64,000 bases of DNA, taken from Hyaloraphidium curvatum SAG 235-1 (Eukaryota > Fungi > Monoblepharomycota). The number at the start of each line of letters is the position of its first letter. The stretch's first letter is position 1. The DNA lies in the NCBI GenBank assembly GCA_025558095.1, contig JAIVFI010000035.1, forward strand, positions 1-64,000, read 5' to 3'. The notes below the pieces were generated by a model that was not told the origin of the DNA, made no database searches, and worked only from the letters and a program-made list of their open reading frames with translations. Made by a program: the position numbers and the translations under genes. Shown piece after piece: positions 1-64,000 of the stretch.

Positions 1-1185
1 CTCCCCGTACCCCGCGCCGCAGCCGGTCGACTACCAGTCGCACCTCAATGCCGGGACGCCCGGCGTGGTCTCCCCCAGCGCGAGCCCGCTGGTGGGCGGG
101 AGCTGTGAGTTGCCGAGGGGCAGTCGGGTCCCGCGCACGGGCGGGGCAGGAGGCTACACGGAACCAGGGACGCTTGGCGGGAGCTGATAAAATGCGGGAA
201 TGGCGGACGATGGGCTGGGCCGGCGCGCGGGGCGGCGTGGAGGCACCGCCGACGGGACCCCGCTGACGGACCTCCGCCCCCCTCCCCCTCGCCCAATACC
301 CGCCATCGCGCCCAAACTTCCCTCTCCGCCACACCGCATGGAACCCCTTTCCAGCCTACTCCTCCGCCGTGGACATCAAGATGCCCGCCGACGCGTCCAA
401 GAACGAGAAGCAGGCGCGGCTGATCTGGAAGATCGTCGACACCGTCGTCGCGCTGCTGCTCATCATCACCGTGATCCTGCTCTGGGTGTACTACCCCAGG
501 TGCGTTGCCCGGCGGCCGGGAGGGAGGGGGGCCCGGTGCGGGCCGGGTTTCGGTCGGCGTTCGGGTCCGGGGGATCGCATGCCCGTCCCCGCGCCCCCTT
601 CCTCCTCACCATCCCCAACCGCCCATCTTCTGACACTTCCCCGTCCCGTGAAACGCAGCTGGCAGACGGTCGTCACCGGCCTCTTCGTCATGGCCCTCGG
701 CATACTCCTCGCCGTGTGCAACTTCAAGGTCATGCCCATCGCCAAGAAGTTCGCCCTGTTCCTGTTCACCCCTCTCGGGAGGGGTCTCTGTGGGTACTCC
801 CTGCGGTGGAGGGGCGGGGGGACGGCGGGGGGACGGCGGGCGGATGTGTGGGGCACGCCGCGCGCGGCCGACATTGGGGCCGGATGAGACGCTCGCCTGC
901 TGACCCCGGCCTGCCCCGCCATGGCCCTCCCCCCATGCCCTCCGATATGTCTCTGACCGCCCGTTGTGCCAGCCTACTTCTTCATCGGCTCCTTCGTCGT
1001 CGTCGCCAACTGGTGGTGGGTCATCCTCGTCGGCATCATCGTCATGGGCGTCGGCATCGTCTACATCATCACCGCGTTCGTCAAGATCCCCTGTATGTGT
1101 GCCGCCTGTTGTGCCGCCGGGTTTCGCTGATCGCGTCCGGACGGCAGACCTCGAGACGACCCACCTCGACGACGAGGCGGCGTGA
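1..1185 (+). CDS. Small multi-pass membrane protein, TVP15/COPI-associated-like (spliced, probably 5'-partial)
   Basis: Joined exons give four hydrophobic segments (IVDTVVALLLIITVILLWVYYP; TVVTGLFVMALGILLAVCNF; FALFLFTPLGRGL.YFFIG; WWWVILVGIIVMGVGIVYII) and end ...DDEAA* at 1185. F-x(4)-GRG-x-x-Y-F-F-x-G resembles the TVP15 family. The 5' exon structure is uncertain. Confidence 0.6.
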
Positions 1186-1603
1186 TCGCGCCCGCCGACG
1201 TGGTTGCGCGTTCCGGCACGGGGCCGGGTGGTTATCTATAGAGTCTGTGTCCAGCAAGGCGCTTTCGTCCCCCCGACACCGGCGGTCCGCGGCTGCCGGC
1301 TCCCGCGGACGATCGGCCGCTGTCCCCAGCCTGGGCCTTGCAGGGCCCGTGCCGCTCGTCAGGGCTCCGCTGCCCTTTGCCAGGCATACTTTTGCCAAGC
1401 ATACTTGGCCGATCACGGAACCGGGATCGCCGAACTTCAAGGAGGCGTCGACCTCGAACCACGGACGCGCCGATCGCCGGCTCGAGGCGCCGTACGGAGG
1501 CGGGCCGGGGGTCGGGACGGCCTCGGGGTCCCCTTTTTTTCGGGACGTCGGCCGGCCACCAGCCCCGTCCTCCCAGCGACTCACGATCCCCCAGTCCGAA
1601 AAC

Positions 1604-4600
1604 ATGGCCCGCGCCGCGCTCATCGCGGCGCTCTGGGCGCTCGCGGCCGCCCTGCTGGCCGTCTGTGCGCCGGGCACCGACGCGCAGGTGGCGCAGAACA
1701 GCAACGCCGGCACGGCATGGGTGCGCGCGCAGACCTGGTGGGATGCTGCGGACGCGCCCTGGCGTGGAGGGGAGCGCTGACGGCCGCGATCGCAGCTGCG
1801 CCAACTGCTCGTACTCCAACAAGCTCAACTGCTGGTGGGCGGAGGCGTGGCTTCGGCGCGCAGAGCCCGCCGACTGATCCCCGCCCGGCCGACAGCTGCC
1901 CGCGCCGCGAGCCGCTCACGATAACCCGCTACCGCACCGCGACGAGGTCGACCACGACGACGATCACGACCAGCCAGACCGCAAGGAGAGCGAAGCTGCT
2001 GGCGGCGCGCGGGCTGCCCGCCGAGGGCGCCGCCGGATCGGTCGCTGATCTCGAGGCCCGCTCCCAAGACTCCAACATATCCGGCACCCAAGATCTTAGC
2101 GACGTCGCCGACGGGCACTCGCTGGAGGCCCGCGCCGCCCGCCACCTGTGCCCGCCCTGCCCCGCCGGCGTGCGCCTCCGCACATCGGGCAGCAACGCCA
2201 TGCCGTGCTGCCCCGCCCGCCCCACCACCACCCGCACGCGCACGCGCACCCGCACGGTCACCGCCACGCGCACGTACTGCCCGCCGGGCTTCGGCGGGCC
2301 CGGCTGCCCGCGCTGCCCCGCCGGGTCGATCTCGGCCGGCGGGATCGGGGCCACCTGCGCGCGGTGCCCTTCCGGGCTGACCAACGCCGACAGGACGGCC
2401 TGCGTGGCGCAGTGCCGCCCGTCGCGGACGCGCTGCGATGCCGGGATCGTCTGCGGGACCCAGCCCGAGTGCGTTTCTCCGCCGTCGCGGATTTGAACAC
2501 CGAGCTGATTACCCTTGACAGCGGCTGCGGTGGCCAGATCCTGTGCGGCGTCTGCGCCTCGAACCAGGCCTGCAGCCCCGATGGGACCTCGTGCACGAAC
2601 CCGGACGTCAACTGCGTCCCCAAGCCGGCCTGCGACGTCGGGCTCGTCTGCGGCATCCAGTCCGACGGCTGCGGAGGTATCCTGACCTGCGGGAACTGTG
2701 GGCACCGCGACCCAAACCGCGCGCTGCCCGTTGAAGCTAACCCCTCCTCATGATGCAGGCGACAACTCGACCCACCTGTGCAACATCGCCGGCACCGTCT
2801 GCCAGCCCCTCCAACCCCCCGGCTGCATCCCCGAGCCCATCTCCACGACCTGCACCAACGCCGGCCGCGCCTGCGGCACCACCATCAACAACTGCGGCCT
2901 GGGAGTCTCGTGCGGCACCTGCCCCTTCGGCACGAGCTGCTCGTCCTCGGGCCAGTGCGAGAGCGTCTGCGTGCCGGCGACCACCTGCCCCTCGGGCCTC
3001 GTCTGCGGGACCAGCCCCACCGGGTGCGGCGGCTCCCTCATCTGCGGCGTCTGCCCGACGGGCCAGACCTGCGCCGCCGACGGCAAGAGCTGCCTCCGGC
3101 CCGTCGTCCCCTGCGTTCCCAAGCCCGCGTGCACGACCCAGGCGTGCGGCACCGAGGCCGACGGCTGCGGCGGCTTCGTCAACTGCCCCCGGTGCCCGAC
3201 GGGGCAGCAGTGCTCCGCCACGGGGACGTGCCTGACCCCGGACCCGCCGTGCGTGCCGCTGTCGGCCAGCGCGGCGTGCGGGACGCGCGTGTGCGGGACC
3301 GCGGCGGCGGGGTGCGGGACCTACGTGGGGTGCGGGACGTGCCCGAACGGGACGCTGTGCGATACGGGGAGGGGCCGCTGCAACCCGATCCCGCCGCCGC
3401 CGTGCGTGCCGATCACGAAGTGCCCCGCGGGCAGAGTCTGGTGGGTTCGCCGACAATCGGCCGCAACGGCGAGTTGCTCACCCTGGCCCCCTTCCAGCGG
3501 CACGTATCCCGACGGCTGCGGCAAGCTCATCTCGTGCTCCGCCAACCCCGACGGCTCCTGCCCCTCGCCCTACACCTGCGCCCCCGACGGCACGCAGTGC
3601 ATCCCCCCCAAGCCGACCTGCAACCCCTTCCTGACCTGCGCCGAGACCGGCATCCCCGACATCTGCGGCACCGCGTCCGACGGCTGCGGCGGTTCGCTCA
3701 CCTGCCCGCCCTGCCCGGGCGACAAGGTCTGCCAGGCGAACAAGTGCGTGCCCAAGCCCGTCACCTGCCCCGCGCCGTCGCAGCAGCTCGTCGGGAACGC
3801 GTGCGTGTGCGCGCCGGGGTACTACCGGCCCGGCAGCAGCCTGCCTCTGACGTGCGCCGAGTGCGGGGCGGACTTTTACTGCCCCGGCGGCACCAGCACG
3901 GTGGGCGACCGCGAGCCGTGCCCGATCGGCACCGGCACCGCGGTGGGGGTGACCACGGCGACGGCCGCGGCGCAGTGCAGGCCGCAGGTCTGCGACCCGT
4001 GCCCGTCGGTCAACCCCGCGGTGTACTTCACCCGCAACTCGCAGAAGGACATCCTGTTCCAGCCGGCGTGGAACCCCGCCAACCCCGGGCCGGCGCAAGG
4101 CGTGTGCGCGTTCGACATCTCGGACCCGCTGTTCTCGGGGACCAACTCGGACATCAACGACGTCGCCGTGACCAACACGGGTCTGCTGCTGATCGCCGGC
4201 CGCGAGACCAACACCGCCGGCTACCTGCTCGCCGTCGACCCAAAGGCACAGGTCGCCGGCCAGCCCTGCAAGTACACCAAGCTCCTCTCGACGCCGTTCG
4301 TGATCGCCGGGTTCGGCGCGAGCTCCAAGAGCGACATCTTCCTGGGGACGGGGGCGGACCAGGTGTTTGGGTACAAGATCGTCGAGGACCCCGCGACGGG
4401 GGCCGTGTCGGCGACGGTGATCGGGAGCATCACCTCGGGGCTCGGGGGCGGCGCGGGGGACATCACCATGGCGCCCGGCAGGACCGACATTGGTAGGGGG
4501 CGCGGCGCAATGGCACGGGACGGCTGCTGACGACCCATCCCCCCGCTTCCAGCCTACATCGTCGACGACCGGCAGGCCTACTCGGTGGCCCTCGGCGCCG

Positions 4601-4839
4601 ACGGCCTCCCCGTTGCCGGCACAATCACGCAGCTCGCCGACGGCGGCGTCTCGCTCAACGCCCCTGGGGCGTGGTGCACGGCCTCGGCGCCGTTCGCGGG
4701 GGCGGGCGGCGGCCAGGGCGCGTACAGGCTCCCGCTCGTGCCGCCGCCGGGGACGTTCACCAATGCGGGGAGCACGGGGCTGGGGAGCGGGATGAGCGGG
4801 GCGGGGACGGTGCCGGTGTGCAGCCGCGCTCCGGCGTGA
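1604..4839 (+). CDS. Secreted cysteine-rich repeat protein (multi-exon)
   Basis: Signal peptide MARAALIAALWALAAALLAVC; RTRTRT tract; many C-G-x(3)-DGCGG-x-L-x-C-G-x-C repeats; a CPGG...CPIGT module; non-repeat beta-rich C-terminus; short GT-AG introns link ORFs 200..1780, 1204..2496, 2698..4530 and 4585..4839. Confidence 0.75.
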
Positions 4840-5099
4840 TCCGCCGTGCGGATGGGATGGAGACGGGGTTGCCGCTGTACCGTATCATTAGCCAGTAGCG
4901 CAATATTGGCATAGAATCGCACCGAAATGGATCGTCTCTCGAACGAAGTAAGGGTTCGGCAGGCGGTCCGGGCGGCCCGTCGGCTGGAGTGGCGGAGTCA
5001 CGCAAACAAACATCTCCGTGCCTGTCCCGCGCCGCGAATCCGGCTGCTGGCGGGCTCGAACACTCCCTAGCTGCCTATTCAGACGGGCGCCAGGGGAAA

Positions 5100-6241
5100 A
5101 TGGCCCCGCTTGTGGCGCAGCAGCCCCTCGCGGCGGCGGCCGGGGTGCCGCCCCCGACGGGCCCCGACTCGCGCACCGACGGCAAGGTGCACTTCGTCCC
5201 CGTGCGCGAGTGGGGCGGGCGGGAAATTGCCGTCGAGGTCGTCGGCGGGCGGGGCGGGCCGGCGCCGGCCGTGGCATACGCTGCCGGACTGGCCGGCCGG
5301 CACTCTGCGGGCGACACGGAGTTTCGACGCACCGGGGGAGGGGAGGCCCCGTACCGCAGGAAACCCGCCCCGCCGCTGCGCCTGATCGCGTCGCATGGCC
5401 TCCGTGGCCGCCGGTCGGACCTGCTCGCCCTGCTCGCCCTCGTGCTGTCGTGGCACCCCGCCGCGCTCTTCGACGCCCGCGGCCACGGCGACTCGGCTGC
5501 CGGCTGGATCGGCCCCAAGCAGGACGCATTCACGTGGCCGGCCATCGCGGGTGACATTGCCGCCGTGGCGGACTGGGCCGACGCGCAGCCCGGGGTCGCG
5601 CTGCCGGATGCGCGCGGGCCGTCGCCGGGGGGGCCGAGGGGCAACGTGGTGATGGTGGGCAAGAGCATGACGGCGGCGGCCACGCTGCACGCGCTGGTGC
5701 ACCCTAAATCGGCGCAACGGTTCGCGGGCGCGGTGCTGTTCAAGGTGCCCACGACGGGGCCGGGCAGGGAGGACCGCGCCAACCAGCTGCTGGTGGGTTG
5801 CCGACGCGCCGCCTGCCCTCCCCCCCTTGATCTCAACCATCGTCTCTGGTCGCGCAGGCCGAAGCGCCCTCCCAGCCCCCGCCCCTCGACCAGGTCCTCC
5901 GCGGCGTCGCGCGCTCCGACCTCCCCCCCAACTCCTCCCTCCCCCTCGTGCCCCCCGTCCCCCTCCTCATTCTCACCCCGACAAACGACCCGCTCCATCC
6001 CCGGGAGAGCGCCGAGACCGTCTTTGCCGAAGTCCTGCGCGGGAGGAGGGAAGCCGGGTGCAAGGAGGGCGGGGAGGTGGGGACCATGGGTGGGACGGAG
6101 TGGAAGCGCGCGTGCGGGGTCGAGCTGCATGCCGCCGAGTCGGGGGAGGGGATGGAGGGGGTGTTTGCGGGGGTGCTGGATTCCTGGTTGAGGGGGGTCG
6201 TGGAGGCAAGGGCGGGCAGGGGGGAGAGCTGGGCGCGGTGA
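5100..6241 (+). CDS. Alpha/beta hydrolase fold protein
   Basis: SHGL oxyanion motif, FDARGHGDS, nucleophile elbow VMVGKSMT, C-terminal TNDPLHP; one intron about 5793-5857. Confidence 0.75.
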
Positions 6242-6410
6242 GCGGCGGGACGGTGCCGCCGTCACGGATCCGCCGTTTTGTCGTCGAAAGCCCGCATGGG
6301 AAGGGCATGTGCAACATGTAATGTAGCCGAGCCATGTACAGAGGAAACTACCGCCGTGTGGATCTTGTCTCGACCTTGCCTTGCCTGCTCCGCGGATCCT
6401 CTACCGCGCC

Positions 6411-7658
6411 TCACCACCGGGCGTTGGCGATCATGTCGATCAGCTGCATCGGCGGGTCCCCGCCGCGAAGCAAGTAGTCCCCCACCGCGAGGTCCAAGCG
6501 CCCCATCGCGTCGAGGATGGATTCGTACACCCCTTGCAGCGAACCGTCAGCCCGACCGCAACTCTGGCAAGTACGGACGGGCCGCCAGGCTCCCGCACCC
6601 CTACATCTGCGCGAACGGGTAGTCCATCTGCGGTTATGGAGTGGTGCTGAACGTCTTAAACCCGTACCTTCGACGGGCTCCTCGGTCAGCAGATCCGGAT
6701 CCGCGACGTAGAAGAGGAGCCGCGCGATGTCCAGTCCGGCGTGTAACACTGCGCGTCGTTCACCCTCAACGGCGTGCCGAGGCCGATGGGACACCGGTCG
6801 CGGTCGTAGGCTGGCGCGTCCGTGCCCCCGCGGCAGGCTGGCCCGTACTCCTTGCAGACCGCGTCTTGGGTCGCCTCTGGGCGGAGGTGGCCGCGAGCGC
6901 GCAGACGCAAATCGCAACGGCGGCGACCTGCCCCGCGGCTCCCTACCACCCGTGCAGCCGGGGCCGCCGCAACAGGGCGCCAATTACGTGCGCGTTGCGA
7001 TGACGGTGCGCGTGCGGGTGCGGGTGCGCGTCACCGTCGGGCGGGACGCGCAGCACGGCATGTCGGGCTTCCTCGGGTCGGGGTTGGGGTTGGTGCGGAG
7101 GTGCGCGCCCGGGGGGCACGGGGGGCACAGGCTGCGTGCGGCGCGTGCCTGCAGCATGTGACCCGGTGGGGCATCTCGGGAGTCGGCGTCATCGGGCTCT
7201 TGGGACCGGCGCAGTGCAGCTTCAACGCGGTCGTCGGCGGGCAGTTCCCGCGGCGCCACGCGCTTCCCGCTCCGTGCGGTCTGGCTGGTCCTTGCTGATG
7301 CCGTGATCGACCGCGTCGCCGTGCGGAACCGCGTGACGGTGAGCGGCTCGCGCCGCGGGCAGCTGGCGGGAGGGCGGCAGTCAGTCCGGGCCCGCACTGC
7401 ACTACCCGCATCGCGCCTCGGCCCACCAGCAGTTTAGTTTGTTCGAGTAAGAGCACCCGGCACAGCTGGGATCGCGGCCGTCAGCCCCCGTCCTCCCGGG
7501 AACGCGTCCGCAGCGGCATCCCACCACGTCTGCGCCCGGAACCACGCCACGCCGCCGCTGCCGTTCGCCGCCACCTGCGCCTCGGCGCCCGCGCCGCAGT
7601 GCGCGAGCAGCGAAACCGCGAGCGTCCAGAGGGCCGCGATGCGGGCGGCGCGGGCCAT
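6411..7658 (-). pseudogene. Degenerate inverted paralog of the Cys-rich secreted protein at 1604-4839
   Basis: Near-identical N-terminus (MARAARIAALWTLA...WFRAQTW; CSYSNKLNCW; CPRREPLTVTRFRTATRS). The TAC of ATRTYC has become TAA at 6984-6986. Downstream remnants such as CRGGTDAPAYDRDRCPIGLGT lie in shifted frames. Confidence 0.75.
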
Positions 7659-7954
7659 CTCTCGCAGGTTGCGGGCGGCTCGGGCGGTGAGTGACCCTCT
7701 TCCTCGGAAAAACGGAGGCCCAGAATCGCCGCGGGAGAACGTTCGACTCCACCGTCGGCGTAGGATGCCGTTCAGCCGATGAGATACAGCACGACGCGCG
7801 GAAGGAATCCGCATGTTTTGATGCCCTGGTTCGCTCTGGAGCAGCGCGCCCGGCCCTGCCTCCTGCCGTTACTCCCCTCAGCCCGATCCCCCGAACGCCG
7901 CGCTACCATTGTCGATCCACTTGCTCCCGCTCCTCAGCAGCTCCATCAGCGGCG

Positions 7955-7977
7955 TTAGGGTTAGGTTAGGTTTAGGG
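7955..7977 (+). repeat. Short interstitial telomere-like TTAGG(G) repeat
   Basis: TTAGGGTTAGGTTAGGTTTAGGG in an otherwise GC-rich intergenic region. Confidence 0.55.
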
Positions 7978-8194
7978 CTCGCCCTTGAGGAGGTAGTGCT
8001 TCGCCTCGATCCCGCGCGATCGTCGCCTCGTCGGCCGCCCGCAGGGGCTCGTCAATTTCGATGCCCCCGGATGATTGAGGTGACTCGAACGGAAGAGAGA
8101 GGTGCGGCGGCTCGAGGCCTCAAAATCGACCGAATCACATGTGGATTGGATTGACGTATTGCGTTCGGCTCGAGGCCGCCCGCCGCCCCTCGAA

Positions 8195-9472
8195 CTACCA
8201 CTGGTTCCTCCGCAGCAGCTTCGCCGCGTTCTTCCCGACCCGCACCCCACCCAGCTCGTACTTGTCCGCGTTGATCTCCACGACCCCGATCCACTTGTCG
8301 TCCGCCGGGACGTCCGACAGGCCGTCGAAGTCCAGGACCTCCGTGTCGATCCACTTGAGCGAGGGCGGCTTGACCCCCGCGAAGGCGCTAGACGCGAACC
8401 ACGTGGTGCGGAGGTGCTGGAGCGTCTTCATCCCGCTGAGCACCGTCCAGGCGTCCGCAAAGGGCCGCTTGAAGAGCTCGTCCAGCTCGTGGGCGGACGC
8501 GTTCCCGCATAGAGCCGAGACCAGCCCGGGAGAAAATCCTTCGGTGTCCGCTCCTCCGAGCTCGGCAATCATGTCCAGGCTCCTGGTAACCAGCGCCTGG
8601 ACCGCCGCGCGGAGGCGGGGGTTGATCTTTGCGAAGCCGGAGATCGGATCGGGGCCATCTTCGTCCAGATTCACGATGTCCATCTCGATCTCGTCAAGGA
8701 GGGGGCATCCCTTCTCCAACGCATCCCAGAGGCCCGCACGGAACACAACGGGAGATTCCGCGCGGAACGCAAGCTCGCAGAGCGTGGGGAAGGACACGCG
8801 CAATGCCCCGGGGCGGAGATCGTGCACCGTGACCGCACCTTGGAGGAATGTGACGTCCAGCGAGCGCAATCCCGGTGGGGAAAGGCAGGCAAAAGCGGGA
8901 AACTCCTCGGGATAAGAGATGGAACACTCGAAGTGGCGCAGGCCCGTGTTGAACTCGGCGAGCAGGCCCTTCCGCAGCGCCTCCATGGCCGAAAGCATTC
9001 CGAGGGAAAGATGGCGGACGTGACTCATCCTTTGGACGCCCAAGGGATCCCGAGCGAGTAGCAGGGCCGCGCGAATCTCCCCACGGTGCTCGAGACCAAC
9101 GAGGCGGCAGAGCATGTCTCGGAGCAAAGCGTAGCATGACCTCCTCGTCAACGCGAACGCCAGCATGGTCCCCGGGTCGAGGTAGCCGGCGATCTCGCGG
9201 ACAAGTTCCGCAACGGCAAGCGGGTTCGGCCGCTGGAGCGCGTGTGCAAAGCCACGGACCCTGGCCGCGTTCCCGAGCAGCCGCGGCACTTTCTCCGCGG
9301 AACGGCTGATCTCTTCGACGGCGGCAGAGAAGTCCGGTGGGGGAGGGGCGCCGCCGGCGAACGACGAGCTGGCGGTCTGCAGCGCGCCTTCCGCGACGAG
9401 GAACGCAACCGAAAGCTCCTGCGACGCGCGTTGGAGGCGGACGGACAACGCGGCGAGGTCGGAGGACTGCAT
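8195..9472 (-). CDS. Lineage-specific F-box/LRR-like protein (intronless)
   Basis: Helical N-terminus, F-box-like NPLAVAELVREIAGYLDPGTMLAFALTRR, LxxLxL repeats (LRSLDV, LQHLRT, LKWIDT). Confidence 0.6.
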   Translation of the reverse strand: MQSSDLAALSVRLQRASQELSVAFLVAEGALQTASSSFAGGAPPPPDFSAAVEEISRSAEKVPRLLGNAARVRGFAHALQRPNPLAVAELVREIAGYLDPGTMLAFALTRRSCYALLRDMLCRLVGLEHRGEIRAALLLARDPLGVQRMSHVRHLSLGMLSAMEALRKGLLAEFNTGLRHFECSISYPEEFPAFACLSPPGLRSLDVTFLQGAVTVHDLRPGALRVSFPTLCELAFRAESPVVFRAGLWDALEKGCPLLDEIEMDIVNLDEDGPDPISGFAKINPRLRAAVQALVTRSLDMIAELGGADTEGFSPGLVSALCGNASAHELDELFKRPFADAWTVLSGMKTLQHLRTTWFASSAFAGVKPPSLKWIDTEVLDFDGLSDVPADDKWIGVVEINADKYELGGVRVGKNAAKLLRRNQW

Positions 9473-10024
9473 AGCGACGCGTTGGGGGGAGACAATGGTT
9501 CGCGAGTCCGATGTTGATGGGGCGTTCGGTGGGACTAAAAGGAGATATCTTCTTCCCCGCGCGGAACCAGCTACCACTTGTCCATACCCATCAACGCTGC
9601 TGTCAGCCTAGTCGCTGTATACCCGTTGATTTCGAACCGGTCCGCGCTGACGATGGTCGGCCACGCAATGCCCTCATCCATCCAGTCCATCCACTCTACC
9701 TGCCGCCGTCGTCGCCGCCGCCTCGCGCCAGCCCCGCCTCAAGCACTTTACTCACCGCGCCGCCGCCTTCCTCCTCATGATCCCTCTCGACAAAGGCCCT
9801 TTCGGCGGGCCTACTAACGGTTTTGGCCCTCCTGCGGGGAACCCGCCTCCTCAGGTGAGCTTTTTTCGGTTCTGCGGCGCGGTGTCAAGGCTGGCGCGTG
9901 GTGGCTTCGACGACTGCGGTACGGTACGAGCGTGCACCTCGCCCTTCTGCCTGATGGCATCCAGCGGCGGCGGCGAGGCCGGCTGCCCGTCGTCCCACGT
10001 GCGGGGGGATCGGCACGACTTGCA

Positions 10025-10501
10025 CTAGCACCATGCGAAGTGCCTACTAGGCTCATCCCGGCCGAATTCGACGGTGCGGTCGAAGTCCAGGACCCCGACA
10101 TCGAGCCGCTTCAGCGCGGGAGGCAGCCCGCGAATCAAGGTACGCAACGCGAAGAAAGATGCTTCGAAATGCTCAAGGGACCGAATTCCGCAGATCTCCG
10201 GCCAGGCGTCGTGCAGTTCGAGCTTGAAGCTGAGCTTGGAGGCATCGGGCTGGCTGGTTGCCGAAACCTTCAGGGGAGCAAACCCCACGGGTCCAAGCAC
10301 CGCCGCAAGCCTGGCAACGTGGCGCGGCGCCGCCACGGTGACGACGCGCACGGCGGAGAGCGATGGGTGGTGATGGCTCGCGAAGGCCGCCGCATCGTCG
10401 TGCGGGGACATGCTGCGCAAGTCCAGCTCGATGTCGTCCAAAAGAGGTGATCCATCCGCCAATTTGGCCCAAACTTCACTCCACTTCCTCGCCGTCCTCA
10501 T
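10025..10501 (-). pseudogene. C-terminal fragment of F-box/LRR-like family
   Basis: WAKLADGSPLLDDIELD and DAWPEICGIRSLEHF match WDALEKGCPLLDEIEMD and DAWTVLSGMKTLQHL of 8195-9472; no N-terminal half is present. Confidence 0.55.
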
Positions 10502-10634
10502 CCCCGTCGTCCGAGTCCATCCCCTCGCCGTCCTCCCGGAGAGGTCTCGATGCTGGCGGGTTTGGCGTCGGTCTGTTGCGCGAGTGGCGGAGCGATCAGC
10601 GACTAATGGGACTTCTGCGCCGGCGAGCGGCCAA

Positions 10635-12017
10635 TTATCGGGTGTAGTGCCGCCCCGGGGGCAGATCCGGCAGCCCCAGCTTCCGCAACGCCCCCGCCAC
10701 CTTCGCCCGACCCGCCTCGCTGAGCCGGTGGTGGTTGTACTCCGTCACGTCTGCATGCATCCGGCGCAGGTCGGGCGGCATTTCGACGAGCAGGCGCGTG
10801 GCGAAGGTGTTGACGCTCAGCGTCTCGAGCCGGGGCATCCGGCAGACGGCCGGCCACGCCCCGGCCATCCCCTCGCTCATTCTTTCGAAAAACTCGTCCT
10901 CCATCAGCCCCTCTATGTCCGGGGCCCCTACGCGCAGGGTGCGCGGGAAGAAGTTGGTGCCCAGGGAATGGATTACGTCGGCCGCGGCCTGCCAATGGCG
11001 GGCGCGGAACGTGCGGATCTTGTGGACGAGCCGGCGGTCGACCTCCCACTCGTTCCACATGCCCAGTGGGCGGTTGACATCCCACGCGTCCCAAATGCTC
11101 GGCTCGGCATCGAGGAGCATGGTCTCGAGGCGGGGAGCGGAGCGGTCGATCTCGTCCCACATGCCGAGCTCGGCGTCGAGGTGGATGGTCTCGAGGCGGG
11201 GAGCGGCGCGGTCGATCTTGTGTAGGAAAGCCTCGACGATGGGGGGGTTGGAGTCCATGTCCCACCCGCCGTGCTGGCCCAGTGTCAGCATGGCCAGGCT
11301 TTTGAAGCCGAACCGTAAATCCGGCACCGGTTCGTCCACGGGGTACAAGGATGCGTCGAAGATCACGTGCAAGTGCTCGAGACTCGGAAGCGCCAGGGTC
11401 GCGACCGCGAGGGCGTCGTGCGAAGTGCGCAGCTCGATCGTGAGCGTGCGCAGGTTCGGAAGCGCGCCGAGGAACGGGGGGAAGTCCCGAGGGGCCCGGA
11501 TCTCCACCGCGCGGAGGAACAGGAATCTGTCCATGCCGAGGACGGGGTTCGCCCCGCCTCTTTCGAAGAAGCTCACCACGTGCTTCTCGCGGGTGAACAG
11601 CACCTTCCGCGTGGACAGCCAGGTGCGGTACACGTCCTCGGACGCCTGGCAGAAACTAAGGATATCCCTGTTGAGTTCCATGCGCTCGAAAATCATGAGC
11701 AGGACCTCCGGCACCGCGGCGAGCCGCTTGAACGGGGGTGGTGGGGGCGGCGGCGAGGCCAGCCCCCGAGCGCGCTTCGCCGAGTCCGCGGCTTTGCACT
11801 GCAGGCGTCTCAGCGCCTCCAAAGCGCGGTCCAGCTGGTATTGTATGAAGATGAGGTCGTGGAGCGCCGCGTCGGCCTCGGGAGGCGTAGGGGCGCTGCC
11901 CGCGCCCACGGAGGCGACGTCGAGAGCTGCCTGGAACGCGGCCTCCAGGCCGAGGACCCCATTGCGGAGGGAAACGAGCCCGCCCGCCGGGGCGGGAGCA
12001 CCGGTTTCGGCGTCCAT
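10635..12017 (-). CDS. Lineage-specific F-box/LRR-like protein with internal 66-bp duplication
   Basis: RLAAVPEVLLMIFERMELNRDILSFCQAS F-box-like motif; FLGALPNLRTLTI LRR; duplicated IDR.APRLET..LDAE...WD. Confidence 0.65.
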   Translation of the reverse strand: MDAETGAPAPAGGLVSLRNGVLGLEAAFQAALDVASVGAGSAPTPPEADAALHDLIFIQYQLDRALEALRRLQCKAADSAKRARGLASPPPPPPPFKRLAAVPEVLLMIFERMELNRDILSFCQASEDVYRTWLSTRKVLFTREKHVVSFFERGGANPVLGMDRFLFLRAVEIRAPRDFPPFLGALPNLRTLTIELRTSHDALAVATLALPSLEHLHVIFDASLYPVDEPVPDLRFGFKSLAMLTLGQHGGWDMDSNPPIVEAFLHKIDRAAPRLETIHLDAELGMWDEIDRSAPRLETMLLDAEPSIWDAWDVNRPLGMWNEWEVDRRLVHKIRTFRARHWQAAADVIHSLGTNFFPRTLRVGAPDIEGLMEDEFFERMSEGMAGAWPAVCRMPRLETLSVNTFATRLLVEMPPDLRRMHADVTEYNHHRLSEAGRAKVAGALRKLGLPDLPPGRHYTR

Positions 12018-12299
12018 GTTGGCCAGCGATTGCCGGGTTGAAGGTGGCAACGGAACGTGACCGCGTCTCTCAACCTCTCAACTCGGGGACCCCGTCTCAA
12101 CCAGGGTCCGTCGAAGCGACGACAATCAAACTCCATTTTAAGCGCTCCCTACATCACCGCCATCAGCAGCACAACTATCCCGATGTCCCTACCAGGATGC
12201 AGGTACCCCACCGCCTCGGTCACCTACTCCCCTCCACACGACGAAGCTCGTCGCTCGCCGCGTCCGTGAACGATCACCCATCCGGCTCCATCCGATTCC

Positions 12300-13130
12300 T
12301 CATCGGCCATCCGGAAAGTCGGGCAGCCCGAATTTCCGCATCGCCGCGGCCACGGCGGCCCCGTCCCGCCCGCCGAGCCCGTGGTGGGTGGGGTAGAGGT
12401 ACTGCGCGTCCAGCTCGCGCAGGTTGCGCGGCGTCCGCACCAATGAGCCGATCCATCGCGCACACGGCCGACCAGGCCTCCTCCATCCCCGCGTCCGGGC
12501 CGAAGTTGGGGTCCCCGTCGCGCGGGTCCAACATGACGTGCAGCGTCCGCGGGGAGAATGCCGCGCCGACGGATGCCATCGTCGCGACGGTGTTCCACCC
12601 GACCGCGGCGAAAGTCTCCATCTTGGAGACCAGGTCGCGGGGCAGGTCCGCGCGGGCGTACGTCCCCAGCGCGGCTTCGCAGTGTATGGCTTCGAGCTGC
12701 TCCGATGAGGCGAAGATGTTCCGCAGGAGCGTGATGACGAGGGCATGGCCTTTCATGGCGGCTATTGATGACGGCAGCGCGTTCTGCAGTGTGAAGATCC
12801 TCAGGCTGGGGAAGAAAAATACGAAATTGATGCGCCGCGGCACAGCCAAAGCACCGTTCCCCAGGACCACTTCCAGGTGCTCGACGGTCCGCAGGACGAG
12901 CAACGCTACGGCGCGGACGTCGTCGGGGCCGTGTAGCCAAATCTTGAGGTGGCGCAGGTGGGGAAGCGCGCCCAAGAACTGCGGGTACCGCGGGTGGAGC
13001 AGAAGCCCGCGGCGTCGATCGAGGCACTCGCGGGGTCGATGGCGGGTGCGCAGATCACCCCCGGGGGCGACGGGGTCGTGCAGCAAAGGCCGAAACTCGG
13101 TCAATCGCGTGCGGCCGGCGAGCTGCTGGA
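12300..13130 (-). pseudogene. Frameshifted, 5'-truncated F-box/LRR-like paralog
   Basis: YPQFLGALPHLRHLKIW...EEAWSAVCAM in one frame and TPRNLRELDAQYLYPTHHGLG...KFGLPDFP in another; both homologous to 10635-12017. Confidence 0.6.
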
Positions 13131-13470
13131 GATGATCAAGGAGCTCGCGGCTTTCGGAGGGCGGACTCTCGAGGCGTTCATCTACTTCGGCGTGCCCCCG
13201 CTGGTCGGCTTCGAGGTGGACCGCCAGGGCTGCGCCGACATCGGCGACGCCAACGCTCTGGACATGCTGAGGTCCGCCGCGGCGGCCGGGGGCTCGGTGT
13301 GCGTCGTGCATCCCGCGCAGGGCTGCGCGTTCCACGGCGGCTCGCCCGCGACGGCCGTGGGGGTCTTTGCGTTCGGAGCATCGGGCGGCGGCCTGCTGGC
13401 GCTTTCGGCAAAGGACAAGGAAAGGATCTTGGAGCAGATGGACCGGGCTTTCCACTCCCGCGGGGAATAG
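13130..13470 (+). CDS. Hypothetical small protein or gene fragment
   Basis: MIKELAAFGGRTLEAFIYFG...ILEQMDRAFHSRGE* shows host-like GC3 codon use; no recognisable domain. Confidence 0.3.
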
Positions 13471-14094
13471 ATTACAGGTTCAGCGGCAACTGCAGCCCTC
13501 GCAGAGCCAGATCGGATGCATCCGGCTCCTAGCACTGAGTTGGACTTGATCAATGCGGTGTGGTTGGCTGTGGATTGCGTTGTTTCCCTCGCGCCGGAAA
13601 GGGTCTCCAGTAGCTTTCCGGGCCAGGAGCAGCGCTCACCTGTGACCTCGCGCCGCACAACCAAGCGAAAGTCATGGCCGTGCTCCACCGTCCGATTCCA
13701 TCGCCGACCTCGTAATGCCGTACATCGAGGACGTGGGAAAGCGCCACGGAATTGAAAGGATTTGGCGCAACTAGGTCCGACAGGGCGAGGAGAGTCGCGA
13801 TGTCAGGGCCAGGTTCAGCCTGTCGGGCGCATTCCGCGGCAGGAAGCAAGCGATAAGACGGAGGATCTCCGGAAGGACGGGCGGCCAGTTGATCGTTCGG
13901 TGCTCAAGGGAAAGTGACCTGCGTCCCGCCCTGCGCCCTGCCGCGGTGAGGTGTCCAGCCGGATCGAAGGAGAGAAAAGAAAGACCCAGCCTATAATGTA
14001 CCCGCGAAACATACAGAAGGACGAGATAGATCAGCCGAAGTGAAGGACTAAGCTACGTTCGCCCGCATCCCCGTTAACCCGGGCCTGCGGCCCC

Positions 14095-17000
14095 TTAGTT
14101 GAACAGCTTCTTGAAGAAGCCTCCGACCTTCTCGCCGGCGGACTCGGCGCCCTTGGCTGAGGATGGGAAAGCGCGCGTCAGAAAAGAAGGATCAAGGAGG
14201 CAAGGTGCCGGCTCCTACCGGCATCTCCGGCGACATCGGCGGCGACATCGGCGGCCTTCTCGGCGACGTCCCCAGCGGCATTCACGGCCCCGGAAGCCGC
14301 ATCCGTCACGGCGCCCGCTGCCTTGTTGGCTTTTGAAAACGGATGGCGTCAGGCTTTGGGTGACGGAACGGGGAAAGCGTGTGCGACTAACCGGTGTCGG
14401 CCGCGGCATTCACAGCTCCGGAAGCGGCATCAGTCACTGCACCCGCAGCCTTGTTCGCTTTAGAAAACAGATAACGTCAGCTTCATGACGATCGCACGGA
14501 GACGGGTGTTCGAGACCAACCGGTGTCAACGGCCGCGTTAGCAGCTCCAGAGGCTGGAGGGAGCGGAAGATGGGTCAGCTCAACGTGAGAGGTCCAACGC
14601 CCGCGAAGATACACACCGGCATCGCTCGCCGCGTTCACGGCACCAGAGGCAGCGTCAGTCACTGCACCCGCAGCCTTGTTCGCTTTGGGGAAACGGATAG
14701 CGTCAGGTTCCTGTGATCGAACGAAGACAGCCGCTCCCAACTGACCAGTGTCGGCGGCCGCGTTGACTGCCCCAGAAGCTACGTTAAGAGGACAGGATCA
14801 GCACGAGTTAGAGGTCCAAGGACAGCAGAGACACATACCAGCATCGCTGGCACCCTTAGCGAGATCGCTGGCGGCTCCGGTCGCCGAGTCCAGCGCGCCC
14901 TGAGCTTCAGGAGAGAAGAGGATGAGCTTCTCGTCCGACCAAAGCGATGCCTCGCGAAACGCACCGGCGTTCGTGGCGCTCGACGCCGCGTTGCCGACGG
15001 CATCCACAGCCTTGTTCGCTGAGCAGAGAACGAGGGGAGAAGAGATCGTATAAGGAGAGGATGGGGAGAGAAAGGCGGGAAAGGGGGGAAAAGGGGGGAC
15101 GAAGGCGTGAGTCAGGATCCTTTCTTCCACGCTGAGGCGAAGGAATAAGCACCAGTGTCGGTCACGGCGCCAGCGGCGGAGTTCGCAGCCGAGGTCGCGG
15201 AGTCAACGGCAGACTGGGCTTTGGTTCCCAATAAGAACGTCGGCCATGCGCCAAGTCGAGGAGCAATCGGTGGTCAGTCGTCGTCCTCGAGAGGGCAACG
15301 CGAACAACCCACCGGTGCTCGAAACGGCATCAGCGGCCTTGTTCGCGGCAGAACCCGCAGCATCAACGGCGCCCTGGGCTTCAAATGGCAAATCGAGACA
15401 ATCGATCATGTAGCAAGTTGAGGAACGAGAGAGATCAGTCACTGTCATGAAGAAGGCGACGCGAGCAACACACCGGTGCTCGAGACGGCATCCGCGGCCT
15501 TTCCGGCGGCCGAGCTGGCTGAGTCGACAGCGGACTGAGCTGCATGACATCAATCCAGACAGTCAAGGAAAGATCTTCAAAACAATTAGTCGAAGACACC
15601 AACCGGCGTCCGAAGCACCCTTGGCCAGGTCGTTAGCGGCTCCCGTAGCGCTGTCGAGAGCTCCCTGGGCTAAAATGGAGGAGAATAGAATCAACATGAC
15701 TTGGACGGCAAAGGTCGAGCAGCGACGAACTCACCGGCGCCCGTGGCCGACTTGGCGGCGTCGTTGACTTCAGGATCAAATAGGAGATCGGTGCGAGAGC
15801 GGGAGAGTCGAGAGCGGGAGAGGCAGAGAGGTGATGTGCGGAAGGGGGAAGGAAAGGGGACGACGTTGAGGCACAGACCCATTTGATCCCGATCAAGGAG
15901 ACCAACCGGCGCCGGCAGCCGAGTCGAGACCCTTGTTCACCGAGTCCACCGCCGAGCTGGCAACATCACCAGCTGCAAGGCAACAATCGTCAAGACAGGT
16001 CGTCGATCTCCGAGGGCCAGCTACCAACCCTTGGAGGCCGCGTCCGAAACGGCACCGGTCGCGCTGTCGACGGCGCCTTGGGCTTCAGACGTCGAGGTAA
16101 CGTGGCGAGAAGATGTCGTAGTTGGAGGTGATGTAAAGGAGGGGGTTCGGAAGGGACCAAGTGAGCTTGGTCCGGGCAGGTGGGGAACCGCACGAAGAAG
16201 CCCACCGGCGTCAGTAGCGCTCTTAGCGGCCGAGTTGACCGAGTCGACCGCCGAGTTGGCGACATCCGAAGCTGGATTGACGCAAAAGTCAGTTAGCACA
16301 GGGACCATGAAGATCGGCCGCGAGCTACCAACCCTTAGAGGCGGCGTCGTTGACTTTTCGTGGAGAGGAAGATAGATCGAGGGTGACAGGAGGCACGTTG
16401 ATAAGGTTCGAGGGAGAAGTAGGGGGGAAAGGGAGCGGGAGGGGGCGCCGGTCAATCAGAGCCCAAGAGCACCGCCCAGAGATACTAACCAGCGCCGGCC
16501 GCGGAGTCGAGGCCCGACTGGACGGCACCAGTCGCGGACTTGGCGGCATCATTGACTAGAGGTGTTCCGAGGAGGGCAAGTTGTCAAGTCATGGTCGTGG
16601 GAAGGAGGGAGGGAAAGTGGGCTACGATCAGCTCATGATCCAATCGGAAACAACGCGGATCCACATACCCGCGCCCGTGGCCGAGTCAACAGCCCCCTGA
16701 GCTGCTCGCACGAGTCCGCAATTAGCTCCCCGCACCTGCACAACGAGACGAGAAGCTTCTGCTCACCGGCACCAGCCACATCCTTCGCGGCGCCCTCAAC
16801 CGACGAGACGGCATCTTTCGCGACCCCCTCGGCCTTGGCGGCCACATCACCGACCGCTCCGGTGGCCGAATCAACTGCTCCCTGAGCTGCTCGCGGGAAT
16901 GTTACGTTAGCTCCTTCATCATCCCTGCGCGACCAGCGAGCTCAACGTACCGGCACCAGCCACATCCTTCGCGGCGCCTTCAACGGACGACACGGCATCT

Positions 17001-18847
17001 TTGGCGACCCCCTCGACTGTAAGTGTACCTTCCGTTAGCTCTTAGGTGGTCCCGCCCGACCACGACAACGTACCGGCACCCGCGGCATCCTTGGCCGCGC
17101 CCTCAACCGACGAGACGGCATCTTTCGCGACACCCTCGGCCTTGGCGGCCACATCAGAGACCGCTCCTGTGGCCGAGTCGACTGCTCCCTGAGCTGCTCG
17201 CAGAAAGGCACCCCGTTAGCTCCCGCAATCATCTCAGGACGACCAGCCAAGCCCAACGTACCGGCACCGGCCACATCCTTGGCCGCACCTTCGACGGACG
17301 ACACAGCGTCCTTTGCGGCGCCCTCGACGGCACCCGCTGCGTCCTTTGCCACTCCCTCGGCCTTCGCCGCGACATCTCCGACCGCACCGGTCGCAGAGTC
17401 AACCGCGGATTGGGCTTCAATACGGAAAAGCAGTCAGTCTTCCCCGACCGAATCAAGATCGCAACAACGCAAGACCACGTACCAGCACCCGTCACATCGG
17501 CGGCCGCACCTTCGACCTTGGCCGCGACATCGCCCACGGCACCCGAAACCGAGGCCGAGGCGTCGCCCGCGGCGGCCGACACCGAGGCGCCGGCGGACTT
17601 GACGCCCGTGGTGATGTCGAGCGTGCCGCCCTGCTTGGCGGCCTCTTGGGCGCGGCGGATCCACTCCTCGGCGGAGCCGGCTGGAATCAAACGCAGGCAA
17701 TGGTCAGTTCCATGAACCCGCAAGAAATGAGGTGGGAGGACGAACCGGCGGCGATGCTGGCGGTGCTGGCGCCCGCGACCGAGGCCACGGGGTTCGCGGC
17801 GTCCTTGGCGAAGGCACCGCCGACGGGGGCCGGGGGCTCGGCGGGGATCGAGGCCGAGCGGGCGGGCACGGCGGCGGCGGTAACACCGGCGGCGGCAGCG
17901 GCGGGGGCGGCAGCCGGGGCCGAGGCGGCCGCGGCGGCGGGGGCGGCGGCCGCGGCGGCGACGCCGGCGGACGCGAGCGTGGGACCGCCCGCGACGTCGG
18001 CGCCCTTGACCTGGACGATAGAGTTGATGACGATCTGGCCCTCGCCCTTGTAGTCGGTGCCCGCGGGCTTGAGGAGGGTGAGGGTGTGCGGGAACGAGGT
18101 GACCTCGCCGGTCGAGATCATGACGAGCCCTGGATGGGGAACCGGGAGTCAGCATTTGGGCAGCGAGGGACGGGATGCGGGTACCGCACCGACGTAGTCA
18201 TCCTTGGGCGACGCAATGTCCTTGTCGAGCACCTCGATGAGGAACTTGGTGCCGGGGTCGCCGCCGGTCAGGCGCGCGGCGTTGAGGGCGATGGTGGGGA
18301 AGTCGGGGTTCTGGTTCTTCTCGATCGGGTCCTGTCGGGGCGGGAGGGGTCAGCGGGGGCGCTCCGGGCGTGGCCGGTGCGGGCGGGTACCGTGATGAAC
18401 TGCTGGACCCACGACTCGCCGGTGGGCTTCTTGCGCGAGATGCGGATGTACGGGTCGATCGAGCCTGCGGTCGCGAGCGCCACGGAAGTCAGAAACACGG
18501 TGGACGGCACGGCGTGCACTGGGCGGGAACGGGAACGCACCGATGAGGTCGAGCTTGGGCAGGTTGCGGAGCGAGAAGGAGATGAGCAGCACATCGTCCT
18601 CGGCCGTGAAGCCGCCGGCGCCGGCCAGGTTGAGCTCCTGGTTGGTGAAACCGCCGGTGACGCTGCGATTGCGATGGGGCGTGGGGAGGCACGCGTGAGG
18701 AACAACAGGGAGGAGAAGGGGGAAGAAGATGGGGAAATGATTGGAGTGGAGGAAGAGGGAGAACGGCGGGGGGCGTCAGGGTTGTGCGGGGGAGCCGGCC
18801 AGCGCGACCCACGTGGAGAGCAGCTTGCTGGTGGTGCTCGTCGACAT
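14095..18847 (-). CDS. Copine-like C2-domain protein with long Ala/Gly/Ser/Asp-rich 11-mer repeat tail (about 30 exons)
   Basis: N-terminal exons give LLISFSLRNLPKLDLI, IDPYIRISRK, PIEKNQNPDFPTI and FLIEVLDKD...DDYV (C2 motifs). The tail consists of AQGAVDSATGA/ANKAAGAVTDA-type repeats and ends KVGGFFKKLFN* (TAA at 14095-14097). Confidence 0.8.
14219..17680 (-). repeat. Tandem array of duplicated exon+intron units (33-nt and 21-nt based)
   Basis: 23 exons of 21, 33, 54, 66, 111, 120, 153 or 198 nt; neighbouring introns are also homologous (for example 16702-, 16887-, 17194- all start ctgctcgc and contain ttagctcc on the + strand). Confidence 0.85.
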
Positions 18848-20092
18848 TTTTGATAGGCTTTTAAGTCAGGCGGCGGGCTCTGGAGGCGCGAACGGCGGCG
18901 CGGAGGGCGGGCGGGTCAGACCCCGATGTGCGGGCAGGGACGGGGGACGGGCGCCGGCGCCGCGGCGGGGCGTGCCACGCGGGCGCGGGTCCGCCCTGCC
19001 AACGTGCGTCCGCGCCAATCCCCCGCGCGGGCGGCGATCCCTCACCTGCGTGGCCGGGCGGGGCGGCGATGGCGCAAGGGTGATGTGGTGTGGGCGGTCC
19101 CTGAAGCGCCGCGCTCAAACGGACCCTTGGAAACAAACAGAGCGGTGACCCTTTGACCGAAAATGAGGGGCCAGGCCGCGGGAAACCGTACAGATGGGCC
19201 GATCAGGACCGGATCACTTGAATCCCGTCGGTGTCTCGGGCAGGCGAGGCCCCGGCGGTGCACCTGAATCACGCCGCCGCGGTCGCGCGTATCAGGGCAC
19301 ACGCAATAGGCCAGTCCCGGGAAGTGCCCATCAGCGCCAAAACGACCTCCCATCGGGATCTCCAGGTCCCGTGGACACTTTTGGCAGCCGGCCTTGACGG
19401 TCCTCGGGGCGCCGTCCGCGGGCGGGACGACCGGTCCCCTGTCCCAGGCCCGTGAGAGGGACACCCCGCCCGAGCATTCTGGACGGCCGGCCAGTTACCT
19501 CCGTCGATTCCAGATGAGCGTTGTTGATAGAATGAATGCCGCAGGAAACTTAGTTGCCCTTCGCAACGATGGATCACGACCAACGGGGCTCCAACGTCGG
19601 CCGGCCCGGAACCCGCCCGCAGTCTCGCCGTCCGATATCTTGCACGGGAAATCTTGATGCCCGTAACTCGAATTCGACTGCCAGCTACGCCATCGCGGCA
19701 AACTGAATCGTCTCCAGGCACTGTGCTCCCTGTCCCGGCCTCCTGCGATGCCCCGAAGTCGCCAATGCTGTCCGGTCCCACACCGGCCAGCGGAAACCGA
19801 AACGGGGAAGAATACACCCACGAGACAAAGGCAGCAAGTCGGTCTATCAGCTGTGCTTCTAGATCAGCCCATCCTAAGTCCGAGCTCGGTCGCGTTCGAG
19901 CTACTCGAGCGGTTGTCCATCGAAGTCCCTTCCTCGTCGGCTCGGTTCCGTTCTGTCCCCCGTCTCCCGGCCGTCCGGCGCCGTACCGGAGCGTCCGGAG
20001 CCCAGCGATTCTCGGCATCCCATCCTCTCGCTCCTCGTGTCCCAACCCCGTCGTCACCCACCCTCCCTCGCTGCCCTCATCCTCCAGCCGAG

Positions 20093-21385
20093 ATGTCCGA
20101 CGCCCGCGCCAAGGAGCTCCTCTCCCGCCTCCCCGCCACCTACAAAAAGCTCACCCTCCACACCCTCTCCAAGGACTTTGCCGCCGCCACCCGCGTCGAC
20201 ACCGTCCCCACCGCCGGCCTGGTCGACACCTTCGTCCACGGCAAGGGCCTCCTCCTCCTCCGCGTGGCCTTCGCGGGGGTCAACGCGTCGGACGTCATGT
20301 ACTCCAACGGGTTCTACAACCCGGGGAAGAAGACGCCGTACGACACGGGGATGGAGGGGATCGGAGAGGTGGTCGCGGTTTCGCCTGATGTGACGGCATA
20401 CAAGCCCGGGGACTACGTGATGTGCTCCATGAACGCCGGCGGGTGGTTCGGCGAGTACCGCGTTGTGCCGGCCCGCGTGGTCATGCGCGCCGGGAATGAT
20501 CCCCGCTACTTGACGCTGCTCATCAGGTGGGCGTCGCGGGGCAAATGTTCGCTTCCGTCCTGACCGACGCCCGTTCTCAGCGGCCTGACCACCTCCTTCG
20601 CCCTCGAAAAGACCGCCGGCATGCGCGCCCTGGACGGCTCCGTCCTCGCGCGCTACCTCCCGCCCGAGCTCGTCGAGAAGCCCGGTGTGAAGCCGCTCAA
20701 CGTGATCGTCACCGCCGCGGCCGGCGGCGCGGGCCTGTTCGCGGTGCAGCTCGCCGCGCTCGGCGGGCACCGCGTCATCGGAACCTGCTCGAGCGAAGAG
20801 AAGGCCGAGTTCCTGCGCAAGATCGGCTGCGCCGTCGTGGTCAACTACAAGGTGGGCCTTGTCCGGGGGAAGCGTCGTCTGTGCTGAATGTCGGTGCCAG
20901 ACCCAGGACCTCCGCACCGAGTTCAAAAAGGCCCTCCCCAACGGCGCCGACCTCGTCTACGAGTCCGTGGGCGGCGACACGTTCGACGCCTGCGTCGAGA
21001 ACCTTGCCATCGGCGGCAAAATGCTCATCATCGGCGCCATCTCGGGGTACCTGGACCCCAACGCCAAGGGCGGGAGCATCGCCAGCGGTGACTTCAGTGG
21101 GTCCCTTCCATGGCCTGCCCGCATTCGCGCCCGCTGACCCCGTCGGCTGGACCAGGCAAGATCATGTTCGGCAAGTCCGGCTCCGTCGCCTCCTTCTACC
21201 TCCCCCACTTCACCAAGGAGTACCCCGTGCACTACGCGCGGCTGGTCAAAATGATGGAGGACGGCGTGCTGGACTGCCGCGTGGACCTCAGGCCCGCGGG
21301 CGTGGAGAAGGCGCCCGAGGCGGTGGGGTACCTTCACTCGGGGCGGAACGTCGGGAAGGTGGTGCTGCCGCTGGCCAGGTTGTAG
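20093..21385 (+). CDS. NADPH-dependent medium-chain reductase, prostaglandin reductase 3/ZADH2-like, PTS1 (ARL)
   Basis: AGVNASD, GMEGIGEVV, VTAAAGGAGLFAVQLA, DLVYESVGG, IIGAISGY, GRNVGKVV; three short introns. Confidence 0.85.
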
Positions 21386-21464
21386 GAAAGGGTGGATCGG
21401 AGTTGGAGGTCTTGCCTTTGGTCCAGTTCTTGACAGTCTCGCCGTATCGAAGGCCCAAAGGAGG

Positions 21465-23097
21465 ATGGAACAGCGTACTCCTCCGACCGACCGCAATGAC
21501 CCCGGCAGCGGGCGATTCCGCACCTCCGAAACCCCTCCACTCGTCTCCGGACTGGAGGCCTCGTTCCGGGCGGCTCTCGAGTCGTCCGCGTCCGGGCGCA
21601 CGGCACCTCCCCCCCGCTCCGACGCCGGCGCGGCGCTTTTCGACCTCGCTCGTCTGCGGAAACGATTGGCCCGCGCTTTGGAAGGACTGAGACGTCTGAA
21701 CGACGAAGCCGCGGTGTGCGAGGAGCGGGCAGTGGCCTCGCCGCGAAATGCGGACGCGTCGGAGCGGCTGTTCGCGACTTCGGAGCTCGTGGTCATGATC
21801 TTCCGGCATTTGGACTCGGGAAGATTACATCAGAGAGAACGACGCATACAAAGACTTTGAAATGGAGCACATAGAGTTTGGAGAGGAGAAGTCAGTAAGA
21901 GCAAGGGATTTGATAAACAAGTATCAGAGCTGGTTGGGAAAGGAGAAAGCAAGCAGAACAACAGAGACACAGATTGGGAGAGAGTTTGGAAGGAGATATG
22001 GAACAAACAAGGTGAGGGAGGGGAAGGGAAACGTATTTAAAGGTCTAGGATTGAAGTGATGTAAGGTAGTGTAGGGTTTTTTCAAGGCCGGGACCGGCGC
22101 TCCCCCCAAAAACGGAAGAGAAGAGCTAAAGAGAAATATAATATAGATGTTTAGAAAAACTATACTAAGGATCGATTGGAGCTCTGCCTGGCGTCGAAAG
22201 GTGCCTACCGGACCTGCCTGCCCGAGCTCTTCGGGAGGTTCGGTTCGCCCACGACGAACGCGCGTGGAGCTTCTTCCGGGCCGGGACTGATTCCCTGCTC
22301 GGCATCGACAATTATCCGCTCATTCGGTCCGTGGAGATGGCCGGGATGCACGGTTTCCCGCAGTTCCTCGGGACGCTGCCGAACTTGCGCACGCTCAAGC
22401 TTGAACTGGGCAGGCCAGCCGATGCCCTCGCGATGGCGGCGCTGGTCCTACCGACCCTCGAACACCTTGAGGCGGTCGTTGGGTTTGATTACATCGAAGG
22501 TCAGAGGCCGCCTACGTTCCAGCTCGGCTTCCCAAACTCGCGACCTTCGCGGTCAGTTCGTACTATTGGTCGGGCAGCCCCGTTTTCGTCACAGTGCTTC
22601 TAAAGGAGGTCACTGGCGCTGCGCCGCGCCTCGGGGCGATTCGTTATGAGACCGCGTTGGATTGGCTGTACGCGGGGGACCTTCCGGAGGCGGTCCTCGC
22701 TAAGCTGGAGACGTTCCATGCCAAAGAATGGGATACCGTTCATGCTCTGGCTTCCTTTGGCAGCATCTTCGTACCGCAAACTATCCACCTTGGGCACGAC
22801 ATATGGAATTCGGGCTAACTCTTCCACGAGATAAAAGTGGATCATTGAGGACGGTTGGCAGGTCCTTTGCGCCATGCCCCGGCTCGAAGTGCTGGAGTTG
22901 TCGGCCTTCAGGACGGACCTGCTAGTGCGGACGCCGCCCAACCTGCAGGAGCTGCGGGCGCAGGTCGTGCACTACGACCACCACGGCCTCGGCGAGCGGA
23001 ACGGGCGCTAGTGGAGGCTGCTTTGGCGAGGCTCAGAATGCCCAACGAGGAGCCCGGTGAGCATTTCTTCGATGTTGCTTACTTCGACGAGAAGTGA
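21465..23097 (+). pseudogene. F-box/LRR-like paralog disrupted by an insertion, frameshifts and a stop
   Basis: ERLFATSELVVMIFRHLDS / KDRLELCLAS is split by a foreign insert; FPQFLGTLPNLRTLKLE follows in a new frame; TAA at 22816-22818; C-terminus matches 10635-12017. Confidence 0.75.
21819..22166 (+). mobile_element. Foreign low-GC insert: 3' end of a D5/P4-type primase-helicase gene (virus/Polinton-like remnant)
   Basis: Abrupt switch to A/G-rich sequence. Frame 21820-22059 reads EDYIRENDAYKDFEMEHIEFGEEKSVRARDLINKYQSWLGKEKASRTTETQIGREFGRRYGTNKVREGKGNVFKGLGLK*, matching the pattern of the D5 C-terminal winged helix. Confidence 0.65.
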
Positions 23098-23601
23098 AAG
23101 GCATATGCCGAAGAGCCAAACCAAAGCAGATCGATGTATAAGGTGTGTAAACGGGCTTCTGCCGGGCTCGGCTGTTGAGTTGCGCCGCGCCGACTACCAA
23201 CGTGACCAGTCCATACCCTTTCCTCGGGCTCGCCGGCCGCTCCTTCTCTTTCGCTCGTCTCTTCTTGGTGCCTCGGAACGTCTTCACCCGGGATTGGAGG
23301 TCCGAGCGCCGCCGTCTGCTCTTTGCGGGACCGGAGTCGTCTCGGTGCCGCTGAACATCTTCGCCCCGGATTTGCTGCCTTATCTCTTGTTTTCTCCTCT
23401 GTTTACGGACCGGAAGCTTCCTCTGGTGTCGCTGGAGCTCGTTGCCTGGGATTGGCGGTCCCAGCACCGTTTTCTGCTGTTTGCGGACCGGAATCGTCGA
23501 GCTATCTCTGAACCTCCCGCCCGGGAGTTGCGGCTCTTTCTCTTGCCTCCTCTGCTTGCCGGACGGAATCTCGTTCTTGGTGCTGTCGCGCTCGGAACAG
23601 C

Positions 23602-24639
23602 ATGTACGAATTCGACCGCTTCGTGACCAACGCGGTGCGCCGCGGCCCCGGCCCCGGAAAGTATAGCGTGGAGCTCAAGGAAGAAGTATTCAACCCTAAC
23701 GGGACCGCGTTTGGAGGGTATGTAATGGCTCTTTCCATGCGGACCGCGCTGCTGCACCTCGAGGACACGGGCCAGCTTGCGAGGTACCCGCACCCGCTTT
23801 CGGCGCAAGCCCAGTTCATTGCCCCGAATAAGCCCGGTTGGATCATTGAGATGACGATGGAGACCCTGCGGACAGGGCGGAATCTGGCATTCCTGCAGCT
23901 CATGGCGCGGCGGGAGGGCAAGGTCATTTGGAGCGTGGACTTTGTCTTCAACGACTTTACCAAGGCTCAGGTGGGATGATTCGCGGCGTCAGGCACAGCA
24001 TGGCAGTTCACTCTCGTCGCTCCAAAGATGCCGGCAAACTTCGAGGTCATGGAGGCTCCGCAGATCCCGCCGCTCGAGGAGACGGTCGTCTACGAATCCC
24101 CTTTCCGCGCCCGCTTCAACGACTTCATCGAGCGGCGCCTCGAAAAGGGCAAGGACCCCTTCCGCTCCACGACACGCGTGCCGGCGTACCTGGGGTTCGC
24201 CGACGGCCGGCCGATGGACCTGCTGGCCGCTTCGTTCTTCGCGGACCTGTTCACGGACCAGCGGTTCTTCGCGAGCAACTTCAGGCGGGCCAACGTGGTT
24301 CGGTTCGGGCCCGGCAACGAGACGGTGCCCCGCGGCAAGATCGGGATCCGGGCGAGCGGGACAATCACCATGTGAGCTTTCTCGGCCCTCCTCGGAGCCG
24401 TAGGCTGACGCCGCGCGCCTTCCAGGTCCGTCCACTTCTTTCGCCCTCCGCCTCCGGACTCGCGCTTCTTCCTCATGGACACCGAAATCGGCGTGCAGCA
24501 GGGCGTCGGGGACTACGAGATCCAGATGTTCTCTGCCGACAGCAAGCGGGATCTCATCGGCATCGCGCGCCAGGTCCAGGTGGTCTGGGCGGTGCGCAAC
24601 GAGGAGGACGAGAAGGAGGGTTTCTTTCCCAAGCTTTGA
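23602..24639 (+). CDS. Thioesterase-like double-hotdog protein, PTS1-like (PKL)
   Basis: NGTAFGGY, HPLSAQAQFIAP, LRTGRN, RPMDLLAASFFAD, TITM/VHF; two introns; ends GFFPKL*. Confidence 0.75.
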
Positions 24640-24715
24640 GCGACTTTGTCATCTGGATATCAGACGAATGGTCAACTGCTAGAACCGATAGAGCCTCCTT
24701 TGCCACCTGATTCAT

Positions 24716-25000
24716 CTACTCCCTCCCCAGCGCCCGCCGGATCATCTCGCACTCCGTCGTCTTCCCCTCCCTCCACTCGCTCTTCGCCCCGTGGATTGCG
24801 AATCGGCCCTTGAAGTCCGCCTTCTGGCACTCCGCGGAGCAGTACGCGATCGCGGCCGACTTGCACGCCCCGCACCGCTTCAGCTTTTCCAGGCCGGCCT
24901 CGCTCGCCGTCTTGCCGCACGAGATGCAAACTAGCTGGTTCAGGTACGGTCTGCGCGGGCCGGCCGCGATGAGGGGGTGCTCGTGGCCGCCGATCGCCAT
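24716..25000 (-). CDS. Small MYND-type zinc finger protein or fragment
   Basis: CISCGK...LKRCGACK...YCSAECQKADFK...H...C. Confidence 0.6.
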   Translation of the reverse strand: MAIGGHEHPLIAAGPRRPYLNQLVCISCGKTASEAGLEKLKRCGACKSAAIAYCSAECQKADFKGRFAIHGAKSEWREGKTTECEMIRRALGRE

Positions 25001-25111
25001 GAAGTTGCTGGCCAGGCGGGAGCGTCGACCCCAGCATCCGACTTCCGAAGGCCGACTGGTGTCGCGAGGAGATATCAACGGATACAGCAATCTACCAACA
25101 ATACAGATCAT

Positions 25112-26298
25112 CTACATCCTCGCCCCGCCCGGGATCCACTGCCCCATCCTCGTCCGCTCCTCCTCCGCCGCCGCCCTGTACTCCCTTTCGAGCCGGTCCA
25201 CGAGCTCTGCGACGGTGGGCACGTCGCGGATGAGGAGCACGCCGTGGCCTGCGGACCAGATCTGGGGATGATGTCAGTCGAGGGAACGCGTGGCCTCGGA
25301 GAGGCGGACCCACGTCCTTCCAGGCTTTGCCGTCGCTTTCTGCGGGAAACGGCAACACCCCGATGAGCATGTAGCACGCGATGTCCAGGCATCCACCCAC
25401 TCAGCTTCGAATCCGGATCGTCGGGGTTCATCCCGTGCCGCACCAGGCTGTCCCTCAGGAAGTTGGCCGGCAGCCCCGACACCTTGTTGGTGTACACCGT
25501 CGGCAGGAACGTCGGCGCGGGCCCCGATTTCGCCTCTACCAGCATCCTTTTGTAGCCCTCGTCCGCCGTGGCCTCGGCCGTGGCGATGAACCTCGTCCCA
25601 AGGTACGCCAGGTCCGCGCCGAGGGTCTGCACCGCGCGCACCGTCGCGCCGTCGGAAATCGAGCCACCGGCGATGATCAGGACGTCCGGGAAGGCGGTGC
25701 GGAGGGAGGGGATCAGGGCAAACGGGGAGGTCGGGCCCGCGTGGCCGCCGGCGCCGGCACAGACCGCGACAAGGCCGTCGACGCCGTCCGAGACGGCGAT
25801 GCGGGCGTGGGTGAGGTTGGTCACGTCGTGGAACACCAAACCGCTTGAAATGAGGCGGCAGAACGCGTCGGATCAGGCCGAAGCGGCGCGGGAGACACGT
25901 CCGAAAGGAACCCACCCGTAGCTGTGGACTGTATCGCACACCTCGTTCGCCCGCCCCATGATTGTGATGATCACGGGCACCCGGTACTTTTCCATGAGCC
26001 GCATCTGCTCCTTCAGCCGCGGGTTGTTGCGCAGCACGATGTTGACCGCGTAATCCGCCGGCCGAAGCCCCTCGCGCCGCGCGGCCTCCAGGTCCGCCGA
26101 GATTTCCTTCAGCCACTCCTCCAGGATATCCTCCGTGCGCGCGTTGAGCGCCGGGATCGCGCCGACGACCCCCGCGCGGCACGCGGCCTTGACCAGGTCC
26201 GGATACGTGGTGAGGAACATCGGCGCGCAGATGATCGGGAGCCGGGCGTTGAGCGCCTCCCGCACGCGCAGGCGGCTCGGAGGCGAGTGCTTCGGCAT
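25112..26298 (-). CDS. Nitronate monooxygenase (2-nitropropane dioxygenase) family, PTS1 (ARM)
   Basis: LPIICAPMF, GVDGLVAVCAGAGGHAG, IIAGGSISDG, GADLAYLGTRFIAT, KAWKDIWSAGHG; spliced C-terminus GGARM*. Confidence 0.9.
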
Positions 26299-28064
26299 TT
26301 CCGGCGGTCCCGACGGGGATTCGCGGGGCAGCAGGAAGCTCAGTGTTCGCTACTTTGCTGTTCGCCTGGTGGCAAGTGCCCGTCGCCGCCGGCGATCGCA
26401 TCATCTCGAACACGCCTCGTCCGCCGTCTGCCGCCTTGCCGTCCGACCCATCCACGGCCTCGTCCGCTTCCAGGGGCCGATGCGCGCGCGCGGCACGGAC
26501 GGCGATCCAAAGGGACCACAGGTATGGCCGTCGGCCGATCTGGTTCGGGACTGCCGCCCCTCCCTCGGCCACCAGCCTGTCCAACCCCCATAAAACCGCC
26601 CCGTCCCGTGCTGCTTCCAGTCCTGTCTGTCGCTCATTGGGCAAAGCGGGAACGTCCGAGCCCTGTCGTGCTGCAAGTAAAGCGGCCCTGGCTTGGGTGC
26701 GGGTTCGTGGCGAGGAGCGCGGTGGCGCCCTGAGCTACGGATTGCAAGAAAAGATGTTAAAAGCGCCGGCATTCGCCGGGTTCTGCGAGCGCAGGGAATG
26801 AAGGACCGCGTGCACGTGCCCGGGAAGTGCAACTACTGGACCCCGCAGACGGGACGGCGTTCAAGGCCGAGGAGGGGTCCTCGTGCCGACGACGCAGTGC
26901 TACTGAGCCACGTCAGATTGGGATTGCATTTATAAGGTGGAAACAACCGGGATAGATGGATGGTCACTAAGAGGTATTCTTCGCTCGAGTTCCTCATGAG
27001 AAGTCTGAGAAGCCCGACCCGACCCGCCACCCGTCTCCGAATACGCGTTCCGCGCCCCCGCTTACGCGGCGGGAAGTCTCAAATCCCTCGTTTGTGCGAC
27101 GTCCCATGACCCAAAGGGCTCTGCAGGCGCCCGCCGGGCGCGTTGGCCGGGCGGGGACCGCGTAGCCCGCCCGTCTGTACCGGAGCTCCCCTCCCCGCCT
27201 TCCAACCCTCCTGGCCCCCACGCGCAAAACGTTTCGCGCACCGGGAAGGCGTGACCGATCGGACGCGTCGGAAAAGCGAGGAAGCGACCATGCATGCCGT
27301 GGACGCCACCTGGGCACCTTCGCACCACGCGATGCTGGGGTGCCCAGAGGACGCGCAGCCCTACTTGCCCAAACGCAATGGAAGACGAACGCTGTTTGCG
27401 AGCGCGCCGAGCCCGCGCCCCGTCGGAAAACACCCTTCCGCATTCGGTTCCGCCCGCCCCGGGGCCTGGGCCCATCCTACCCCACGGATCGGCGGCGCCG
27501 GATGCACCAAAAGCGCGATCACGGTCAATTCGTCCAGCCATGGTCTTTCCACGCGCCGGAATGCGCTCGCATGCCTTTGTTCGCGCGGGGGGTGAGGGGA
27601 CCAGCCGCCCGCCCTCGCTCCGCCACCCCGACGCGCCCGCCTCTCCTGAAAATCGGATCCCAACCGCGCGGACGGATGCTGGGCCTTTGGGCTCACGGAA
27701 TGACCTTTCCGCCGCGTTTCCGTGGCTAACGCGATGGCGTGGCCTCCGGGAAACCAGGGTGACGGCCTTTGCCAGCCAGTGCCCAGGGCCCGGGACTGCC
27801 GATGCTCCGCAGTCGGAACCGCACCGACGGACGCGGCAAAAGCGTGATGCCAGGAGCGAGCGCGACGCGGAAGGCCGGCCGTACTTCTGCGGCTGCTCGG
27901 TCTCCGCGCCGCAGGTCCCGTGCATCGGGCTGATTTCGGCCCGGACGCTGCTGGCTGGGGAAGGCTGGTCCCGGACAACATCGCGCGAGCCGGCCGCACC
28001 GAGGGACGACGCCACGGCCGCCGACCAAGGGGCCCGCGGTTCGAGCCCCGCGGCGCCCTCTGCC

Positions 28065-31000
28065 ATGGACTCGTCGGACACGGACTCGACCTCGGGCGGG
28101 GCGCGGCGGCGCCGGCCTCGCAAGGTGGCGTGCACCCCTTGCCAACGCAGAAAGAAGCGTTGCGACGGCGGGGAGCCGTGCGGACGGTGCTCTGCCGCGG
28201 GGCGGGAAGATCGCTGCGCCTACCCGACCGAGGCGCCGCCGAAACGCGGGCGGCGCGGCGCGGGCACCTCCTGCGCCGCCTGCCGTGCGGCAAAGCGGTC
28301 TTGCGATGGGGCGCGGCCGTGCGGGCGCTGCGCCGCAAAGGGCTCCGACTGCGTTTACGGCTCGTCGAACTCGTCGCGCGGCGGCTCGGTTTCGCGATCC
28401 TCGCGGGGCACCTCGGCGGACTGGTCGTCGGCGTCGGAGGCCTCGCGACGGCGGACCACCCCGGCCGACGCATCGGGCGATGACGACTCCTTGAGCACGC
28501 CGGGCATGCTGGCCGGCGACCCGTACCCGGCGGCGCCCTTTCCGGGCCTCCCTGGGCGGCCCTTCGAAGGGGACCCCGATTCGGGGCAACCCCGGTCTCC
28601 CGCCCCCGCCCGAGCGGACTTCCTGCCGGGTGGCTTCCCCGGCGAGCAACTTCCCGGGCAGCAGGCGTTCCTCGGCCACCACCTTGCCGGACAGCAGCCC
28701 GCGTTCGGGCAGCTCTGGTTCGGGCAGCCGCCCCTGTGGCGCGGGACCGGCGCCGCTTGGCCGCCCCGCGATCCGGCCTCGGGGATGCCGGGGGCCGGCG
28801 CCGTGCTGGCCGATTTCCTCGACATTGCCGCGGGCAATCACTCGACCCTGGATCGCGCGCCCGGCTCGGGCGGACCGGCGGGAAGCTTGCCCCAGATTCC
28901 TCCCCCGCCATTCCCCCCTTCCCAGACGGTGCAGCCCACCGCTGCCCAGGCGTCTTTGCTCCATGGACAGTCGACCTCCTCCCCTACACAAGCCAACCCC
29001 TACCACGAGGCAGTGCCCGGGATGCGGTTCGGCACGCCCAACCCGTCGCTGGCCCCGCTCCTGATCGAGAGGCTCTTCAGCAGCGAGGACCTGCTGGCGG
29101 CAGAACCGTTCGCTGTGGCAGGATCGCCGGTAGCCGCCCTGGCCGTCCCCTTCGCCAACCCGAGCGCCATGACGAGCAGCGACTCGGGCTCGGATATCCA
29201 CGTCTCCCCCTCCCTCTTTGCCCCCGAACGCCCCGCCCCCTCCCCCGCCCACTTCTCCGGCTCCCCCATCCTCCTCCTGACCCCGGACTACCCCGCGCGC
29301 CTGTACCCCTCCGTTCCCCCCGGGCTGCTCCCCGACCCGGGCACCCTCTCCCGCGCCCTGGACACCTTCTTCCTCCGCCCTCCCGCCCTCCCGGGCCCGC
29401 ACCGCGCGACCTTCGAGGCCCGCGCGTGCAGGGGCGAATGCCCATCGCGGCTGTCGTACCGCCTGCGGTTCCGCACTCGGCTGGCGCAGCACGGCTGCGG
29501 GGCCGCGGGCCGCGCACCCCCGCTCGCGGCGGAACCGCGCTCTGACGAGGGGCACGAGGACAGCATGGACGCCATTCTGCTCGCCGCAGCGGCATGTGCC
29601 GGCGCCCGCGCCGCCGGTTCGGCGATGGAGGCTCTCGAGGGGTGGGCTTGGGCGGAGGCGGCGGAGCTGGCGGGCTGGTTCGGATGGGATCCCGCGCCGG
29701 GTATGGACGCCCTGCGCGCCGAGCTGGGCGCCGCCGTGCCCCCCGATTCCGGACCCTGCGACGAGCTGGCGAGGGGGATGCTGCTGCGGGCGTACCACAG
29801 GGAGATGCTCGACGCGGCGCTCGCGCTGTCGCTGCTGGCCCACTCGGCGTTCGCGGCGGGGAGGAGGCTGCCGGCTGCGCTCGCGGCCGCGCAGCTGTTT
29901 ACGGAGCGCATCGTGCCGTCCCTGCGGATGGACGAGTGGTGCGCCGCGCCCGCCGGCGGGGATGAGTCGCCCTCGGCGGCGCTGCGTGCCGAAGAGCGGC
30001 GGAGGTTCGTGGCATCGCTGCTGGTTTCAGGTGCGCTGCTCGCGGAGCTCAAGAATGCCGCCCCGGCGCCGCCTGGTGGACCGGAACCGGGGATCGCGGC
30101 GCCCAGGTGGGACGGCCGCGAGATGGCCGGCGTGCCGCTGCCCTGGCCCGACGCCCTCTTCGACGCGCTGCCGGCCGCCGTTGAACCGTTCCCTGGTTGG
30201 AACGCGGCGAGGCCTGCACCCGCCCTGCCCCCGATCCCGATCCGGACCGCGGGGAGGGCCACCTTCGGCGACGCCGTGCTGTGGATGGACCTCCCCCGCG
30301 GACACCCCGGACGCTCCGCCGCGCTCGCACGGACGTGGGGCCGTGCGGCGGAGCTGGGACCCTCGGCGTTCGCCGCATGCGCCGCGGAGCTGCTCCGCGC
30401 GGGGCAGCGCCTGCGGCGGTGGTTCGCCGAGGCCGGCCTGCACCCCTATGCCCTGGACGGCTCCGTGGTCGCGGACGGCGCGCTCCTGGCCGAAGCCGCC
30501 TCGCGCCGCGCGGCGTACATCTCCGCCCTCGACGACGCCCGCGAGCACCTCCCGCCCGCGCTGCAGCACGCCTACGACACGGGCGATCCGCGGATGGCCC
30601 GCGCCGCCGCCGAGCGGTACTTTGGCCCCTCGTGGCCGCGCGCGGCGGCGGTGCTGGTGTGGCTGCACACCATGCACGTGGTGGTGCGGTCGCCCCGCGA
30701 CCCGCTGGCCGCCGCTCTGCGCCCCGACCCCGCATGGCTCGACGGCGCGGGCTTTTTCTCGTGCTCCGCGCACGCCATCACCGCGTCCAACCTCCTCCGC
30801 GGCCTGCTCGCGGACCCCGCGTGCGCGCAGCTGGGGCTGGCGGTCTCCGCGGTGCGCGCGGGTGCGGCGCACGCGGCAGCGGCGAGGAGGGCGGCGGCGC
30901 CCGGGGCGGCGCATTCGGATGCGGTGGCGGCGAGCGTGGCGAGGGGGCTGGTGAGGGACGTGGCGGCGTGCATGGCGCTGCCGCACGTGCAGGGGGGTGC

Positions 31001-31173
31001 TTGGTGGGTGTATGGGCGGCAATCGCGGCTGTGGATGGGTCTCCTGACGATGCTGCCCTTCGCACAGGGACTTTGCCAAGCGCGTGCACGCCGTGTTCGA
31101 AGGCATGGTGCTGAGGGGCCAGCTGCCCTCAGAAGACGAAGTGCGGGCGCTGACCGGACAGGGTGCCGACTAG
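28065..31173 (+). CDS. Zn(II)2Cys6 transcription factor with two tandem binuclear clusters
   Basis: ACTPCQRRKKRCDGGEPCGRC and SCAACRAAKRSCDGARPCGRC...CVY; large C-terminal regulatory region; intron 31004-31067. Confidence 0.85.
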
Positions 31174-32188
31174 CGGGTTCGGGGCAAGCTAGCCCGCGCG
31201 GAGCACGGGCTGCGGACGGTCCGGCCGGGGATGTATGTGCGCCGGAATGCCGACCGACGTGTAGCCCAGAACGTCGGACCGATGTATACGACGGATGCCA
31301 TCAGGAGTCCTGCTCTGCATTGCGGCATTTGACGGATGCCGCCGCGTTCCAGCTTGGGCGAACAAGCCGGGCGAATGAGCTGTCCATCATGTGTGTCCCG
31401 GCGGTGCGGAGTCTGCGGAGCCGGGCGAGTACCTACGTCCAGGGTCCAACAGGGGAGCACGGACCCGGAGCCGGCGACGGGTGGAGGGTCGGCCGGGCGC
31501 CGGGACCGGATCGTCTTCCTCGCAGACACCCCGCAAAATGCCGCCCCGGCGCCCGCGCTCGGACGGGCCGGCGCGGACCTGAACCTGGCTGGCGCGGACC
31601 CGGGGCAGCGGCGGCGGGCCTCGGCCGTGGCCGGTCCTCTTTTCCAGGAGCCCCCCAACCTGCCCCCTGGATTGCGGCGCACGGAGATGCGGGGAGGCGG
31701 GCAATGATGGGAAAAGGAAGGGAGGGGGGGAATCGGGGGTTGTACGTGCATTCCGCGCGGGGGACGTGCGACGGCCACCGGCCGTCCGCGGTGGGCGCGG
31801 TGCCGTTGGCCGGCCGGCCGGCGGCGTCCCCCGGCCATCAGCTGCTCAGATGGGCCCCACAACGGAAGGGCAATCTCGCCGCTCGTTGTCCGGGGCGGGA
31901 GGCGGGCGGTCGGGCATCGGCCGGCATCTCGTCGGCCGGCCCCAGGGTCCTCGTCGGGGGTTCGGCGCCTGCCGGCCGCAGGCGGTCGGGGGCCTGCGGA
32001 GCGCGGCGGCCAAGAGCGGCCCGACCGCTGCGTGTAGTCGGCAGTGAATAGCTGCGGTTGCGGCGGTCCCGTGTGCCTGCGGACTGGGCGGCCGGGGGGG
32101 TCGGGCAAGCGGGCGGGGCGGGACCAGGGTAGCCCTCCGCGGCGGGTGGCTGGGAAGCCGACCGAGCGACCGCCTGCTCCCGCCAAGA

Positions 32189-33330
32189 ATGCCCGGCACC
32201 CCGGCGTCCCCCGGCTCGCCCGCGCCGTCCGACAGCGCCAGCGAGCGGTCGTGGTCGCCCGGCGGGGGCCGCGCGCCCGCCCCCCGCGCCCGCCGCCCGC
32301 CGCGCCGCCCGGCCGGCTCCGACGGCGACGGCCCGCGGCCCGCGCGCAAGGTCGCGTGCGCCGCGTGCGCGCAGGGCAAGCGCAGCTGCGACGCCGCGCG
32401 CCCCGCCTGCGCCCGCTGCCGCGACGCCGGCAACGCCGCCGGGTGCTCGTACCCGCGCACCGGCACGGAGCGGCTGCTCGGCCCGCGCGGGAAGCGCAAG
32501 GGCTCGTCGTGCCTGCCCTGCAGGTGGGCCCGCTGTGCTTGCTGCCGCCGGGGAGGGGAGCTGACCGCCGCCCGCCCGCCCGATACCGCCCACCGCCACT
32601 TCACCCCGCCCGCCCCCGCCCGCAGGTCCCTGAAGAAGTCGTGCGACTGCGCACTCCCCGTCTGCAACCGCTGCGCCGAGCGCGGGGCTGCCTGCTCGTA
32701 CGTCCCCCTCCCGCTCCCCCTCCCCACCAGGCTGACGCCCGCCCCTCCAGCTACGACTCGCGCCGCGCCGCCATGGGCGACGTCAACCCGCAGGCCGCCG
32801 CCGCCGCCCAGCTCGCCGCGCTGGCGGCCGACGGCGCCACGCGGCACCGGACCACCCCCGAGCTGCAGGCCGCCTCGGCGACCCCGCCCCCCTCCTCCGC
32901 CCCCCACCCGCACCCGCAGGCGCAGGCGGACGGGGCCTACCCGATCCCCGGCTTCCCGTTCGCCCCGCCCTCCTACCCTTCCTTCCCCCCGCCCGGGCAC
33001 GCGCAGCAGGCACAGGGGGGGTTCTGGTTCCCCCCGCCCCCCCCCTCCTCGGCATGGTCCTTCCCGCCCCCCTCCCAGACCTGGCGCCCCGCCCCCGCCC
33101 CCGCCCCCGCCCCCGCCTGGGACCCCGAGCCGTCCAAGCCCTGGGACGCGGACGCGGGGCACCCGGCGCGGCACTGGGAACCGCCGAAAGCGCAGTGGGA
33201 CGCCGGGAAGCAGGGGTGGGATCGGTGGGGGTACCCGCGCGGCGAGGGGATGGGGCTGCCGATCCTCCGCGCGGCCGCGGAGGGGGCGATGGGCGAGGGC
33301 GGGGAGGGGGTGGGCAGCGCGGCGGGGTGA
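32189..33330 (+). CDS. Short double Zn(II)2Cys6 transcription factor
   Basis: ACAACAQGKRSCDAARPACARC; second cluster CLPCR/SLKKSCDCALPVCNRC split by an intron (about 32524-32625); another intron about 32698-32750; Pro/Trp-rich tail. Confidence 0.75.
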
Positions 33331-33606
33331 TCGCGGTCCCACTGGACGGGGCGACGGGATGGAGGTTTATGGGGAAGGGAGAGGGGAGGGGTGATGGGGA
33401 GCAAGGGAGGACGCTGGACACCGGAGGGTAGAGGAGGGGTGATCTGTTGCCGCATGTACCGCGATGCCTTTTTCGAGCTGCGTTCGTTTTCGTTGACCTG
33501 CTTTGCGCCGCCCGCCGCTCGATCCGCGTCGCGCCAAGTCCAGTCCGCCGGACCCCGGCAGCCCTCCCCGCGCACAGCCCACCGTAAAGCGGCACGGACG
33601 CAGAGC

Positions 33607-34826
33607 TCAGTCGCCGGGGCGGATGCACTGGTGGATGCGGCCCCGTCAGCCTCGGGATCGGACAGCAGCCGGCAACCCACCTCGCGGCAGTACGTTTCGG
33701 TGCATCTCTGGCACTTGAAGTGGGCGATGGCCGAGCATTGCTTGCGGCAGCGTTTGCAAGGGGGGCCGAAAACAGTGGTGCCGAAGAAAAAGGGGGTGTA
33801 TAGAGGCTTGAAAACTTCGTTGAGTTCCGCATCGCAGTTCTGACACATGGATAAATCCACGAACGAGGATCCCGCGGCCTGCGCCAGGTGCGCCTCGGCC
33901 CCTTCCGCCACGTGGGCGGGCATGCCTTCTGCCGCCCACTGCGAGCTGGATTTCAGCGATATGCTCGACACCACCTTCTCCACGGAGGCGAGCCGCTCCA
34001 GCTGGGAATCCGCGGCCCGCTCCAGCAGCGCGATGCGGTCGAGGGCCAGCAGGAGGTGCGCCTGGGTGCCGTCGGCCACGTGCGCAGGCATGTCATCCGC
34101 CGGGCACTGCGATCGTCGGCGTCAGCGGTCGATTTGCGAGGCACGCTCGCGCCTTACCTCGTGGGTGCAGAGGGGATAGGAGCAGGATACCTTCCTCTTG
34201 GGGCACACCGCACGGTGCGCCTCAAGCTCGACGCGCGGCAGGACTTCTTCGCAGCCGTCGATCCCACAGGGGATCCTGGTCTGGGGGCAGTCGTCCGCGA
34301 CATGATCCTGTTCCATGACCGTGATAAGCATTCCGTCCAGGTGCCCCGCACGCCTCATTCCCACCTCCATCTCGACCGGTGGCACCACGGCCGCGCGGCA
34401 GAGCTCGCAGCGGAACCCGGCGCAGCCCCGCATGTGCGTCTCGACATCGGAGACTTGACCCTTCCACCCGCACACCTCCTTGCGAGGGCAGTCAACAACG
34501 ACGGCGAGGTAGGCGCGGTACGCCATCCCGCCGCGTTCCTTGAGCGCCACCTTGGCGGTGATCCCGCCGCGGTCGACGGGGCACCGCGCCAGCGGCCCTC
34601 CTCCATCGGAGCTCCCGTAGTCCCCGTCCTCTTCTTCTTCCTGTCCTTCGGTAGGCCCGTACGGCTCCGCGCACCCGGCGCAGAACATGTGCTCGCAGGG
34701 GAGCAGCAGCGTCGGGTGCCGGTGCGGGAGGCAGTCGTCGAGGCACACGGGGCAGGAGATGCCGACGGCGGCCGCCATGCCCTGGGATGGCGTGCTGCCG
34801 GGCGGCGGGCCGGCGTCGGCGGACAT
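33607..34826 (-). CDS. RING-HC plus TRAF-type zinc finger protein (putative E3 ligase)
   Basis: CPVCLD...LLPCEHMFCAGC...CPVDR RING; TRAF-like C/H repeats (HVADDCPQTRIPC, HRAVCPKRKVSC); C-terminal Cys cluster; two introns; spliced end YCRE/CIRPGD*. Confidence 0.75.
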
Positions 34827-35132
34827 CGTGGGATGGGGACGAGGGGCAGGAACGCCACCCGTGCGTGGCGGGGGGCGTTGAGACGGGACTGAGTCAGGGA
34901 CGCAGGGAGGCGTCGCTCCCTCTTCAACCTAGGAATCTCGCACAGGTGCCGATTCAATGCTCGTACGCTATGTAGAGCAGGGTACATGGCGTTCAGTCCG
35001 CGGAGAGACCCGGGATTCGCGGATCGCGGAGCGCTGGCACCGAGGCGACCCAGCTTGGCGGCCGCGATCGACGCTGCTTCAGCCTAAAGGCGCCATATCT
35101 CCGCCAATGGCAGCCATTCTCCACCTGTTGGC

Positions 35133-36483
35133 TCACCGGTTGACGGTGGACATGTCCGCTGTCGGCGTCGCCGGGTCAGATCATGCCGCATGCGCAAAAG
35201 CGAGATCGGCCCACGGTAGCGCAAGCCCTCCACGCCCTTCATCACGTCCGCCAGCTCCTTCCGCTCCGCATCGCTCAGCTTGACGTCGAAGAACCCGATG
35301 TTCTCCTCCAGCCTCGTCCGCTTGGTCGTCCCGGGGATCGGCAGGATGGTCTTGGGCGACCGGGCGACGCACCACGCCAGGGCCAGCTGCGAGGGCGTGC
35401 AGCCCTTGCGCGCCGCGATCTCCTTGACCTTGTTCTGCCGGGAATCGCGGCGGGCATCAGCAAACCGAACCGGGCCGGGGACCCCGTCCCGCGGCACGAG
35501 GGTACCCACCACGAGCTCGATGTTCCTGGCGAAGCTCTCGCCCTTGAACCGCGGCATGTTTCTCCGCGAGTCGTTCTCGGCGAGGTCCTCAGGCTTGGTG
35601 ATCTCGCCCGAGAGGAACCCGCGGCCCAGGGGCGAGTAGGCGACAAAGGTGATCCCGAGCTCCTCGCAGAGGGCAATCTGCGGCTCCGTCTCCGTGCTCC
35701 ACAAAGAATATTCAGATTGCAGCGTGGCGATCGGGGCGACGGCGTTGGCCTTCTTGATCGTCTCGACCGACGCTTCCGACAGGCCGAGGAACCGGATCTT
35801 GCCCTCGTCCTGCAGCTTCTTCATCGCCTTGACGGTCTCCTCGATCGGCGTCTTGGGATCCACGCGGTGCTGGGTGTACAAATCGATCCGGTCGATCCCG
35901 AGCCGCTTGAGGCTGGCCTCGCACGCCTGCGCGACGTACTCGGGGTCGCCACGGATGCCGAGCCACGCCCCCGAGCGCTTCTCGAAGTCGCGGACGACGC
36001 CGAACTTGGTCGAGATGAAGACTTGGCGGGCGGCACCGGAGATCAGCGGGAGGGGCAACGCGTCGGCCAGAGAGACCCACACTTGTCCCGCCCGAACTTC
36101 TTGATCGCCTTGCCGACCAGCTCCTCGTTCGCCCCCGAGCCGTACTTTCCGCGACGTCAGTGCCCCGTCGCAACAACGGGCGCGACCCGGTGGCCCACCA
36201 TGTCCGCCGTGTCGATGAAAGTCACGCCCAGCTCCGTACACTTGCCGAGCAGGTCGACGAACTCGTCCTCCTTGGTCGGGTCGGGCGCGTAGAACTCGCT
36301 GAGGCCCATGGCGCCGAAGCCCAGCGCGGAACTGGCACGGCAAGAGGGGCGGGAACGCGACGGGGTGGGAGGAAAAGCGCGGGAGGCGGTCAGACGCGTC
36401 GCGGGGGAGACATGCCGGGGCACCCACACTTTGATGCCGGTGCGTCCGAGGTCGATGGTGGGGACGGCGGGGAGGGCGGGCAT
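35133..36483 (-). CDS. Aldo-keto reductase (YakC/AKR13-like)
   Basis: SALGFGAMGLS, FIDTADM, VFISTKFG, IDLYTQHRVD, GLSE, QSEYSLW, AYSPLGRG, PIPGTTK; several short introns. Confidence 0.92.
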
Positions 36484-36915
36484 CGCGGAGAGGTTGCTGC
36501 GAGCGCGATGGACGAGCGGGAGTGGGTGTTTGGTAATGGAGGACCGGTGCCGGTCGTGTTGGGCTCCAGTGCGTAAACAAATCGAAGACCGCTACCGCCG
36601 CCTCGCCCGGGGCTTGCCCTCACGCAACGCCTGAAAAAGGATATCATTGCCCATGGCCGTGCCGGTCGGCGGTTGTTGTTGTTGTCGCGGATCAGTTCGC
36701 AGTCGTCCCGCGGGCCGGGGTGACCAATGGAGGTGTTTCGTAAGTGCGCAGCAGAGAATCACTCTGCATGTCCGAAATGTTTCCGTTCCGGCCGCGGAGT
36801 GCGGCCAGCGGCGGAACTCTTTGCGATGCGGCCGGCTATGGAACCTGGTTGCCACAATGGCAAGCCCCGCATCGCGCCGGATCGCGCAGGCTCTCGTGAT
36901 CTCAAGTCTATCCGC

Positions 36916-39223
36916 TCAGAGTCTAGCCCGGGGCCCAGCCTTTTCGAAGTTCTTGGCGACCTGTTCCTTCAGCTCCCGCTTCAGCACCTTGCCGTTGGCT
37001 GCGGGGCAAGATCGGTCAGCCCATCGGTTCCACGCAACGAGATGGGGAACCCACGATTCTTCGGCAGCTCTTCCGACGTAAACTCGATGAAGACGGGGAC
37101 CATGAACGGCGGCAGCGTCTTGCGCACGTGCGCGACCAGGTCCGCCGCCGACACCCGGCCTTCGCTCCCGGGCTTGAGCCGCACCACGGCCGCCACCTCC
37201 TCGCCCAGCACGGGGTGCGGCACCGGCACCACGGCGGCCTCGAAGACGGCGTCGTGCGTGTAGAGCGCGTTCTCGACCGCGACGGAGGCGATGTTCTCGC
37301 CTGTTGGGACGCCCGAATCAGCTCGCCGCCGCCCACACCGTAGCAACGCCTCCGCCAACCTCCCCGAATGATCAGGTCCTTGCTCCTATCGACAATGTAG
37401 TGGAACCCCTCCTCATCGACCCTCCCTAGGTCCCCGGTCTTGAACCACCCGTCGGAAGTGAGGCTCTTTGCCGTGGCGTCCGGCTTGCCAAAGTACTCCT
37501 TGAGCACCTGCGGCCCGCGGATCCATAGCTCGCCGACGGAACCGGGGGGGACCTCGTTCCCGTCGTCGTCGACGTCTGGTGCGGCGGGTCAGCGGGTCGG
37601 CGGACAGGGGGATCGGAGCACCCACACTTGACGTCGTGGTTGGGCAGCACGCTCCCGATCGCCGCCGGCTTCCTCGCGTAGTCCTCGCCCGAGATGCCGA
37701 TCACCCCCGTGAGGGTCTCGCTCATGCCCCACCCGTTGGACCCCTGCTTGGCCGGGAACTTGGTCTTGACCTGCGCGATCAGCGAGACGGGGGCGGGCGC
37801 GCCGCCGGAGCCGAAGTTGACGACGGAGGAGAGGTCGTACTGCACAAGTGTGGGGGTGTCAGTGGCATCCGGCAAAGCAAAGGGGGAGGGAGACGTGCCT
37901 TGTCGACGTCCGGGTGATTGAGGACCTGAATGTTCATTGACGGCACGCCGCCCATGCTCGTCGCGCGCTCCGATTGGATCAGCTCCATGGCGTGGACAGG
38001 GTCCCACTTGTACATGAGGATGCTGGCGGAGTCGGCCTCAGCAACCCGTCGAACGCGTCCCACGAGCCGGGACATACCACTTGTGCCCGTAGGCCGTGAA
38101 GGCCACCGTCGTCGCCCTGTTTACCGATGATCAGTTCCCACCGCCGCCCCGCCGGCCACAGGTACACCCACGTGTTGGCGGTCACGTGGAACAGCGGGGT
38201 CGTAACCATGTTGACCATCTGCGGGTCCGTCTTGTCCCCGCGCGGCCACAGAGGCGAGCCCGGGCCGTAGCCCATCCGGAGGAGAGCCACGCAGCCCGAG
38301 AACCTGACTGAGCGGGTGGCGCCGATGTAGGCGCGGTGTGTATGGAGAGCACCTTTGGGCTTTCCGGTGGTGCCTGTACGATGGGGAAGGTCAGTGATTT
38401 GATGGACAAGTCGGGAATGATGCTCACCGCTCGTGTAGAAGATTATGCAATGGTCCTCGGGGTCGATCGGCGTGGTCGGAAGCTCCAGCGGCCCGCGGTA
38501 CCCCTCGAGCAGCGCCTCCATCTCCTCCGCCCCTTCGAGCTTCCTCCCCTCCCTCCTGCACACCACCATCGGGATCCCCGCCAGCCCCTTGAGCGGCCGC
38601 AGCTTCTCGTACCGCTCCCCGTCGGCCAGGATCAGCTTCGACCGGCCGTCGAGGATGCAGTACTCCATCTCGTCCGGGGTGAGGAACGCGTTGATGTTGA
38701 CCACCACGGCGCCCATGGAGACGAGCGCCCATTGGCATATGAGGTACTCCGGGTAGCTGGGAGGGGGATCAGCTCGGAAGGGGCCGGGCAACGAGATGGC
38801 CCACTTCCTCATGGCGATGGCGACATGCGTGCCCTTCTCCACCCCAAATTTCCCGCCCAGAACGCCGATGAGCTTCTTGATGAGCACGTCCGCCTGGGCG
38901 TAGGTGATGCGGACGGTTTCCCGCGGCTCCCGCCGCGAGTAGACGAGGTACTCGCGGTCCGCGAACTCGGCGGCGGCCCGGCGCCAGACCTCGCGGCCGT
39001 TCGGGGCTGTCGGCGGCGACTTCCAGACGCGGTATTTGTTTCCCCTGATTTCCTTCTCCTCGAGCTCGAACAGGCCGCCTTTTTCGCGGGGGGAGGGCGC
39101 GTCGGTGTAAATGGATCCCCCGGCGGGCGGGAGACAGCGCCCACCCTTCCCGACGAGGAAATCGCGCGCCTCAGCCGCCGTCATCGGCCGCGGGAGGTTC
39201 GGAGGGGGCGGTGCGGCGGCCAT
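36916..39223 (-). CDS. AMP-binding acyl-CoA ligase (long-chain fatty acid-CoA ligase-like), PTS1 (ARL)
   Basis: IFYTSG/TTGKPKG, PLFHV, NGWGMSET, GWFKTGDLG, DRSKDLIIRGGENI, LPKN.NGKVLKR; last exon ends AGPRARL*. Confidence 0.92.
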
Positions 39224-39429
39224 CGTGCGCCGCGGAGGGGGATCGGCGTCTCGGAGTGGAGGTTTCCCAGCTCGGAGGGCGGGGCGATCGCGGGGCCCGG
39301 ACGCCCTTTCGATCGGACGATGGAAACCGACGAGGACGCGCCCCCGCCGGCGACGGCCGACGATTTCGGAGGCCGCGTCTGGCTTGTCCTCGCGCCAAGC
39401 GCCCCGGTGGCCCCTCCAGGACGCAGGCC

Positions 39430-39927
39430 TTGCAAATCATCGGCGTTCCTACGGAACCAAGCATCGAGAAAGCGATCAAGGACACGTTGTACGGCGGGCA
39501 TAACCCTTTGGTCGCCGACCAATCGCTCGCCGACCTTCGTTAAAATAAACCGATCGGCATTGCCTCGCTGCTGGGCTCCAAGGTGGACAGGAACGCGGTC
39601 GACCTCGTTACGGTGCGGCGGCTTCCGGCGCGCGCACCCTCCCTGCGCTGACAAGATTTCCGATGAACGTAGAAGCTCCTGAACGTCGTGCCGTGGGAGC
39701 GCCCTACGACCGAAGAAGCCCTGCGCCACCCCTGGCTCGCGGGGGCGCTCGAGGGCTTCTACACGGCCGAGGAGCTGCAGCGCATGGCGGGGATCGGTGC
39801 GCCCGCCATCCCGCGAACAGCCGCCGCGCCGCCGAAAGCCGCCGCACCGCCCAAGGCCTCCTCGTTGTCCTCGGAACCGTTTCACGGCGCCGCCAAGGCC
39901 AAGCCGCGGGGCCGTGGCCGCCGCTGA
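39430..39927 (+). pseudogene. Protein kinase C-lobe remnant (CMGC/MAPK-like subdomains X-XI)
   Basis: LQIIGVPTE...AVDL and KLLNVVPWERPTTEEALRHPWL; in-frame TAA at 39541-39543; no N-lobe, HRD or DFG upstream. Confidence 0.55.
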
Positions 39928-40934
39928 TCGCCGAGCGATCCGGAGCAGCGGAGCCGAAGCTGGCCGCACTAGGCTCAAAGAATCCTCTTCGTAACCATCA
40001 ACGCCCTGTTTCCAAAGCTTTGAATCCATAGATCGGTACTCATTGACTGCGCCTCATCTCTTCCGTCGCCCGGCTTCAATCCGCCCAATCCGTCGGCAAG
40101 TAATGTCTTGGGTCATTTACAGACCAGCGCAGCCCCCCGATCTTACCGTTATGCGATCGGTCGTTCTCGTGGCACCCTTGAACGGGTGTGTGGTTCAAGC
40201 CGTGGAAGCGCGGAGCACGAGGCCGAGTGATCGCGAACGATCGTGCCCTACAACAGCGTCCACTCAGTGCTCCTTCCTCGCGGAAGATCCGGCATGCTGA
40301 GCGCTGCTTGCGCGCGGAGCTCACGGGCACTCTTGTCGACCGCGAGGCGACGCGGCCGCGAACGCGCCGGGCCGCGCGCCACGACAGCGGGGCACTGACG
40401 CGGCGCACACGCACCACGCGTCGCTGGACGCACCGCTGGGTTTCTGGACACTTTTTCGCCCTTTTGGAGGGCCCGCCGGACGCAAGGATATTGGGGGAAG
40501 CTCCCTCTTTTTCGCGGCGGTCGGCTTCGCACCGGGCCCGATCTGCTTGGCCACATCGCCACCGCCCGGCCCCCGGCCGGCTCGGACCGAGCGGGATCCT
40601 TCCGCCTCTGCATTCTGACGCCGCGATAGCGGCTCTCGGTCGTCAGCCTTGCCTTTCGAGCTTGGGACCGCGAGTCGGCTGGCGGCTGGTGACTGGGCAA
40701 GGGGATCCGGATCGAGGAGCCAAATCCACGGCCCGGTGGAGTGGTTCTGGCGTGGTACCGGATTCACCGAGCACGGAGTGCGACAAATTGGCCCTGGATC
40801 TGCTTTCCGCGACCGGATTTTGGATTTTCCGGGGGTCCCGAGGGACGTGACTCGGGTGGGTTGCGGGCGGAGCGGCGGGCGGCCGGGGCCCCCCGCCGAG
40901 TCTCCTCAACCACACCCCCGTCGGGCCCCCCACC

Positions 40935-43900
40935 ATGGACGACTACAGCTCGGACGACGGCGGCGGGTCGTCCGCCGGCTCGCCGGACGCGGTGCGGCCG
41001 GCGGGCGGCGGGCGCGGGGGGAACACGCCGCCTGCGCGCAAGGTCGCGTGCCTCCCGTGCGCGGCCGGCAAGCGCCGGTGCGACGCGGCGCGGCCGGCGT
41101 GCAACCGCTGTTCCGACGCGGGCGACGCGGGCTCGTGCGTCTATCCCGTGCCGCGGCCTGACGCCGCCCGCGCCGGCCGCGGCAAGAAGAAGGGCTCGAG
41201 CTGCCTCGCGTGCCGCACCGGGAAGCGCAGCTGCGACGGCGGGCGGCCCGCGTGCTCGCGCTGCGCCGAGCGCGGCACGCAGTGCGTGTACACCGCCGTC
41301 AAGCCGAGGGCCCCGCGGGGCAGCGGCCACCTGCCCTCCGCCTCGCCGCCGCCGGGGCGGCAGCACTCCCTCCACGACCGCTCGGCGTCGCCGGTGCCCC
41401 CCCCGCACTCCCTCTACCAGCCAACGATGGGCATGGCGCAGCTGGGCCCGCAGATGGGGTTTGTGGCGCCCATGGCGCAGCCCGGGTTGGCCGGCTACCC
41501 GTCCTTCGCGGCTCCGCCCGGGTTCGGCGGCTACCCCGGCCCCGTCGCGCCGCCGGGCTACTTCCCGGGAGCCTACCCGATCGCCAACGGGTACGCCGCC
41601 GGCGACGGTTACGGGACGGTGGAGGCGTACGGGCTGGCCGACGGCTACCGCGTGCCGGATGGATCAGGTTTCATACCCGGGGGGGTGGGACCGGCGCCCG
41701 GCATGCCCTTCTACAGCGGCACCATTCCGGGCGTGGTTCAGAACCCGGCGATGGCCCCGGGTGGGGTCGCGCCCTTCCTAAACATGTCGCAATACGGCGC
41801 TTCGCCGGGCGTCTTCGGTGATTATGGCGCCAACGGGTCGGTAGCCGACTACCCCGCCAACGGATCCGTCAAATCGGAGCCGGCGGGTTCGCTGGGCAAC
41901 TCGCCGTCGCCGCCGAGCATCCCCCCCGGCTGGCCCGCCCGGGCCCCGCAGGATCAATCACCGCCTGCGCTCGACACGGCGCCGCCAGAGGTCCTGCCCT
42001 CGATCGCGCGCGCGGAGTCGGCGGCCGTCGCCCTCGCGAGCATCGCCGGTGGGACCTTCCGCCCGTTTGCGGGCTCGGTGCCGCCCGCCGGCCCCGCGCC
42101 GGCTGCTGGTCCTCCCTCCGCCACCGGTCCCTCTCCCCGCGCTGCTCCCTCCCCAGCCGCGGCGCTCGCCTCCCCGAGCGGCACCAGCGACAGCCCCCCC
42201 GACCTCGCCTCCCCCACCGGCCGCCCCTCCCCCGTGCTGGCGCTGCCCCCGGACTACCCCTCGAAGCTGTACCCCGGGATCCCCGCGGGCCTGCTGCCCC
42301 CGCCTGAGAAGCTGCCGGCGGTGCTGGACGCCTTTTTCGGCACAGTGATGCACGACATCATCCACCGCGCGACGTTCGAAGCGCGGCTCGCGAGGGGCGA
42401 GTGCAGGGAGAGGCTGGCGTACAGGCAGAGGTTCAGGGCGCGGCTGGCGGCGCTGGCCGTGGCGCGGTCGGGAGCGGCGCCCGCCGGGGAAGAGGGCACG
42501 GAGCCGCTGGTCCCAGTCCTGGTGCCCAACGACACGATGCCCGAGAGCATGGACACCTTCCTGCTCGCGACCATCGTTTGGGCCGGCGCGCGGATGTCGA
42601 CCACCACGCTCCTGGAGCCGGAAGCGATCGCGGGGCTCGAGGCCTTCCTTGCCGCCGAGCTGCGCGAGTTTTCGGCGTGGCAGGGGCAGCCCGAGCCCGG
42701 CGACAGCGAGGCCATGGAGGCCCTCCGGACCGAGCTCGGGATCGCTGTTCCGTCGACGCCCAGCACCCCCATCCCCACTCCCGCCTCGTCGTCCTCCTCC
42801 TCCGGCGGCCAGCCGCCCCAACCCCGCTTCCCGCCCTTCTCCTCCCCCACCCTGACCCCCGCCGAGCGCGCCTCGCACGACCTCCACATGCGCGCCTACC
42901 ACCGCGACATGTTCGACGCCGCGCTGTCCTTCATCGAGTGCCTCTGGACGCGCTACGTCGTCGGCGACCTCCCCGCCGCGCTCGCGCTGACCGGCACCAT
43001 CTCCCGCATCATCCCCTCGTGCCGCTTCGGGGAGTGGTGCCAACCCCCCGACGACGCCGGGCCGGCGGCGGTGTGGATGCGCGGGGAGGAGCTCCGCCGC
43101 CTGGTGGCGGGGATGCTAGCGGGCGGGGTGCTCTTTGCCGAGCTGCGCAACTCGGCGCCCGGCGGGGAGGTGGTGGTGCCCGCGATGAACGAGGCAAGGA
43201 TGGCGGGGATCGAGCTGCCCTGGAAGGACGCCGCGTTCCAGGCGCTGCCTGCGGCGATCGAGGCGGTGCCCGGGGACGGCACGGTGCCCGTGAGCTACCT
43301 CCCCTGGCTCTCTGCGGGCGGCGAGCCCCGCCCCCGCGTGCGGTTCGGCGACGCGGGGCTGTGGCCCGATCTCCCCCGCCGCTCCGAGGCGCGCGAACGG
43401 GGGCTGCGCGCCGGGTTCGGCAGGGTGCTCGACCTGGGACCGGCCGTGGTGCTCAACATGGTGGCGGAGCTGATGCGGCGGCACCACCGGCTGTGCAAGT
43501 GGCTCTCTGAGCGCGGGCTGGAGGCGTACGACCTCGAGGAAGGGCCCGGGAGGGACCCCGCCGTGCTGGAGGAGGCGAGGGAGCGGCGGCGGGCCTTCAT
43601 CGAGGCTTTGGACGACGCGCGCGCCCACCTGCCCGTGGAGGTGCGCGAGGCCTACGACGCGGGGGACTCGATCGCGCTCCGCATCCTGGGCAAGGCGCGG
43701 TGGGGCAACCGCGAATGGCCGCGGCTGGTGGCCTTCATGGTGTGGCTGCACGTGCTGCAGATCCTCGTGCGCTCGCCGCGGGACTACATCCGCGCCATCG
43801 CGCGGCCGGACGAGCGGTGGCTGTTTGGCCCGGAGTTCGTGGAGGCGAGCGCGCACGCGATCACCGTGTCGCAGCTGCTGGCGGCCATCATCCACGACCC

Positions 43901-44257
43901 GGGCAACTCGATCCGAATACCCGTGTTCCTGCCCGTGGCGGTGCTCCGCGCGGGGTTCATCCACGCGCTGGTGCTCCGGAGGATGTCGGCGGGGGAGGCG
44001 GGGGACGCGCAGGTGATCAAGGGGCTGGTGGAGGACACGGCGGCGTGCCTCGGCACCCTCAAGGTCGGCGGGAACTACTGGTGGGTGGCCTCCCGGTTGG
44101 CGGTGCGGGGATTCGGGGGCTGACGGTCCCGTTCCGTGCCAGGGCGCACACCAAGGCCGTGCACAAGGTGTTCGAGGGGATCGTGCTCCGCAACGAGGTG
44201 CCGTCGGGGGAGCAGCTGGAGGCGCTGCGGATGGCGAGGCCGGTGAAGCCGTCCTAG
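40935..44257 (+). CDS. Zn(II)2Cys6 transcription factor with two tandem binuclear clusters
   Basis: ACLPCAAGKRRCDAARPACNRC and SCLACRTGKRSCDGGRPACSRC; C-terminal region homologous to 28065-31173; intron 44081-44142. Confidence 0.88.
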
Positions 44258-44468
44258 GCGGCGCGGACGGAGGCGGAGGCGGAGGTGTTGGAGGGCTCGT
44301 TTCGCCTGTGGTCAGGGGCCAATGAGATTCCGGACCGGACGTCGCGGCCGGTGTACACATGATCGAGCTGTCTTGATCCGAGACCTTGCCGCACTGCGGC
44401 ATCAGACACTTCAACACTTGGACGAACACTACCAATGGTTTACAGGCACCTTTCCCGCCCTCCGATGT

Positions 44469-45343
44469 TCACGCCTCGACAACCTCCAAATACGCCCCTC
44501 CGACAAGCACGTATGACACGTCCGCCGTGTCCGGGAACACCTCCTTCCCCCGCTTCTTGACCAGCGCCTTGCTCCTCGCCCCCAACCTAAAGTGCGGGTA
44601 GCCGCACTGGGCGAAAATGTCTTCGCTCGCCCGCGGGAGCAGCTCGCCTTTGGCGGGCGTGAGCAGCTGCAGCGTGACGGGCGTGGGCTCGTTCCGGCGG
44701 AGAATGTGCGCGTGGGCGATGCCGTAGAACGAGGAGCCGGTGGAGACGGTGCGGAAGCCGAACAGGGACTGCCAGGCGTCGGCGTTCGCGTCCAGGGCGG
44801 ACGGGTCGGTCCAGATCGAGACGGTGCGGTCGGTCTGGCAATCACGCCAATCAGCAATCCCGCTTCCAATGAGCCGAGACACATGCGACGTACCAGGGCG
44901 TTACCGGTCAGCGGCGCGATCTCGTAGACCATGCCGTCTGGCCCGCGGAACAGCTTGTCGCAGTTCATATACGGCTCGGCCCACCCCTTCTCCCGCAGCA
45001 TCCGCATGGTGCCCTCGGGGTCGTCGACCGGCAGCCGAAACACGGCATCACCCGCGGCGGGGGCGCCCGTCTGCCCCGCGGGCCTGATTTTGGGGTCCGC
45101 GCCGAAGCTCGAGAACACGTCGCGCTCGAGGTAGCCCCGCTGCCCCGGCCGGCCGCGGCGCAGGATCCACTGCCTCCCGAGGCCCGGGTACAGGTTGGTG
45201 TCGCGGACCTCGAAGCCCAGGGCGGCGAGGAAGGCGAGCGACGCGGCGGCTGCTCCCGCGGGCGGTGCCGTGCCGAGCTGGTCGTCCGGCACGCGCGGCT
45301 CGGTGATCGTGGCGCCGTAGTGGGCGAGGCACGGCGTGGGCAT
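44469..45343 (-). CDS. Hypothetical protein with probable VOC/glyoxalase-like fold
   Basis: ASLAFLAALGFE, FRLPVDD, FRGPDGMVYEI and a second repeat WQSLFGF...GGAYLEVV; one intron about 44835-44891. Confidence 0.55.
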
Positions 45344-46162
45344 TTCGGCGCGGCGGAGAACGGCGCGGTTCGGGGCGGAAAGACTGGCCGGGATCCGGGT
45401 TGGGAGACAGGGCGACGTCACCCGTGCCCTTGCAGAAGAGATACACTCAACAACGCCATGTCTCATCCATCAATCTAATTCGGGAGGCAATGCTCAGGTC
45501 TATTCGAAGCTACTCTTGCACATCCCGGTTTTTCCATCTCGGAGCAACGATGCTTCCCCGGTGGCCGTCCCGCGCGGTACATCGGGCGCGCAGCTGGCCG
45601 CGGCCGAGGGGGAAGCCTTTTCCCTTCCGCCCTCGCGGCGCCTGACGCTGGATCTGCGAAGTGCTGGTCCTCTTCAGCCTGCTGACGGCACTTCGGAAGC
45701 TCTGTGGGCATCGGCGGAGACAATCGACGACGCCGCCGTTCCCGAACCGTGCTTCGATTGGGGACCGCGCCCCAGTGCCTGATCGCGAGCGGGGCCTCAC
45801 GGTGCCGTGCTACATCCTCGGGAGGACAAGCGACTGTTATCGGAAGCAGGGTATCCCCGCTCCGCGCGTTGAGGAGGCGGACGGGCTTGATGGGATGCTC
45901 TCGCCAGTGTGGGGCATTGGACGGGCATTGACGGCGTCACTCACGTCCTGGCTTTCCCACTTAGGGTCGGTGGCGATGCAGGGCACTCAGTAGTACGTTG
46001 AGAATGAAGTCCTTGCACAGTCTTTGTCTTTGCAATGTCCCATATAACATCTCTTCTTCCGTGACAACCTAGAGTGACGGCGCTGATCACGTGGAGCGTG
46101 CGTTGGGAGTGGAAGACGAATCCCCCAAAGCAATCTCCTTCGCCGGCGGCGCGCAAGCCCCA

Positions 46163-47850
46163 TCATCCCCTCCCCTCGACCTCGACCGCCGAGTCCGACA
46201 ACAGCAAGTAGCTCGCCCCGAGCTCCCCGATCTCCCTCCTCCGCAGCGAACGATCTGCGTGCGGACCGACCGCGATCAGCACCGACCCCGCGACACAAAG
46301 AGGCGATCGTACCGTCGATGGCGGCAACGAATGTGCCCGCGACGGCCGCGAGCCCCACGGTGGCCCAGAAGGTAATGGTGTAGCTGCCCGTCTGCCTCAT
46401 GGACCGATCAGCGGCGCCTCTACCTTCCCTTCCCCGGAAAACCAACCGCATCATACTCCACCGCCCCCAAATACGTCCCCAGGAACGTCCCCACCTGGTG
46501 CGCCCCGAATTCGGCCCCCGCCAGCGTCGCGAGCCACCTCGTCCCCGCCACCGAGGCTGTGATGGCGGTCGTCGCCGGCACGGTGGAGAGCCACGCGAGG
46601 CCGAGGAGGGCGCAGGTGGCGAGGAGCGAGGAGTCGCTGGGGGGAAGGAGGATGAGGAGGGCGACGAGGACGGCGCGGGAGTACTGCGGAGGAAGGGTCA
46701 GCAAGCGGGACGGGTGGAAGAGGTTCGGACCGACGTAGATTCCGCAGAGGAGCCACTTGGGCCTGATTCCCGTGACGCCGGGCAGGAATCCAGACAGGAA
46801 TGTGCCGACCGTCGAAAAGATCCCGACGATCGAGAAGCACCAAGCCGCGAGGCTCGGGCTGACGCCTTGATCGGTGAGGTCCGCCACCAGGTTGGAGGTG
46901 AGGAACCCGATGTGCCAGCCGCACGTGAAGTACGCCAAGGTCAGTAGGAGTATCGCAGAGTGCGAGAAGGCTTCCTCCAGGGCGAGCAGCGCCGTCGGCG
47001 GTTCCGGCACGACGGCGAACTGCGGCTGCCCCACCGCGGCGGGCGGCTCAATCGTGACCCTCGGTCTGCCTGCTGGGTTCGGCGTGCCGGGCGCCAGGGT
47101 ATCCGCCTTGAGCGGATCGGCATGCGGGTCGTCCGTGGGCACGGCGTCGAAGCCCGAGCTGGCAGGCAGGTGCGCCGGCTCTTCCTCGGGGTCCAGGGGC
47201 GCCTTCCGGCGCATGAAAAAGAAAAGCGGCACGACGGCGCACGAGATGCAAGCCAGGACGAAAGCAGAGTAGGCCCAGCCGTAGCTCAGGGTCAGGGCCT
47301 GAGCGATCGGGACTAGCACGAATTGGCCGGTCTGCCCGACGCTCGGCACGATGCCGAAGACCAGGTTCCGCCGCTTGATCGCGGCTGGATCGTGTGCCGG
47401 GAGAAATAGTCTGCCCAGCTCGCCCAGCAGCATGGCCGAGCCCACGCCCGCGGCCCCGATGCCGGCAAGCAGGCCGACCCCGACGATCCAGACGGCCTGC
47501 GGCACGCTCGCCGCGGCGGAGAAGAGGAAGTTGGCGGCGATCAGCAGCGCCATGGAGCAGAGCATCGTCAATGCCGGCCGCCGGTACGTTTCGATGAGGA
47601 ATCCCCAGATTGGCGCCGCGATGCCCTGCAGCACCGACGACACCGCCATCGCGAGAGACAGCGTCGCGCGGGGCCAGCCCATCGCGTCCGCCAGCGGCAC
47701 CGCGTAGACGCCGAAAACGAACCGGCCGCCGATGGTCTCGAAGCCTATCAGGCTGGCAGCCTGGATTCGGGCGGGGGACACCGCGTGAGCCAACCTCTCC
47801 GCCACCGCGTCCGCCGCAGGAACCCACAATCGTCGTGCCGACGGGGCCAT
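46163..47850 (-). CDS. Major facilitator superfamily transporter (OFA/MCT-like)
   Basis: About 12 hydrophobic segments, YFTCGWHIGF, LGLAWLSTVPAT, HQVGTFLG; three 3' introns. Confidence 0.85.
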
Positions 47851-48119
47851 CGATGACCTCTCTTAAGCGCGCCCACATGGTGCCGACAGGCATACGGCGC
47901 GGCCCGCGAGTTTGGGATCCTCAGCGCCGTAGGGACCTTTTGATCGAGGGATGCTCAAGAAGTCATCGCACTCTCACATCGGACGCCCTTTCGTAGCTGA
48001 TTGACTGCGTTATTGAAACAGCTATTCCAGCTGATCGACGACATGATTGACACAGCTATTCCCCAGCAACATACGTGGTCGACGCGACACAGATTACACT
48101 TTAACCAGGCGGTTCCCAA

Positions 48120-50313
48120 TCAGCCGCTCGCGAACGCGGCCATAGCGGAGACCAGCTCCCCATCCTCCGTGTCCCCATCCAGCGACCCTGGAAGCCGATC
48201 GTGAGCACAATTTATTCGCAATGCAGGCAGCAGCCCGTGGAACCCACATGCAAACACCCCCTTGAGCTTCTTCTCTTTGGCGTATACGACCTTGGTCCCG
48301 ATCACGGCCGGCGTGTCGTACGACCAGAAGGTCCGCGCGCTCTCGTCGTAGACGAACGACTGCTTGGTGACGGGGTGCACGGATACGGGCGCCGTGAGCG
48401 CCTTGAGCACCTTGTAGTCCTCGATCCCGGCCTCGATCTTGCCCGGCGCGGGGCCAGTCGCGGCCTGGTAGAGGCCGGGGTAGGTGCCGGTACCCTTGGC
48501 GACGCCGGTCCCTGCGAGAGAGGTCGGTCAGCGCACTGCGCTGCGGAATCCGACAGTCAACCCACAGCCGCGTCCGTAGAAAGGCAACCCCATCACGATC
48601 TTGGAAGGTGGCGCGCCGGCGGCCATGATGTTGCGCAGGGCCGAATCGGTGTTGTACTGCGCGAACTTGGAAGGCAGTCCGGTGCTGGTGTTGGTCACGT
48701 GGGGCGAGGCGGGGTCGGAGAAGAGGATTGAGTGGCAGTCGGTCGGGCCGCTGGCGTCCCCTGCAGAGGTAATGATGTCAGGCAACGAAGCCATAATGCA
48801 GCGTTCGGACTCTTCTCACATCCGCCAAAGTAATCGTAGCTCATTAGCAGAAGCCAATCCAATTGCTTCGTGTACTTGCTCGGGTCCGTCCCTTTTATCT
48901 TGTCGTCGCCCGCCCCCACGGCCGAGGTCAGGCCAAAGTACCGCCCGCCGAGCTCCGCGCCCGCGGCATCGAGCTGCGCGCGGAACTCCTGGAGGAGCAG
49001 CTCGAAGCGCGCGCCGTCCTCGGGGGAGACGGAGTTGTAGTCGAGGCCCAAAATGCCGGGGTATTCCTGCGGATCGCGGCATCAGGCTTGGAAGTATTCA
49101 ACCGCCAAAGCTGCTGCCGGCTCACCCAGTCGATGTCGATGCCGTCAAACACGCCAGCGCCGGTCCCCGGTCCTCCCCTGCCGTCGATCACGGGCAGGTT
49201 CCCGCGGATGTAGAGGTCGATGCACGACTTGACCAGGCGCTTGCGGAGGGCGTCGGTGGCGCCGGCGGCGGAAAAGTGCTTGCTCCAGGTCCCTGTTTCA
49301 ATCGAGCGTCAGCTGCCTCAATGGGTTGCTCCTCGACGACCCACATCCTCCGAGCGAAATGAGCACCTTGAGACCGGGGTGCATCATCTTCAGCCTGCGA
49401 AGCTGCCCGAACGACCCGGCCAGCGGGTCGTCCCATGTATCCGCAACGCCGTCGACGGATTCCGAGGTCGAGTAGCCTGCAAAAGCACGGGGGTTGGCGC
49501 AAACCGGGCAGAGCGTCGGCGAAACCAAACCTTTCCCGAAATCGGCCCACGCGTCGCCGCCGTCTCCCCTCCCGCTCTCCATCCTGTTTACGATCCCGCA
49601 CTCGTACGCACCGTCCTTCTCGTAGATGTTGCCGAAGGCGTAGTTGACGAAGGTCAGCTTGCCGGCGGAGCCCGAGGTTTCGATGTCCTTGACGCGGTAC
49701 TTGCGGGCGTACACGCCCCACTGCGCGAAATCTGGAGGCCGATCAGGTCGTGGGAATGATCTGGAGACACACAAGGCTCACATGCGCCGACTTGAGGGCC
49801 ATCCCAGGACGACTTGGGGACGGGCGGCGGGGTGGGCCGGGGCGATGAAGTGCCGGAAGGCAGGTTAACAGGCGCCGTGGTCAGGAGGCCCGCAGTGGAC
49901 CGGGTCGCCGACGATGGTCCTGGCTGAGTCTTGGTGGAGGCCCCCGGCGAGTTCGCGGGAGCCCCAGATCGGGTCGTCGCCGTGGTCGCCTTGCTCGTGG
50001 CGGTAACGCAGACGACGGCCAGTGGCTGCTCGGATACATGGCACTCGCCGTACCCAACCTGACACGTGTCGGTGCACCAGGCGTCCCCGGCCCCGCAGAA
50101 CCCCGTCCCCGAGCAGCAGAACCCGTCCCTGCAGCGCAGGCCAACTGCCGGCCCGCAGGATCCGTCCGTTGACACGGGGAGCTGCGGGCACGGCAGGGCG
50201 GTGAAGAGGGCCCGGCGGTCGACCGGCGAGGCGACCGCAGGTCCAATCGCTGCGAGGGCCGCGAAGGCGACCAGGAGCAACGCCATCGCGAGCTTTGGCC
50301 CTCGGATCTGCAT
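48120..50313 (-). CDS. Secreted GH18 chitinase with N-terminal CBM18 (hevein-like) domain
   Basis: Signal peptide; CGPAVGLRCRDGFCCSGTGFCG CBM18; Ser/Thr/Pro linker; KVLISLGGWTWS, FDGIDIDW/EYPG catalytic motif, LMSYDYFG, KIVMGLPFYGRG; at least 7 introns. Confidence 0.92.
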
Positions 50314-50784
50314 GGCCACGACGCTGCCTTGCCCTTCGCAGGAGATCAGGCTCGACCGAAGCGTGTGGGTCGCGGGAGACCCCTCAGCATTTGAGCTTGT
50401 CCGAGTGTTTACGTCGCCGCGCTGTGTCGTCCCAGCTGTGCCTCGGCAACTCCGCCACATTGACCATATCGGGTCCCCCGCAGGTGCCGTCCGCATTGCA
50501 TTGGGAATCGATGATGACCGTCCAGGCATACGATGCATGTTTCTCTGCCGCGATCGTTGGCGGGCAGGGTAGCATCCAGTCGCCAAGCTGGTCGCGCGAA
50601 GGGCTTGGACAGAGAACGAACAGACTCAAAATCCCCCCCGTTCCGCATCCCGGCAGAAAAGCATCCGGCGGCTCTGCAAACCTCCTGACTCTGGCATTCT
50701 GTGCTAGTGAGCTTGTTGCCGGCCGTTCTTTTCGTCAGGACGCTTCTTTGCCGGGGGTTCAACGATTCTCCACCCTCAACGACG

Positions 50785-51800
50785 ATGGCGCACCACACGG
50801 TCCTCTCCAACAGCTCGGCGTTTCCGCCGGACGGCGACGACGGCGAAACATGCTCGTGCTGCGGGAATACTCTCATTTACCGGCCGTGCCCTGCGGCTTC
50901 GGGCGGCGTGTGTGACTGCAAGCTCCTGTCCGCTGCCGCGACCGAAGCCGAGCTTGGCGTGGCCATCCCCGACCTCGCGACGGCCGTTGCTATGGCTCGA
51001 AAAGCTTTCCAAGCGTACTACCTTGCCAACGAGAAGGACGATGCTGAGATGAAGGAAAGCCGGGGTCGATTGGATGCCGCCGTCGACAAGGTTCGCCAGA
51101 GGTTCAACCGCGCGGACAAGGCATGCCTAGGTCTTGCGCGACTCGCGGCCGCGTATGAAGATGTTACGGGCGGTGTAGATCCGGGGCGCGATGCTCCGGC
51201 TTTGCTGGCCACCTTGGAGCGATCTTGGAGGCTGCACGAGGAAAACCTGAAGCAAATCTTTATGATGGCCCTCGACCCGGTTGTGCAGATTTGCGTTGGA
51301 ATCCGATTGCCCATGACCATGAACGGGATGCCTCTGATCATGTCTGCGCCCGTGACTTTCGTTGAAGGGGGCCAGGACTCGGAGAAAGTGCGACGCCTTT
51401 TGGATGATGGACCCGCACTTGTTTCATTCCGTCTGCCGATTCGGTTCATACAACTTTTCTGCTCCTCCCGCGGCGTCCGTCGCAGCGTGGCCAAAGATCT
51501 CGATTTCCTGGACACAGTTGTGCTAGCAGCTCGTGACCTCGCCTTTTGTGTGGCTCACTACAGTCTGGACCGAGACACTACTACTTTCAAGCAAACCGTC
51601 GACGTTATGCACTCCATGTTCGATTTCGTCGCAGCCGCAGCTTGCATGAATCCCCATCGATGGGCAGCGCACGCCGTTAAAGGGTCGAATTGGGACGATG
51701 GCCTCCTTGGCTTGGAAGAACCACAAGATCGAGTGCGTTTCTGTAACAGAATCTGTGTAAAGGGGAAGAAGGTGGGACAATGTTTCACAAATGCTCGTTG
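50785..51800 (+). CDS. Hypothetical protein (helical, N-terminal Cys cluster); 3' end uncertain
   Basis: Long ORF with ordinary globular composition from MAHHTV to about RFCNRICVKGKK; possible GTGGG donor at about 51772. Confidence 0.4.
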
Positions 51801-51910
51801 CGACACGTCTCCTCACCTCTTCCCGAGCGTCGTGCTTAGCTTGCCGCCCATTGGCCTCCCCGCGGTTTGCTGCCTATCGCCGTACCTCCTGTCTTCCTTT
51901 TCGGGCGCGA

Positions 51911-53416
51911 ATGCCCGGCGACGCGGGAAACATCGGGACCGCGGGCCCCCGGAACGCGTCGGAGCCCCCGGAGGGCTTGATCGAGTTCGTCACGGACGTC
52001 GAGGGCAACGCGCTGTTCTGGCAGTCTTTTCTCGACGCGTCGAGGGTGGTCGTGCGCGACGAGCAGGGGCTGCGCGTTCGTCCCGGCTGCCAGCTGGTCT
52101 TTGGCGGCGACACGATCGACCGCGGGGTTCTCGAGGATGCGGGCGGCGCTGGGGACTTACGTGTGCTGGAGGACCTCGTTGGCCTCAAGAAGCGATGCCC
52201 CGAGAGCGTTGAGCTCATTTTCGGGAACCGCGATGCCAACAAGATGCGGCTCCTCGTGGAGCTCGACGAATCCGTACTGCGTGAACGCCGAAGCGCATTC
52301 TGGGCTCCAAGGAAGGAGGATGCGCCGGACATCGAGTCGCGTGCGGCCAGGCTCAAGGACTACATCTTTCCGTCGACAATGGGCGCGCCGCTTGCGTTTG
52401 AGGCCCGTCGTGCCGAGCTTCGAGCCCGAAACTTGCCCCATGGGAACGAGGACGTGGCAGAATCGTATTTGCAGACCATCCGGCCGGGCGGTGTACTTGC
52501 CGAATACCTTTCCATGGCCAAGCTCATCGTGGTTCGAGGCGACGTGGCCTTCGTTCATGGAGCGTTCACAGACTCCAACCTTGGGTTCGTTCCTCCTGCT
52601 CCGGGAGCGCCTGCAACAGATTCAGGGTCCACCGTGGGCGATTTTCGCAGATGGATCGACCAGCTGAACGCTTTTGCCGCCTCGGAAGTCGCGGCGTTCC
52701 TGACCCAAACTCAGGACTACCTTTCGGGCGCTGAACCTCTGGCTTGGTCTTCTACCGGCGGATACCACCACCCGCAACCGGGCTCCCGCCTGGCTCAGTA
52801 CTGCAACGGAAAGCTCCCGACCGAAGCGGACGCGCGGAGCGTCATCTATTCCTCCTTCGCGTCCCGCGGGAGCCCTCGGCCCATCGATTCCGGACCGCAG
52901 CGGGCGCTGTCCGCCGCCGGCATACGCTTCGTGTTGTCCGGGCACCAGCCGTACGCGGACGCTCCCTGCTTTTCGCTCGGGGAGGGGATGATAGCCTGCT
53001 CGCTGGACACGTCGTACGCCGCGAATGTGGTCCGACCCGATCCGGCTTCCAAGGAGGGTTTCGATGGGATCGATGCAGAGTTGCTTCCCTTGGATGCCGA
53101 GCGCCGGCCGGCAAAGAACAACACCCGCGGTGCGGCGCTGGCGATCGGAAGCGTCGTCCCGGGGAAGGAAGGCGAACCGAGCCGGCTGTTTGTCCGCGGG
53201 AGCCTTGCGGATTGCTCAACTTACGATTGCGAGGTCGTACCCGACGGACTGCTGGGCAAAAAGACGGAGGACGGCTGGCTGGTGACCTTGATGGACGTGA
53301 CGGATCCTGCCGGGAAGCAGCACGACTTCTATCTCACCAAAGGCGAGGGCTACACCTTCAAAGGCCGCTTTGCCAGTCGCAGCGAGGTGATGGGCTCCAT
53401 GAGCTCTTCTCTGTAA
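51911..53416 (+). CDS. Calcineurin-like metallophosphoesterase (PPP-like, intronless)
   Basis: FVTDVEGN, FGGDTIDRG, IFGNRDANKMRL, FVHGA, SGHQP, LDTSY. Confidence 0.8.
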   Translation: MPGDAGNIGTAGPRNASEPPEGLIEFVTDVEGNALFWQSFLDASRVVVRDEQGLRVRPGCQLVFGGDTIDRGVLEDAGGAGDLRVLEDLVGLKKRCPESVELIFGNRDANKMRLLVELDESVLRERRSAFWAPRKEDAPDIESRAARLKDYIFPSTMGAPLAFEARRAELRARNLPHGNEDVAESYLQTIRPGGVLAEYLSMAKLIVVRGDVAFVHGAFTDSNLGFVPPAPGAPATDSGSTVGDFRRWIDQLNAFAASEVAAFLTQTQDYLSGAEPLAWSSTGGYHHPQPGSRLAQYCNGKLPTEADARSVIYSSFASRGSPRPIDSGPQRALSAAGIRFVLSGHQPYADAPCFSLGEGMIACSLDTSYAANVVRPDPASKEGFDGIDAELLPLDAERRPAKNNTRGAALAIGSVVPGKEGEPSRLFVRGSLADCSTYDCEVVPDGLLGKKTEDGWLVTLMDVTDPAGKQHDFYLTKGEGYTFKGRFASRSEVMGSMSSSL

Positions 53417-53526
53417 CGCCGGTACACAGAGCTGGTGCTGTTCAGCGAATACATCCAAGCTCTGCGAGCGTCCTGTCATCAGTGTCCCGTCGAATCCCTC
53501 CTCAGTCCCTCCGCAGTTCAGTCCCA

Positions 53527-54087
53527 TCAAGTGAACCAGAATGCGATGAGCAGGTGCGGAACGAGTCCCAGACCTTCCCATCCAGTGAGGTGCAGTAACC
53601 AGTTGTCGGCGATGACCATGAGAAGCATGAAGAAAGTAAAGAGGGAGATGAAGGTGAAGAATCGCTTGATGCGAAGGATGCCTTTCGTCGTGATGCCCCC
53701 GCTCCTCGAGTAAGCATCGCAGGTCTCCCTGTGGCCGCGAGAGTGGGCTGTCTGGCACTCCGCGGAGCAGTAGACCGCCACCTTGCACCTGCCGCAGCGC
53801 ATCAGCTCCGACCTGTCCATGAGCATGTGGCACCAGCTGCAAGACAGCTTCAGGTCGTCCGCTCCGATCTCCAGGCCATGCGCGGCGTAGAGAGCCCGCA
53901 GGAGCAGCGTGTGGGCGCGGAGACGGCAGCCACCGAAGTTGCACACGTACGCTCCGGCGGCGCCGATGCCCCAGGTATGTGCAGCGTCCTCGCCACATTC
54001 AACCGAATGCCACGGACTCTCGGCAAGAAGGCCGACGTGCTGTATCATAGCCTTGTGGACCTGCTGGCAAAAGCACAACTTCCACAT
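53527..54087 (-). CDS. MYND zinc finger protein or fragment
   Basis: [41 protein letters not shown]; start and end poorly defined. Confidence 0.5.
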
Positions 54088-54171
54088 GACGTACGGCGAG
54101 GGCTAGTTCCAAGGGCCAGGCTACAGTCGGGAGCTCTCCTTCTGACTCTATTATGATGCTGCAAACGCTCC

Positions 54172-55289
54172 CTACATCCTTGCCCTCAAATCCCCGACCA
54201 TGCCGTACAGCTTCATCCTCGACTCGATGGGAGGCTGCGGGACCCGGTCGATCATCACCGAAGCGCCCGAGCACACCACCTTCCCGCCCAGCGCGATCTT
54301 TCCCTCCGTGATGCCCCTCCGACCCGTGCGGGAGACCGCCTTTGCCACCCCGTAGCACGTCGCCGGCGCCTCGGTCGATTCCGTGACGTGGAACGACATG
54401 GTCTGAGAAGCAGTGACAGCCGACGAGGCGTGCGATTCCGTGTGCGCATGAGCAAGCAAATGATCCACGTAGCAAAACAGCGCGGCCGGGTGGATGGCCG
54501 TCGATCCCGGGATCCGGCATGAGGGCCCGAATCCGACGGAGGAGACGACAGTGTCGGGCCAGCGAGTCACCACGGCGTCGGGCTCGGCAGTTCCGCGGAG
54601 TCCGACGTGCAGCTCCTCCAGGAACTCGAGCTGGTTGGCGCCGAAGAAGGTGCGGTACATCCAAGAGTGCCGTTGGGGCTCGTCGGGGTAGAGCAGGCCC
54701 TGAGATTCGGGGCTGTTGGCCATCGACACAGAAACCTTTTGGGCCACGTGCGGCGAGCGAGGCTTCGAGGGCTCAAGCAGGTCCAGCGCCGCAACATCTT
54801 CTTTCGGAAACTCGACGGCGGCCTCGGAAGATAGGCCAAAAGTCGCCGAGGCCACCGCGGAGGGCTTGTCAGGCTCGTAGAATAGTTGGACGTTGATCTT
54901 GGTGCGATCGACCAGCTCCGCTCGAGCTTTTGGATGCGAAGGCGACCTGACAATACTCTTGTACGAGACTTCGAAATGTCGTAGCAGAAACTCGGGTCTC
55001 TTGTCGGATGTGCGCTTGCCAATGAGCGCGAAGGCCCGACATGCGACTGCGACAGGGGAATATGGGCCTTGTTCGAAACTCAACGCAAAGAATTGATGTT
55101 ACCTTCGATCAGAACGGCTCCGATGACCCCTCCATGAACCAGTCCCGTGTGGGAGCAGATGAGGTCTCCGAAGTCGACCTCTGCTTCCACGGCGTCCGTG
55201 CCCGCCACGAGCGCATCGAACCGCTCGACGCGGCGGGGGCCGAGCAAGACCGTCTCAAAGAAGCCGGCAGCTGGCGCCGGATGCTGCAT
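54172..55289 (-). CDS. Acyl-CoA thioesterase-like double-hotdog protein, PTS1 (ARM)
   Basis: GLVHGGVIGAVL, FEVSYK, ALFCYVD, TASQTMSFH, GRRGITEGKI; one intron about 55047-55102; ends LRARM*. Confidence 0.7.
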
Positions 55290-55554
55290 TCTTCGAATTC
55301 GTGTTGACAGGTTCGCGCGGAGTTTCGAGACCCGGCGGATTTGTCGGGCCGCGCGGGGCCGTTCAAGTGCTGCCGCCTGCACATCCTCCGGCCCGAGCGG
55401 CCGCGTCCTCCCGAACGTGCACGCGTTCCTACCTCTTTTTCTCGCGTTGAACGCGCCTCGCTGCACGACAGCCCTCGATCCCTGCGACTGCGCGTCGAAA
55501 CGCGTCCGAATCTCCCTTCCAACTCTGCACCTCAATTGCTTCCTGTCACGCACT
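55290..55554. promoter_or_regulatory. Probable bidirectional promoter (thioesterase / enoyl-CoA hydratase)
   Basis: Only about 265 bp separate the two divergent ATGs. Confidence 0.45.
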
Positions 55555-56525
55555 ATGGACCTCAAATCCGTCTCCTACTCGGTCTCTGGACGCGTTGCGA
55601 CCATCACGCTCAATCGCCCCGAGCGCATGAACGCGATTGACGGCCGAATGCCGGGCGAAATCCGCCGCTGCGTCGAGGCGGCCGATTCTGACCCGAACGT
55701 TCACGTCGTCGTGCTTCAGGGGGCTGGAAGCTCCTTCTGCGCCGGATACGATCTTAAACAGGCCGCGGAGGGTTCCGGGCAGGGTTCGGGCACTCAGGAG
55801 ATGCCGTGGGATCCCGTAGTCGACTACAAGTGAGAAGGGAGGGAAGTCTCGCCGCGTCAAAAGCGACTGAAGCGCGCCGTTCCGCCAACAGGATGATGGG
55901 TCGCAACACTGCCGACTTCATGACCCTGTTCCGGTGCAGCAAACCGACCATCGCAAAGGTACAGGGTTACTGCGTTGCTGGAGGCTCGGACATTGCGCTG
56001 TGCTGCGATATTGTGATCATGGGCGAGTCTGCTCGGATAGGATGTAGGTTGTCCTCCCGCTCTCCTTCTCCATCGAGATCTCGAACATCGGATGCTGCAG
56101 ACCCACCGGCACGCGTCTGGGGAGTACCCTCGACAGGGATGTGGGTGTTCCGGATCGGTGCCCAGGCCGCGAAGCGGATGCTCTTCACGGGGGACCTCGT
56201 GGACGGCAAGGAGGCCAAAGAACTTGGCATCTGCCTCAAGTGCGTGCCGGATTCGGAACTGGACGAAACCGTGGACGCGCTGGCCAAGCGCATCGAAGGC
56301 GTTCCGCGCAACCAGCTGGCCATGGTGAAGATGATGGTCAACTCTGCTTTGGACAACCAGGGGCTCGCGACGACGCAGCAGATGGCGGTCCTCTTCGACG
56401 GGATCGCGAGGCACACCCCGGAGGGCGTTTACTTCAAGAAGAAGGCGGAGCAGGAAGGATTTCACGCGGCCGTCAGGGAGCGGGATTCGGGGAGCTGGAT
56501 CGCGAAGGGCGTGTCCAAGCTCTGA
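55555..56525 (+). CDS. Enoyl-CoA hydratase/crotonase family, PTS1 (SKL)
   Basis: VATITLNRPERMNAI, FCAGYDL, KPTIAKVQGYCVAGGSDIALCCD, KRMLFTGD; two introns; ends GVSKL*. Confidence 0.92.
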
Positions 56526-56718
56526 CAACTTCAGGTTCAACGCCTTGGGGTTTGGCCGAAATCGGATGAGACATGCATAGCCTAGTAGCATTGTTTCTGT
56601 GTTAGCCATGGCAAGATTTACATCTAGCTGGTGGAACAGAGCAGCATTGGTGCTCGGCCTTGGGGGCCGGAGGAGGTGGAGAGATTTGTCAGCATCCGCA
56701 AACTCTCCGGCCCATAAA

Positions 56719-58066
56719 ATGTCGGCCAGCTCGGCCGCCCGCCGTGTTCATCTCACGGCGACCAAATGGTCGCTGTTGAACATCGAAGGACGCGTCCCCC
56801 GGCCGCAAATCCTCCTTCCGACCCCTGCATCGCCCAGCGTCGCGCGCTGTTTCGCGAGCCGCAAGATGCCGATTACCCTGAACCGGGCCTCCAAGGCCGT
56901 CGTTACCAAGCCCATCTCGCAGCGGATAGAATGGCTCTTTGATGTGGCTGCCGTCAGCTCGGCCGAGTACTGCAGCCCCGCGTCCTACGTGAGCCGGAAG
57001 AGGTACCGCTCCAAATACCCCACGGAGATCCTCGCGCTCAAGTGCATGGACGGGCGGATCAACCTCGCCGTGGCGACCAACACGCCGCCGGGCATCTTCC
57101 AGCCGTTCCGGAACCTCGGCGGGCGGTTCCACCTCGGCTGGCCCCATCTCGGGGAGACCATCGTCGAGGCCGTCGACCGGGTCGTCTCGGACGGCCGCCG
57201 CGTGATCATCATCGCCACGTACCATTTTTCGAAGGGGGACGTCCACCGGGGTTGCGCGGGGTTCAACTATGACACGGACGCCGCGCGGAGACACACCTTC
57301 GAGATCAAGTCGCAGATCGAAGAGGTCTTTGGCGGGACGGAGCACTCGACCGTCTATCCCCTCGTCTGCGGGTTCGAAACGGTGTGTAGTGTTCGTCCTG
57401 GCTGTTTGCAGCCGAAGCTGACTGCTGTCTAGGACGAGGACGCCCTGATCCTCCACGGCAGGGACGGCGACGTGCTCAACATGGCCGATCTCGACCCCAA
57501 CACGGACCGGGACACCCTGCGGGCGCGGCTGGCGACCCTCCTCCCCGACGCCCACAGGTCGATGATCGACGACCTCGTCCCCGTGCTGGCGGGCAACCTG
57601 GAGCACGTTGCCGAGATGCGGGCGAGGACGCGGACGCTGGACGTGGAGCACCGCGAGTGGGCGATCTGCATCGGGCGTGGCTTCGACTGGTGGGCTGTTC
57701 TTGGAGGGCATGTGCGAGCCTTGGTCTGATCATGGATTTCGTAGGCTCCACGCGCCAAACACGGCGCTAATCGTGGGCCCCTACTCCCCGGATCTCGACG
57801 AACCCATACGGAGGGCCGCCGGCATCATCAAGTCCAACATGGACGGCGGCCGCATCCCGTCGGACGGCTTCCTGCTGCTGGCCAGCTCGCCGTACGACGA
57901 GGTCGGCGTGGACAAGGCGCGGGCCGTGATCAAGTCGCGGTTCCTGCTGGACTTTGCCGCGGGCGTGATCCGCAGGAGCTTCCCGGAGCTGGCGGACAAG
58001 ATGCACGTGCGGACGTGCGTGATGAGCTGGGCGACGCGGTCTCTGGAGATCGAGCCGCATGAATGA
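56719..58066 (+). CDS. CsoSCA-like (carboxysome-type beta class) carbonic anhydrase with N-terminal extension
   Basis: KCMDGRIN and YHFSKGDVHRGCAGF zinc-ligand motifs, FRNLGGRF, GFET/DEDALILHG; introns 57382-57432 and 57690-57744. Confidence 0.8.
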
Positions 58067-58100
58067 TGTATATCCTGGTTCTATGTCTTTAATGTGAGTT

Positions 58101-58162
58101 GAAGCCGAAGTGGAAGCCGAAAGCCGAAGTGATGAGCTGAAGTGGGAAGCCGAAGTGATGAG
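58101..58162 (+). repeat. Clustered AAGCCGAA(GTG) motifs upstream of RACK1
   Basis: Four copies of AAGCCGAA, three followed by GTG, within about 60 bp and about 100 bp before the RACK1 ATG. Confidence 0.5.
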
Positions 58163-58259
58163 TCGCCCTTTTCTAACCTCAGCGTTTACGGGCTTTGTTA
58201 GAGACCCGCCCCGCCAGCCCGAATCCCCTCCAACTCGCCCCTCCTACCCAATCCCGACC

Positions 58260-59595
58260 ATGGACCAGCTCGTGCTCCGCGGCGTCCTCAAGGGCCACTC
58301 CGGCTGGGTCACGGCCATCGCCACGACCTCGGAGAACCCCGACATGATCCTCTCGGCGTCGCGCGACAAGACGGTCATCGTGTGGAAGCTCACCCGCGAC
58401 GGCGGCGCCGAGGACGCCGAGTACGGCCGCCCGTACAAGAGCCTGCGCGGGCACAACCACTTTGTCCAGGACGTCGTGATCTCGTCCGACGGCGCGTTTG
58501 CGCTGTCGGCGTCGTGGGACAAGACGCTCAGGCTGTGGGACCTGTCGAGCGGGCAGACCACCAGGAGGTTCATCGGGCACACCAACGTGGGTGTTTTGGG
58601 AGGCAGGGAGGGGGGCCGGGGATGAGGACGTTTCCGACCGTGCCGAACCGGGCGGGACGCGTGCCCGCGCGTTGGGGAAGCAAGAAACATTCAATCTGTC
58701 AATCCACTGAGGCTTGGGCGCCGCTGGAGGGGACGGACGTCGCCGGCGGGCGGTCGTTCCCGTCGGACGGGCGCAGTTTTTGCCGGAACGGGGTCTGACA
58801 CAACGGTTCCACGCACAGGACGTCCTCTCGGTCTCCTTCTCGGCCGACAACCGCCAGATCGTCTCGGGCTCGCGCGACAAGACGATCAAGCTGTGGAACA
58901 CGCTCGGCGAGTGCAAGTTCAACATCACCGAGGACGGGCACACGGAATGGGTCTCGTGCGTGCGCTTCTCGCCCAACCCCGCCAACCCCGTCATCGTCTC
59001 GGGCGGCTGGGACCGGCTCGTCAAGGTGTGTTGTGGCGTCGCGTCGCGGGGCATCCCGCTCGTATTGCATGCGCATCGTGCTCACGGCCTGTGCCATTTC
59101 CAGGTCTGGGACCTGACCAAGATGAAGCTCCGCACCAACCACATTGGCCACACGGGCTACATCAACACCATCACCATCTCCCCCGACGGCTCGCTCTGCG
59201 CCTCGGGCGGCAAGGACGGCATCACGATGCTGTGGGACCTGAACGAGGGCAAGCACCTGTACTCGCTCGAGGCCGGCGACGTCATCAACGCCCTGTGCTT
59301 CTCGCCCAACCGGTACTGGCTGTGCGCGGCCACGGCCAAGGGGATCAAGATCTGGGATCTGGAGAGCAAGAGCGTCGTGGACGACCTGCAGCCCGAGTGG
59401 ACCGTGGGTTGCCGTCGCGGCGCGTGCGTGCGTGTGACAAGTCGCTGACGTTTCGCCAACCCACAGGAGGAGGAGGGCCGCAAGTCCTCCCGCCCGCAGT
59501 GCATCTCGCTCGCCTGGTCGGCCGACGGCCAGACCCTCTTCTCGGGCTACACCGACAACGAGATCCGCGTCTGGGCCGTCACCCGCTCGGCCTGA
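58260..59595 (+). CDS. RACK1: RACK1/Asc1/Cpc2 WD40 ribosomal scaffold protein
   Basis: [72 protein letters not shown]; three introns. Confidence 0.97.
58620..58712 (+). ncRNA. Intronic box C/D snoRNA guiding 18S rRNA 2'-O-methylation
   Basis: Lies in the unusually long RACK1 intron 1 (about 58588-58818). Box C-like ATGAGGA at 58622, box D CTGA at 58707-58710, preceded by TCAATCTGTCAATCC, the exact complement of conserved 18S GGAUUGACAGAUUGA. Confidence 0.85.
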
Positions 59596-59997
59596 GCGCC
59601 TCGGGGCTCCGGGCACCCCGCGCCTTGCGGGGTGCCCGCGCGTTCCTGGAGCGCGGTTGCTTTCGGACTCTTTTGCCGGCGCCCCGGTGCCGGGCGGCTC
59701 TGCCGCCGCGGGACAGGGCGCCACGGGGTGGCGAAATCCGGCCGGGGATTGGCGTCGTCGATTCCGGACGAAAAACTGCAGAGGTGGGGATCGGGGATAC
59801 GCGGTAGCTTGGATGTATTTCGGTGCGCTAGGCTGCTGCATGTATCTCCGGAATCAACCCTTTTGCTCGATGATGGTCGCGAAGGGAAGTTTAGGCTCCG
59901 TGGTCGGCGTGACGCCCGGCCGCGTGTCAACTTTGTCGGCCGCCTTCCCGACATCACGAGCCAGCGGCCCGAGCACCGCGAGAGGTGTTCCGAGGCC

Positions 59998-61380
59998 ATG
60001 GAGACGGACAGTGCGCCTCTGCCCGATGCGGCGAATGTGCGGCCTGCTCTGAATGAGGCCGACTCTGCGCCCGACGACGATGAGTCGCTCTCGTGCGGGT
60101 CCGCGACGGAGGGCGCTGCGGCGTCGGACGAGCCGCCGTCCGACGAGGACGCGACGATCGGCGACGACGGCGGCCGCGCGGAGAGCCCCGCGGCGAGCCC
60201 GCCCGGCAGCCCGCGCGGGAAGGCGCCCGCGCCGCTGCCGTCGATCGTCGTCGGCGACACGCTCGTCTTCGACGGCCGCGCAACGCTCCCCGACCCCGAC
60301 CTGCGGTGGCGGCGGCCGGCGGAGCGCACCCGCGGCATGGAGCGCGACCGGCCGCGGCTGCGCAACACGCTGCTGCGGAGCCCGCTGCTGGACCTCGCGT
60401 GGTGGCTGGCTTTCCAGCTGATCATGCTCGTCGGGAGGCTCGCATACTGGGTTGCCGCCTGGGCCCGCATCCTCGGCATGCTGGCGGCCACCGCGGCCCG
60501 CTCGTCGCGGGTCGCCTGGGGCGCTTTCTTCGGAACAAAAGGCCAACCCCCCTCCCCGCTTGCCGGCCTGCACCGGATCCCGCGGCACCTCTCCCTTCTG
60601 CACTCCCCGCGCTCCCCCGCGGACGTCGCCCACGCGACGATGGAGCTCGTCCGCGTGGCCCTCGAGCTCGGCGACGCCGTCGAGTACCTGAGCCTGCACG
60701 ACCGCGGCACAATCACGGACGACTGCTTCCCGCTCCTCGCCGCGCGGCTGGCCGCTTTGGGGGCCGAGGGCAAGGACGGCGCGGCCGTGGACCTCTTCCT
60801 GACGCTCACCTCGCGCGGCCTGGACCCCCCCGCCGCGACCCGCGTCTCGCTGCGCGTCCCCTGCTCCGCAACACTGTCCTCCAAACGCCCGCGCTCGATC
60901 CTCGTGCACTTTTCCGGCTCCCGCACCTCGGACCGCGCCGCCGTCCCCGCACGGCTTTCGCTGGTCCCCGCCGGCGCCCGCGTGCTCCGGCGGCAGAGCC
61001 CCGGGGGCAAGTGGCTTCCCGACGCCGGCATCGCGGACTCGGACAACGCGATGGACGCGGGCGCGCTGTACTCCCCGAACCCGTCGTTCCCGGACCCGGA
61101 CCTGATCGTCGCCTTCCCGCCCCCTCCCGAGGGGCCGCCCGAGGCGATGCTGGCGCCCGACTCCGCGGGCGCGATAAGGCTGGGCGGCTACCCGGCATGG
61201 TGGCTCCGCATCGCCGAGGTGGTCGCGGTGCGGACAGAGGAGTGCGCCGCGGGGTGGCTGGCGTCGGCGGTGGGGAGCGCGGTGCGGGGTGGGGCGCCGA
61301 AGGGGAGGTGGGTGCGTGCCGAGGCGCTGCGGAATGCGCTGCGCGTGTTCGACGGGAAGGAGAAGCGCGAGGGGAGATGA
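59998..61380 (+). CDS. NUS1: Nus1/NgBR-like cis-prenyltransferase subunit
   Basis: N-terminal hydrophobic segment, RIPRHL, PDPDLIV, LGGYPAWWLRIAEV, C-terminal RxG motif (EKREGR*). Confidence 0.75.
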   Translation: METDSAPLPDAANVRPALNEADSAPDDDESLSCGSATEGAAASDEPPSDEDATIGDDGGRAESPAASPPGSPRGKAPAPLPSIVVGDTLVFDGRATLPDPDLRWRRPAERTRGMERDRPRLRNTLLRSPLLDLAWWLAFQLIMLVGRLAYWVAAWARILGMLAATAARSSRVAWGAFFGTKGQPPSPLAGLHRIPRHLSLLHSPRSPADVAHATMELVRVALELGDAVEYLSLHDRGTITDDCFPLLAARLAALGAEGKDGAAVDLFLTLTSRGLDPPAATRVSLRVPCSATLSSKRPRSILVHFSGSRTSDRAAVPARLSLVPAGARVLRRQSPGGKWLPDAGIADSDNAMDAGALYSPNPSFPDPDLIVAFPPPPEGPPEAMLAPDSAGAIRLGGYPAWWLRIAEVVAVRTEECAAGWLASAVGSAVRGGAPKGRWVRAEALRNALRVFDGKEKREGR

Positions 61381-61516
61381 TGTAGACGCCCGACGGAACG
61401 CGGAAAAGTGGTCTGCACGGGAAGTTTTGGGCGACAGAGTCCAGTGCCACAGACGTCTACTTTCTAGCATGCATGCGCGAGGATGCCATACGCCAGAACT
61501 CTTGCGGCCCCGCGTG

Positions 61517-64000
<2,484 letters not shown>

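Follow-up and report, generated by a model that had tools for sequence, protein, structure and literature searches.

Among beta-carbonic anhydrases (beta-CAs), the carboxysomal enzyme CsoSCA, formerly the epsilon-class CA, is represented by the structures 2fgy, 8thm and 9g4t. A compact non-carboxysomal variant, CsoSCA2, was described in 2022 in bacteria only (PMC9164163, Front Microbiol), with Sulfuricella and Nitrospira named as csoSCA2 hosts and heterotrophs also among the bearers of the family. This 'second variant', to which the Sulfuricella-type members belong, is about 350 aa long and opens with a 40-aa two-helix N-terminus, and no member of CsoSCA2 had been enzyme-assayed (PMC9164163). 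Regarding fungi, only alpha- and ordinary beta-class CAs appear in reviews (PMC13514724), and the literature searches turned up no paper on a CsoSCA from Hyaloraphidium or any other fungus. The gene considered here lies in a window of 64,000 nucleotides of the water fungus Hyaloraphidium curvatum SAG 235-1 (contig JAIVFI010000035.1, positions 1 to 64,000, forward strand) and is best explained, with a probability of roughly 0.82, as encoding a bacterially derived, compact zinc beta-CA of the CsoSCA2 type, which was adapted to its host, most likely duplicated and is probably mitochondrial.

As read from the DNA, this gene, hereafter copy A, consists of three exons and 413 codons at positions 56719-58066 of the forward strand (Table 1). 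The first-pass annotation had taken it for a spliced eukaryotic gene with two canonical introns, which is borne out by a 3648-nt contig from a public run that skips exactly 51 + 55 nt, i.e. both introns; while the run is labelled only 'RNA?', this very skipping indicates that it holds RNA. Copy A is transcribed and correctly spliced. The translations of all three exons are 100% identical to the public 413-aa protein P0001 (NCBI DFJ74DRAFT_690285, "hypothetical protein"), in which the motifs noted earlier are found again, namely C-M-D-G-R as residues 109-113 and Y-H-F-S-K-G-D-V-H-R-G-C-A-G from residue 168, the second Met noted at 56866 being residue 50. The GC content of intron 1 is 0.55 vs. 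0.67 for the exons.

Table 1. Features of copy A and its surroundings (positions in the window)
Feature	Position	Strand	Description
Upstream in-frame ATG	56608..56610	+	37 codons before the annotated start, no intervening stop; ORF 56599-57432
N-terminal extension	56719..56910	+	residues 1-64, missing in bacterial relatives; possible mitochondrial presequence
Exon 1	56719..57381	+	codons 1-221; 100% identity to P0001; inside the transcript contig; N-terminal extension, two-helix N-terminal element and bulk of the catalytic domain
Second in-frame ATG (Met50)	56866..56868	+	candidate start; protein of about bacterial length
C109-M-D111-G-R113	57043..57057	+	predicted first zinc ligand and Asp-Arg dyad; aligned to CADGR of 2fgy
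H169...C179	57223..57255	+	predicted second and third zinc ligands; invariant; aligned to YHFSTSDPTHSGCA of 2fgy
Intron 1	57382..57432	+	51 nt, GT..AG, phase 0, CTGAC branch-like site; absent from the transcript contig
Exon 2	57433..57689	+	codons 222-306 and two bases of Trp307; end of the catalytic domain, linker helix, and EHREW / GRGFDW opening the zinc-less second domain
Intron 2	57690..57744	+	55 nt, GT..AG, phase 2 within Trp307; absent from the transcript contig
Exon 3	57745..58066	+	last base of Trp307, codons 308-413, TGA stop; C-terminal beta-CA-like domain without zinc ligands

The protein of copy A is a member of the CsoSCA subclass of beta-CAs and not of the ordinary HxxC type, as the first-pass annotation had recognised. 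With Pfam PF20686 (CsoSCA_cat), P0001 scores 24.9 bits (E 1.6e-5), narrowly above the cut-off of 21.5. In exon-by-exon Pfam and NCBIfam scans, exon 1 gave sub-threshold matches only, its CsoSCA_cat score included, and exons 2 and 3 gave nothing; in other words, the family is recognisable from the whole public protein and with profiles, not from single exons. With exon 1 alone, relatives are reached at E 1e-72 and better, well past anything that chance would give. Ordinary Pro_CA (PF00484) does not match P0001, Pro_CA models reaching only an E of 0.1 or worse on the protein of the window and Pro_CA_2 only 0.18 on exon 1. A profile built from 62 relatives finds 2fgy at 8.5e-16 and 8thm at 1.9e-15 vs. 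1.9e-3 for the best ordinary beta-CA. At the structural level, the AlphaFold2 model of copy A (pLDDT 88.4, pTM 0.84) presents the two-domain fold made of a catalytic domain and its ligand-less duplicate, which Foldseek matches best to 8thm, 9g4t and 2fgy (E about 1e-16, TM 0.62-0.65, some 390-400 alignment columns), ordinary beta-CAs following at 1e-3 or worse; the modelled strands and helices at 298-410, essentially the exon 3 domain, align to the C-terminal domain of the CsoSCA structures. Among 62 diverse relatives, C109, D111, G112, R113, H169, G178 and C179 are invariant, and so are H294, E296 and G302, the exon 2 motifs being aligned to GHAERY...GDGFD of 2fgy. The spacing from His to Cys leaves 9 residues in between in copy A (H-x9-C) and 10 in H. 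neapolitanus CsoSCA.

Within this subclass, the designation 'carboxysome-type' used in the first-pass annotation holds for the subclass itself but not for the closest kin, which are non-carboxysomal. By its sequence, copy A falls in the compact CsoSCA2 clade and not with carboxysomal CsoSCA. Its core (residues 65-413, 349 aa) aligns end to end with bacterial proteins of 346-359 aa, and only two short helices, modelled at 66-85 and 87-99, precede the catalytic domain, CsoSCA_N giving no match in the Pfam scan of P0001. On exon 1, the carboxysomal equivalog TIGR02701 of NCBIfam scores 15.5 bits vs. a cut-off of 241. The earlier statement that the window has no Rubisco or shell genes can be widened, as neither RuBisCO_large nor BMC finds a match anywhere in the whole Hyaloraphidium genome. 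A carboxysomal function, considered as a candidate, was rejected for want of the N-terminal domain and of Rubisco or shell genes.

On the basis of the conserved residues, the fold and the gene neighbourhood of bacterial relatives, copy A should interconvert CO2 and bicarbonate. The core, from about residue 65 to 413, would combine two short N-terminal helices, a catalytic beta-CA domain and a ligand-less beta-CA-like domain; a single zinc would be held in the catalytic domain by C109, H169 and C179, the D111-R113 dyad would position the zinc-bound water, and the ligand-less duplicate may substitute for the partner subunit of ordinary beta-CAs. An alternative, which we consider very unlikely, is that the beta-CA fold and zinc site serve another main substrate, such as carbonyl sulfide (COS) or CS2, or a mainly regulatory role. 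Hydrolysis of COS or CS2 does occur in some beta-CA relatives, COS hydrolase 3vqj is a weak beta-CA-type profile match, many bacterial hosts are sulfur oxidisers (Thiobacillus, Thiodiazotropha, Sulfuricella), and the activity of CsoSCA2 is so far a predicted one (PMC9164163). Nonetheless, all the catalytic residues of CAs are invariant, the nearest relatives of solved structure do have carbonic anhydrase activity, and heterotrophs have the family too. Besides, the recurrent neighbours in bacteria concern inorganic-carbon transport of the DAB and SulP types rather than sulfur genes, with Proton_antipo_M/DabA at 20 and a SulP transporter at 11 of the 80 loci, across several genera.

Copy A does not stand alone. 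Where the first-pass annotation had envisaged a horizontally acquired gene, the Hyaloraphidium genome has three CsoSCA2 loci, copy A and the paralogues B and C, all with the ligand motifs, and orthologues of two of these three paralogues are found in at least one other eukaryote. CsoSCA_cat is passed by B (24.3 bits) and C (28.0 bits) as well. Paralogue B, whose public model is 704 aa long, has no introns and paralogue C has one of 62 nt after GRGFDW, at the same codon and in the same phase as intron 2 of copy A, the likeness in sequence between these two introns being limited to GTGGGC. Neither intron site of copy A is interrupted in the orthologues P0024, P0028 and P0407, so that the shared intron of A and C requires either several losses or a parallel gain. 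A search for diagnostic residues found a single column (T313) uniting the fungal-type copies. Short high-identity fragments among the representatives of the 50%-identity clusters were also considered as intron-split eukaryotic genes and set aside, being mostly bacterial fragments or chimeras; P0218 is the only eukaryotic one of them.

Horizontal transfer from bacteria, as proposed in the first-pass annotation, is well supported. The best matches of copy A are bacterial (60-72% identical, mostly Pseudomonadota), relatives are encoded in the genomes of at least 422 bacterial species, their ESM Atlas clusters are 100% Bacteria, and no other named fungus occurs among the best 120 matches of copy A, of P0024 or of paralogue C. 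That the closest relatives of copy A are all bacterial could also be read as bacterial contamination or an assembly chimera, of which the probability is next to negligible. This candidate is already refuted by the spliced transcript, two spliceosomal introns having been removed in the RNA, and the surroundings agree with its rejection: on the same contig, of 551 kb in the public assembly, copy A has eukaryotic neighbours (an ECH_1 gene upstream, into which its transcript contig extends, and a WD40/RACK1-like gene downstream), its codon usage is host-like (GC3 of 0.90 in its exons vs. 0.87 in the last exon of the neighbouring gene), its GC content matches that of its flanks, and the two further paralogues, one of them intron-bearing, are located on other contigs. 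As for the donor, towards which phylogeny had been suggested as the way, bacterial affinity and a Pseudomonadota-dominated clade are recovered, and the closest living relatives of copy A are, on sequence comparison, Pseudomonadota of the Thiobacillus / Hydrogenophilaceae / Burkholderiales kind; a class-level donor cannot be named, the fungal-type copies sitting at the unresolved base of that clade. The transfer may be viewed as one acquisition or as several. The careful tree places (A,(P0024,P0028)) and (B,(C,P0407)) outside the bacterial clade (98/94), and in free trees the fungal-type sequences never form one clade, appearing instead as a trifurcation or as a basal grade; the last tree left out Ectothiorhodosinus P0173, whose grouping with paralogue B was treated as long-branch attraction, and the sequence sets were smaller than 63 rows. 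At least two separate transfers from similar bacterial donors, one leading to A with P0024 and P0028 and another to B and C with P0407, along with a parallel gain at the intron site, would fit these trees, the AU test p of 0.079-0.084 for narrower groupings, the identity of copy A to bacteria (66-72%) vs. B and C (only 48-52%), the intronless state of B and the lack of the shared intron in the orthologues. We hold this to be somewhat unlikely, given that one clade of all six fungal-type copies is not rejected by the AU test (p 0.235), that all six lie outside the bacterial clade, that A and C have their intron at an identical codon and phase, that the long branches of B and C would be expected to produce a basal grade artefactually, and that the bacteria most similar to B and C belong to the same subgroup as those most similar to A. 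The data are consistent with a single acquisition and later duplication but do not prove it. Under this single acquisition, a bacterial gene would have entered an ancestor of H. curvatum, would then have come to resemble host genes in codon usage and acquired spliceosomal introns as well as an extension at its 5' end, and would most likely have been duplicated into the three paralogues.

The location of the enzyme in the cell depends on the N-terminus. Bacterial kin, e.g. P0003, begin about 6 residues ahead of the core, and the extension of copy A is, in line with its earlier description as basic and nearly acid-free, endowed with 11 Arg/Lys, 13 Ser/Thr and 1 acidic residue out of 64 (net charge +10), and rich in Ala too. 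The hydrophobic moment of the extension peaks at 0.60, residues 1-47 are modelled with a pLDDT below 50 and, in our own reading, R43-C44-F45|A46-S47 resembles an R-3 processing site just ahead of Met50. From this composition, the disorder in the model and the R-3-like motif, copy A is probably sent to mitochondria. The true start is nevertheless uncertain among three in-frame ATGs (56608, 56719 and 56866), and a start at 56608 would lengthen the basic extension, the transcript contig passing unbroken through this region. Conversely, copy A may work in the cytosol or another compartment, with the extension as a linker or an annotation artefact and translation starting at Met50; we give this serious consideration, if less than even odds. 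Any of the three ATGs may be the start, a transcript contig cannot show the 5' end, and a start at Met50 yields a protein of bacterial length. These points are to be set against a strongly basic and disordered extension, in which Ser, Thr, Ala and Arg abound and a processing-like motif comes right before Met50, as well as against the mitochondrial beta-CAs known from other fungi, such as CAS2 of Sordaria (PMC2664464) and MoCA1 of Magnaporthe (PMC8891501). Dual localisation through two ATGs, as the first-pass annotation had imagined, is speculation. Paralogue C, with its acidic extension, is probably cytosolic. If copy A is mitochondrial, the bicarbonate it provides there would feed biotin carboxylases and carbamoyl-phosphate synthesis.

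Beyond the individual gene, the carboxysome-related CA lineage extends to eukaryotes as a spliced, expressed three-copy fungal family plus cryptophyte copies, which offers a clear example of a gene that passed from bacteria to a eukaryote and afterwards gained introns, was duplicated and was probably retargeted, and provides material to test what sets CsoSCA2 apart from ordinary beta-CAs, the mechanism itself being expected to be ordinary. A more far-reaching scenario, which we regard as unlikely, is that an early zoosporic-fungal lineage took up CsoSCA2 once and turned it into a small family of differently targeted CAs besides its ordinary beta-CAs (A in mitochondria, C in the cytosol, B elsewhere), cryptophytes having done likewise independently with a plastid or secretory copy. 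If so, CsoSCA2 would have a property missing from ordinary beta-CAs, such as monomer activity or a different regulation, for which it was recruited repeatedly by eukaryotes.

Compared with known systems, the ordinary fungal beta-CAs (Nce103 / CafA-D / CAS1-3; Pro_CA), three genes of which are also found in the Hyaloraphidium genome, share with copy A the superfamily, the kind of ligands and the expected reaction, but differ by the HxxC motif, a single domain of about 200 aa needing dimerisation and vertical inheritance in fungi. With carboxysomal CsoSCA, copy A has in common the Cys-Asp-Arg ... His-(9-10 residues)-Cys zinc site and the H-x-E-R/W and G-x-G-F-D motifs where the second domain begins, whereas identity is only about 17-19%, the N-terminal domain of about 100 residues with its Rubisco-binding peptide and hook motif is missing, loops are shorter and the gene lies outside any cso operon. 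The copies of the cryptophyte Cryptomonas curvata (MMETSP1050; P0010 and P0218) belong to the same clade and bear N-terminal extensions, one of them signal-peptide-like, but are known from transcriptome contigs only and are placed on the bacterial side of the tree, near Hydrogenophaga and Burkholderiales, for which reason they were probably acquired separately. The closest likeness is to bacterial CsoSCA2, namely a core of about 350 aa, a short two-helix N-terminus, shortened loops, an active domain with a defunct beta-CA domain, all catalytic residues kept, 60-72% identity to members from Thiobacillus, Hydrogenophilaceae, Sulfuricella, Nitrospira, Accumulibacter and Thiodiazotropha, and likewise no carboxysome genes nearby. 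What distinguishes copy A from these bacterial proteins is its setting in a eukaryotic nuclear genome, where it follows the codon usage of the host and is split by two spliceosomal introns, together with an N-terminal extension of 64 residues and its place among three diverged paralogues in Hyaloraphidium.

Reading of the DNA resolves the window gene, copy A, into three exons separated by two short GT..AG introns of 51 nt and 55 nt, the second of which splits a Trp codon, and gives a product of 413 residues with Met50 at 56866. This product carries the motif C-M-D-G-R at residues 109-113 and, from residue 168, Y-H-F-S-K-G-D-V-H-R-G-C-A-G, with nine residues between H169 and C179. Searches were run with the separate exons (window:56719-57381, 57433-57687 and 57746-58063), of which exon 1 retrieved the public protein P0001, i.e. 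NCBI 'hypothetical protein DFJ74DRAFT_690285 [Hyaloraphidium curvatum]'; the three exon translations match it at 100% identity, and it then served as reference for whole-protein analyses. A contig from a public run maps to 56300-57380, 57432-57688 and 57744-58078, skipping exactly 51 and 55 nt at GT..AG; as it lacks both introns, copy A is transcribed and spliced as modelled, but the contig does not inform the 5' end because it runs upstream into the neighbouring gene. The motifs, coordinates and introns that the first-pass annotation had reported for 56719-58066 are all borne out by the DNA reading, the spliced contig and the identity with P0001.

Coordinates of copy A in the window and of its paralogues elsewhere in the Hyaloraphidium genome (G000; C, contig; L, locus)
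Feature	Position	Strand	Remark
Copy A, exon 1	56719-57381	+	reading of DNA
Copy A, exon 2	57433-57689	+	reading of DNA
Copy A, exon 3	57745-58066	+	reading of DNA
Copy B	G000:C41:6031-7170 (L007:1516-2670)		uninterrupted 384-codon ORF
Copy C	G000:C19:11035-12224 (L008)	minus	public protein P0406, 440 aa

Exon 1 by itself gave weak matches (CsoSCA_cat, E 0.085; TIGR02701, E 0.006); the whole of P0001 passes the Pfam CsoSCA_cat cut-off (24.9 vs 21.5 bits) and aligns with the CsoSCA structure 2fgy (E 0.004) over a span including the His...Cys motif. With a profile built from 62 diverse relatives (A1), the CsoSCA structures 2fgy and 8thm were retrieved at 8.5e-16 and 1.9e-15, against only 1.9e-3 for the best ordinary beta-CA. 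All three zinc ligands and the Asp-Arg dyad are among the invariant columns of this alignment (C109, D111, G112, R113, H169, G178, C179, T221, N276, H294, E296 and G302). An AlphaFold2 model derived from A1 (pLDDT 88.4, pTM 0.84), in which residues 1-47 are disordered, returned the CsoSCA structures 8thm, 9g4t and 2fgy at the top of a Foldseek search (E about 1e-16; TM 0.62-0.65 across about 390-400 alignment columns), followed by the two-domain red-algal beta-CA 1ddz (5e-7) and by single-domain beta-CAs at 1e-3 or worse. Profile, structure and CsoSCA_cat match all uphold the earlier reading of a CsoSCA from the ligand spacing.

Copy A has as its relatives bacterial proteins about 350 aa long, with an identity of 60-72% across the entire core, and is a member of CsoSCA2. 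This second variant, named by Sutter, Kerfeld, Scott and co-authors, is compact, keeps all catalytic residues, is common outside carboxysome loci and is described as 'yet to be studied' (PMC9164163). CsoSCA2 relatives are encoded in the genomes of at least 422 bacterial species, including Thiobacillus, Hydrogenophilaceae, Sulfuricella, Accumulibacter, Thiodiazotropha, Nitrospira and Desulfuromonadales. When the flanking ORFs of 80 named bacterial loci were clustered, genes for DAB-type inorganic-carbon uptake (Proton_antipo_M/DabA) adjoined csoSCA2 in a quarter of them (20/80), in genera from several families and classes, and SulP transporters in a further 11/80, Nitrospira and Hydrogenophaga included; no carboxysome genes were seen at the bacterial loci looked at. 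Such neighbourhoods are consistent with the handling of inorganic carbon, and thereby with a carbonic anhydrase activity, which we infer since no member of CsoSCA2 has been assayed. The DAB-type neighbours also occur at L005:9360-17062, and in Thiodiazotropha an IS110 transposase gene lies between csoSCA2 and the DabA and Proton_antipo_M genes.

Contamination as the source of such a bacterial-type gene is ruled out by its eukaryotic neighbours, its host-like composition and the splicing of its transcript. Copy A lies between an enoyl-CoA hydratase gene upstream (ECH_1, E 6e-25) and a WD40/RACK1-like gene downstream; its GC is in line with that of the flanks, the GC3 of its exons is 0.90 vs 0.87 in the last exon of the neighbouring gene (exons joined only for counting), and its introns have a GC of 0.55. 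Copy A is thus a resident nuclear gene. One unbroken transcript contig runs across window 56300-56718, from the enoyl-CoA hydratase gene through a 193-nt spacer into copy A, reflecting either overlapping UTRs or read-through, between which contigs cannot discriminate. On the other side, the copy A contig stops at 58078, 12 nt beyond the stop codon, and RNA contig depth is zero at 58082-58162, across AAGCCGAAGTG repeats. The RACK1-like gene has very high coverage, and one of its contigs starts at 58228 right behind Illumina adapter letters, a hint that the 5' end of this mRNA is near that position.

Copy A is not alone, as the Hyaloraphidium genome holds three CsoSCA2 copies, all of which keep the ligand motifs and pass the CsoSCA_cat cut-off. 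Copy A shares 48% identity with B and 52% with C; against bacterial proteins, the identity is 54-57% for B as well as for C. For copy B, the public model P0164 (KAI9002830.1, 704 aa) agrees fully with the ORF through residue 343, beyond which it is spliced to downstream sequence; the ORF's own C-terminus aligns with CsoSCA2 relatives, and P0164 is probably a fused gene model. The one intron of copy C (62 nt, GT..AG) coincides precisely in codon and phase with the second intron of A; both introns start with GTGGGC, with no further shared sequence beyond these six bases. The genome further encodes three ordinary beta-CAs of the Pro_CA type (C17:531367-531876, C5:811360-811818 and C44:25153-25611), so the CsoSCA2 copies supplement rather than replace the usual fungal set.

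Orthologues occur in another eukaryote, sampled in run SRR23967301 (Logan contigs L004 and L095), which has both the A-type P0024, sister to A and 65% identical to it, and the C-type P0407, sister to C, each as an uninterrupted ORF; the A/C split therefore predates the divergence of this organism from Hyaloraphidium. P0024 adjoins an RBR-type E3 ligase gene, for which membership of the nearest Atlas clusters is 100% eukaryotic, and P0407 a Peptidase_M8 gene; a NUDIX protein gene is also found among these neighbours. Peptidase_M8 (leishmanolysin-like) genes form a large family in Hyaloraphidium, with 21 matches to one query on many contigs. The metagenomic P0028 groups with P0024, and neither these two nor P0407 are interrupted at either intron site of copy A. 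The 120 best matches of A, of P0024 and of C include no other named fungus, though more distant fungal members may lie below these ranks. The cryptophyte Cryptomonas curvata (MMETSP1050) expresses two CsoSCA2-type transcripts, P0010 and P0218, the latter with a signal-peptide-like N-terminus; the former has a long charged N-terminal extension, and the latter a 77%-identical metagenomic relative, P0065.

In a careful mixture-model tree, A with P0024 and P0028 (support 96/72), B with C and P0407 (96/96) and a bacterial clade enclosing P0010 (98/94) form a three-way fork. A single clade of the six fungal-type sequences was not rejected by the AU test (p 0.235), and groupings of narrower scope, tried before, had p values of 0.079 and 0.084; T313 is the only diagnostic column of these copies. 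When named bacteria are included, P0010 falls beside Hydrogenophaga and Burkholderiales; the fungal-type copies, on long branches, make up a grade at the base. The trees and the identity to bacterial proteins bear out the horizontal origin first proposed for copy A; the proposal is here refined from one gene to a three-member family with orthologues elsewhere. A single bacterial transfer into the fungal lineage, moderately supported in view of the orthologues uninterrupted at both intron sites, the mere six bases common to the A and C introns and the one diagnostic column, would have been followed by two duplications, and the cryptophyte copies would stem from a separate transfer. As for the donor, phylogeny points to a stem relative of the Pseudomonadota-dominated clade, with no finer naming possible.

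The N-terminal extensions of the three copies suggest different destinations, A being the best mitochondrial candidate. That of copy A (64 residues), which is disordered in the model, has 11 Arg/Lys and 13 Ser/Thr against one acidic residue, and R43-C44-F45|A46-S47 presumably fits an R-3 type mitochondrial processing site; that of B (32 residues) is acid-free and Pro-rich, and that of C (88 residues) is acidic, with a net charge of -5. Mitochondrial targeting of copy A is slightly more likely than not. Its start codon is uncertain, the candidates being an in-frame ATG at 56608, which would add 37 more basic residues, the annotated start, and Met50, from which the product would be of bacterial length; dual use of these ATGs is speculation.

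Eukaryotes are not mentioned in the paper describing CsoSCA2 (PMC9164163), nor CsoSCA in a 2026 review of fungal CAs (PMC13514724), and a literature search found no paper linking Hyaloraphidium with carbonic anhydrase. Copy A adds a eukaryotic member to a bacterial enzyme clade known before but unstudied. The carboxysome-type label of the first-pass annotation holds for the CsoSCA family and gives way, within it, to the non-carboxysomal CsoSCA2 clade: a carboxysomal CsoSCA is ruled out, as copy A scores far under the TIGR02701 equivalog cut-off (exon 1 scan) and shows no match to CsoSCA_N, with just two short helices ahead of the catalytic domain. Unlike carboxysomal CsoSCA, it thus lacks the N-terminal domain, and resides in a genome without Rubisco large subunit or BMC shell protein, so that the absence of such genes noted for the window extends to the whole genome. 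Compared with bacterial CsoSCA2, the core of about 350 aa is alike, to which copy A adds 64 N-terminal residues.
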